Part shown: positions 1-32,000 of the stretch, in pieces | How the letters are laid out: each line of letters opens with the position of its first letter | Numbering within the stretch: position 1 is the stretch's first letter | Source: Fibrobacter succinogenes subsp. succinogenes S85 | GTDB lineage: Bacteria > Fibrobacterota > Fibrobacteria > Fibrobacterales > Fibrobacteraceae | Length of the DNA: 32,000 nucleotides | Direction: 5' to 3' | Assembly (NCBI RefSeq): GCF_000146505.1 | Contig: NC_017448.1 | Location: forward strand, 2,790,001-2,822,000 | The notes under the pieces: model-generated | Told to the model about the DNA's origin: nothing | What the model saw: the letters and a program-made list of their open reading frames with translations, nothing else | The model's database searches: none | Program-made: the position numbers and the translations under genes

Positions 1-1
1 G

Positions 2-694
2 GCGCTTTCGACGGTGTTTTACCCGGTCCAGTTGCTGCTTGCCTCTGTGAACGACTTTAAGTCGATGCAGGCAGAAAATGAGCACTTGAAGGCGGAAAAC
101 GCAAGGCTCCGTCAGGAGACTTATCACGCGAGCGAGGGCTTGCAGGAACTGGCGCGTTTGCACACGCTGGTGCGCTTTGACGACAAGTGGGATTTCCCGA
201 TTGTGACGTCTCGCGTGGTGGGGCATAACCCCGGGCGTTTTCTGACGACTCTTGTGATTAACCGTGGAACGCATCACGGCGTGAAGGAGAACATGCCGGT
301 GATGTCGATGAACGGCCTTGTCGGGAAGATTTCGAAGGCGATGCTCACGCATTCCCGCGTGCAGCTTCTGGTGGACCCGAACTTGAAACTTTCCGTGCTA
401 GAACGCCGTACGCGTGTGGTTGGCTTCTTGGAATCGGTGGATGGCCATTTGCTTTCGGCGATGATTCCATCGCATGCGGGCGTTGCCGAGGGCGATACGC
501 TTATTACCTCTGGACTGGGCGGCATTTTCCCGAAGGGAATCCCGGTAGGTACGGTACACAAGGTTCGCAAGGCTGATTTGGACGTGATGAGCCTTATGGA
601 CGTGAAGCCGTTTCAGGAATTTTCGACCTTGGAAGAAGTCTTTGTGATGCAGAAGGAACCGGATTGGATTATCCAGGAGTTGCTCGATGAGTAA
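2..694 (+). CDS. mreC: Rod shape-determining protein MreC (5'-truncated by window edge)
   Basis: Frame is open back to position 2. Coiled-coil stretch (ENEHLKAENARLRQE) is followed by a beta-rich C-terminal domain (NMPVMSMNGLVGKI, ITSGLGGIFPKGIPVG). Sits first in an mreC-mreD-mrdA-rodA run with overlapping stop/start codons. Confidence 0.9.
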   Translation, partial: ALSTVFYPVQLLLASVNDFKSMQAENEHLKAENARLRQETYHASEGLQELARLHTLVRFDDKWDFPIVTSRVVGHNPGRFLTTLVINRGTHHGVKENMPVMSMNGLVGKISKAMLTHSRVQLLVDPNLKLSVLERRTRVVGFLESVDGHLLSAMIPSHAGVAEGDTLITSGLGGIFPKGIPVGTVHKVRKADLDVMSLMDVKPFQEFSTLEEVFVMQKEPDWIIQELLDE

Positions 695-1172
695 TTACGG
701 GTGGCTAAAGACGCTTCTGATGTTTGTCATCGCTTTTGCAGTACAGTCGACGATTGGCGACTGGCTTAAGATTTTGGGTGTCGGGCCAGACTTTATCCTC
801 ATCTTTATTGTGTCCGTTGCTTTGCGTTTTGGAGCGGGTACGGGCTGTTTCTGGGGATTTTTGGCGGGATTCACGCTGGATGTCTATGCTCCGGTGGAAT
901 GGCTTGGCGCCAATACGATTGCCATGACGATTGTAGGCTTTGCCGTGGGGCAACTTGAGGAACATATCCTTACGCTTTATCTCCCCGCAAAAGTTGCGGT
1001 GCTCGGGATTGCGTTTTTGGTAAACGACTTGTTTTATTTCCTCATTACGGGGCTAGATAAGAACGTCGTGACGACTCTTTTCTTGACAAAGACTCTCCCG
1101 GAATGCGTTTACACCTTGATTATTGGTGGTATTTTGTTCTATCTCTCTTCGGAGAAGAAGTCAAATGTATAA
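687..1172 (+). CDS. mreD: Rod shape-determining protein MreD
   Basis: 161-aa polytopic membrane protein. ATG 687 overlaps the mreC stop by 8 nt. Canonical position between mreC and PBP2. Confidence 0.8.
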   Translation: MSNYGWLKTLLMFVIAFAVQSTIGDWLKILGVGPDFILIFIVSVALRFGAGTGCFWGFLAGFTLDVYAPVEWLGANTIAMTIVGFAVGQLEEHILTLYLPAKVAVLGIAFLVNDLFYFLITGLDKNVVTTLFLTKTLPECVYTLIIGGILFYLSSEKKSNV

Positions 1173-3012
1173 CGATACTTCGGAGAACGAAGCTCGAATC
1201 CGCAAAAACTGGAATGTGTTGATTTTCCTTGCGGGTACGGTCATCCTTTTTTCGGTGATTTTGTTCAAGCTTTTTTCGCTGCAGTACATCCATTACGAAG
1301 AAAACTTCCAGCGTTCCGAAAACAATCGCTTGCGCCGAATAGAGCTGATTGCTGATCGCGGCTACATTTACGATAGGAACGGGAATGTGCTGGTGCGTAA
1401 CCGTCCTTCGTACCAGATTGCGCTCCAGGCGCTTGAAATGCCGCGAAAGAAGGCGGCTAGGGATTCTATTTTCAAGAAGCTCCTGAATATCCGCGATGCG
1501 GCGGGTGTGCGTCTTTTTGATTCCCTGTCTCTTGATACGGCGTTCCAGAGGATCCGCTGGGTGCGTACGCGTCCGGTCCGCATTTTAGAAGATGCGACGA
1601 TGGAACAGGTGGCGGTGATCGAAGAGCATTCTACGGAGCTGCCGGGCGTCTCGGTGATTATCGAATCGCGTCGTGAATATCCGTATGGAACGCTTGCTTC
1701 GCATGTGCTCGGTTACACGAGTGAAATTTCGGAAGAGCAATTGAAACTTCCGGAATACGAATCTTATTCGCAAGGCGACCGTGTGGGCCAAAAGGGCTTG
1801 GAGCAGGAATACGACAAGGAGTTCCGCGGAAAAAATGGGCTCAAGCTTGTGGAAGTGAATGCGTCGGGGCGTGAGGTGAGAACTCTCCCGGATGTTGGCG
1901 GGTATATTCCTCCGGAACCGGGATTGCACATGGTCTCGACCATTGACTTGAAACTGCAAAAGGCGGCAGAAGCGGCGATTCCGGATTCGGCAAAAGGCGC
2001 TTTGGTGGCGATTGACCCGCGCAATGGCGAAATCTTGGCGATGGTCTCTTCGCCGCGACTCGACCCGAACATTTTTTCGCTGAAACGTCGCGAACGCAAT
2101 AAGGGCTGGGCTCATGTGGCTCTTGACTCCATGCGACCGCTCACGAACCGTGCGATTTCGGGCGTTTATCCGCCGGCTTCTATCTTTAAGCTTGTGACGT
2201 CTGGGGCGGGGCTTGAAAGCGGGATTATTTCGGAGACGAAGTATTACCCGAAAGCTTGTACGGGGGGCTACCAGTACGGGGCGCGTTACCAGAGGTGCTG
2301 GGGTGTACATGGGAATTTGAACGTGGTGCATGCACTCCGTCTTTCATGTGACGTGTATTTCTATCAGGCCGGTCTTGAAATCGACATGGCGCGTATCAAT
2401 GAATTTGCTCGCCGCTTTGGTTATGGTGAAAAGCTGCTCGGCATAGATATTCCAGGCGAGAAGGCGGGGTGGCTCCCGGATTCGGCCTCGTTCAACCAGC
2501 GCAACAAGCGCCTTGGCTGGCGTTGGGCTCGTGGGCTTATTTTGAACCTTTCGATTGGGCAGGGGCAGATGGTGACTCCTTTGCAGCAGGCCGTGTTTAT
2601 CGGTTCCTTGGCAACGAACAAGGGCGTGTACCGGCCGCACTTTATGAAGGAACTTCAGGACTCGCAGGGCAATGTCGTGCGCCGCTATGAACCGGAAATT
2701 ATCCGTCCGGGAACGATGAAGCCTGAGACGCACCGTGTGCTCATGAATGCGATGGATTCCGTGGTGAACCATCCAGGTGGTACTGGCAAGAAGGGCGCTG
2801 TGCCTGGAATCCGCGTAGGCGGAAAGACGGGCTCTGGCGAATGGAAAAAGGGGCAGAAGACGCATGCCTGGTTTGCAGCGGTAGCACCTCTGGATGACCC
2901 GCAAATTGCTGTGGCCGTGATTATGGAAGCGGCAGGCGGCGGTGGCTCTGTTGCGGCTCCGATTGCGCATAAGGTTCTGATGGCCTTCTTTGGGAAGGAG
3001 GAAGAAGAATGA
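1165..3012 (+). CDS. mrdA: Penicillin-binding protein 2 (elongasome transpeptidase)
   Basis: N-terminal TM anchor and transpeptidase motifs SxxK (ASIFK), SxD (LSCDVYF) and KTG (GGKTGSG). Start placed at ATG 1165 (GGAGAAG upstream, overlaps the mreD stop) rather than the ORF-track start 1123. Confidence 0.93.
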   Translation: MYNDTSENEARIRKNWNVLIFLAGTVILFSVILFKLFSLQYIHYEENFQRSENNRLRRIELIADRGYIYDRNGNVLVRNRPSYQIALQALEMPRKKAARDSIFKKLLNIRDAAGVRLFDSLSLDTAFQRIRWVRTRPVRILEDATMEQVAVIEEHSTELPGVSVIIESRREYPYGTLASHVLGYTSEISEEQLKLPEYESYSQGDRVGQKGLEQEYDKEFRGKNGLKLVEVNASGREVRTLPDVGGYIPPEPGLHMVSTIDLKLQKAAEAAIPDSAKGALVAIDPRNGEILAMVSSPRLDPNIFSLKRRERNKGWAHVALDSMRPLTNRAISGVYPPASIFKLVTSGAGLESGIISETKYYPKACTGGYQYGARYQRCWGVHGNLNVVHALRLSCDVYFYQAGLEIDMARINEFARRFGYGEKLLGIDIPGEKAGWLPDSASFNQRNKRLGWRWARGLILNLSIGQGQMVTPLQQAVFIGSLATNKGVYRPHFMKELQDSQGNVVRRYEPEIIRPGTMKPETHRVLMNAMDSVVNHPGGTGKKGAVPGIRVGGKTGSGEWKKGQKTHAWFAAVAPLDDPQIAVAVIMEAAGGGGSVAAPIAHKVLMAFFGKEEEE

Positions 3013-4256
3013 GTTCCGGCCGTTTTGTGGATAAACCCCTGAAAATTGACTGGGTCTTTATTGGTGTTACGCTCACGCTGATGACGTGTGGCGTGTTGCT
3101 TGTGTATTCGGCGACGGTCAATGAGGAAATTGCCTTTTACGATACGCACTGGTTTAGGCAGATTATCTATTTCTTGATGGGGATCGCGATTGCGGTGGGA
3201 CTTGTGTTCGTGAAGATTGACTGGCTTAAGCGTGCTGCGGTGCCGTCTTACGTGATTGCGCTTTTGATGCTCGTGTTTGTGCTCATTTTTGCGGGCGACG
3301 TGAAGGGGGCCGGGCGCTGGATTGACCTGAAGGTAATTAAGTTGCAGCCCTCGGAGTTTGCAAAGATTGCGTACCTGATTACGATTTCGTACTGGCTTTC
3401 GAAACATCCCGTGAGCTTGTATAAGCTTAAGTCGTTCCTGGTGCCTTTAGGCCTTTTCATTGTGCCGTTCTTGCTTGTGCTGAAACAGCCGGATCTGAGT
3501 ACGGCGCTTGTGTTTACTGCTGTGACGCTTGTCGGGTTCTTTTTTGCGGGGCTCACGTTTACGGATTTGTTCCTGATTGTGAGTCCGGCTTTGTCAGTAC
3601 TGTTTTCGCATTCGCAGTCCATGCAGATTCCTGTCTTGTGGGGTGCGCAGATTTGCCTTGTCGTATTCTCCGTATTGCGTAGACACTTGTCCAAGAAGCT
3701 CACGGGTGTGATTATTGCGACGAACATCTTGGCAGGTTACGCCAGCACGATGGTGTGGAATATGCTGGAACCGCACCAGCAAAAACGCGTGAACACGTTT
3801 TTGGATCCGATGAGTGACCCGCTGGGCGATGGCTATCAGGTGTTACAGTCAATCACTGCGATTGGTAGTGGTGGCATTGGAGGCAAGGGATTTGGAAACG
3901 GTTCGCAGACGAATCTCTCGTTTTTGCCCGAAGAACATACGGACTTTATCTTTAGCGTGCTTGGAGAACAGTTTGGCTTTGTCGGGTGCGCGGTGATTCT
4001 TGTGCTGTTTACTTTGTTCTTGTGGAGGGCCTCCTCGATTTGCAAGACGAACGATGACCCGTTTGTGACGCTTGTGACAATGGGCGCTGCGACAATCTTT
4101 TTGTTCCACATCACGGTGAATATCGCGATGACGATTGGGCTTATGCCGGTGACGGGGCTCCCGCTGCCGTTCCTTTCTTATGGAGGCTCGTTTGCGCTTG
4201 TGTGCTTGTTCCTCGTGGGGCTCTTGATGTGCCTCAGGTATCAGGGGAATAAGTGA
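3009..4256 (+). CDS. rodA: SEDS-family peptidoglycan polymerase RodA
   Basis: Polytopic membrane protein with SEDS hallmarks QPSEFAKIAY, PEEHTDFIFSVLGEQFGF and GLPLPFLSYGGS. ATGA overlap with the mrdA stop. Confidence 0.93.
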   Translation: MSSGRFVDKPLKIDWVFIGVTLTLMTCGVLLVYSATVNEEIAFYDTHWFRQIIYFLMGIAIAVGLVFVKIDWLKRAAVPSYVIALLMLVFVLIFAGDVKGAGRWIDLKVIKLQPSEFAKIAYLITISYWLSKHPVSLYKLKSFLVPLGLFIVPFLLVLKQPDLSTALVFTAVTLVGFFFAGLTFTDLFLIVSPALSVLFSHSQSMQIPVLWGAQICLVVFSVLRRHLSKKLTGVIIATNILAGYASTMVWNMLEPHQQKRVNTFLDPMSDPLGDGYQVLQSITAIGSGGIGGKGFGNGSQTNLSFLPEEHTDFIFSVLGEQFGFVGCAVILVLFTLFLWRASSICKTNDDPFVTLVTMGAATIFLFHITVNIAMTIGLMPVTGLPLPFLSYGGSFALVCLFLVGLLMCLRYQGNK

Positions 4257-4257
4257 T

Positions 4258-4470
4258 TAGTAGACTGTAGACAGTAGGAAGTAGACGGTAGGAAGTAGGA
4301 AGGGGACGCCGCTATGCGGCTATAGACGAGAGAACGGCTCTATGAGCCTACAGACGAAAGACGAGAAAATGGCCGAAAGCGCCCAAAGCGAAGCGACCCC
4401 ATAGCCCAGAGCGTAGCGTGCTCGGAGCGAGTTTACGAGCGTCCCCATAGCTTACAGCCTTACTTCGAAG
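4258..4470 (+). repeat. Heptanucleotide-phased intergenic array with embedded 5-bp/triloop hairpins
   Basis: TAG occurs every 7 nt at 4261, 4268, 4275, 4282, 4289 and 4296 (TAGACTG TAGACAG TAGGAAG TAGACGG TAGGAAG TAGGAAG). The register continues in degenerate form (AGACGAG 4324, AGAACGG 4331, AGACGAA 4352, AGACGAG 4359, AGCGAAG 4387, AGAGCGT 4408). Hairpins: GCCGC-TAT-GCGGC at 4308-4320 and GGCTC-TAT-GAGCC at 4336-4348. Confidence 0.85.
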
Positions 4471-4580
4471 CGTGTTGATAAAATTTTACCGTACAATTAG
4501 CCTGAAAAAAGCGTGTTATAGAGATAGGGGGCTTTCGCCCTTGGGGCGTGATTTTGCGCTGCTTTATGACTGGAGGCTTT

Positions 4581-5291
4581 ATGGGCGTTTTGAGGACGGT
4601 TGCAAATTTTGTTTTCGGGATGGAGTGCCTTGCGTGCGGGAACTCGTCAGAGAGGCTTGACCCGTGGCTCTGCCCTGCTTGTGCGGCGGAACTTTTGCGG
4701 GAATCCTGCTCTTCAAAATTCCCGAACGACGATACATTTTGTTTGTTCCCGATGCGGCCTTTGACACGAAAGCTTGTGCATGCGCTCAAGTACAGGAACA
4801 TTCCGGGGCTTGCCTCTTACCTTGTGCGACATTCTTCGGCAGTGAAGCATGGGGTGGTGGCGCAGGAACTTTCGATGCTTGCGCAGCCGCTTTACTTTGT
4901 GCCTGTGCCGCTCCATCGGGCGAGGTATCGTGAGCGCGGGTACAACCAGGCGGAACTCTTGGCGGCGGCGCTTGCGACTGCAACAGGAGGTAAGGTTTGC
5001 CGCTTGCTCAAGCGCAAGACGTTTGTGGTTTCGCAGACAAAGCTTTCAAAGGAGGAGCGAGAGATGAACGTGGCGGGGGCATTTGTGGCGGATTTCCCGA
5101 GGAAGATGCCTACGCGGGGGTGTGTTGTCGTGGTGGACGATGTTTTTACGACGGGGGCGACGACTTCGGCGTGCATGGCGGCGTTTGGACCAGATTTTCC
5201 GCTCCCCTTGAAGGTGTGTACGCTGATTTACGACGAACCTGCGACGGCTGTAGCGGATTTTGCCGCCGATTGCCGCGCCTTTTACAAATAA
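4581..5291 (+). CDS. comF: ComF-family protein (phosphoribosyltransferase-like, N-terminal zinc ribbon)
   Basis: CxxC...CxxC pairs (ECLACGN, LCPACAAE) and PRTase motif VVVVDDVFTTGATTSA. Start chosen at ATG 4581, with GGAGG 4 nt upstream. The ORF track starts at GTG 4548. Confidence 0.85.
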   Translation: MGVLRTVANFVFGMECLACGNSSERLDPWLCPACAAELLRESCSSKFPNDDTFCLFPMRPLTRKLVHALKYRNIPGLASYLVRHSSAVKHGVVAQELSMLAQPLYFVPVPLHRARYRERGYNQAELLAAALATATGGKVCRLLKRKTFVVSQTKLSKEEREMNVAGAFVADFPRKMPTRGCVVVVDDVFTTGATTSACMAAFGPDFPLPLKVCTLIYDEPATAVADFAADCRAFYK

Positions 5292-5302
5292 CAAGTACAA
5301 AT

Positions 5303-5336
5303 AAAAAAGCGTTCCCGGAGCTCGGAAACGCTTTTT
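5303..5336. terminator. Bidirectional rho-independent terminator (comF on +, tRNA-Ser on -)
   Basis: AAAAAAGCGTTCCCGGAGCTCGGAAACGCTTTTT: imperfect stem AGCGTT(C)CC/GGAAACGCT, flanked by an A-tract and a T-tract. Confidence 0.75.
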
Positions 5337-5337
5337 A

Positions 5338-5418
5338 CGGAGGAAGAGGGACTCGAACCCCCAAGCCTTACGGCGGCGGTTTTCAAGACCGCTGACTTAC
5401 CAATTAGCCTATTCCTCC
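5338..5418 (-). tRNA. tRNA-Ser (anticodon UGA)
   Basis: Reverse complement is GGAGGAA-TA-GGC..GTC-A-GCGGT-CTTGAAA-ACCGC, a long variable arm (GCCgtaaGGC), GGGGG-TTCGAGT-CCCTC, then TTCCTCC-G. Class II tRNA with a 3-bp D stem; no encoded CCA. Confidence 0.85.
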
Positions 5419-5431
5419 AATTGGTGCGCAA

Positions 5432-5461
5432 AGAATAGAAAAAAATGCAGGATATCGTCAA
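5432..5461 (-). promoter_or_regulatory. Putative sigma70-type promoter of tRNA-Ser
   Basis: On the minus strand: TTGACG (5461-5456), 18-nt spacer, TATTCT (5437-5432). The -10 ends 13 nt before the tRNA 5' end. Confidence 0.45.
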
Positions 5462-5506
5462 CGATACTTTGCTTTTTGTTGAAGATTAATTATTTTTTTA
5501 CATGTT

Positions 5507-6700
5507 ATGAGCTACCAAGGAAAGTCTACCGATCTTGGAGACGGCGAAGTCGCTGCTCTCTTGTTCGAGTACATGCCCAAAATTGCTGCCGAACACGAGA
5601 CGGACAGCCTCTTGGTACTTATGGCTGATTTGGGTCGGCAGATTGTGCAGGCCGACCGCTGTTCCCTCTGGCTTATTGACGAAGAAAAGAACGAGCTGTG
5701 GACCAAGGTGGCCCATGGTGTGAGCGAGCTGCGTATTCCGCTTTCGGCTGGCTTTGTCGGGTATTCCCTCAAGACGGGTGAACCGGTTCTCGTCGATGAT
5801 GCTTACCGGGACGCTAGGTTTGACCGCCGTAGCGATATCAAGAATGGCTACCATACGACGTCTGTCATGACGATGCCGCTTGAAAGCGATGGCCGCGTGA
5901 TGGGCGTGTTCCAGGCAATCAACAAGGTCGGGGAGAACGTGTTCTTCTCTGAAAAAGACCTGGAACGCCTGAAGCTCATTTCTGTTTATTCCGCAAAGAC
6001 GATTGAGTCTGCAATTCGCGCCCAGAAGTTGGAATGTTATGCGAAACAGCTGGAACGCAAGGCTAAGGAACTCAAGTCTGCGCATATGGAACTTATCCGC
6101 ATTCTGGGCGAAGTCTCTGAATTCCGCAGCCAGGAAGTGGGCGACCATATCCATCGCGTTGCTGAGATTTCTTTGAAGCTCGCCAAGTACCTTGGTCTCC
6201 CGGCAGACCAGCAGGAACTGATTTACTATGCGGCTCCGCTGCATGACCTTGGAAAGGTCGGCATTGCGGACATGATTTTGAACAAGGCGGGCAAGCTCAC
6301 TCCTGAAGAGTTCAGCATCATGAAGAGACATTCCGTTATCGGGCGCACGCTGCTTCGCGATTCCAAGACGGACTTGCTCTGCATGGCGTCGGACATTGCT
6401 AGCGCCCACCATGAACGTTGGGATGGTACGGGCTACCCGGACAAGCTCAAAGGCGAGGAAATCCCGCTCGCGGCACGCATCTGCGCTGTGGCCGACGTGC
6501 TGGATGCGCTTTCGAGTCCGCGCTGCTACAAGCCCGCTTGGCCAGAAGATCGCGTCAAGGAAGAGATGAAAAAGTCTAGCGGTTCGCACTTCCAGCCGGA
6601 GCTCGTTGATATCCTCATGGCGCATTGGGACGAATTTTACTCTTGCTATAAGCCCGATGGCGAGTTCGTCAAGAAGAACCTCCTGCCACCTGTGAAATAA
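5507..6700 (+). CDS. GAF domain / HD-GYP domain protein (putative c-di-GMP phosphodiesterase)
   Basis: N-terminal GAF-like region (ADRCSLWLIDEEKNELW...VMGVFQAINK), a coiled-coil linker, and HD-GYP motifs APLHDLGKVGI and HHERWDGTGYPD. Confidence 0.9.
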   Translation: MSYQGKSTDLGDGEVAALLFEYMPKIAAEHETDSLLVLMADLGRQIVQADRCSLWLIDEEKNELWTKVAHGVSELRIPLSAGFVGYSLKTGEPVLVDDAYRDARFDRRSDIKNGYHTTSVMTMPLESDGRVMGVFQAINKVGENVFFSEKDLERLKLISVYSAKTIESAIRAQKLECYAKQLERKAKELKSAHMELIRILGEVSEFRSQEVGDHIHRVAEISLKLAKYLGLPADQQELIYYAAPLHDLGKVGIADMILNKAGKLTPEEFSIMKRHSVIGRTLLRDSKTDLLCMASDIASAHHERWDGTGYPDKLKGEEIPLAARICAVADVLDALSSPRCYKPAWPEDRVKEEMKKSSGSHFQPELVDILMAHWDEFYSCYKPDGEFVKKNLLPPVK

Positions 6701-6722
6701 ATCACATCGTCTTTTTTGCTAT

Positions 6723-6750
6723 GCCCGCCGTTGCGCGGGCGTTATTTTTT
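6723..6750 (+). terminator. Rho-independent terminator of the HD-GYP gene
   Basis: GCCCGC-cgttgc-GCGGGC followed by GTTATTTTTT. Confidence 0.8.
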
Positions 6751-6813
6751 ATTTGCAGAAGGGGGGGGGCTGAGAATAAATCCGGGGAGACCGCTTAAAA
6801 TTGCCGAAAATAA

Positions 6814-6842
6814 AGAAAAAACCTCGGTTTTCACCGAGGTTT
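6814..6842 (-). terminator. Rho-independent terminator of tRNA-Phe
   Basis: Minus strand reads AACCTCGG-tgaaaa-CCGAGGTT followed by TTTTTT, starting 6 nt after the tRNA 3' end. Confidence 0.8.
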
Positions 6843-6847
6843 CTTCG

Positions 6848-6920
6848 TGGTTCCGATTGGAATTGAACCAACGACACGCGGATTTTCAGTCCACTGCTCT
6901 ACCAACTGAGCTACAGAACC
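6848..6920 (-). tRNA. tRNA-Phe (anticodon GAA)
   Basis: Reverse complement is GGTTCTGTAGCTCAGTTGGTAGAGCAGTGGACTGAAAATCCGCGTGTCGTTGGTTCAATTCCAATCGGAACCA. Cloverleaf is consistent; anticodon loop CTGAAAA; 73 nt without an encoded CCA. Confidence 0.92.
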
Positions 6921-6934
6921 ATTTTGGTGACCCA

Positions 6935-6963
6935 ATTATACATATTTATTTTCACCTTGTCAA
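6935..6963 (-). promoter_or_regulatory. Consensus sigma70-type promoter of tRNA-Phe
   Basis: Minus strand: cccTTGACA (6963-6958), exactly 17 nt, TATAAT (6940-6935). The -10 ends 14 nt before the tRNA 5' end. Confidence 0.7.
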
Positions 6964-7087
6964 GGGTAAAGAGAATATTACTGTTATTTTTTTGAAAAAA
7001 CTACTAAATTTAGTGTTGTTGGATGGATTATTGAGGTGTCCCATGGAAAAACTATGGGAAATGTGTTCTTTATTTTAGGTGGTCGCC

Positions 7088-9583
7088 GTGATTCGCTCAA
7101 AAAAATGGATTAGAGAGATTCTTTCTCTGGCTGCGGTTTTAGGTACAGCATTTGTGGTAGGCTGTGCTGATGATAATGAAAATGGCTCGTTCAATGGGCC
7201 GAGTTCTCCGGATTGTACTGCACTTAATAATTGTGGTGCCTCTGTTCCGGGTTCTTCTGCTGGCACCAGCGTTCCGTACTCTTCAAGTATGGAAATCATC
7301 CAAATCGTAACTAGCAGTAACGATACCATTGCGGAGACGACCTGGGTTCAATTGCCGCCTGATACCACCGTTCATTGGGTGGGTCAGTCTGCATTGCGTA
7401 TAACTGAAATTACCCCGCTTAACTTGGATTTCCTGGACGAAAATGGCAACGATCCGTCCTGGGTGGAAATCTACAACTCTAGCGACCAGGATGTAGATTT
7501 GGCGGGCTATACGCTTGTCGAAAATTTGAAGAACTTGCGCAAGTGGGTGTTTGGCCACGACATTCTCAAGGCAAAGTCCTTTAGAGTTGTTTTCTGCGAC
7601 AAGAATAATATTTCTGCAGTAACTATTGCCGATAACGGCGATCGCCATACGCGCCCGCATACGAACTGGAAGCTTGACAAGAATGGCGGCACGCTTTACT
7701 TGCTTGACAAGTTTAACGGCATCCGTGACTCGGTCGCTTATCCGGAATTGACGGGTGGCCTTAGCTGGGGCATTGTTGATGGTGGCTACTGGAAATATTT
7801 TGAAAAACCGACTCCGGAAAGACCGAATACCGAAGCAAAGTCTTATGACGAAATTGTCCCGGCTGCTGATATGAGCGGTCTCAAGTCCGGTTTCTATAAC
7901 GAACCGTTTACCTTGAATCCGCCTGCACTCCCGGAAGGTGTCACGCTCCGCTGCACGACCAACGGTTCTGTGCCGACCGAAAGCTCTCCGGAATTCAACT
8001 CTCCGAAGCGCATTGAACATAGTGTGTCTTTCCGTTGCGCGACGTTCAAGAAGGGCGCTATTTCGAACACGGTGACGACCCGTACATTCTTTGTTGATGA
8101 AGATCAGGTGAAGATGCCGATTGTCGCTATCAGTGTGGACTCCAGCTTCTTCCGTGAACATTATATCAAGACGAGCTGCGATGCTCCGAAGAACTGCAAG
8201 GACAGCGCCGGGCTCTATGCCGATGTGGAATATCCGATCCATGTGGAATACTTTGAAAATGGCTCTTCTACGAAGGATGGCTCCACTTGGGAAAAGGATG
8301 CTGGTATCGCCCTGATGGGTGGCTATAGCCGCTTGAACGACAAGAAGTCTGTCTCTATCCGCCTCCGCGAAGAATATGAAGACGGTAGCATCAACTATCC
8401 GTTGTTTGAAACCCGCAAAGGCGTGAATGACAAGTACAAGTCCTTCAACCTCCGCAACAATGGTAACCGCTATGTGAGCGACTACATTGAAGATGCTATG
8501 GGCGGAGCCCTCCTTGAAGGTACGAGCGTGGATTACCAGAGAAGCCGCCAGGTGGTGGTGTTCTACAATGGCAGATACTACGGCATCCATGATATGCGCG
8601 AACGCTTCAACAAGCATTACGTAGAAACGAACTACAAGATCGAAGCGAATACGGTGAATTTCATCAAGCACTTGGGCAAGGAAGTCGAAGCCAGCAACGG
8701 CACGACCGATGCTTACATGAACATGCTCCACTTTGTGGCTGCAAACGATTTCTCGGGCGAAAACAATGCGAACTACGCTGCCGCAAAGCTTTTGCTTGAC
8801 GTGGGTAACCTTGCGGACTACATGGCTGCTGAAATTTATATGCATAACGGTGACTGGCCGAACAACAACGTTCGTGCATGGTCTGCTCCGGAACACCCGT
8901 GGAAGTTCATGGTCTATGACCTTGACCATGGTTTTGACTGGATGTGGGGCGTGAATGGCGGTGAATTTGACCAGAGCAGCAATATGTTTGCCTGGATCAA
9001 GAAGGGTGGCGGAAACAAGCCGTGCAAGGAAGAAGGCTGCTTTGCTAACCTCTATAACCAGCTTATCAAGAACCCGGAATTCAAGCGTATGTTCATCAAC
9101 CGCTCTGCTGTGATGTTCAATAGCTATACGAATGGTGCAAACGTCGAAAAGATTGTTAATTCGATGACGTCTAAGATTGATGCTCAGGAAATGGAACGCG
9201 ACCTTGCCAAGTTCAAGCAGAATGAAAAGTATTATTCTAACTCTTGCGGAAAGGGCTTTGACAAGACGGGCTCTTGCTTGAAGGAATGGGCTAGCAAGCG
9301 TGATTCCAAGGTTATCCAGGAATACGAAGAAGAATTCGGTTTGAGCGGCATGGCTTCTGTGACGATCGCTGCTTCTGGCAGTGGTACGGTGCTTATGGAA
9401 GGGGCTGCTCTCCCGAATGGTGCTACGACTTACAAGGGCAAGTTCTTTGTGGGTAACCCGATTCTCTTGACTGCTGTTCCGGGCGCAGGCGCTTCGTTTA
9501 TTGGTTGGAGCGATGGTGTTGCAGACAACCCGCGCTTGGTGGAACCGACGGAAGGTGCAACCTTCACAGCTAAATTCCAGTAA
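7088..9583 (+). CDS. CotH-family kinase-like lipoprotein with N-terminal lamin-tail (LTD)-like domain and C-terminal repeat domain
   Basis: Signal peptide with lipobox (AFVVGC). LTD-like ITEITPLNLDFLDENGNDPSWVEIYNSSDQDVDLAGYTL. CotH-like blocks LRNNGNRYVSDYIEDAMG, YGIHDMRERFNKHYVETNY, EIYMHNGDWPNNNVRAW and MVYDLDHGFDW. Start set at GTG 7088, with AGGTGG 5 nt upstream; the alternative in-frame GTG is at 7079. Confidence 0.85.
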   Translation: MIRSKKWIREILSLAAVLGTAFVVGCADDNENGSFNGPSSPDCTALNNCGASVPGSSAGTSVPYSSSMEIIQIVTSSNDTIAETTWVQLPPDTTVHWVGQSALRITEITPLNLDFLDENGNDPSWVEIYNSSDQDVDLAGYTLVENLKNLRKWVFGHDILKAKSFRVVFCDKNNISAVTIADNGDRHTRPHTNWKLDKNGGTLYLLDKFNGIRDSVAYPELTGGLSWGIVDGGYWKYFEKPTPERPNTEAKSYDEIVPAADMSGLKSGFYNEPFTLNPPALPEGVTLRCTTNGSVPTESSPEFNSPKRIEHSVSFRCATFKKGAISNTVTTRTFFVDEDQVKMPIVAISVDSSFFREHYIKTSCDAPKNCKDSAGLYADVEYPIHVEYFENGSSTKDGSTWEKDAGIALMGGYSRLNDKKSVSIRLREEYEDGSINYPLFETRKGVNDKYKSFNLRNNGNRYVSDYIEDAMGGALLEGTSVDYQRSRQVVVFYNGRYYGIHDMRERFNKHYVETNYKIEANTVNFIKHLGKEVEASNGTTDAYMNMLHFVAANDFSGENNANYAAAKLLLDVGNLADYMAAEIYMHNGDWPNNNVRAWSAPEHPWKFMVYDLDHGFDWMWGVNGGEFDQSSNMFAWIKKGGGNKPCKEEGCFANLYNQLIKNPEFKRMFINRSAVMFNSYTNGANVEKIVNSMTSKIDAQEMERDLAKFKQNEKYYSNSCGKGFDKTGSCLKEWASKRDSKVIQEYEEEFGLSGMASVTIAASGSGTVLMEGAALPNGATTYKGKFFVGNPILLTAVPGAGASFIGWSDGVADNPRLVEPTEGATFTAKFQ

Positions 9584-9656
9584 TTTAGGACGACGAGAGC
9601 GCTACGGTGAGATGAGCCTTGCCGAGATGCGCCGCCGCTCGTGATGAAATTCGTGG

Positions 9657-9684
9657 CCTGGATGAAAATCCAGGTCGCTTTTTA
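9657..9684 (+). terminator. Rho-independent terminator after the CotH gene
   Basis: CCTGGAT-gaaa-ATCCAGG followed by TCGCTTTTTA. Confidence 0.7.
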
Positions 9685-9701
9685 TTTCTACATTTTGCTA
9701 T

Positions 9702-10439
9702 ATGAAAAGTCCCGTGCGTAAGATGTTCGATGGCATTGCGAGCCGTTACGATTTTCTGAATCACTTTCTGAGTTGTTATCAGGATGTGCTGTGGCGCAGG
9801 TATTGCTGCAAACGCCTGAAAAAGATGATGTGTGGGATGCCGCGCGATTTGAATAAAGTTCGCTTGCTGGACTTGTGCGGGGGTACGGGCGATTTTGCCA
9901 ACACGTTCCGCAAGATTTTCGAATCTGGTTGCGTGTGCGCGCGCGACTTTGTTGTAAACCCTGCTGTAATCGGTGATTTTTCGTACGGGATGCTCGCTGA
10001 AGTCAAACCGAAGAAAATTGATGCGCATGCAGTACAGCTCGACGCGATGAAAATGCCGTTTGCCGAACGCCAATTTGACGTGATTCTGAATGGCTTTGGT
10101 ATGCGTAACGTGCCCGATGCCCGTGGCGCCTTGATGGAATCTTACCGCGTGCTCGATGCGGGCGGCTACCTTTGCGTTTTGGAATTTTTCTCGCCGCGAA
10201 ACTTGTTCAACAAGTTCTTCTATAAAGTACTTGCACCGCTATTTATCCCGGTGATGGGCGCCTTCTTTAGTGGCAAGCGAGATGCTTACGAATATCTGGT
10301 GAACTCAATTATCCGCTTTTTGCCAGTCGATCAGTTCTGCAAAATGGCAGAAGAATGCGGCTTTGAAGTCAAACAGGTTAAGATGTTCGATGGCGGGATT
10401 TCGTTTGGCGTGTTCTTGCACAAGCCGGGTAAAGCATGA
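9702..10439 (+). CDS. ubiE: Demethylmenaquinone/ubiquinone C-methyltransferase (UbiE/MenG family)
   Basis: N-terminal MFDGIASRYDFLNHFLS...WRR signature, SAM motif I LDLCGGTGD, and FGMRNVPD. Confidence 0.88.
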   Translation: MKSPVRKMFDGIASRYDFLNHFLSCYQDVLWRRYCCKRLKKMMCGMPRDLNKVRLLDLCGGTGDFANTFRKIFESGCVCARDFVVNPAVIGDFSYGMLAEVKPKKIDAHAVQLDAMKMPFAERQFDVILNGFGMRNVPDARGALMESYRVLDAGGYLCVLEFFSPRNLFNKFFYKVLAPLFIPVMGAFFSGKRDAYEYLVNSIIRFLPVDQFCKMAEECGFEVKQVKMFDGGISFGVFLHKPGKA

Positions 10440-11002
10440 GCCACTTTGTGCTTGGAGTGACGGGTGCTAGCGGCAGCATTTATGCGACCCGTACGGCGAT
10501 GTACTTACAGCGTTTTGGTCATGAGGTAACGCTCATCGTGACGCACCCGGGCAAACAGGTCCTCGAATACGAAGACCAAAGTGCGCTTTTCGACTATTGC
10601 AAGGACGTGTGCAACGTGGATGATTTTTTTGCGGAATGCGCGAGTGGTTCTAGCGATATTGCGGGCATGGCTGTGGTGCCGTGCTCCATGGGAACGCTTG
10701 GACGTATTGCGGCGGGGACTTCGGACAACTTGCTTGTGCGCGCGGCTGATGTGTGTCTTAAGGAACGCAGGCCGCTTGTGATTGTGCCTCGCGAGATGCC
10801 GTACAACTTGATACACATCGAGAATATGAAACATGTGACCTTGGCGGGAGCGGTCGTGATTCCTGCTTCGCCGCAGTTTTACTGCAAGCCGCAAAGCGTT
10901 GAAGAGCTCGTGGATACTGTTGTCGCGAAAATCCTAAAGCACTTGGGCGTGGAACAATCGCTTGTCGCGAGTGTTGCTAAAGTATGGAGCGGTGAGCTAT
11001 GA
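10436..11002 (+). CDS. ubiX: Flavin prenyltransferase UbiX
   Basis: GVTGASGSIYA, VVPCSMGTLGRIAAGTSDNLLVRAADVCLKERRPLVIVPREMP. ATGA overlap with the ubiE stop. Confidence 0.92.
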   Translation: MSHFVLGVTGASGSIYATRTAMYLQRFGHEVTLIVTHPGKQVLEYEDQSALFDYCKDVCNVDDFFAECASGSSDIAGMAVVPCSMGTLGRIAAGTSDNLLVRAADVCLKERRPLVIVPREMPYNLIHIENMKHVTLAGAVVIPASPQFYCKPQSVEELVDTVVAKILKHLGVEQSLVASVAKVWSGEL

Positions 11003-11128
11003 GGTATGAGGTCGCGCTAAAGCGCTTTGAGCACGCTTCGCTTTGGGCTTACTGCTCCGAGGTTTTATCACTAACGATTATTGACTAAAGACTAACCACT
11101 GTCTACTTCCTGCTTCCAACTTCTTACT
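11003..11128. repeat. Heptanucleotide-phased intergenic array (18 heptads, NNNNACT register)
   Basis: Read in 7-nt steps from 11003, the last nine units are tatcACT aacgATT attgACT aaagACT aaccACT gtctACT tcctGCT tccaACT tcttACT. The array contains reverse-complement copies of modules seen at 4267-4305, 4381-4395 and 17108-17130. Confidence 0.85.
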
Positions 11129-11133
11129 AAACC

Positions 11134-12024
11134 ATGAATAAAATCCTTGAATTTACACATCTTGTCCGTTTGAGCCATTCGCTGTTTGCGATGCCTTTTG
11201 CCATTGGTTCCATGTGGGTTGCTGCAAACGGTTTCCGAGACATGAGCGCTTTTGAAACGGCCCGCATTATCGTGCTCATCGTGCTTTGCATGGTGACCGC
11301 CCGTAACAGTGCCATGAGCTTTAACCGCATTGCAGACGCCAAGTTCGATGCGGAGAATCCGCGGACGGCAAAGCGCCATTTGCCGGCAGGACGCCTGAGC
11401 CGTAAATCGGTGATGGCGTTCTTGGCGTTGAACGGAATCTTGTTTGTTGTGTTTGCGTGGATGCTCCAGCCGCTTGCAGGGGCGCTTGCGTTCCCGGTAT
11501 GGCTATTGTTGCTCTCGTATTCGTACTGGAAGCGTTTTAGCTGGCTTTGCCATTGGTTCCTTGGTTTTGCGATTGGCATGAGCCCGCTTGGCGCCTGGAT
11601 TGCCGTTCGTGGCGAATTTGCCGTGTTCCCGATTTTCCTTCTGTTCATTTTGATGCTCTGGATGGGCGGTTTTGACATCATTTACGCCACGCAGGATATT
11701 GAAATTGACCGCAAACAGGGCTTGCATTCCGTGCCCGCCCGCTTTGGCCTTGAAAAGTCCTTGCGCATTGCGCTGGCAAGCCATTTGGCAATGCTCGTGC
11801 TTTGCGTCGTGTTCGGGTTCTTCTGGAATATGGGCTGGATTTGGTGGGCGATAACGGGACTCATGACCGCTGCTATCGTCTATATTCACTTGTTCAGAAA
11901 ATCGAATGACCTAGATGCGATGAACCGCGACTTTTTCCTTGCGAATGTGGCAATTAGCGCTCTCGTGATGATAGGCCTCATCGTCTGGATTTGCATGGGA
12001 GGTGATGTCAATGAACTTTATTAA
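11134..12024 (+). CDS. UbiA-family aromatic polyprenyltransferase (4-hydroxybenzoate polyprenyltransferase-like / MqnP-like)
   Basis: Polytopic membrane protein with the two Asp-rich motifs NRIADAKFDAENPRT and YATQDIEIDRKQG. Confidence 0.88.
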   Translation: MNKILEFTHLVRLSHSLFAMPFAIGSMWVAANGFRDMSAFETARIIVLIVLCMVTARNSAMSFNRIADAKFDAENPRTAKRHLPAGRLSRKSVMAFLALNGILFVVFAWMLQPLAGALAFPVWLLLLSYSYWKRFSWLCHWFLGFAIGMSPLGAWIAVRGEFAVFPIFLLFILMLWMGGFDIIYATQDIEIDRKQGLHSVPARFGLEKSLRIALASHLAMLVLCVVFGFFWNMGWIWWAITGLMTAAIVYIHLFRKSNDLDAMNRDFFLANVAISALVMIGLIVWICMGGDVNELY

Positions 12025-12232
12025 TCGCCCGAATGGTAAGTTCACGAACGAAGAAAAAGTGAAAATGTTCCATACGATGGGAGGCGTCGCCTCCGTCATT
12101 GCGCTTGTGCTCGTCATTCTTATTGAATCCGGTCTTGAAGGCGAACGTCGTGAAATGGCGGATATGGGCCTTACGGCGATGATTGTGATGCTTGCTGTAT
12201 CGCTTATCGGAAGCATGTACTTCAAAAAGTAG
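12011..12232 (+). CDS. Small two-TM membrane protein (hypothetical)
   Basis: Open frame overlaps the end of the UbiA-family gene. GGGAGG lies 9 nt upstream of ATG 12011. Two hydrophobic helices (GGVASVIALVLVILI, LTAMIVMLAVSLIGSM). No recognisable family. Confidence 0.45.
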   Translation: MNFINRPNGKFTNEEKVKMFHTMGGVASVIALVLVILIESGLEGERREMADMGLTAMIVMLAVSLIGSMYFKK

Positions 12233-12257
12233 GAATTCGGAACTCTATTAAAGGGAG

Positions 12258-12278
12258 ATGCCCGCTCTTGGCGGGCAT
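12258..12278 (+). terminator. Hairpin downstream of the plus-strand operon
   Basis: ATGCCCGC-tcttg-GCGGGCAT. No clear T-tract, so the call is weak. Confidence 0.4.
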
Positions 12279-12281
12279 GAC

Positions 12282-12310
12282 AAAAGAAGAGAAGCCGCCC
12301 ATCGGGCGGC
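12282..12310 (-). terminator. Rho-independent terminator of the 1254-aa lipoprotein gene
   Basis: Minus strand: GCCGCCC-gat-GGGCGGC followed by TTCTCTTCTTTT. Confidence 0.65.
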
Positions 12311-12327
12311 ATTCTTGTGTATAAGAG

Positions 12328-15300
12328 TTATTGCTTTATGCAACGGATGGGTAGTCCATCAGTTTTGTCGTACAAGCGCCAGTTATTAGGGACGTAGGAG
12401 TCGCTTTTATCATTAAATATTAGCGCAACTGCGGTTGTGTCACGCGAATAGTATTTTTCTTGAATTGCGGTCCAATAGGCCGTGTTGTTTGTAGAGTACT
12501 TTATTTTATCGCGTTCTTCGGTATAGTCAATTCCGTTCCTGAAGAAGACGTTCATATAGCCTGTCGGGATGGATGAAAATCCGCAAACGTCTGTATGGGT
12601 TTCGTCGTAACCCGTGGCGTTCTTCTGGAGGTCCTCAACGTTGCACTGGGTCAAAAGTGAGTCCCAGTCTCTGCGGGTCGGGAGTCTCCATCCTTTAGGA
12701 CAAATTCCCTGAACTGAAGAGGTGTCTGCAATTACAATGGAATCGGGATGAGGATTTTTCGGAAGACCGATGGCCATATCCCAACTGTAAAGGCGTCCGT
12801 ATGTGGCACAGCCATTGTCATTATCGCCGCACCAGCTACCTGCGACTTCAAACTTTAGGTTTTCGGCCATCCATTCCTGATTGCCAATCTTGATGGTTTT
12901 ATAGCTGTTGCCGTCTCTAGAGTCCGTTATGGTAACGTAGTCTACAGGCGCTCTTCTCCAGTTCTCGTCGTAGCATTCCATGTGAAGCCCGTTGTACACG
13001 GCGACTTTGCCATCGTTCGCGAGCCCGCATTTGCCGAGGAACTGTGTGACCTTTGTTGCCGGGAGCCATCTGTAATAATTGTTTTTTGTGCCGCAATAAT
13101 AGGAGGAATCCTTGTAGGTGACCGTATCGCCGTCTAATGCTTTGCGGCAGACTCCGCCGAGGCTGTCAATCGGCTCCACAATGTGCCAGGAACTGAAACT
13201 TGATGCATAGGTAATCATCGTGTCGCAATAGAATAGCTTGTTGTTATAGCCTACGGTCATGCCTAATTTTTCGGGGAAGCTTTTACTACAGGTGCCGTAC
13301 ATCTCTTTGAACGTGTCGCTAATCCATCCACTGTATGACGTGTTGCACGCATAGTCTTTTCCGTTGTATTGTTTCCAGGTAAGTCCTGTGGCGTGGCAGA
13401 ATCCTAGAGCTTTGTCAATTTCATTTTCTTCGCGCCAATGGTATCTTTTGTTGGAGCCGACTCCCGTATAGGTGCAGCCGTAGTTCTTGCCGTTGTATTT
13501 GAAAAGACCTTCTTGCTTTTTAGGGCCGCATACACCAAGAGCTTTGTCCACGTCTGTATAAATTTGCCATGTCTGGTTGGCAGAACAATAGTATGACGTG
13601 TCTCTGTATACTTCAACTTGGCCTAGCAATGATGATGTGCATTTTTCTAGAACAATGTTGGCGGGGGCAATTTTCCAGGAGTGATCGGAACAATAGTAAT
13701 AGTTGTCTTTGTATTTATACGATGTTTTGTAGTCGTCTTTTTTGCAAACGCCCAAAGCGAGTTCTACGGAGTCCATTAATGTCCATCTCAAATTTTTACA
13801 GACGTACATTTTATTTGCGTATTCGGCAGTCTCGTAATCAATGCTTATTGTGCAGTTTCCAAGCGCCTGCGTGATGGTGAACTTTGTCCAGCCGGTGTCG
13901 CTACAAATGTAATCTACTGAATTTACCTGTCCAATTTTATCTTTAGTTCCCTTATAGCAGAGTCCTAAGGTTTTTTCAAGCGTGGTGAATTGGCGCCATT
14001 CTTCGTTGACGCAGCCGTACTTGACGGAATTATGCACTTTTTCGAATCCGTCCCTGTCGTCGTCGCATAAGCCGAGAACTTCGGATTTTGTGGCCTGTCT
14101 CCAAGTGGAATCGCAGATGTAGTCCCTGCCGGTGCTATCCGTTTTTAGTACTCCCTTGAGCTTGGGCGTGCAGAAACCGAATTCAGATGTGGGGTGCGTG
14201 AGCTTTTCCCATTTTGTGGGGCTCGTGCAGCCGTAAGTTATGCCGTTGAAATTCTTTGTCGTATAGAGCTTGGTGGAATCGCAGTTGCCGTAGTAATCGT
14301 AAATGTTTGTTGTGCGCCAGCTTATGGAATCGCAGATGTAGCTGTAACCGCTAGATTTTACGGTGTCGATTTTTCCGGAAATTTTGGGAGAACAGATGCC
14401 GAGGTTCTTTTCGGTTGTGGAGAGTGTTTCCCATTTCTTTGTTGCGCGGCAGGCGTATGTCGTACCCTTGTATTCAAGGGTCGTGTAGAACTTGGAAGCT
14501 TCGCAGTTACCGACAAAGTCAACCATGACGGTGCTGCGCCAGCCTGTGGAATCGCAGAAATAAGAACTGTAACTACTGCCACTCTTGAGAGAATCAATTT
14601 TCCCGTATCGGGTTGGCGTGCAGAATCCGATGGAATCTTCGCGGGTGCTAGCCTTGTTCCAGACGGAGTCCTTACAAATGTATTTCTTACCGTAGTTTAC
14701 CTTTTCTTCCCATTGTCTTTCCTTGGTACACTTGCCGATGGAATCTCGGAGGACCGCCTTGCGCCAACCTGTGGTGTCGCAGAAGTATTGCGTGGAATCG
14801 TACTTTGTCTTGACGGTTCCCATTTTGGCAATGCTGTCGGGAGTGCAAAGGCCGATGGCTGCTTCGGTTGTCGTGGGCTTACGCCATGTGGAATCATCGC
14901 AGATGTAGGTGCTGTCGTTGTTAATTACTTTTTTCCACTGGTTTGTGGCGGTACATTTACCGATGGAGTCTGTGAGGACAGCCTTACGCCAGCCGATAGA
15001 ATCGCAGATGTAGTCAATGGATTCCTTCTTGTTTTCGAATACGGCCATTTTCTTTAAGCTGTCGTTATTGCAGAGGCCGATGGATGATTCAATGTTTGTG
15101 GGCTTACGCCATGTGGAATCATCGCAAATGTAACTTTGTCCGTTCAGCTTTTGCACTTCCCATTGGTTTTTCTTGGTGCAGCTTGCATCAACGTCGTTCA
15201 TGGTTGCGTATTCCCAAGTGTTGTTTCTGCAAATGAACAACGTATCCTTGTAATAATGCTTATCGCCGCGTTCCGAAGAAAGGCAGGAGTTTTCGTCGTC

Positions 15301-16092
15301 TTTGACCCATTTCTTTTTATTGCAGTAGTAGTTTTTGCCCTTGCTTGCGACAAAGAAATCGTCAAGGTATTTGTATGTGGAAGAATCGCAAGTGGGGAGT
15401 TGGCTTTCTGTTTCAACAAAGTGCGACATCTTCATGCAACGCACGGCGTAATAGGCGCTGAAATTGGCTTCTTCAAAATACGCCTTCCCTTTGGAGGTCA
15501 CCTTAAAGACATCGAAATCGGATGTCATGAGGTAGGATTCTTTGCCTTGGCCCTTGCATTGAAGCTCTCCGTTGACGGTTTCGCAGGAACCGGACATTTG
15601 CGGGTCGAAACCGAAGGCAGGGTCGGTGACGCTTTTAGCGAATTTGAGCATGTATTCGTAATCGGCTTCGGACGGAATCTTGAACCCGCTAGGACATGCC
15701 TGGTCGGCATTCATGCTCTGGTACAGGCGACCATTGGATTCGCAGTTTTCGTAATCCCCGTCGTAACAGGAGCTTTTTGATACTTTGTAGTTTGCGTTTT
15801 CGGCCATCCATGTGTAAGGCCCGAATTGGATGGTCTTATAGGAGTTGCCACTTTTTACGTCAAGAATTTCGCTTTTGATGATGCTTGCTGTTCCGGTCTT
15901 GGAATTGTAATTGCTTCCTGTAATGGTGGAGTCTCTGAATTCGTCGCCACCGAGGTTGTCCTCTTCCTCATCTTCAATTGAGGGGTCCTCTGCGCTACTG
16001 CTGTTGTCATCGCCACAGGCGCCTAGATATAACGGTAAAACCAAACACGATGATAAAAATGCCTTTCGGAACGTAAATCGCGAAAAGTGCAT
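12328..16092 (-). CDS. Giant lipoprotein: FISUMP domain, about 22 two-Cys repeats, second FISUMP domain
   Basis: Lipobox LYLGAC. N-terminal domain GNSYKTIQFGPYTWMAEN...NGRLY...CPSGFKIPSEADYEYM...AVRCMK. C-terminal domain DSRDGNSYKTIKIGNQEWMAENL...YGRLYSW...CPKGWRLPTRRDWDSL...LPIRCIKQ (TIGR02145-type signature). AGGAGG lies 4 nt upstream of the ATG. Confidence 0.9.
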   Translation of the reverse strand: MHFSRFTFRKAFLSSCLVLPLYLGACGDDNSSSAEDPSIEDEEEDNLGGDEFRDSTITGSNYNSKTGTASIIKSEILDVKSGNSYKTIQFGPYTWMAENANYKVSKSSCYDGDYENCESNGRLYQSMNADQACPSGFKIPSEADYEYMLKFAKSVTDPAFGFDPQMSGSCETVNGELQCKGQGKESYLMTSDFDVFKVTSKGKAYFEEANFSAYYAVRCMKMSHFVETESQLPTCDSSTYKYLDDFFVASKGKNYYCNKKKWVKDDENSCLSSERGDKHYYKDTLFICRNNTWEYATMNDVDASCTKKNQWEVQKLNGQSYICDDSTWRKPTNIESSIGLCNNDSLKKMAVFENKKESIDYICDSIGWRKAVLTDSIGKCTATNQWKKVINNDSTYICDDSTWRKPTTTEAAIGLCTPDSIAKMGTVKTKYDSTQYFCDTTGWRKAVLRDSIGKCTKERQWEEKVNYGKKYICKDSVWNKASTREDSIGFCTPTRYGKIDSLKSGSSYSSYFCDSTGWRSTVMVDFVGNCEASKFYTTLEYKGTTYACRATKKWETLSTTEKNLGICSPKISGKIDTVKSSGYSYICDSISWRTTNIYDYYGNCDSTKLYTTKNFNGITYGCTSPTKWEKLTHPTSEFGFCTPKLKGVLKTDSTGRDYICDSTWRQATKSEVLGLCDDDRDGFEKVHNSVKYGCVNEEWRQFTTLEKTLGLCYKGTKDKIGQVNSVDYICSDTGWTKFTITQALGNCTISIDYETAEYANKMYVCKNLRWTLMDSVELALGVCKKDDYKTSYKYKDNYYYCSDHSWKIAPANIVLEKCTSSLLGQVEVYRDTSYYCSANQTWQIYTDVDKALGVCGPKKQEGLFKYNGKNYGCTYTGVGSNKRYHWREENEIDKALGFCHATGLTWKQYNGKDYACNTSYSGWISDTFKEMYGTCSKSFPEKLGMTVGYNNKLFYCDTMITYASSFSSWHIVEPIDSLGGVCRKALDGDTVTYKDSSYYCGTKNNYYRWLPATKVTQFLGKCGLANDGKVAVYNGLHMECYDENWRRAPVDYVTITDSRDGNSYKTIKIGNQEWMAENLKFEVAGSWCGDNDNGCATYGRLYSWDMAIGLPKNPHPDSIVIADTSSVQGICPKGWRLPTRRDWDSLLTQCNVEDLQKNATGYDETHTDVCGFSSIPTGYMNVFFRNGIDYTEERDKIKYSTNNTAYWTAIQEKYYSRDTTAVALIFNDKSDSYVPNNWRLYDKTDGLPIRCIKQ
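12952..15330 (-). repeat. Coding tandem array of about 22 units (35-45 aa each)
   Basis: Unit pattern is G-x-C...Y-x-C-x(3-5)-W...(I/L)-G-x-C. The Y-x-C...W motif was counted 22 times in the translation, from NYYCNKKKW through SYICDDSTW, DYICDSIGW and others to HMECYDENW. The first units alternate two subtypes, giving a 75-aa super-repeat. Confidence 0.85.
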
Positions 16093-16185
16093 ATTGCCTC
16101 CTTAATTTGAGCGCAATATACAAATATTTTAATTGTAAGACTGTGGATGTAATTTTTAGAGTAAAAGAATCGTTGTAAATGTTGT

Positions 16186-17103
16186 TTAAATTTCCAAATC
16201 TGCTGATATGACTGTCTCAATGGTTCCATCGTCGCATTCAAAGAGAAGGCTGCCGTCATCGTTCATATCAATGATGCGGCCTGTTTTTTTGATGGAGCCT
16301 TCACCTGTGTCTCGGTTTTGATCGGTGCAGTGGTTATTCACAACGATAGTACCGCGTGAGCCAATGAACTGGTCCATGCGTTTCCAGGCTTCGACCCAGG
16401 GGCGAATGCCGAAGGCTTTGAACTGTCCTATGGCGCGCTCGAGATTCCCTACAAGTGCTTGCAAGAGTTTTTCGCGATTGATTGTGCGTCCAAAAATTGC
16501 CTTGAGCGTGGTGACGGCCCGATTCAAATGGGCGTAATCGCTTGGCTCGCTATTGACGTTGATTCCAACTCCCATCGAAAGGGCGGGACGTGGTGGCGTT
16601 TTTTGCTGCGGTGCAAGCTGCTGTTCGGACTGTTGCTGACGTATAAAAACAATCTCAGCGAGAATCCCGCAGAACTTGCTCTTGCCGTAAAGTATGTCGT
16701 TCGGCCATTTGACCGTAATTTTTGGAGTGCTTGCGCTTGCCGATTCCGCGCCATTACGATTTTCAGTTGCCGCGATTCCTTGGATATTGTTGAAAGTTTC
16801 AGCAAATGTGAGTGCGGCAACTTGCGTAATTTGTGCGTAGCTACTGGCAGGGATGCCTTTGAGCGGGATTAAAATGTTGAAATAAAGATTTTTGCCGGCG
16901 GGGGAGTCCCATGTGCGTTCGTGACGGCCATGTCCATCGCTTTGAGAATCTGCGACGAAAAGTGTGCCGGGTGCAATTTCACCAGAGGCTGCCATGGACT
17001 TCATGAGCTTGTGTGTACTGCCAATCGTCTCAAAAAGATAAGCTGGCGCACCACTAAAACCTGTGAGCTGCCAACCTGAAAAATTACGTTCTTGTGAAAA
17101 CAT
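16186..17103 (-). CDS. birA: Biotin--[acetyl-CoA-carboxylase] ligase (group I, no HTH domain)
   Basis: GHGRHERTWDSPAGKNLYFN (GRGRxGRxW-type loop), KWPNDILYGKSKFCGILAE, GVGINVN. Confidence 0.88.
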   Translation of the reverse strand: MFSQERNFSGWQLTGFSGAPAYLFETIGSTHKLMKSMAASGEIAPGTLFVADSQSDGHGRHERTWDSPAGKNLYFNILIPLKGIPASSYAQITQVAALTFAETFNNIQGIAATENRNGAESASASTPKITVKWPNDILYGKSKFCGILAEIVFIRQQQSEQQLAPQQKTPPRPALSMGVGINVNSEPSDYAHLNRAVTTLKAIFGRTINREKLLQALVGNLERAIGQFKAFGIRPWVEAWKRMDQFIGSRGTIVVNNHCTDQNRDTGEGSIKKTGRIIDMNDDGSLLFECDDGTIETVISADLEI

Positions 17104-17213
17104 TTACTTAGTCGTTAGTCAATGGTCGTTTGTTGCCTTTGACGTAATTCTATCACGATTATTCTTCTCTAGTCTTTCGTCTGTAGCCACGTAGTGGCGT
17201 TCTTTCGTCTAAC
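17104..17213. repeat. Heptanucleotide-phased intergenic array (15 heptads) including one hairpin/AGACG element
   Basis: In 7-nt steps from 17109: TAGTCGT TAGTCAA TGGTCGT TTGTTGC ... GTCTTTC GTCTGTA GCCACGT AGTGGCG TTCTTTC GTCTAAC. The register is kept across the whole spacer. Confidence 0.85.
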
Positions 17214-17639
17214 TTACTCGTCAGCTTGCTTTTCTTGGAGTTCCTTGAGTGCTTCTTCTGGGAAAATGTTGAAGAATTCCTGCTTCTTGTCCTCGAAAAG
17301 CTGCAACATGCGTTCCTGCTCAAACTGCTCGCGGTCAATGTTCTGCATAAAGAACTCGTCCTTGGCAAAGTTGCGGCTTTGGATAGTCTTCTTGATATCT
17401 TCGGACAGGTCTACGTTATCCCAAAGAATGTAGTACGAACCGACAAATCCATCTGCAAAAATGTCAACGTTCAATTTGACCGAGTTACTTTGCGTTGAAT
17501 CAACCATTTCGACTTTGGTTTCGCGCTTTTCGGGGCGGAATACGTCAACGTCGTTTACAGGTTTGGACAAATCCTGAGCCCAGCAAAATGCTGTTGCACA
17601 TAGAAAGAACATTACCTTATGCTTGAACGACAAAATCAT
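17214..17639 (-). CDS. Secreted acidic hypothetical protein (141 aa)
   Basis: Signal-peptide-like N-terminus MILSFKHKVMFFLCATAFCWAQD when started at ATG 17639. The longer ORF-track start (17795) would run through the repeat element and the tsaD stop region. Confidence 0.6.
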   Translation of the reverse strand: MILSFKHKVMFFLCATAFCWAQDLSKPVNDVDVFRPEKRETKVEMVDSTQSNSVKLNVDIFADGFVGSYYILWDNVDLSEDIKKTIQSRNFAKDEFFMQNIDREQFEQERMLQLFEDKKQEFFNIFPEEALKELQEKQADE

Positions 17640-17782
17640 ATTTACAATATACAATGAAAAATGTCGAAAAATATGGAGGATGTAAAAAAGCTTGGCTGAA
17701 AATACACCAAAAAAGCGCCATGATGGTATGTGACGTACCGATATTCTGCGAAGTGTATTATATGCGCGGATTTCTCGCCCTG

Positions 17783-17816
17783 CGTCTGTAGCCACGTAAT
17801 GGCGTTCTCTCGTCTA
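17783..17816 (-). repeat. Hairpin/AGACG element copy abutting the tsaD stop
   Basis: Minus strand reads TAGACGAGAGAAC GCCAT-TAC-GTGGC TACAGACG. The first TAG is the tsaD stop codon. Confidence 0.8.
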
Positions 17817-18821
17817 AAGAGCGAGCGGCATCCACGGCTTCACAACGTCGATAGACTCGAGCTTGCCCTGCAACTTGCGGCGGATGGCCGCTGCGGCAAT
17901 CATTGCTCCGTTGTCCGTACTCAGGCTGCGGTCCGGCACGCAGAAGCGGATACCTTTCTTATCGCAGTAGTCCTGCAAGCGGGTGCGCAACCAGCTGTTT
18001 GCACTCACGCCACCGCCCATCACGAGCGTCTTCATCTTCGTCTTCTTGAGGGCGTTGATGGTCTTTGTGACAAGGCTATCGACAATCGCGTCTTCAAGCG
18101 AGGCGCAGATATCGCCGAGGTTCTGCTGGATAAATTCCGGGTCGTGCGTTTCGGTATAACGGAGCACGGCGGTCTTTAATCCACTGAACGAAAATTCGCA
18201 GCTGTCGTGCGTGTGAAGTGCGCGTGGAAATTCCACGAATTTGCGGTTGTGGTCCTTGCCGAGGCGGCTAATCGTTGCACCTGCGGGGTACTTGAGGCCA
18301 ATGAGCTTACCGCACTTGTCGAATGCTTCGCCGGCAGCATCATCGCGGGTGCGACCGATGCTTGTGTACTTGAATCCCGGTTCTTCCATCACAAGTTCTG
18401 TGTGTCCGCCTGAGACGGTAAGCGTCAAAAATGGCGGTTCAATGTCCGGGTTAGAGAGCCAGGCAGCGGCGAGGTGGCCTTCGAGATGGTTCATGCCGTA
18501 AGCCGGAATGTTCAAATCGCGGGCGAGGCCTTTGGCAAAGCTTGCACCAACGAGGAGCGGTCCCATGAGGCCCGGGCCAGTGGTGTAGGCGATGGCGTCA
18601 ATGTCCTTGAGCTCAACGCCCGCTTCCTTGACGGCGGCTTCGGCGATGGGGGCAATCTTTTGCAAATGCGCACGGGCGGCGATTTCGGGAACAACGCCAC
18701 CGTAGAGGGCATGTTCGTCAATTTGGCTGTAAAGTGGATTCGAAAGAACTTTGAGTGGGTCGTCCTGCAAAACAGCACATGCTGTTTCGTCGCAGCTGGA
18801 TTCAATTCCAAGCCAAATCAT
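17814..18821 (-). CDS. tsaD: tRNA N6-adenosine threonylcarbamoyltransferase TsaD
   Basis: GIESSCDETA, HLEGHL, VSGGHTEL, GGGVSAN. ATGA overlap with the upstream ybbR-like gene. Confidence 0.93.
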   Translation of the reverse strand: MIWLGIESSCDETACAVLQDDPLKVLSNPLYSQIDEHALYGGVVPEIAARAHLQKIAPIAEAAVKEAGVELKDIDAIAYTTGPGLMGPLLVGASFAKGLARDLNIPAYGMNHLEGHLAAAWLSNPDIEPPFLTLTVSGGHTELVMEEPGFKYTSIGRTRDDAAGEAFDKCGKLIGLKYPAGATISRLGKDHNRKFVEFPRALHTHDSCEFSFSGLKTAVLRYTETHDPEFIQQNLGDICASLEDAIVDSLVTKTINALKKTKMKTLVMGGGVSANSWLRTRLQDYCDKKGIRFCVPDRSLSTDNGAMIAAAAIRRKLQGKLESIDVVKPWMPLAL

Positions 18822-19798
18822 ATTCCGTATTCCTCGTCTTTATTATCATCCTCGGTCTTTGTCTTGATGAGCTTGATCTTGTCTGGTTTGACAAGGATAG
18901 CCTTGATGGACATGCTGCGGTCGATATCGGACGGCAAGTTCAACTTGACTGTGGGAGTGAGGCTGTCTGCATCTTCAATGGCAAAGCGGGTGTATTCAAT
19001 AAAAAGTTCAATGTCGTTGCTGTTCACGGCTTCGACGACTTTCTCACCACCGGTGATTTCGACGGTCGCCTGCTGTGGCGAGAGTGTGTTCAAAGCGCGG
19101 TCATAGAAGCCGATGAGCTGGATAGGGATGTTCTTGAATTCCTTGGACTTGATTTTCTGGACATCGACAAAAATCTTGGCGACGGTATCGCTTGGTGTCA
19201 CGAATGGCGGCAAAAGTTCAGTCTGGAGTTTGACGGAGAATGTCTTGCTGGCCTTGATGCTATCGATGAATATAGAATCTGTCGGAATGTCGATAATGCG
19301 CGTGAGTGCGTTACGTGCGCCAGAGACTTTCAAGTCTTCCTGGAGGAGCTTGGGGGGCTGGACAATCACATAGCCCGGTGCGGCGTTGAAATTCGTATTG
19401 CTCTTGATGGGGATGCTGCGCTCGATTCTTGTGTCGACAGCGACATCGATAAAGAGGTACTGGTTGTCCGGTTCAACGTAGTGGACTGTTGCAAAGTTCG
19501 GAGCCACAAAATTCTTTGAATCAAGGTGGATGCGCCTGGAGCCGAGTTCGGCGAGGTGCATGTCGACAACCATCGCAGCCCGCTTTTGCGACTGCAGGCG
19601 GATAAGGTCCAAGGGCTTGCCTTCGACGGTCACCGAAACTGTGCTAGGCGGCTTCGATGCAATCGCGAGCGCCTCGGGCAACTTCACGAACGTAAGCGGA
19701 ACTTCCATCGTCAGTTGGAAGTCCTTCAGCGAGATGACATAGAACCAGAGGGCCATCGCGCATACCAAGGCGGTAATCTTTAATATGATGTTTCCCAT
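18818..19798 (-). CDS. YbbR-like (CdaR-type) repeat domain membrane-anchored protein
   Basis: N-terminal TM helix (ILKITALVCAMALWFYVI) followed by repeated beta-rich modules of the VPL.. / V.V.G type (MEVPLTFVKLPEALAIASKPPSTVSVTVEG...). Confidence 0.65.
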   Translation of the reverse strand: MGNIILKITALVCAMALWFYVISLKDFQLTMEVPLTFVKLPEALAIASKPPSTVSVTVEGKPLDLIRLQSQKRAAMVVDMHLAELGSRRIHLDSKNFVAPNFATVHYVEPDNQYLFIDVAVDTRIERSIPIKSNTNFNAAPGYVIVQPPKLLQEDLKVSGARNALTRIIDIPTDSIFIDSIKASKTFSVKLQTELLPPFVTPSDTVAKIFVDVQKIKSKEFKNIPIQLIGFYDRALNTLSPQQATVEITGGEKVVEAVNSNDIELFIEYTRFAIEDADSLTPTVKLNLPSDIDRSMSIKAILVKPDKIKLIKTKTEDDNKDEEYGI

Positions 19799-19843
19799 AA
19801 AAGCCCCTTAAAGAACCTCTATAAATTTAATTATATTCCAGGC

Positions 19844-20731
19844 GTGTTCGGACAATTAGGTTACTTAATATCGGAATCTTTTAGAGGATGGAAGCAGCAC
19901 CGCACGGTGATTCTCCCGTCTTTGTTGACGATTTTCCTGTGCTCGCTTTTGCTTGCGGCCTCTTTTACGGCGCTCGGCGTCTCGTTTAAGCTCCTCTCGG
20001 CCGAAAAATCGCTGTACGTGATTGAGGCTTTTTTGAAAGAGGACGTTCCCGAAGATTCCATTGCGGTTATCCAGACTCGGCTCAAACATACACGCCATGT
20101 GGAGTCTGTTGCGTTTGTGAGTGCGGATTCTGCACTTGCAGATTTTAGCAATCATTTCTCGCCGGACATGCTGGAGCTTGTTGAAGGGAACCCGATCCCT
20201 GCATTCTTCCGAGTATCCTTGAGCGAAGAGGCGCGCAACCCGGCAGACCTTTCCGAAGTGCGCAACACGATTGCCGAAGAAGCGTATTTTGAAGAGGTGC
20301 AGGCTCCATTGAAATGGGCTTCGCGAATTGCGTCGTGGAAGTTCAAGATGATATTCTGGCCGATTTGCATCAGTATCCTTTTGCTCATTACGCTCTCGCT
20401 CATCATTTGCAATTCGGTGAGGCTTTCGCTCATGTCCCGCAAACTCCTGGTCGAGAACATGAAGTACGCGGGCGGCAGTTACTTGTTCATTGAATTTCCG
20501 TTTGTGCTTGAAGGGGCAATGCAAGGTTTTTTAGGGAGTGGCATTGCCATTTTGTTGCTTGGGCTTGTCATCCGTTCGCTCGTGCAGATGTTCCCGATTG
20601 TGGCTAGTGGCGTTGCCTATTTTGGAATCGTTGCGCTATTTACGGTGCTCTTGGAAACGATGCTTGCGGGCTACTTTAGTTTCCGCACGGTGCGCAGTTT
20701 CTTGTTCGAAAAGAAGGGTGAGCAGGAATAA
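19844..20731 (+). CDS. ftsX: Cell division permease-like protein FtsX
   Basis: FtsX topology: TM1, a roughly 110-aa periplasmic domain, then three C-terminal TMs. N-terminus LISESFRGWKQHRT. GTG start. Followed by an EnvC-like gene. Confidence 0.8.
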   Translation: MFGQLGYLISESFRGWKQHRTVILPSLLTIFLCSLLLAASFTALGVSFKLLSAEKSLYVIEAFLKEDVPEDSIAVIQTRLKHTRHVESVAFVSADSALADFSNHFSPDMLELVEGNPIPAFFRVSLSEEARNPADLSEVRNTIAEEAYFEEVQAPLKWASRIASWKFKMIFWPICISILLLITLSLIICNSVRLSLMSRKLLVENMKYAGGSYLFIEFPFVLEGAMQGFLGSGIAILLLGLVIRSLVQMFPIVASGVAYFGIVALFTVLLETMLAGYFSFRTVRSFLFEKKGEQE

Positions 20732-22044
20732 TGCGACTTGTTTGCCGGTTCATTCCGCTTTTGGTTTTCATCTTTGCCGTGGTGGCGGGTTCGGCCGTTT
20801 CGTCTTATGCGGCCCCGAAAAAGACCGATGCGCAGATTGATGAACAAAAGAACGCCCTTAAAAAGCTGGAGGTCGATCTTGCAAAAAAGCGTGAAGAACT
20901 TGCCGTCCTTGAAACCGAAGAAAAGGGCGTCTTGAATACGATTTCGCTTTTGGACCAGAACTTGAACCGTACCAGGTCTTACCTTTCGGAACTGACCCGC
21001 AATGAGGATATGTTGCAGGGGGCGGTCAAGCAATTGGTGATGGATATCGATTCTCTTGACTCAAAAATCAAGGCCCGCAAACGCGCCATGAGAAAGCGTA
21101 TTCGTAATTTGTATGTACACGGTCGCAGTAACGATGCCGAAATCCTTTTTGAACTTTTGACAAAGAACGGGAACCCGGAACGCGAAGTTTACTGGGTGCA
21201 CCACTTGTTGAACCGCGACCGCGAAGACGTGGAAACGCTCCGCCAGCTCATTGCCGAACGCACGCAGAAACAGCAGACGCAAGAGAAACACTTGGCCGAG
21301 CTTTCGAGACTTCGTTCCCGCAAGGCGGTCGAAGAACGCGGTCTTGTAGCGCAGATGAACGGTCAGGCTCGAATGCTGAATTCCCTCAAGCACGACAAGG
21401 CTGTGCAGCGCATGGCGCTCAAGGAATTCGAACGCAACCAGAAGACCATGCTTGCGCTCCTCAAGAAACTTGAGCAGCGCCGCAAGCGAGAAATCGAAGA
21501 AGCGAAGCGCGCCGAGGCAGCCCGCCTCGCCGCCCTCAAGAAGAAGGAACGCGAAGCCGAGAAAAAGCGCCAAGCGGCAGACAAGAAGCGCGAATCAGAA
21601 AAGAAACGTGAGGCAGAGATCGCCCAAAAGCAGACTCCGGTTTCGCATTTCAAAGGTCCCAAGTGCATGCCGCTCGACGGCCCGATTATCAGCGAATACG
21701 GCCTGCAGGAACACCCGGTGCTCCACATCATGACGCGTAACTTGGGCGTCGAAATCCGCGGAAAGCGCGGTGGCCGCATCCGTGCCGCCGCCGCCGGAAC
21801 CGTGGCTATGGTCGCCGAAATTGACGGCCGTGGCCCCTCTGTGATCATTGAACACGAAGATGGAACGTACACGGTGTACGGTCACATGAAGGCAATCCAC
21901 GTCCAAGAGGGCAAAAGTGTCAAGAAATGCGAAGAAATTGGAGAAGTGGGCGATATTGCTTCGTTAAATGGTATTAAATTGTATTTCCAAGTAAGCGAAG
22001 GGACACAGACCGTGGACCCGTTGCAATGGTTGAAACAGAGATGA
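20731..22044 (+). CDS. envC: EnvC-like coiled-coil protein with degenerate LytM (M23) domain
   Basis: Signal peptide, a long coiled coil plus a K/E/R/A-rich stretch, and a C-terminal LytM fold (GVEIRGKRGGRIRAAAAGTV...YGHM...KLYFQVSEG). TAATG overlap with ftsX. Confidence 0.8.
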   Translation: MRLVCRFIPLLVFIFAVVAGSAVSSYAAPKKTDAQIDEQKNALKKLEVDLAKKREELAVLETEEKGVLNTISLLDQNLNRTRSYLSELTRNEDMLQGAVKQLVMDIDSLDSKIKARKRAMRKRIRNLYVHGRSNDAEILFELLTKNGNPEREVYWVHHLLNRDREDVETLRQLIAERTQKQQTQEKHLAELSRLRSRKAVEERGLVAQMNGQARMLNSLKHDKAVQRMALKEFERNQKTMLALLKKLEQRRKREIEEAKRAEAARLAALKKKEREAEKKRQAADKKRESEKKREAEIAQKQTPVSHFKGPKCMPLDGPIISEYGLQEHPVLHIMTRNLGVEIRGKRGGRIRAAAAGTVAMVAEIDGRGPSVIIEHEDGTYTVYGHMKAIHVQEGKSVKKCEEIGEVGDIASLNGIKLYFQVSEGTQTVDPLQWLKQR

Positions 22045-23165
22045 TAGAATATCGCTTAAATGGCCCCGCCTCCCAGGAACGAATCCGCATTCGTCTTATG
22101 GCGGCGTTGCGTGAGAACCGCTTTCCGCAGTCGATTCTTATCGACGGTCCTGTGGGCATTGGCAAAAAAGCGCTTGCGATGGAAATTGCCCAGGCGCTCC
22201 AGTGTACAAACCCGAGCGTTCGCCCGTGCGGTAATTGCTTCGGCTGCAAAATGGCAACCGATACCGGCGTGACCGACAACTGGGTCGTGCCGATGGAAGC
22301 GAAAGAGGCTAGCGCCCGCAATGCTGCCGACGTCTCTGCCGGGAGCTCTGCAAAGACCATCCAGGATTTTAAACAGGCCTACATCGAAGAAATCACGAAG
22401 AACCCGTACCGCGTGGATATTTTCAGTGCGGGCGCCGTGATTTCGGTGGAACTCATCCGTACGATGACCGCCTCCTTTGCGATGAAGGGTGACCGCGTGC
22501 GCGTGGTGATTATCGCCGAGGCCGACCGCATGAATGATTCTGCGGCAAACGCGTTCCTCAAGACTCTTGAAGAAGTCCCGCCGAACACGTACTTCATTTT
22601 GACGACTTCGTCTCGCGAAAAGCTCTTGCAGACGATCCGTTCGCGCTGCCTTGCGCTCCACCTGCCACCCCTCACGGATGAGGAAGTGCGTCAGGAGGCC
22701 ATTCGCGTTGGCGGCGAAGAATTTGACGAATCGACTCTGACCGACGATGTGATTGGTCTTGCCGTGGGTTCCCCTGGCATGGCGCTTTACTACGCCGAAC
22801 ACGCCAAAAACTGGAGCCCGCTTGCAGTCGATTTTATCGAGAAGTCACTTTCGCAGGACTACACGGACCTGTTCTTTAAGCTAGAAGATTCCGGACTTGA
22901 AGACCCGGCCATCGTGAACCGCTTCTTGGAAGTGCTCTCGTTCTTGATTACGGACTTGTTGCGCCAACAATCGGGCGCTCCGCTCCGCATCCCGGAAGCA
23001 ACGGGCAGCGTGAATCTCGAACGCTACCCGCAAGTGGGGGCGTCAGCCCTCGAAGCAGCTCTCGTGAGCGTGCAAGAAACCATGTCGAGAATCGCCTCCA
23101 GGCGAATGGCGGCAGTGACCTGCCTCCAGAACCTCTCGCTAAAACTTTTTGAAGGCTACAAGTAA
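22041..23165 (+). CDS. holB: DNA polymerase III subunit delta'
   Basis: ILIDGPVGIGKKALA, zinc module CGNCFGCK, VVIIAEADRMNDSAANAFLKTLEEVPPNTYFILT, SRC motif IRSRC. ATGA overlap with the envC stop. The alternative start is ATG 22026. Confidence 0.88.
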   Translation: MIEYRLNGPASQERIRIRLMAALRENRFPQSILIDGPVGIGKKALAMEIAQALQCTNPSVRPCGNCFGCKMATDTGVTDNWVVPMEAKEASARNAADVSAGSSAKTIQDFKQAYIEEITKNPYRVDIFSAGAVISVELIRTMTASFAMKGDRVRVVIIAEADRMNDSAANAFLKTLEEVPPNTYFILTTSSREKLLQTIRSRCLALHLPPLTDEEVRQEAIRVGGEEFDESTLTDDVIGLAVGSPGMALYYAEHAKNWSPLAVDFIEKSLSQDYTDLFFKLEDSGLEDPAIVNRFLEVLSFLITDLLRQQSGAPLRIPEATGSVNLERYPQVGASALEAALVSVQETMSRIASRRMAAVTCLQNLSLKLFEGYK

Positions 23166-24877
23166 TGGAAGATCTTGTCGCCTCAACTTTGTCCTCTACG
23201 CTAAAGATTCCGCATGCGGTCGCGAGGTTCTTGGTCTCGCGCGGCATCAAGACTGTTTCTGATGCGTACCACATGCTGTGCTCTAGCGAGAGCGACGTGC
23301 ATGACCCCTTCCTCATGATGGGGATGGACAAGGCTGTGGAATGGATACTTGCGGTTCGCGAACGTGGCGAGCGCGTGTTCATTTTTGGCGACTACGACCT
23401 GGACGGCATGACGTCCGTGACGCTTTTGACCCGCTGCTTAAAGACTGTGGGTATTGAATCTGAATGGCGACTCCCGAACCGCTTTGGCGATGGCTACGGA
23501 CTTTCGGTTTCTGCCGTCGACGAAATGTATGAGGCGGGTGCTCGCAACTTGATTACCGTGGATACGGGCATTACCGCAAACGTGGAAATTGCACATGCCA
23601 AGGAACTCGGCATGGCAGTCATGGTCATGGACCATCATCAGCCGTCGGGCGATGGGCTCCCGGTAAGCGATGTGCTTTTGGACCCGCATCAGGAAGGCGA
23701 CAATTACCCGAACCCGGAACTTTGCGGTGTCGGCGTTTCGTACAAGTTTATTTGCGCCTTGTTTAGCCGACTTGGCATAAAGGCTCCGGTGGAATATCTG
23801 GACTTGGTCGCCCTCGGGACGCTTGCGGACCTTGTGCAGATGACGCCTGAAAACCGCTATTTTACGCGTACCGGGCTCGAAAGTCTCAAGAACAGCCGTT
23901 GGCCTGGCGTACAAGAAATGTACACCTCCCTCATGAAACCCCATAGCTGTGTGGGTGGCATCGACGTGATGTACAAGCTTGCACCGCTCCTCAACGCACC
24001 TGGCCGCATGGAACGCCCGGACCCAGCCCTCAAACTTCTTTTGTGCGAAAACAAAGGCGAGGCAGGCAAGCTCTTGGAAGAGCTGAAAGATTGGAACGCC
24101 CGCCGCAAGCAAAAGGAAGCCGAAATCACCGAAATGGCGATGGAACAGGTCAAGGCTCTTTACGGCGACACCATCCCGACCGTGATTGTAGTTGCCGGCG
24201 AAAACTGGCATGTGGGCGTGATTGGCATTGTCGCGGCAAAGCTTGCCCAGGAATTCCACAGGCCTTCGGCCGTGCTGTCAATTATCAACGGCATGGCTCA
24301 TGCGAGCGCCCGTGCAGTTCCTGGATTCAACTGGCACAAGGCCCTTTTTGACAGCCGTGAACTTTTTGATCGCTGGGGCGGACACGCCAATGCGGCGGGA
24401 TTTTCGCTCGAAGCGGGCAAGATTGAAGAACTCCGCGGGCGCCTTTTGCAATCCGCAAAAGACCAGGGCTATACCGGCGAGGTGATCAACACTGATGAAT
24501 CGTACCCGTACGACATCAAGATTGCGCTCCGCGAACTGACCGTAGAAACGCGTGTGCCGACAGGGCGTTATCCGATTCGTGAACGCTCGATTCTCGAGTT
24601 CATCGACTTGCTCGAACCGTTTGGCGGAAACTTCCCGTATCCCGCATTCCGTGCCGAAAACGTGACCGTCCATCGCGTGCGTGAACTTCGCGGCGGACAC
24701 CTGCAGATGGAAATTTCGCAGGCGGGGAGTGCCGTTTTCCCGGCTATCGCCTTTGGACTGCGCAAGAGTAAGGCTTTGCTCGGGCGCTCCCGCCCGGTGA
24801 CGGTCGTATTCGAGCCGATTTGGAATTACTATAACAACACCAAGACGGTGCAGCTTTGCATCAAGTCCATCGAGTAG
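23165..24877 (+). CDS. recJ: Single-stranded-DNA-specific exonuclease RecJ
   Basis: DHH motifs IFGDYDLDGMTS, ITVDTGI and VMDHH, plus DHHA1 GGHANAAGFS. TAATG overlap with holB. Confidence 0.93.
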   Translation: MEDLVASTLSSTLKIPHAVARFLVSRGIKTVSDAYHMLCSSESDVHDPFLMMGMDKAVEWILAVRERGERVFIFGDYDLDGMTSVTLLTRCLKTVGIESEWRLPNRFGDGYGLSVSAVDEMYEAGARNLITVDTGITANVEIAHAKELGMAVMVMDHHQPSGDGLPVSDVLLDPHQEGDNYPNPELCGVGVSYKFICALFSRLGIKAPVEYLDLVALGTLADLVQMTPENRYFTRTGLESLKNSRWPGVQEMYTSLMKPHSCVGGIDVMYKLAPLLNAPGRMERPDPALKLLLCENKGEAGKLLEELKDWNARRKQKEAEITEMAMEQVKALYGDTIPTVIVVAGENWHVGVIGIVAAKLAQEFHRPSAVLSIINGMAHASARAVPGFNWHKALFDSRELFDRWGGHANAAGFSLEAGKIEELRGRLLQSAKDQGYTGEVINTDESYPYDIKIALRELTVETRVPTGRYPIRERSILEFIDLLEPFGGNFPYPAFRAENVTVHRVRELRGGHLQMEISQAGSAVFPAIAFGLRKSKALLGRSRPVTVVFEPIWNYYNNTKTVQLCIKSIE

Positions 24878-24881
24878 TGCT

Positions 24882-25397
24882 ATGCTAAAACGTAACGCTC
24901 CATTGCTCGCTTTTGCTCTCGTCTTTGTGGCTGTGCTGTACTTTGTCTACAGCATCCCGCAGTACGAACCTATCGTAGATGTTGAAGAAGAAGAGGAAGT
25001 CCCCGAAGAGGCTTTTACCGGTCGCGTGGAAATGCCCTCGATTGACGAAATCTACGTGATTGAAAATACCGCAGGTCGAGACTTGAACAAGCTTGCGATG
25101 TTTTTGGAAGGGCGTGCAGCAGGCCTGCATTACCTCTCCTCGGAGTATTTCAAGAAAATCCGTGTGAGCCGCAAGGGGCATAAGTTCTTCAAGTCCGATG
25201 ACGACGTGTTCCTCGGGCTGCACCTTACGCTTGATAGCCTTGGTCGCTTCAAGGACCCGCAAATCATGTTTACGAGTTCTGATAACGATGTGTTCAAAGT
25301 GAAGCTCCTAAAGCACGTTGAATATTTCTGGCGTCTCCCACCGAGCAAGCAGGGCAAGCTTGAAATCTGGATCCCCATTCGCTTTCACGCAAATTAG
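24882..25397 (+). CDS. Membrane-anchored hypothetical protein (acidic linker, about 120-aa C-terminal domain)
   Basis: N-terminal TM helix (PLLAFALVFVAVLYFVY), then EEEEEVPEE. Starts 4 nt after recJ. The C-terminal domain is not recognised; resemblance to a TonB C-terminal domain is only vague. Confidence 0.6.
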   Translation: MLKRNAPLLAFALVFVAVLYFVYSIPQYEPIVDVEEEEEVPEEAFTGRVEMPSIDEIYVIENTAGRDLNKLAMFLEGRAAGLHYLSSEYFKKIRVSRKGHKFFKSDDDVFLGLHLTLDSLGRFKDPQIMFTSSDNDVFKVKLLKHVEYFWRLPPSKQGKLEIWIPIRFHAN

Positions 25398-25413
25398 TCG
25401 TTGGTAAAAGAAA

Positions 25414-25433
25414 AGCCCCACTAAGGTGGGGCT
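25414..25433 (-). terminator. Rho-independent terminator for the 141-aa minus-strand gene
   Basis: Minus strand: AGCCCCAC-ctta-GTGGGGCT followed by TTTTCTTTT. Confidence 0.65.
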
Positions 25434-25452
25434 AGACAAAAGTCATTATAGA

Positions 25453-25475
25453 CGCAAATAGTTTGCGCTTTTTTT
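25453..25475 (+). terminator. Rho-independent terminator for the recJ-containing operon
   Basis: CGCAAA-tag-TTTGCG followed by CTTTTTTT. Confidence 0.65.
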
Positions 25476-25493
25476 GCGTTTTGGAGTGAGCGA

Positions 25494-25919
25494 TTAAGCT
25501 CTCAAGATTTCGACGAGCTGCTTCGCGTTTTTTTCGATAAGCACGAATGCTTCGAACATGCGGGCTTCACGCCACTTGGTCAGGTACTTCGTCTGCCAGT
25601 CTACCGCAATCATGTCCGGATCTTTGGGGCCGTTTTCGTTCTGGTACCAGACTTCCTTCGTGATTTCGCGAATCATGGCGCCCATTTCGGCGGCCGGCTG
25701 CAAGGAACCTTTGCAGAGTAGGAGGGCGCGGAGGTTGTCGAGGAGGATTTCGTCAGAAGGCTGTTCGGCATCTTCGCGGGCGCATTCCCAAATTTCTTCG
25801 CGGTGGCGCTCGGTCCAGCCGATCAAGTACTTTTTGGTCTTTTCGAGCTCGCCCTTGGCAAGCTTTTCGTCGACCGCTTCGCGCGGATAATATATGCTGT
25901 TTGGATAGAATTCAATCAT
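25494..25919 (-). CDS. Cytoplasmic hypothetical protein (141 aa)
   Basis: Clean ORF with a strong GGGAGG 5 nt upstream of ATG 25919. No family recognised by eye. Confidence 0.65.
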   Translation of the reverse strand: MIEFYPNSIYYPREAVDEKLAKGELEKTKKYLIGWTERHREEIWECAREDAEQPSDEILLDNLRALLLCKGSLQPAAEMGAMIREITKEVWYQNENGPKDPDMIAVDWQTKYLTKWREARMFEAFVLIEKNAKQLVEILRA

Positions 25920-25957
25920 GATCTACCTCCCTTCTGCGAAGTGAAGCACAAAAACAA

Positions 25958-26040
<83 letters not shown>

Positions 26041-26055
26041 AGGTTGTGCGAGCAG

Positions 26056-26064
26056 AATATAGCA
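26056..26064 (-). promoter_or_regulatory. Possible extended -10 promoter of tRNA-Leu(UAA)
   Basis: Minus strand TGcTATATT, ending 15 nt before the tRNA 5' end. No good -35 element. Confidence 0.35.
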
Positions 26065-26160
26065 AATTTGAGTAGGATAGTTTACATGATTACGGAATTT
26101 AACATGGTTTTTATCACATTTTTCCTTAAAAATTTCTTTTCTGTTTATAAATGTTTACTT

Positions 26161-26188
26161 TTGAGAGCGTGTTATTATATATTATAAA
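26161..26188 (+). promoter_or_regulatory. Possible sigma70-type promoter of the pilin-like gene pair
   Basis: TTGAGA (26161-26166), 16 nt, TATAAA (26183-26188), inside a roughly 215-nt strongly AT-rich spacer with repeated T/A tracts. Confidence 0.35.
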
Positions 26189-26258
26189 TTGGACCAAAAC
26201 GGAATAACTAGCTCCTTTTATTGTTAATTTTGATTCGGTCCTGCTTGGAGATTTCAGT

Positions 26259-26801
26259 ATGTTGAATCATGGTTCTAAAAAGAACGGCTATACCCTGGTA
26301 GAAGTCCTTGTCGTTGTGACGATTATGGGCGTTTTATCGTCTATGGGTGTGGCTGGGCTGCATGGTGCCGTGGTCAATAGCCGAATGAAGGATGTTTCCT
26401 TGAATACAGCCGCGTTTTTGGAACGTATGGCGAACGAGGCGAACAGAATGTCCAAGCGCCTTTGCGTCAAGATGGCTAACGATACCGAACAGGAACTTCA
26501 AGTTTTCTTTTCAAATGATTGCAACAACCTTGAGAGTGCGGAAATATTCGAAACGTTTACTATCGAATCTCCGGCAAGGTTTGGTTGCAACGATGTCGAT
26601 TTGGCCGTGTTTTCAGGTACCGACTGGGCGCAACATGGAGCCTTGTTTATTCCGCGTCTTGGACTTTCTGCAGCTCCATCCGAAGGGTATGTGTGCATGC
26701 AGTATGGAACGAGCAGTGTTTATGGTCTAGTTGAAAAAACGAGAGACAACAATATGCTTGTTCCTAGATGGAGATCTGGTAGTTATTGGGATAAACTGTA
26801 G
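26259..26801 (+). CDS. Prepilin-type N-terminal cleavage/methylation domain protein (type IV pilin/pseudopilin-like)
   Basis: MLNHGSKKNG|YTLVEVLVVVTIMGVLSSMG: Gly at -1, Glu at +5 and a hydrophobic helix. GGAG lies 9 nt upstream of the ATG. Confidence 0.85.
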   Translation: MLNHGSKKNGYTLVEVLVVVTIMGVLSSMGVAGLHGAVVNSRMKDVSLNTAAFLERMANEANRMSKRLCVKMANDTEQELQVFFSNDCNNLESAEIFETFTIESPARFGCNDVDLAVFSGTDWAQHGALFIPRLGLSAAPSEGYVCMQYGTSSVYGLVEKTRDNNMLVPRWRSGSYWDKL

Positions 26802-26808
26802 GTACACT

Positions 26809-27270
26809 ATGACGAATCTTTTGAAAAATAAAAAAGGCTTCGGTATCGTAGAGATCTTGGTCGCTGCAGCGGTCTTGGGTTTTATGTACATGGCCATTTT
26901 GAACATGCAAGGCGGTAACCGCGATGCTTTGTTGCGTATTCGCGGTCGTGATGGCGCTATTGAAGTGGCTCAACAGGTTTTGGATTCCCTCAAGTCTGTC
27001 GGTATAGCTGCAATCCCTTCGAAAGATGCTGAAGATACCGTTTTTGATGTGCCTGAAATCAACCGTAAATGGGCTCGTGGCCTCGGTGATTCGGCGACAG
27101 TGACGTATTCGTCGCAGGTAACTGTTTCGCCAACACAAGACTATACTTCACAGACTCCGTCGCAGTTTGAATCTATTTCGCACGTTTACGCCAAACAGGT
27201 GAAAGTCAAAGTCTCCTGGAACTTCAAAGGCTCCACGCAGTCTATAGAAGTCTCAAGTGTCATTAGATAG
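26809..27270 (+). CDS. Prepilin-type N-terminal cleavage/methylation domain protein (second pilin-like gene)
   Basis: MTNLLKNKKG|FGIVEILVAAAVLGFMYMAIL with Glu at +5. Start taken at ATG 26809, 7 nt after the preceding stop; the ORF-track start 26731 overlaps the previous gene. Confidence 0.82.
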   Translation: MTNLLKNKKGFGIVEILVAAAVLGFMYMAILNMQGGNRDALLRIRGRDGAIEVAQQVLDSLKSVGIAAIPSKDAEDTVFDVPEINRKWARGLGDSATVTYSSQVTVSPTQDYTSQTPSQFESISHVYAKQVKVKVSWNFKGSTQSIEVSSVIR

Positions 27271-27370
27271 TTAGGTATGGGGTATGGGCTCGGCACTTCG
27301 TGCCTTTGAGGTATGGGCTATTACCCCAAAGCGAAGCGACCTCATACCCCAAAGCACCGTAGGTGCGCGC
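27271..27370. repeat. Composite palindromic intergenic element built from heptad modules
   Basis: GGTATGG GGTATGG in tandem (27274-27287). Hairpins GGCAC-TTC-GTGCC (27292-27304) and GCACC-GTA-GGTGC (27354-27366). Arms 27292-27318 and 27338-27366 are inverted copies. 27323-27357 matches 4380-4414 at 28 of 35 positions, heptad for heptad. Confidence 0.75.
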
Positions 27371-28738
27371 TCATTGCCCTAAAATGTGCATAATCACGGG
27401 CCGGTTCTTGCCGGCTTCTGTTTTATGTATTGTGAGCTTGCCGGTGCTATCGTAACTGAACTGCTCGCCGACGCGTTCGCCGTTCACGTAGTTGAGGCTG
27501 TCTTTCAATATGCCGCTCGGGTACCAGTTGCGCCAGATGCCGTGGCGTTTGGATTTGTTGTCTTTTGGATCTTGTTGCCAGAACCCTTCGCTTGCCATTT
27601 TGCCACCCATGCTGTCTGGGTAGAAACTGCGGCTTGTTTGAATATGCGGTGTGCTGTGCGAGCTATCGGCGGTGCTATCCTCGCGTACCCAGAGTTCTTC
27701 GTACAAAAGAACGTGTCCTTTTTGAATGTAACGGAGTGTTGCCGGATACTTGCCTATGCTTTGTTTGAAATCGTCTTTGAGACTTAAAGTGCAAGAGTCA
27801 AGCGTTCCATTGGGTTCTGAAGAACGGACGAATAGGGTTTCTGCACAGAACAGCGTGGAAGAATTTGCGCATGTTCCGTAAGCGATGCCGGTAACTTCGG
27901 ATTTATTTGTGGAATCTTCCGCAATAAAACTGCTTTCTCGGACAATGTTGTTGTTCTCGTCGAACCACTGTATTTTTTCACGCCCCTTGAAAAAGCTTGA
28001 CTTGATTTTTTTGATGAGGGAACCGTCTGCCCTGTAGAATGTTAGAGGCAATGGAGCGAATTGACTTTGTATAACCCCCTCTTCCATGATTTGCGCTTGT
28101 TCGCAATTTCCGGCGGCAGAATCAACGGGTCCGTATGATTCGTAGTATTTTTTGTAATTGCCTTCTAAATAGCCGTTCACGCAATCGTAGTATTCCGTGA
28201 TTTTGCAGTTTCTCCCAAAACGCTTGACATATCCGTTGGCTTCATGGCATCTATTTTCTTCGGCAAGTACTCCGTTGTCGTGAAAATGTTTCCACACTCC
28301 GATGTGGTTCCCGTTGTCGTCGTAATGCCTTTCAATTGCTTTTACCCCATTGTGGTGCCATCCTTCCCAGTCGCCAACAGGGTGGTCATCCTTGTAATAC
28401 TGGACCGCTTCAACTTTCTTGTTCTGGTAGTAGACCGTCCACTTGCCGTCTTTTTTCCCTTTGTTGTAGCGTCCGATCATCGCGACATCGCCAAAGCCTG
28501 TCCAACGTTTGAATTCACCATGCGGGAGGCTGTCTTCGTAAGGAATTTCGAGTTCCTTGATGCCGTCGTTGTACCATTCGTTACGCTTGAGGATGGTTCC
28601 GTCAGGGTAGACCCAGATGGATGTCTTTTTGACGCCATTTGCGTGCCTTGCGAGGATATGTTCTTCAGCCCGCTCGACTGTACAGCCGGCGAAATAGCAT
28701 AAAATGGCAAAAAAGGCGATTAAATGACGGAGTCTCAT
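27371..28738 (-). CDS. Lipoprotein with MORN-variant (YwqK-like) repeats
   Basis: Lipobox at MRLRHLIAFFAILCYFAGC when started at ATG 28738. Repeats of the G-x-W-x-x-Y/W-x-x-N-G type (DGKWTVYYQNKK, VGDWEGWHHNGV, IGVWKHFHDNGV, HGIWRNWYPSGI). Confidence 0.8.
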   Translation of the reverse strand: MRLRHLIAFFAILCYFAGCTVERAEEHILARHANGVKKTSIWVYPDGTILKRNEWYNDGIKELEIPYEDSLPHGEFKRWTGFGDVAMIGRYNKGKKDGKWTVYYQNKKVEAVQYYKDDHPVGDWEGWHHNGVKAIERHYDDNGNHIGVWKHFHDNGVLAEENRCHEANGYVKRFGRNCKITEYYDCVNGYLEGNYKKYYESYGPVDSAAGNCEQAQIMEEGVIQSQFAPLPLTFYRADGSLIKKIKSSFFKGREKIQWFDENNNIVRESSFIAEDSTNKSEVTGIAYGTCANSSTLFCAETLFVRSSEPNGTLDSCTLSLKDDFKQSIGKYPATLRYIQKGHVLLYEELWVREDSTADSSHSTPHIQTSRSFYPDSMGGKMASEGFWQQDPKDNKSKRHGIWRNWYPSGILKDSLNYVNGERVGEQFSYDSTGKLTIHKTEAGKNRPVIMHILGQ

Positions 28739-28814
28739 TGTTCGTAAAGTAGAAAAAAAGTAATTTCTAGATGTGAACGGACAGACGAAAAAATCAATTG
28801 CAGAAACTTTGCAC

Positions 28815-29558
28815 ATGAAAATCCAGACGCCCTGGATTTGGCTTGTCGTCGTCCTTACGATTTGCCTCACGGCACTGTTTTACGTTTCGCAAAAACCGCA
28901 GGTTGCCGTTTATTCCCAATACGTGAAGTCGCTTTGCGATTACCAGTTTGCCGATGCAAGCCTCATGCGCTCAATGGAACGTGTCCGTAGCGGTTACGAG
29001 GTGGATTCGGCGGTGGTGCTTGCGCAGATGATGACGCTCCGTGAAGTGGCGCTCTCGTTTGATGCTGGCATCCAAAAGCTCGAACAGGCGGGCTTTTCTG
29101 CGCCTCCGGCTTCCTCGGTTTCGCATTTCAAGTCGAGCGTGTTGGCGAAGGTTTCTTGCTCGCAGCGCTACCTTTCGGAACGTTCCGCTTGGATCAATGA
29201 ACTGGAGAATGTTTACCGCTTGATGGAGATGAACGCTTCGGAAATGGATTTATCGCTTTTGCGCAAGCTTGATTCTGCGCGTGCAGGGTACGACGTGTTG
29301 ACGGAGGGCCTCGTGTTGCCGGAGTCGATTAACAAGCGAGTGGTGTCGTTGCTTGAGAAAAATCGGGATTTGCATAATGCCTGGAACCAGTTCGATAATG
29401 AAAAAACGTTGAGCGCAAGTGACGAACTGCTCCATTTTTTTCAGATGGAAAATGTGAAGGAAATTTCGCTGTCGGCGAAGGTCCCGCTTGCGTTTTACTT
29501 TTTGTCGCTGGTCCTTTTGCTAGCCACGTTCTTCTTTATATTCAAGTCTAAACAGTAA
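28815..29558 (+). CDS. Two-TM protein with an all-helical, internally duplicated periplasmic domain (possible DAHL-like sensor module, no output domain)
   Basis: TM helices at both ends (WIWLVVVLTICLTALFYV; LAFYFLSLVLLLATFFFIF). Internal duplication LMRSMERVRSGYEVDS / LLRKLDSARAGYDVLT. Start at ATG 28815; the alternative is GTG 28773. Confidence 0.6.
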   Translation: MKIQTPWIWLVVVLTICLTALFYVSQKPQVAVYSQYVKSLCDYQFADASLMRSMERVRSGYEVDSAVVLAQMMTLREVALSFDAGIQKLEQAGFSAPPASSVSHFKSSVLAKVSCSQRYLSERSAWINELENVYRLMEMNASEMDLSLLRKLDSARAGYDVLTEGLVLPESINKRVVSLLEKNRDLHNAWNQFDNEKTLSASDELLHFFQMENVKEISLSAKVPLAFYFLSLVLLLATFFFIFKSKQ

Positions 29559-29567
29559 GGAATTGCA

Positions 29568-30188
29568 ATGTCTGTTTTTCGTGTCCGTAAAATCGCTTTT
29601 ATCAATTTTGGTCTGCTGCTGATTTTCCTTGCGAGTTGGATTTCGTGGTACATCTATCCGTTGGCGAGGAGTATCACGAAGGAATATAATGCCGTTGAAA
29701 TGACCGACGGCTCGGTTGAATATGGGCTCACAAAAGAGCTCGGGTTCCTTTCGGAAGATGTCTTTTACGGCAAGGTGAGCTATGCCGCGGTTCCGAGCCT
29801 GTTCGGCGGTTCGAACATCCCATTCTTTGATAAAATCTATTTCCAGCTTAATGGGGATTCCAAGTGTACGTTCGTCCTTTATGCGACCGATGAAATTCTG
29901 GATGAACTTGCAGAATGGTACGATTTTTCGGCAACGAACGCTAGCAATGTCTCGATGGAAGTCCGTGCGGTCAAGGTGGGCGACAAGTATATTGTGAAGT
30001 CTATGGAATCGACGGAAGGCGAGCTCAGCTGGGAATTCCTGATGGATGGTTATCATTTCTACTGGTGCTTCTTGGGCATCGGTTTGGTTGCTTTTATGTT
30101 CTTTGTTGGGCTGGTGCTGATTATTGTCGGGGTTATCCATAAACCGTATCGGGCAGAGAACGTGATTCCGCTGAATGGCGAGTCGTAA
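29568..30188 (+). CDS. Two-TM hypothetical membrane protein
   Basis: AGGA lies 6 nt upstream of the ATG. N- and C-terminal TM helices flank a roughly 140-aa domain. The stop overlaps the next start (TAATG). Confidence 0.6.
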   Translation: MSVFRVRKIAFINFGLLLIFLASWISWYIYPLARSITKEYNAVEMTDGSVEYGLTKELGFLSEDVFYGKVSYAAVPSLFGGSNIPFFDKIYFQLNGDSKCTFVLYATDEILDELAEWYDFSATNASNVSMEVRAVKVGDKYIVKSMESTEGELSWEFLMDGYHFYWCFLGIGLVAFMFFVGLVLIIVGVIHKPYRAENVIPLNGES

Positions 30189-30922
30189 TGAAACTGTTTA
30201 GCTTTGCGGTCTTACTGTTTGCTTTATTGCTTTCAAGTGTTCCTGTGCTTGCTGTACCGGATTCGCTTTTGGTTGATGTGCGGGGAACGTCTTTCCAGAG
30301 TCCAACGGGCATTTGGTGGCCGAAAGCTGCTAAAGCGAAAGTGAAGACTTTGCGCAAGACTGCGCCGGTTGTCGTGTGGTTCCATGGCGGTATGGGGAGC
30401 GCAAATTGTGCGAAAGGGCTTGTCGCCGGTACTGATTTTGCTGAACTTTATCCTGAAAAAATAGTGGTGAGTGTTTCGGCTTGCCGTGAGAATCACTGGG
30501 GCTCGCCGGCTGCAATTACTGCTGTCGATGCGGCGCTTGATTCTATTGCCGCTCGCAGGAAAGCTCCGGTGGAACGTGTTTCGCTGGTGGGCGTTTCGGA
30601 CGGTTCGTTGGGAGTGCTTGTCTATTCGCTTGAAGGCCGTCGTGCGGTAGAAGACCGTTTGCTTATGAGCTCGTTTGGGGCGTTCTTGGGTGAGCCTGCG
30701 GGGCTTGCGTCACCGAAGAAAATGCGGACGGGACGTTTCCGCTTTTTGCAGGGCGGCAAGGACAGGCTGTATCCGTCGGACCAGACTGTGCCGTGGATTA
30801 CGGAATTTTGCAAGGCTGTTCAGGTGGACTGCGAACTCCGGTTCGACCCCGAAGGCGAACACGACTGGAGCTACTGGAAGGCTAAACGGATGGACTGGAT
30901 CCGCGACGCCATCCGTAAATAA
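30188..30922 (+). CDS. Secreted alpha/beta-hydrolase (esterase-like)
   Basis: Signal peptide MKLFSFAVLLFALLLSSVPVLA, oxyanion-region VVVWFHGGMGS, nucleophile elbow G-V-S-D-G (LVGVSDGSLG), and candidate Asp (GGKDRLYP) and His (EGEHDW). Confidence 0.7.
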   Translation: MKLFSFAVLLFALLLSSVPVLAVPDSLLVDVRGTSFQSPTGIWWPKAAKAKVKTLRKTAPVVVWFHGGMGSANCAKGLVAGTDFAELYPEKIVVSVSACRENHWGSPAAITAVDAALDSIAARRKAPVERVSLVGVSDGSLGVLVYSLEGRRAVEDRLLMSSFGAFLGEPAGLASPKKMRTGRFRFLQGGKDRLYPSDQTVPWITEFCKAVQVDCELRFDPEGEHDWSYWKAKRMDWIRDAIRK

Positions 30923-30943
30923 GTGCCAAATTTCCGCCACCCC

Positions 30944-30972
30944 TTGACAAATAGGTGTTTTTTTTCAAAATT
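30944..30972 (+). promoter_or_regulatory. Putative sigma70-type promoter of tRNA-Leu(CAG)
   Basis: cccTTGACA (30944-30949), then 16-17 nt, then CAAAAT/AAAATT (30966-30972), about 12 nt before the tRNA 5' end. Shares the CCCTTGACAA box with the tRNA-Phe promoter. Confidence 0.5.
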
Positions 30973-30983
30973 TGGTTCACCAC

Positions 30984-31067
30984 GCGGATGTGGTGGAACT
31001 GGTAGACACGCTAGATTCAGGTTCTAGTGCTCGCAAGGGCATGAAGGTTCAAGTCCTTTCATCCGCA
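30984..31067 (+). tRNA. tRNA-Leu (anticodon CAG)
   Basis: GCGGATGTGGTGGAACTGGTAGACAC-GCTAGA-TTCAGGT-TCTAG, a long variable arm, GAAGG-TTCAAGT-CCTTT, then CATCCGC-A. Confidence 0.92.
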
Positions 31068-31070
31068 CTG

Positions 31071-31106
31071 AAAAACCCGGTAGTTCGCTATCGGGTTTTT
31101 CGTTTT
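31071..31106 (+). terminator. Rho-independent terminator of tRNA-Leu(CAG)
   Basis: AAAAACCCG, a 12-nt loop, CGGGTTTTT, then CGTTTT. Confidence 0.7.
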
Positions 31107-31124
31107 GCTATTGTTGAGTTGGAT

Positions 31125-31715
31125 ATGGACGATTTTTTAGACGAAGATCTTAGCGAATTCTCGCTGCAAGAAGTTGAAGGCGAAAGCGTCGTATTGCGAC
31201 CGCTTGGCGAAGCGGACGTGCAACCGCTGTTTGCGCTGATCGAAGAATCTCGCGAGTTCTTGTCGGAGCACTTGCCGTGGCCCGCCGAGGAATGTCGTTC
31301 TCCCGAAGATGTTTCTGCGAAAATTGATGCTTGGGACATGCAGGCGCAGATGTCAAATGGCGCTTGCTGGGGCATTTTCGAGAAGGGCGCAAACGCAGAT
31401 TTAAAAATCGCGGGCTGCATCATGCTTGGCTGGGTGCAGTGGAAAAATCGCTCGGCGACCGTAAGCTATTGGCTTGGTCAAAAATTTTGCGGTCGCGGTC
31501 TCGCAACTGAAGCGCTTTTGCTTGTGGCGGGCGAATCTTTTGCGATGGGGCTGAACCGTCTTGAACTTACATCTTCGGTCAATAATCCTAAGAGTGCCGC
31601 AGTCGCTCGCCGTGCCGGATTCCAGGAAGAAGGTATCTGCCGCGAGTACGAATGCCTCCATGGGCATTTTGAGGACCATATCCGCTTTTCACTTCTTGCA
31701 AAAGATTTTTGCTGA
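31125..31715 (+). CDS. GNAT-family N-acetyltransferase (RimJ/RimL-like)
   Basis: VVLRPLGEADVQPLFALIEESREFLSEHLPW...VSYWLGQKFCGRGLATEA...NPKSAAVARRAGFQEEG. Start at ATG 31125; the ORF-track start 30972 runs through the tRNA. Confidence 0.85.
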   Translation: MDDFLDEDLSEFSLQEVEGESVVLRPLGEADVQPLFALIEESREFLSEHLPWPAEECRSPEDVSAKIDAWDMQAQMSNGACWGIFEKGANADLKIAGCIMLGWVQWKNRSATVSYWLGQKFCGRGLATEALLLVAGESFAMGLNRLELTSSVNNPKSAAVARRAGFQEEGICREYECLHGHFEDHIRFSLLAKDFC

Positions 31716-31844
31716 ACGTTGCTATAGTCCAAGACTATCGCTCCTTTTGTCTCAAGTCTAGCGATGGGGCGTTGCGGGGTGTCCCCGCTCGAAGGGGTGA
31801 TGGAAGACCCGGCGAGCCGGGGCTGCAATCAGGGGGAGTCTTCC

Positions 31845-31893
31845 CCCCACTTCCTACCGCCTACTTCCTACTGTCTACTTTGGTTACCTCAGT
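31845..31893. repeat. Heptanucleotide-phased array (NNNNACT register), inverted copy of 4267-4305
   Basis: ccccACT tcctACC gcctACT tcctACT gtctACT ttggtta cctcAGT. The reverse complement of 31845-31878 matches 4267-4305 at 33 of 34 aligned positions, apart from one missing TAGGAAG-type unit. Confidence 0.8.
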
Positions 31894-32000
31894 AAACGAT
31901 AAAAGCTTTTTATCCTTTGCTTTTGTGCCTGAACACTTCTATTTTTTAGAATATGGAAACAGGAGAAAATCGCATAGTTGAACCTGATGTTCTGCAATAC

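Follow-up and report, generated by a model that had tools for sequence, protein, structure and literature searches.

Heptanucleotide SSRs are the most abundant class of long SSRs in prokaryotes, according to the passages on such repeats in two papers that both cite Mrazek 2007 (PMC4679880, PMC4692102); the same passages propose an origin by polymerase slippage and credit these repeats with no established function. Known examples are the cyanobacterial STRRs, CCCCAGT, TTGGTCA and CAACAGT of Calothrix, GGGAATC/GGGGAYT of Xanthomonas and Nostoc, and TAACTGA of Beggiatoaceae, cyanobacteria and Bacteroidetes. Other known systems share particular features with the locus described here. GTAG REPs, E. 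coli BIMEs and Pseudomonas REPINs are, as characterized in the sections that concern us, high-copy extragenic mosaics located 3' of ORFs (Di Nocera 2013, PMC3733652). Modular MITE-like repeats (pneumococcal BOX, enterobacterial RU/ERIC) are intergenic, built of reusable blocks and endowed with an overall dyad symmetry, and CsrB/RsmY/RsmZ sponge RNAs display repeated GGA-containing words.

The spacer between rodA and comF in Fibrobacter succinogenes S85 holds a new case, from the Fibrobacterota, of the heptanucleotide-SSR class, set within a mosaic that resembles REP/BIME elements. It was analysed within a 32,000-nt stretch of the genome (the window), the features of which are collected in Table 1. 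Its upstream flank is RodA (TIGR02210, 396 bits) and its downstream flank a ComF-family protein (E = 4e-19); since the comF ATG lies at 4581, the spacer measures 324 nt (4257-4580) and not ~210 nt as in the original prediction. That no ORF, canonical terminator, promoter or RNA family accounts for it, as had been stated, agrees with our scans: Rfam returned only four tRNAs for the whole window at the gathering threshold and nothing for the spacer, which was also without a match at E <= 1 over 4200-4600. No sigma-70-like promoter or terminator was detected within the heptamer/module region by promoter and terminator scanning, and no GC-rich stem-loop followed by a U-tract (intrinsic terminator) in 4257-4535, the sole candidate (4536-4557) lying 3' of the repeats. 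A small minus-strand ORF (4320-4448, 42 aa) was judged spurious because close relatives lack the region.

Table 1. Features of the window and of the rodA-comF spacer (positions are counted from the first nucleotide of the window unless an accession is given)
Feature	Position	Strand	Basis or remark
Window, Fibrobacter succinogenes S85	CP001792.1:2343272-2375271		
rodA stop TGA	4254-4256		
Heptanucleotide array (TAG)TAGACTG TAGACAG TAGGAAG TAGACGG TAGGAAG TAGGAAG	4258-4302	+	Sequence, TRF, lag identity, period scan
GGGGACGC, left arm of long-range inverted repeat; partner GCGTCCCC at 4439-4446	4302-4309	+	Sequence; paired in minimum-free-energy fold
First 13-nt hairpin GCCGC-TAT-GCGGC, then TATAGACGA	4308-4320	+	Sequence
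Module B: TAGACGAGAGAAC, hairpin GGCTC-TAT-GAGCC (4336-4348), then TACAGACGAAAGACGAGAAAA	4323-4369	+	Repeat comparison, stem pairing
Module C, GCCCAAAGCGAAGCGACCCCATAGCCCAGAGC	4381-4412	+	Copies at 27325-27355 (+, 90%) and 11024-11048 (-, 84%)
GCGTCCCC, then decayed pyrimidine-rich inverted array ATAGCTTACAGCCTTACTTCGAA (3' arm)	4439-4469	+	Fold
Block conserved across F. succinogenes-clade relatives	4483-4525	+	Orthologous spacer alignment
Extended -10-like TGTTATAGA	4514-4522	+	Within conserved block
GC hairpin and T-run just 5' of comF ribosome-binding site	4536-4557	+	Terminator scan
comF ribosome-binding site GGAGG	4573-4577		
TGAGGTA x 2.9 array over ubiX stop codon (11000-11002)	10993-11012	+	TRF
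Third GTAG-type array, degenerate; adjoins ubiA start at 11134	11083-11130	-	Period scan
Module B copy, hairpin GCCAC-TAC-GTGGC; begins 2 nt past stop of minus-strand gene 17214-17639	17165-17211	-	
Module B copy, hairpin GCCAT-TAC-GTGGC; tsaD ends on its first TAG (17816-17814)	17771-17819	-	
GGTATGG array, GGCAC-TTC-GTGCC hairpin, module C copy and complementary CCTCATACCCC; convergent genes either side	27274-27355	+	
Second GTAG-type array GTAGACA GTAGGAA GTAGGCG GTAGGAA	31845-31881	-	TRF, period scan; at 3' edge of its own spacer

The six in-phase TAGNNNN heptamers reported to follow the rodA stop are all there, with TAG at 4258, 4261, 4268, 4275, 4282, 4289 and 4296 exactly as had been listed, and their composition is G/A-rich and C-poor (A17 C3 G17 T8). 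This head-to-tail repetition exceeds chance, since TRF detects it with periods of 7, 14 and 21 (scores 38-67) and identity at lags 7, 14 and 21 amounts to 0.71, 0.74 and 0.83 (z = 4.8, 4.6 and 5.0 versus dinucleotide shuffles). With at most two mismatches, GTAGGAAGTAG occurs 13 times in the window versus 3.6 +/- 1.9 expected, a count reached by none of 100 shuffles. In a scan of the window for periods 4-12 (binomial tail < 1e-6), the significant arrays (4267-4302, 11083-11117 and 31845-31881) all have period 7, and all three are intergenic. The stop codons in all three frames to which attention had been drawn are present but nothing special: they are found in 47 of 65 Fibrobacter period-7 arrays, where random perfect heptamer arrays matched in composition give 43.7 +/- 3.9, and because the two frequencies are the same, three-frame stops were rejected as a selected feature. 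TAG in three frames would simply be a by-product of the arithmetic of a 7-nt period.

Downstream of the array, the spacer is a mosaic of distinct dispersed modules, and not the single long degenerate heptamer array that it was first taken for. The 7-nt register was thought to run for a further ~170 nt, and there is indeed a weak signal over 4303-4470 at lag 7 (z = 2.8), with another at lag 28 (z = 3.3), but none at lags 14 and 21, and lag 7 is not significant in 4381-4470 (z = 1.9). The signal arises from AGACGAR heptamers beside two 13-nt hairpins (28-nt unit, 4308-4369), the first of which is identical in three metagenome copies of the module among the matches listed. In the predicted fold, the 3' arm pairs with GAAGUAGG..GGGGACGC; with an energy for 4254-4475 of -66.9 kcal/mol and z = -1.74 versus shuffles on the plus strand (z = -1.20 on the minus strand), support for this pairing is modest and, stability being modestly above that of shuffles, a structured RNA is not claimed for the whole spacer. 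The cluster shares with modular MITE-like repeats its reusable blocks, its intergenic position and an overall dyad symmetry. Its arms are weakly complementary in the fold, and what recurs in the window is sub-modules alone; no defined complete unit bearing terminal inverted repeats and a target-site duplication was recovered and, unlike in MITE-like repeats, variation proceeds in 7- and 28-nt steps. The conserved block that follows (4483-4525) is presumed to be the comF promoter, separate from the repeats, while at the position of the GC hairpin (4536-4557) the orthologous spacers of relatives have other stems.

How such a locus changes can be seen in strains and relatives. Strains or contigs with 100% identical RodA have 6, 4 or 3 units, the differences being exactly 14 or 21 nt and the spacer outside the array nearly unchanged, and these whole-unit changes among close relatives indicate that the array acts as a slippage-type microsatellite. 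Another pair with identical RodA (L135 and L136) differs by a 28-nt (4 x 7) indel that is flanked by TAGACGA direct repeats and corresponds to one hairpin unit. Presence or absence of the array together with module B distinguishes L132/L134 from L133 at the orthologous site, and the L132/L172 insertion resembles a segmental duplication with a flanking 18-nt direct repeat. In species with 76-77% RodA identity the array is absent and the spacer is ~104 nt long. At 94% RodA identity (L131), the orthologous site contains a different heptamer array, GGA-free and of the TTGGTCA type, a unit that we take to be the STRR2 unit of Calothrix; this replacement could reflect selection for having an array there, instead of a mutational hot spot. 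The array is invariant among independent sequencing runs of S85 and is therefore not hypermutable on laboratory time scales. For two further window loci, every contig in the allele search was the same as S85, most of these being public sequencing runs apparently of S85 itself.

The reading that we consider probable is that 4258-4302 is a (GTAGNNN)n heptanucleotide microsatellite (VNTR) of the slippage type, forming one arm of a composite intergenic repeat cluster. The array would gain and lose 7-nt steps, most likely through replication slippage or template switching, and would constitute the G-rich/C-poor 5' arm of a partly palindromic cluster that may have filled the interval from rodA to the comF promoter, originally a spacer of ~100 nt. 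The rest would consist of two 28-nt units, one further dispersed module and, as 3' arm, a complementary array that has decayed. The array would have no sequence-specific job, and its period would express a mutational preference for 7-nt slippage.

Two functional alternatives bear directly on the strain data. Phase variation can be driven by SSRs located in a promoter or 5'UTR, as noted in the part of PMC4679880 devoted to them, and copy number does differ between strains, so that 7-nt changes might toggle comF or rodA expression. We find this scarcely credible, since the array is located ~210 nt 5' of the conserved -10-like block and past the rodA stop, so that unit changes leave promoter spacing and reading frame intact; moreover, the S85 runs are identical and arrays are scattered over housekeeping spacers. 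Highly improbable as well is a multivalent protein-binding array, whether the CsrA/Rsm-type GGA sponge or the nucleoid protein on a 21-bp phased surface, both of which had been envisaged in the original prediction on account of the GGA in TAGGAAG units and of three units making 21 nt. Half of the units (TAGACNG) are devoid of GGA, which must be dispensable because orthologous arrays such as that of L131 lack it, and GGA is placed outside hairpin loops. The array has no CsrB/Rsm-like Rfam match and no promoter or terminator of its own, unlike sponge RNAs, which form a known family with GGA in loops and their own promoter and terminator. Any sequence-specific phased surface would also have to accommodate a copy number that varies in near-identical strains, both orientations, all spacer classes and many unrelated heptamers that have only their period in common.

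The array is part of a genus-wide, intergenic, period-7 set accompanied by tiny hairpins. In 931 kb of metagenomic Fibrobacter DNA, 65 arrays have period 7, whereas periods 4, 5, 6, 8, 10 and 11 yield 2, 0, 1, 1, 1 and 3 arrays, and periods 9 and 12 yield 16 and 10 that are nearly all in ORFs; it is thus period 7 that is over-represented in non-coding DNA. Arrays of at least four in-phase TAGNNNN units number 46 in 985 kb, versus ~0.1 by chance (our own estimate from (1/64)^4), with 45 of the 46 outside ORFs, on both strands relative to genes and in every class of spacer. GTAGGAAGTAG itself occurs 46 times in Fibrobacter DNA where 0.5 is expected. The original prediction, which had staked itself on a period-7 excess and on further copies of its words beyond the window, is therefore not refuted by these data. 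Unit families with this period are many (AGTGGTT, AGACGAR, GTAGGAA, CTAGTAA and others), and the cluster would belong to a system of the F. succinogenes clade in which diverse intergenic families share period 7; (GTAGNNN)n arrays are found in many phyla. The suspicion that nothing had been described for this lineage is in line with our literature search, which found no report on Fibrobacter repeats and no full-text match to array strings; intergenic repeats go unmentioned in both the S85 genome paper and its Text S8.

How do these arrays compare with known heptanucleotide SSRs? The earlier analogy with STRRs identified the right class, one that is abundant in prokaryotes according to the passages cited above (PMC4679880, PMC4692102). 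The Fibrobacter arrays too are 7-nt tandem repeats, mostly intergenic, with mixed units per array and same-site length variation between close relatives, and some occur in inverted pairs, as is described in the relevant part of PMC4692102 for Xanthomonas heptamers. They differ in lineage and in units (GTAGRNR, AGACGAR, AGTGGTT and others), form no G-quadruplexes and, unlike TAACTGA, are not placed ahead of start codons. They also interleave in phase with a covarying 13-nt hairpin (28-nt unit) and have a 5'-G-rich ... C-rich-3' polarity, of which we found no mention in the sections on known arrays.

This hairpin belongs to module B, whose 28-nt unit (four heptads) consists of AGACGAR heptamers flanking 13 nt of GC hairpin. 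Module B is present in more than 120 metagenome stretches, with 126 unique copies among the matches listed, 113 of which have a perfect 5-bp stem (chance 0.3%). The stem covaries strongly: in the copies listed, 97.6% of stem cells are paired versus 66% in shuffles, none of 500 shuffles reaching the former value, and 58 distinct hairpins are represented among the matches listed. A co-oriented upstream ORF stops within 6 nt of the module in 55 of 70 copies listed, in 26 of which the module's own TAG is the stop codon, and the sense orientation is favoured (58 versus 21 copies listed); a canonical terminator follows in some copies, as seen by eye and uncounted. On the reverse strand, a tag precedes the hairpin: of 74 distinct copies listed, 59 have GTAG and 15 have ATAG, in a tally made by hand. 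The search pattern did not fix the tag position, and the final G doubles as the first stem base. The S85 copy is no exception (GTAG at 4351->4348). Module B may be a REP-like stem-loop, in transcripts or in single-stranded DNA, at gene 3' ends.

The resemblance to GTAG REPs, as portrayed in the pertinent sections of PMC3733652, extends to GTAG-tagged stem-loops that are short and GC-rich, to stems with alternative complementary versions, to inverted pairs with outer GTAG and to strain-dependent abundance. However, the unpaired GTAG (or CGTC) tag at a stem-loop end is a property of module B alone, whose 13-nt palindrome and 5-bp stem fall short of the 20-40 nt, and stems mostly of 6-13 bp, of REPs; its hairpin is embedded in heptamer arrays, which are not palindromes. 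It is nevertheless conceivable, if improbable, that arrays and GTAG-tagged hairpins are substrates or products of a RAYT-like HUH tyrosine nuclease acting on single-stranded DNA; that 5'-(GTAGNNN)n...(NNNCTAC)n-3' pairs are head-to-head REP dimers with GTAG outermost is just as improbable. Such mobile DNA would fit the reverse-strand tag, the short stem with its 3-nt loop and alternative complementary-stem subfamilies (which resemble those described in that part of PMC3733652), the high-copy extragenic location of module B 3' of ORFs, the coming and going of modules between identical-RodA strains, the polarity expected of dimers with outer GTAG, and the occurrence of GTAG arrays in phyla known as hosts of GTAG REPs or TIRYTs. 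However, a tblastn search of 1.98 Mb of loci with E. coli RayT was negative (best E = 0.11), the two weak hits inspected looking spurious (L095 has no meaningful ORF, and L005 falls within a gene that resembles a regulator, GntR-like by eye), and the S85 genome paper gives only four weak IS matches (IS4-like, IS91-like) and no IS200/RAYT. In addition, a stem of 5 bp is as short as REP stems come, the strand that bears GTAG is purine-rich in arrays but pyrimidine-rich in module B, multiple-of-7 indels between direct repeats suit slippage better than transposition, and the L132/L172 insertion has the look of a segmental duplication.

The position of the arrays is constrained. G-rich/C-poor arrays are found at the 5' edge of spacers and their C-rich complement at the 3' edge in 25 of 27 cases (p = 6e-6), and 51 of 62 TAG arrays obey this rule, although crude gene calls may over-extend ORF starts and so inflate the start-codon-side cases. 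Inverted partners lie downstream far more often than upstream, 61 versus 2 in other phyla and 16 versus 2 in Fibrobacter, and an inverted array is present 3' of module B in 33 of 113 copies listed but 5' in none of the 113. Such constraint is not expected under pure neutrality. In mRNA sense, the arrays are G-rich past stops and C-rich ahead of starts, which may suggest a role in RNA: the G-rich arm and its C-rich complement would form an expandable stem stabilising 3' ends or terminating transcription, a possible but unlikely scenario, or else, no more likely, the C-rich arm would be a Rho-loading (rut-like) tract facing transcription into the next gene. This would agree with the sense-biased placement of module B 0-6 nt past stops, with its exclusively downstream inverted arrays (both in copies listed) and with the long-range pairing of both arms in the spacer fold. 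Liang, Rudd and Deutscher reportedly found in 2015 that E. coli REPs ~15 nt or closer to a stop codon affect translation. A role in RNA is at odds, however, with the low fold z, the decayed 3' arm of S85, the rarity of canonical terminators between paired inverted arrays (5 of 77 by a strict hairpin-plus-T rule) and the free variation of unit sequence and copy number. G-U (G-T) versus A-C mismatches in module B stems show no strand signal (3 versus about 6 in the copies listed), and over-extended ORF starts may again inflate the start-codon side. Taking the constraint further, period-7 arrays might not be neutral microsatellites but an intergenic architecture that different phyla share and whose polarity is constrained: 5'-(GTAGNNN)n - core - (NNNCTAC)n-3', the G-rich/C-poor arm lying past stop codons and the C-rich/G-poor arm ahead of the next gene. 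Arm length would be tuned by slippage, the arms would act as expandable hairpins or as Rho-loading insulators from incoming transcription, and a GTAG-specific HUH nuclease might generate them, but all this seems doubtful to us.

F. succinogenes, which degrades cellulose in the rumen and can be cultivated, turns out to have a dense and varied set of heptamer arrays, with alleles that differ naturally in 7-nt copy number at a housekeeping locus, a 28-nt hairpin module that keeps the phase, covaries strongly in its stem and is placed at stop codons, and a simple polarity rule that is valid too for GTAG-type arrays of other phyla. This combination makes it testable why the period is 7, whether action is at the level of RNA or DNA, and what the kinship with REPs is. 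On the practical side, the arrays are a source of annotation error, because the repeats supply stop codons and starts can over-extend through them, and they are VNTR markers for Fibrobacter strain typing.

The six TAGNNNN units that directly follow the rodA stop codon read as originally noted and all the TAG coordinates are correct. TRF detects this array at periods of 7, 14 and 21, and its identity at these lags is 0.71, 0.74 and 0.83 (z = 4.8, 4.6 and 5.0 against dinucleotide shuffles). When all periods from 4 to 12 were scanned across the window with the same stringency, only three arrays were recovered, all with a period of 7. The idea that the register persists in degenerate form for ~170 nt holds only in part, since in 4303-4470 the signal is weak at both lag 7 (z = 2.8) and lag 28 (z = 3.3) and absent at lags 14 and 21, and past 4381 lag 7 no longer reaches significance. 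These signals arise because AGACGAR words surround two 13-nt hairpins. Elsewhere in the window, a 1254-aa ORF (12328-16092, minus strand) contains several internal DNA repeat families, ~105-225 nt apart (D1-D5), and presumably encodes a repetitive surface protein.

The window corresponds to CP001792.1:2343272-2375271 of S85, which encodes exactly the same RodA and TsaD and whose locus is identical to the window over the entire spacer. Since the comF ATG is at 4581, the rodA-comF spacer spans 4257-4580 (324 nt), and the stretch described earlier takes up the first two thirds of it. The spacer is a mosaic, the modules of which (A, B and C) come back in other spacers within the window. GGGGACGC can pair at long range with GCGTCCCC, and ATAGCTTACAGCCTTACTTCGAA, the tract 3' of the latter, is a decayed complement of the rodA array, which makes the cluster a loose palindrome, with a predicted fold only modestly above shuffles (z = -1.74). 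Searches of the repeat part of the spacer for Rfam families, sigma-70-like promoters and terminators found none. Further downstream, the stem of a GC hairpin differs among relatives (GGCGC/GCGCC, GAGGC/GCCTC and GGGAC/GTCCC), and 4483-4557 probably represents either the promoter and leader of comF or a terminator for the mre-rodA operon.

Features of the window, and loci carrying related repeats (L001-L120, species-representative genomes; L121-L137, contigs with orthologous rodA spacers; L142-L261, rumen metagenomes)
Feature	Position or locus	Remarks
RodA ORF	3009-4256	TIGR02210, 396 bits
ComF-family gene	ATG at 4581	E = 4e-19; GGAGG ribosome-binding site ahead
Period-7 arrays in the window	4267-4302, 11083-11117, 31845-31881	intergenic
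Module A (GTAG-type heptamer array), further copies	31845-31881, 11083-11130	both minus strand
Module B		TAGACGA-R-AGAAC, then 13-nt hairpin, then TAYAGACGARAGACGAG
Module B, tandem pair in rodA spacer	hairpins 4308-4320 and 4336-4348	
Module B, window copies of the 28-nt unit	4323-4356, 17165-17211, 17771-17819	last two after two minus-strand genes
Module C (GCCCAAAGCGAAGCGACCCCATAGCCC), further copies	27325-27355, 11024-11048	
Long-range pairing	4302-4309 with 4439-4446	GGGGACGC with GCGTCCCC
Conserved block	4483-4525	shared by F. succinogenes-clade relatives; holds TGTTATAGA, extended -10-like
GC hairpin and T-run	4536-4557	downstream of conserved block
~80-nt insert	L152, L168, L171, L177, L180, L187, L198, L207	just 3' of module B
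(C)GTCATCCTGAG/GTCATCCTGGAG palindromic family	L132-L134 (about 3790-4060), L155, L172, L196, L200, L213	
(GTAGNNN)n arrays, examples	L005 4427, L007 1838/1963, L032 1108, L097	
(GTAGGAG)n arrays	L005 and L020 (one Clostridia MAG, RGIG3310), L033, L096, L108	

In a census of 931 kb of Fibrobacter metagenomic DNA, in which module B seeds were masked with 200 nt on either side, 65 arrays of period 7 were found. Periods 4, 5, 6, 8, 10 and 11 gave 2, 0, 1, 1, 1 and 3 arrays, and periods 9 and 12 gave 16 and 10, nearly all within ORFs. The word GTAGGAAGTAG occurs 46 times in Fibrobacter DNA against 0.5 expected, outside called ORFs in 41 cases, and the check proposed earlier, for a period-7 excess and for further copies of these words, thus gave a positive result. 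Unit families include AGTGGTT, AGACGAR, GTAGGAA, CTAGTAA and TCAGGTT, among others, often fused in phase inside a single array. Stop codons in all three frames are not distinctive, being found in 47/65 arrays as compared with 43.7 +/- 3.9 when random heptamer arrays of matching composition are taken, one stop triplet per unit being enough to produce them in any perfect heptamer array. A CsrA-binding surface, evoked by the repeated GGA words, fails because there is no GGA in the TAGACNG units or in the orthologous array of the relative L131; it was also rejected on the grounds that copy number varies freely and that arrays are found in either orientation and in all spacer classes.

How the array evolves is outlined by orthologous spacers from ten contigs with a RodA identical to that of the window and from more distant relatives. 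Six units are present in the S85-type contigs L122, L125 and L130 and in the metagenome contigs L121, L126 and L129, four units in three others and three units in one. These differences amount to exactly 14 and 21 nt, the remaining spacer differing by a few SNPs only. Independent S85 sequencing runs agree fully at the array, so it is not hypermutable in the laboratory. In L131 (94% RodA identity), in which modules B and C are absent from the spacer, the site directly after the stop codon is occupied by another heptamer array (3749-3785; TTAGTTA TTGGTTG TTGGTCA TTAGTCA TTAGTTG), whose TTGGTCA unit we take to be the STRR2 unit of Calothrix. At 90% identity, L132 and L134 have three GTAGGCR units and one module B (hairpin GGCGC/GCGCC), both of which are absent from L133 with the same RodA. 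At 89%, L136 and L137 differ from L135 by a 28-nt indel that amounts to precisely one hairpin unit, flanked by direct TAGACGA repeats, and in Fibrobacter species at 76-77% the spacer is ~104 nt long and without arrays. The spacer was thus short in the ancestor and has been filled several times over, in different ways in different lineages, with period-7 material that changes 7 or 28 nt at a time.

Module B is a 28-nt unit of AGACGAR heptamers around a GC hairpin. Its flanks, used as a pattern with the 13 central bases left free, matched at least 120 rumen-metagenome stretches, and the matches listed comprise 126 unique copies with 58 different central sequences. A perfect hairpin (5-bp stem, 3-nt loop) is formed in 113/126 of these, against a chance expectation of 0.3%. 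Among the 74 distinct sequences listed, 97.6% of stem cells are paired (66% when shuffled) and 100 are double changes (32 when shuffled), values attained in 0/500 shuffles. Of the 70 listed copies with a co-oriented upstream ORF, 55 are no more than 6 nt away from its stop; in 26 of them the TAG of the module is itself the stop codon, as it is for tsaD in the window. Where a canonical terminator follows, as in some copies judged by eye, module B is part of the 3' untranslated region rather than the terminator. Two other elements were also observed. At several loci unrelated to one another, AGACGA arrays contain an ~80-nt insert (ACAAATGC...GCATTTGG(G/T)ACTTGT), which resembles a small mobile element with the array as its target. 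A second dispersed palindromic family starts with (C)GTCATCCTGAG/GTCATCCTGGAG, ends with ...GAAGGATC/TAGGATCC and contains a CGTC motif reminiscent of REPs with a CGTC tag, which have been reported in Bacteroidetes and Chlorobi.

The repeats are also polarized. Among the Fibrobacter matches listed (L142-L261), arrays that are purine-rich on the plus strand lie at the left edge of the spacer (17/18) and pyrimidine-rich ones at the right edge (8/9), a rule obeyed in 25/27 cases (p = 6e-6) and in all four gene-orientation classes. In mRNA sense, this is equivalent to G-rich/C-poor arrays after stop codons and C-rich/G-poor arrays before start codons. Genes were called as longest ORFs, and over-extended starts could inflate the start-codon-side cases; those bounded by a stop codon (10/10) are unaffected. 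TAG arrays are in the 5' half of the spacer, along the TAG strand, in 27/34 and 24/28 cases. Inverted partners lie downstream of Fibrobacter TAG arrays in 16 cases versus upstream in 2, and downstream of module B in 33/113 of the listed copies versus upstream in 0/113. All the window arrays and module B copies checked fit the rule. This polarity may arise because the arrays form the arms of hairpins, because they are REP-like dimers with GTAG on the outer side, or because their C-rich tracts are rut-like and face oncoming transcription.

Similar arrays exist beyond Fibrobacter. The pattern GTAGNNNGTAGGAAGTAGNNNGTAG (19 specified bases) matched at least 120 stretches in a species-representative genome collection (596 Gb), against ~4 expected by chance by our own estimate. 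By record title, 31 of those listed belong to Fibrobacter or its relatives within the Fibrobacterota, and the others to Cyanobacteria, Acidobacteriota, Chloroflexota, Verrucomicrobiota, Clostridia, Bacteroidota, Campylobacterota, Gammaproteobacteria, candidate phyla radiation lineages and further groups. Among the non-Fibrobacter arrays listed, a complementary array (at least 12/14 bases) lies within 300 nt downstream in 61/123 versus upstream in 2, and 67/96 are in the 5' half of the spacer; the centres of listed inverted pairs are ~50-60 nt long and canonical terminators are rare there. Some (GTAGGAG)n arrays, GGAGG-rich and hence Shine-Dalgarno-like, are inverted around a ~60-nt core found at two loci of the RGIG3310 genome, and this recurrence suggests a MITE-like family.

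Heptanucleotide repeats are reported to be the most abundant class of long SSR in most prokaryotic genomes, and a link to polymerase slippage has been proposed for them (Mrazek 2007, as cited in PMC4679880 and PMC4692102). Described cases include Calothrix STRR, G-rich heptamers in Xanthomonas and Nostoc (some as inverted pairs) and TAACTGA arrays, no function having been established for any of them. The rodA array has every defining feature of this class: it is a real heptanucleotide microsatellite with variable copy number, and its indel pattern points to slippage as the probable mechanism. GTAG-tagged REPs (Di Nocera et al., PMC3733652) resemble module B on the reverse strand in having a tag before the stem (GTAG in 59/74 and ATAG in 15/74 of the module B sequences listed), in their short loop and alternative complementary stems, and in lying downstream of ORFs, but differ in that the palindrome of module B measures just 13 nt. 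A RAYT was found neither in the 1.98 Mb of loci searched nor in the IS list of the S85 genome paper, and a search of the Fibrobacter literature returned no description of these repeats. The rodA array forms the 5' arm of a composite cluster of repeats, within an undescribed repeat system of the F. succinogenes clade. A sequence-specific role for the array itself is unlikely. Both the hairpin module and the rule of polarity point to constraints beyond a purely neutral model.

Follow-up and report, generated by a model that had tools for sequence, protein, structure and literature searches.

MIRUs, known from mycobacteria, are units of 40–100 bp whose small ORFs couple translation. The Correia elements of Neisseria and MITEs of the IS630/Tc1 type are examples of MITEs with TA target duplication. 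REP elements include superfamilies tagged with either GTAG or CGTC (Di Nocera et al. 2013, PMC3733652). Their stems are 5–13 bp long, G·T pairs are frequent in the GTAG superfamily and sub-families differ from each other by complementary stem changes; they are located less than 20 bp from ORF 3′ ends, may supply a TAG stop and are also found inside genes (PMC3733652). Fibrobacterota is not among the phyla listed for REPs. According to work cited in PMC12306157, REPs at most 15 nt from a stop codon affect translation, and REP325 has been described as an mRNA stabiliser and partial terminator (bioRxiv 10.64898/2026.03.23.713779). STRRs are tandem 7-bp intergenic repeats of heterocystous cyanobacteria, able to form hairpins, for which roles in transcript stability or translational coupling have been proposed (PMC2670836).

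The window, by which we mean the whole 32,000-nt stretch analysed (Fibrobacter succinogenes subsp. succinogenes S85, contig NC_017448.1, positions 2,790,001 to 2,822,000), has three loci with four GC-rich mini-hairpins in all, each embedded in a purine-rich frame of the form TAGACGARAGAAC–hairpin–TAYAGACGAR(AGACGAR)n. The element most resembles the REP elements of E. coli and the cyanobacterial 7-base STRR repeats. For all four hairpins, the coordinates, sequences and flanks are those given in the original prediction. The features are as follows:

4257..4307, plus strand: TAG-N4 heptad array, directly after the rodA stop TGA (4254-4256) and running into hairpin 1; units TTAG TAGACTG TAGACAG TAGGAAG TAGACGG TAGGAAG TAGGAAG GGGAC
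4308..4320, plus strand: hairpin 1, GCCGC-TAT-GCGGC, 5 bp and a triloop (RNA fold −7.1 kcal/mol, z = −2.8)
4321..4335, plus strand: linker TATAGACGAGAGAAC, shared by hairpin 1 (as its 3′ arm) and hairpin 2 (as its 5′ arm)
4336..4348, plus strand: hairpin 2, GGCTC-TAT-GAGCC (−5.8 kcal/mol, z = −3.3)
4349..4368, plus strand: 3′ arm TAC AGACGAA AGACGAG AAA, heptad repeats
17199..17211, minus strand: 5′ arm TAGACGAAAGAAC, beginning 2 nt past the TAA stop (17216-17214) of a 141-aa secreted-protein ORF
17186..17198, minus strand: hairpin GCCAC-TAC-GTGGC, 15 nt past the stop codon (−5.6 kcal/mol, z = −3.2)
17164..17185, minus strand: 3′ arm TAC AGACGAA AGACTAG AGAAG
17804..17816, minus strand: 5′ arm TAGACGAGAGAAC, whose TAG (17816-17814) is the tsaD stop codon
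17791..17803, minus strand: hairpin GCCAT-TAC-GTGGC with a U·G closing pair, 10 nt past the tsaD stop (−4.3 kcal/mol)
17769..17790, minus strand: degenerate 3′ arm TACAGACGCAGGGCGAGAAATC, directly followed by a conserved TATAAT box
27292..27304, plus strand: related mini-hairpin GGCAC-TTC-GTGCC with another family of flanks, GGTATGG heptads and then TTTGAGGTATGGG
27354..27366, minus strand: related mini-hairpin GCACC-TAC-GGTGC, then TTTGGGGTATGAGG, sense to a convergent minus-strand gene ending at 27371

The array after rodA has a period of 21 (3 × 7) at 4259-4302, as determined with TRF, and the rodA-array module recurs in the 32-kb window at 11091-11130 and 31835-31880, both times on the minus strand. 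The left flank of hairpin 1 (4308-4320) is this GTAG array and not an AGACG arm. The linker at 4321-4335 and a hairpin together measure 28 nt, or 4 × 7. The tandem of 28-nt units at 4308-4365 is real, but as the basic entity, which the original prediction had made of it, the unit resolves into four registers of 7 nt within arrays of AGACGAR heptads. Hairpins are normally single, and the two-hairpin tandem is atypical, being the sole head-to-tail double among about 125 loci. The window copies are one-sided: they lack an inverted partner, and neither a right end nor a target duplication can be defined. The tsaD gene is identified by the Pfam TsaD family (E = 1e-90); at the orthologous loci L128, L129 and L143, GCCAC-TAC-GTGGC is present where the S85 tsaD copy has GCCAT-TAC-GTGGC. 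The TATAAT box after this copy is situated about 115 nt upstream of the start codon of the next gene, and the copy at 17186-17198 has a co-directional gene as its downstream neighbour.

A covariance model incorporating copies from other genomes and the three window copies, so that its matches in the window arise partly by construction, identifies the hairpin 2 locus (4320-4370, 70.5 bits), the locus of the 141-aa ORF (17164-17214, 70.1 bits) and the tsaD locus (17769-17819, 53.2 bits), with E values of 1e-16 to 4e-12. The mini-hairpin at 27292-27304, sense to a plus-strand gene ending at 27270, reaches 10.4 bits with its hairpin part only. The stretch at 28775-28790, earlier described as resembling a copy without the hairpin, scores only 5.5 bits (E = 3.6) and has none of the other features, so that a hairpin-less copy here is not supported. 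With Rfam 15, only 4 tRNAs were found in the window at the gathering threshold, and a permissive search of 4230-4560 returned only a chance miRNA match (E = 3).

The family was counted with a flank-only pattern, which fixes 20 flank positions and does not require hairpin pairing. There are at least 120 pattern matches in the genome collection, and 117 of the 120 listed are from the Fibrobacter lineage. Among the matches listed for this pattern, 128 family copies are distributed over at least 41 species-level Fibrobacter-lineage genomes, bearing out the recurrent structured unit of the original prediction. Perfect stems of at least 4 bp are present in 98 of the 128 inserts (77%, against 0.9% by chance), and the five matches outside Fibrobacter are chance matches to the flank pattern, all without a hairpin. 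In sequence order, a copy consists of an outer TA, a 12-nt purine arm AGACGARAGAAC, a GC mini-hairpin of 11–17 nt, TAY and one to five AGACGAR heptads; a T before AGACG is mainly found at the outer boundary (89% of copies). A description of the family was not found in the literature on Fibrobacter repeats or with the literal flank sequences. The hairpin is a member of a previously undescribed, Fibrobacter-wide family of short interspersed repeats. A phage origin was discarded, 2.9 million viral contigs containing 4 matches and a single true copy. An integron attC site, a CRISPR, pyrrolysine/PYLIS-type recoding and an IS91 GTTC target were considered and dropped; for part of these there is a misfit in the core sites, the spacing, the coding continuation or the partner genes.

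Most common is a hairpin of 5 bp with a T-N-Y triloop; stems range from 4 to 7 bp. The triloop is T-N-Y in 73 of 79 cases, 59 of which are T-N-C. In the 73 copies with a 13-nt insert, 98.1% of the stem cells are paired, against 71% in shuffles; when the partner column is slid by 1 to 3 positions, pairing falls to 26%–51%. Double-change cells number 85 where 22.5 are expected, a value as high being obtained in 0 of 500 shuffles. The hairpin keeps a fixed outer G-C pair, closing C-G pair and T-N-Y loop. Its three inner pairs vary yet stay complementary, giving 16 different stem arms, and TAT variants make up 14% of these aligned copies. Subfamilies exist within genomes, for example GGCAC-TAC-GTGCC, which is repeated in UBA1765. 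The compensatory changes reported for the window are confirmed there (C:G and G:C at position 2; G:C, T:A and A:T at position 4) and in the 73 family members. The hairpin at 17803-17791 has one U·G wobble. G·U pairs occupy just 3 of 365 stem cells (0.8%); in 127 terminator-like hairpins taken from these loci, their share is 9.1%.

That there is no family at all, and that the similarity is fortuitous or reflects low-complexity purine-rich sequence, has next to no probability. The hairpins are short, and the larger regions around those of the window fold no better than shuffles (z = −0.25 to −1.2), as such a reading would have it. It is refuted, however, by the motif AGACGARAGA, which with at most one mismatch occurs 14 times in the window against 3.8 ± 2.0 times in shuffled sequence (0 of 100 shuffles reach 14), by the covariance E value of 1e-16 and by the 77% of perfect hairpins where 0.9% are expected.

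The Fibrobacter family agrees with REPs in consisting of short, GC-rich intergenic stem-loops of high copy number, located near ORF 3′ ends in the gaps between co-directional or convergent genes. Shared with REPs are also the supply of TAG stops, some ORF-internal copies, sub-families with complementary stems and variation between strains. On the bottom strand the element reads CGTCT-GTA-G(stem), in which either tag motif may be recognised: GTAG when the first base of the stem is included (it becomes ATAG in TAT variants), and CGTC at 4 nt from the stem, where the search pattern imposed it. In contrast with REPs, the stem of 4–7 bp is at the short end of the REP range, the inner pairs are hypervariable, G·T pairs are nearly absent and long flanks (12 and at least 8–20 nt) are conserved, these flanks being 7-nt tandem repeats. 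The stop TAG belongs to the distal arm, at 13 nt from the hairpin, and not to a stem-adjacent GTAG tag. Units occur singly or head-to-tail, seldom as inverted hairpin pairs. In a weak test for a RAYT, tblastn with YafM and IS200 TnpA queries gave no match in 1.39 Mb of fragmentary sampled loci. Like BIMEs, the copies form mosaics with other short conserved motifs. Assignment to the BIMEs was rejected all the same; the module mosaic is there, but palindromes of alternating orientation are not, the window hairpins being head-to-tail and inverted hairpin pairs rare.

Genes were called with a codon-usage-scored ORF caller, supplemented by a stop-to-stop ORF test independent of any caller. Of 130 matches, 91 come after a sense ORF of 100 codons or more. 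In 33 matches (about a third), the element's own TAG serves as the stop codon, and in 69 the stop is within 8 nt; no comparable clustering of stop codons is present on the antisense side of the elements. The upstream gene is on the same strand for 70 of the 87 intergenic copies with both neighbours called, and 65 of the 83 copies after a same-strand gene are at most 5 nt from its stop codon. The spacer between stop codon and hairpin measures 10 nt in 33 copies and 14–15 nt in 25. Co-directional intergenic regions contain 47 sense and 9 antisense copies (p = 2.6e-7), in agreement with the orientation bias foreseen in the original prediction; that the unit would always be in sense orientation 3′ of a CDS is true of the window, but genus-wide the proportion is about 84% (47/56). 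At most 70 nt past stop codons, the heptad motif is found 90 times in sense and 4 times in antisense. Antisense copies resemble distal halves of inverted composites, and some of them adjoin start codons. Twenty-three of the 130 copies are inside called ORFs, and in-frame intragenic copies exist.

The orientation of the element follows genes, not replication. Replication-linked orientation, as in IS200/IS605-type insertion, was rejected: the GC skew has one sign across the window, in which copies occur on both strands, and the motif is 90:4 in favour of sense. That the element begins at the stop codon, and that its presence varies between strains, are two points beyond the first description of the unit.

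A GC-rich hairpin just 3′ of coding sequences might also be the intrinsic terminator, ordinary or variant, that ends transcription of the upstream gene. On the sense strand, however, the hairpin is followed by TAYAGACGARAGA, without a U-tract, no sense terminator-like site is present at the elements and only the antisense strand has a weak T/C-rich tail. Terminators with longer stems and T-tracts often follow in the same intergenic region (L005, L008, L086, L099, L107 and L112), and the element is therefore not the terminator; the tsaD copy, moreover, precedes the conserved TATAAT box of the next gene, and the copy at 17186-17198 precedes a co-directional gene. The original prediction, that these are not classical terminators, holds on both grounds, the missing U-tract and the canonical terminators that frequently follow the element in other genomes, and a terminator role is very improbable.

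The antisense tail raises the question of a polar transcription insulator, through which sense transcription would pass as purine-rich, C-poor RNA without a U-tract; antisense transcription would meet a C-rich, G-poor stretch, a hairpin with a G-N-A loop and the U/C-rich tail GUUCUYUCGUCU, and would therefore be halted (intrinsically or by Rho) before the 3′ end of the gene. A terminator scan indeed flags the antisense strand of the 17186-17198 hairpin, with the tail GTTCTTTCGT, the antisense heptad CTCGTCT is 3/7 C and 1/7 G, and the 59 T-N-C triloops become G-N-A in antisense. Such a role also agrees with the sense bias and with the location at gene 3′ ends. Against it, the hairpin is weak (−4 to −7 kcal/mol), the tail is broken by C and G, and inverted arrays near start codons would halt the sole transcript expressing the downstream gene. 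We consider the insulator a long shot.

In recognition of 3′ ends at the RNA level, the histone stem-loop is bound by SLBP, ProQ acts on 3′ hairpins, and HutP and TRAP bind (U/G)AG repeats at fixed spacing. By analogy, the element may be a dedicated RNA-level mark of 3′ ends, whose arms and hairpin would bind a putative RNA-binding protein or touch the terminating ribosome and would set mRNA 3′-end stability, processing or termination efficiency for hundreds of genes. The hairpin is at a fixed short distance from the stop codon (10 or 14–15 nt), orientation is strongly tied to the direction of transcription, and in neighbouring arrays TAG recurs at 7-nt intervals. Recognition of shape plus edges would predict a fixed loop and fixed end pairs with variable inner pairs, as observed. 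Decayed variants at the pattern-fixed flanks are absent, and the further arm is about 81% identical. On the other hand, near-identical strains have or lack the element at the same housekeeping-gene junction, and copies are found inside ORFs and, in antisense, beside start codons. No candidate protein was identified and no Rfam family matches. The near-absence of G·U pairs further weakens a purely RNA-level reading, and we regard such a mark as unlikely.

Less probable is an extended form of the same idea, a stop-codon-anchored heptad code in which (U/G)AG every 7 nt and a fixed-format mini-hairpin would mark ORF 3′ ends throughout Fibrobacter and be interpreted by a reader. The reader would be a putative dedicated oligomeric RNA- or single-strand-DNA-binding protein, or the terminating ribosome. 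If true, the code would be a bacterial counterpart of histone stem-loop/SLBP or HutP/TRAP-type periodic recognition, operating genome-wide and not in one operon.

Periods of 7, 14 and 21 make up 210 of about 280 intergenic tandem arrays in Fibrobacter, with the heptad units AGACGAR, TAGGNNN, GTAGGAA, GGTATGG and TTCGGAA; in the arrays surrounding the element, TAG recurs every 7 nt. Tandem 7-bp intergenic units are what defines STRRs, and they are found here in the AGACGAR heptads and the 28-nt (4 × 7) unit. The phylum and the unit sequences are different, and the Fibrobacter arrays are anchored to stop codons, polar and accompanied by a covarying mini-hairpin, properties not found for STRRs in the excerpt of PMC2670836. 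With MIRUs the family shares sense-oriented direct repeats between operon genes, overlap with the upstream stop codon and strain-variable copy number; it differs in its units of 7 and 28 nt, the lack of an evident mini-ORF and the covarying hairpin as its core.

An inverted array partner is present in 34 of the 128 copies, with TAGACG...CGTCTA ends in 24 of these 34. The resulting composites are 95–264 nt long, have unrelated interiors, often with host terminators, and form long hairpins (−35 to −70 kcal/mol). The inverted array is downstream of the element in 16 co-directional intergenic regions, and some of these arrays, such as that of L011, end a few nucleotides from the downstream start codon. 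Inverted array partners with these ends are a point of resemblance to MITEs, and a TAG would be restored if insertion took place at the TA of a TAA or TAG stop. Most Fibrobacter copies, however, are one-sided, the sequence and length of the composite interiors are not conserved and neither a target duplication nor a transposase was identified. Membership of the MITEs was thus discarded, with an inverted partner in only 34 of 128 copies, unrelated interiors and no partner for any window copy.

At the tsaD 3′ junction, strains about 94%–95% identical in DNA have nothing, the element, a different hairpin or other heptad arrays, and at the junction after it the intergenic region varies from 2 nt to more than 100 nt among strains. 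The blocks present or absent among strains have lengths in multiples of 7 nt. Between L126 and L128, the difference is a 35-nt block with the 6-nt direct repeat ACGAGA at its bounds; this filled/empty pair fits heptad slippage as well as insertion. Presence and absence among strains point to a REP/MITE-like repeat family and not to a gene-specific RNA motif. Diverged copies (at most 5 flank mismatches with a perfect hairpin) are essentially absent from the 920 kb searched, where the pattern-fixed flanks are exact or absent; there is therefore no decay series for dating insertions. Beyond the search pattern, the arm has a mean identity of about 81% across the 41 species-level genomes. Exact flanks and an arm identity of this order look more like purifying selection or concerted evolution than like neutral selfish DNA.

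We favour, with a probability of roughly one half, a new REP/BIME/MITE-like family of heptad architecture that is transcribed as the start of 3′ UTRs and whose function we infer. The element would spread and turn over as DNA, like a REP/BIME or MITE-type repeat, by means of a hairpin-recognising single-strand DNA enzyme or by recombination or slippage among heptad arrays. The hairpin would be needed in its DNA form, and because of this need pairing would be kept without G·U, with the loop and the two end pairs fixed. Further hints of action at the DNA level come from the T-N-Y loops, the inverted array partners, the in-frame intragenic copies and the within-genome subfamilies. Copies would persist where they are harmless, right after stop codons and oriented so that the transcript is the purine-rich, C-poor strand. 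Insertion alone does not account for the strong sense bias, which requires selection as well.

Under the favoured repeat-family reading, the element would be co-transcribed as the first 45–60 nt of the 3′ UTR or intercistronic RNA, and its hairpin, starting 10–15 nt past the stop, would be placed just beyond the leading edge of the terminating ribosome, as judged from published toeprint distances. Like E. coli REPs, it may be a modest local modulator, acting as a barrier to 3′-to-5′ decay or as a structured spacer between cistrons. This 3′-UTR role is proposed by analogy only. As a barrier to decay, a hairpin of −4 to −7 kcal/mol is a weak one.

In the rumen, Fibrobacter species rank among the chief degraders of cellulose, and almost nothing is known of their non-coding DNA. 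The repeat family and the heptad arrays occupy a large share of their intergenic space. The repeats supply stop codons, lengthen or fuse predicted ORFs and differ between strains that are about 95% identical; gene annotation and metagenome assembly are therefore affected. They could serve as strain-typing markers, in the manner of REP-PCR and MIRU-VNTR. Beside the cyanobacterial STRRs, they provide a second, independent lineage for studying 7-nt periodic intergenic repeats, and a clean case of conserved structure and conserved flanks combined with a free stem sequence. If the sense polarity reflects function, the element would be a compact natural 3′-UTR module for tuning expression in a poorly tractable phylum.

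Each hairpin in the window sits in the same frame, TAGACGARAGAAC – hairpin – TAYAGACGAR..., and re-reading of the window sequence confirmed the hairpins and positions of the original prediction:

4308-4320, + strand: hairpin 1, GCCGC-TAT-GCGGC
4336-4348, + strand: hairpin 2, GGCTC-TAT-GAGCC
17198-17186, - strand: hairpin GCCAC-TAC-GTGGC
17803-17791, - strand: hairpin GCCAT-TAC-GTGGC

In isolation, the window 13-mers have folding energies of −4.3 to −7.1 kcal/mol (z about −3); larger regions fold no better than shuffles, so the structure is the mini-hairpin alone. The two-hairpin tandem is present as described, but is the sole head-to-tail double among the matches listed from the genomes scanned. 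The proposed unit length of 28 nt also holds, as a 15-nt linker plus a 13-nt hairpin, although the arms are in fact tandem AGACGAR heptads and 28 nt is four of their lengths (4 × 7). A supposed hairpin-less copy at 28775-28790 finds no support, reaching only 5.5 bits (E = 3.6) in a covariance-model search. An Rfam 15 search of the window returned no family matching the element. The terminal stop of tsaD (Pfam E = 1e-90) is the element's own TAG, the 141-aa ORF stops 2 nt upstream of its element, and downstream of rodA (E = 3e-93) a run of heptads leads to the double unit. Elsewhere in the window, a 1254-aa ORF (12328-16092, - strand) contains internal direct-repeat families D1-D5, spaced 105-225 nt; its product probably has repeated domains and is unrelated to the element. 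Between the rodA intergenic region and tRNA-Ser, roughly 0.85 kb (4460-5300) contains ORFs that overlap on opposite strands, one of 247 aa (+) and two of 113 and 94 aa (-); their coding scores are low and none matches Pfam.

Genomes of 185,579 species, one per species, were scanned with a pattern of the flanks only, AGACGARAGAAC-N(9-17)-TAYAGACG, requiring neither stem nor loop. At least 120 loci matched (those listed are numbered L001-L120), and 117 of the listed loci belong to Fibrobacter, Fibrobacteraceae or Fibrobacterales, in at least 41 species-level assemblies. Two of the matches listed are chance matches from Bacillota and Clostridia. One further match, L009 (JAEEHV010000055.1), comes from a 3.5-kb contig assigned to Candidatus Gastranaerophilales; its context is near-identical to that of the Fibrobacter locus L021 (hsdS-like LLTGKKRLPGF region), so mis-binning of Fibrobacter DNA is probable. 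Among 2.9 million viral contigs there were four pattern matches, one of them a true copy. As nearly all listed matches come from the Fibrobacter lineage, the window is Fibrobacter DNA and the element a family specific to this lineage.

Among the matches listed, 98 of the 128 Fibrobacter-lineage inserts form a perfect terminal stem (4 bp or longer, loop no longer than 5 nt), against 0.9% of random 13-mers with matching composition; none of five chance pattern matches outside Fibrobacter has a hairpin. Chance similarity is refuted by this excess and by the motif AGACGARAGA (at most one mismatch): the window has 14 occurrences, dinucleotide-preserving shuffles have 3.8 ± 2.0, and 0 of 100 shuffles reached 14. 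In an alignment of 73 non-identical copies with a 13-nt insert (A1), standard pairs occupy 98.1% of stem cells, compared with 71.4 ± 1.6% for shuffled partners, and 85 cells have changed on both sides where 22.5 ± 4.5 are expected (0 of 500 shuffles as high), upholding the compensatory stem changes first read from the window. Sliding the 3' partner by 1-3 columns lowers pairing to 26-51%. Of the 73 copies, 72 have G-C as the outer pair and 71 have C-G closing the loop; the three inner pairs are freely CG, GC, AU or UA, giving 16 different 5' arms. Triloops are T-N-Y in 73 of 79 among the matches listed, with sense-strand G-N-A never seen. Further variants among the listed copies have stems of 4-7 bp and loops of 3-5 nt, and about 10% carry a recurrent insert without hairpin, GCTCGY-AA-RCTCGC. 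Outside the imposed pattern, the 3' arm, ARAGACGARAGA, has a mean identity of 81% and the innermost varying stem columns 30%; the flanks are therefore more conserved than the stem. G·U pairs fill 3 of 365 stem cells, against 9.1% of pairs in 127 terminator-like hairpins from the same loci, a comparison figure biased upward by a search that permitted G·U. The element hairpin is under structural constraint.

Proximity to stop codons was assessed independently of the gene caller, through sense ORFs of at least 100 codons ending at most 200 nt upstream. Such an ORF precedes 91 of the 130 matches listed; among those 91, the element's own TAG is the stop in 33 and the stop lies within 8 nt in 69. 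On the opposite side of the 130 matches, stops show no comparable clustering, the nearest being 18 nt away. Between stop and hairpin there are 10 nt in 33 listed copies, 14-15 nt in another 25 and 16-17 nt in a further 7. With gene neighbourhoods from a codon-usage-scored gene caller, co-directional intergenic regions contain 47 sense and 9 antisense copies (p = 2.6e-7, matches listed), so the claim of an invariable sense orientation applies to all window copies but not to the genomes scanned; among the matches listed, convergent gene pairs flank 23 and divergent pairs 8. Within 70 nt after stop codons, the heptad motif is in sense 90 times and in antisense 4 times; ahead of start codons, the counts are 32 antisense and 17 sense. 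Arrays at either end of a gene thus tend to be directed into the intergenic region. GC skew does not change sign within the window, which has copies on both strands; their orientation therefore follows the genes and not replication.

As originally proposed, the window copies are not classical terminators: a terminator scan gave no sense-strand site overlapping them. In many loci a canonical hairpin-plus-T-tract terminator lies 3' of the element, which is thus placed between stop codon and terminator and is itself no terminator; a sense-strand terminator is refuted. Stop codons at 708 called gene 3' ends (L001-L120 and the window), a sample biased towards element-carrying loci, are TAG in 237 (33%), TAA in 347 and TGA in 124; this TAG share is unusually high for bacteria, partly owing to the TAG-supplying repeats. 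Called ORFs contain 23 of the 130 matches (19 sense, 4 antisense), one sense match being the Clostridia chance match L108. Three orthologous ORFs of about 440-450 aa (L012:880-913, L087:5234-5267 and L094:1733-1766) share a 60-nt in-frame element-derived segment, RRENAR[KR]LATDERREG, with a non-hairpin insert, GCTCGYAARCTCGC; third-codon-position variation flanks it on both sides, showing that it is translated. Many of the remaining intra-ORF matches are read-through artefacts.

An inverted (YTCGTCT)n array lies within 230 nt of 34 of the 128 copies listed, in co-directional and convergent regions. The outer ends of these composites read TAGACG...CGTCTA in 24 of the 34, and the interiors are unrelated, often enclosing a host terminator. 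Where the inverted array is within 120 nt, long nested hairpins of −35 to −70 kcal/mol are formed. Antisense copies adjoining start codons look like the distal halves of composites. Six right composite halves (L037, L049, L096, L113, L081 and L100) contain other inserts between AGACGA units, e.g. CCGCTTCGCTGG or GCTTCGCTTCCGGCTTCGC; the hairpin slot of the heptad array thus accepts several insert kinds. The antisense strand is C-rich and presents the hairpin with a T/C-rich tail, as a polar antisense terminator might, but some inverted arrays end a few nucleotides before the start codon of a co-directional downstream gene (as in L011), making this role very improbable.

A T precedes the first AGACG at the outer boundary in 89% of copies and creates the TAG; in internal units this position is A or G. 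TRF detected about 280 arrays with a score of 30 or more in 134 kb of intergenic sequence (L001-L120 and the window). Of these, 210 (~75%) have periods of 7, 14 or 21, and 154 of the 210 are not AGACGA-type; Fibrobacter intergenic DNA is largely made of 7-nt repeats, which recalls the STRRs of cyanobacteria. Other heptad units are TAGGNNN, GTAGGAA/GTAGACR, TAGAACT, TTCGGAA and GGTATGG. The window contains the following arrays and modules:

4257-4307, + strand: TAG-N4 heptad array, directly from the rodA stop to hairpin 1
11091-11130, - strand: TAG-N4 heptad array, antisense, abutting the start codon of the gene at 11134
31835-31880, - strand: TAG-N4 heptad array
27292-27304, + strand: mini-hairpin, second flank family, sense to its own convergent gene
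27366-27354, - strand: mini-hairpin, second flank family, sense to its own convergent gene
4382-4412 (+), 27325-27355 (+), 11023-11049 (-): third repeated module, CCCAAAGCGAAGCGACCYCATA, containing GCGAAGC
17104-17135 and 11070-11095: TTAGTCG/TTAGTCA heptads (GACTAACGACTAAG on the opposite strand)

TAG-N4 arrays (GTAGGAA, GTAGACA, GTAGACG and similar) have a TAG every 7 nt and hence a stop in all three frames; as one starts at the rodA stop and another abuts the 11134 start, they point inward from both gene boundaries. The region between convergent genes at 27271-27370 is two-fold symmetric, each half presenting, on its gene's sense strand, heptads of the GGTATGG type, then a hairpin of 5 bp with a T-N-C loop, then TTTGRGGTATGRG. 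Here the hairpin format is unchanged and the flanks belong to a second family. GCGAAGC, in the third module, is the well-known C-GNA-G mini-hairpin of DNA, noted for its high stability; GCTTCGC/GCGAAGC motifs are found again in many Fibrobacter intergenic regions. The TTAGTCG/TTAGTCA heptads at 17104-17135 lie directly upstream of the biotin-ligase start codon, pointing away, and the module recurs near 11080.

A TsaD scan of metagenomes provided 80 orthologous loci (numbered from L121) with 89-100% amino-acid identity. The tsaD stop codon is at the identical position in all of them, and the sequence after it varies even between strains about 94-95% identical in DNA. Nothing follows in L121 (TAACGCAAGAATCA, then a TATAAT box), L124 and L126; the element follows in the window, L128, L129, L143, L194, L195, L136, L140 and L200; another hairpin, GCCCGC-CACG-GCGGGC, in L122, L123 and L127; TAGG heptads in L133, L135, L193, L199 and L141; and GTAG heptads in L125, L130 and L144. 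L126 and L128 differ by a 35-nt (5 × 7) block bounded by the direct repeat ACGAGA, which could reflect either insertion or slippage. Between the 141-aa ORF and biotin ligase, the intergenic region can be as short as 2 nt (TAG GG ATG) or exceed 100 nt, filled with heptads and hairpins. Species can differ in the hairpin that conserved flanks enclose at an orthologous site (L052/L066 versus L093), and some genomes have a dominant stem type, e.g. GGCAC-TAC-GTGCC in UBA1765. A search of 920 kb for partly decayed copies found none. Gene order 3' of tsaD differs among relatives (L122, L123, L127, L134, L137-L139, L148-L192), and in several lineages the post-stop repeats of tsaD are at a synteny breakpoint.

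The fixed spacing and conserved arms would fit a dedicated RNA-protein mark of 3' ends; the element also turns over at housekeeping genes, is found inside genes and avoids G·U, which makes such a mark unlikely. The element is an interspersed lineage-specific family in which structure is kept and stem sequence is free. Several features suggest a role for the hairpin as DNA, in propagation or homogenisation: G·U pairs are nearly absent, the loop and end pairs are fixed, the geometry is inward-pointing at both ends of genes, and TA stands at the outer ends. DNA-level propagation has been proposed for REP-RAYT systems, and a like role is suggested here; in a weak test, tblastn with approximate RAYT/IS200 TnpA queries gave no match to a mobilising enzyme in 1.39 Mb of sampled loci. 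The strong sense bias and near-invariant flanks in at least 41 species call for selection or concerted evolution. In the simplest reading, copies would persist where their transcript is harmless or mildly useful. This would be the case at the beginning of the 3' UTR, where the hairpin follows the stop codon by 10-15 nt and, judged from toeprint distances, lies just past a terminating ribosome. According to work cited in PMC12306157, translation is affected by REPs that lie within 15 nt of a stop codon, and REP325 stabilises the mRNA upstream of it and is also a partial terminator of transcription (bioRxiv 10.64898/2026.03.23.713779); from such analogies we infer the functional steps of the element in the 3' UTR.

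The element shares with REP elements an interspersed, lineage-specific distribution, a structure preserved over varying stem sequence, a position hard by ORF 3' ends, the supply of TAG stops, intragenic copies, sub-families, strain polymorphism and a mosaic of modules (PMC3733652), and its heptad arms match cyanobacterial STRRs (PMC2670836); it is a REP/BIME/MITE-like repeat with STRR-like arms. Its distinctive features are the heptad phasing, the anchoring to stop codons via the distal arm, the polarity, and conserved flanks around a free stem. No description was found in Rfam, in the REP surveys consulted (where Fibrobacterota are unlisted) or in full-text searches including the literal flank sequences. 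The element has a real chance of a dedicated function and constitutes a solid, well-delimited new repeat family in an important rumen genus.
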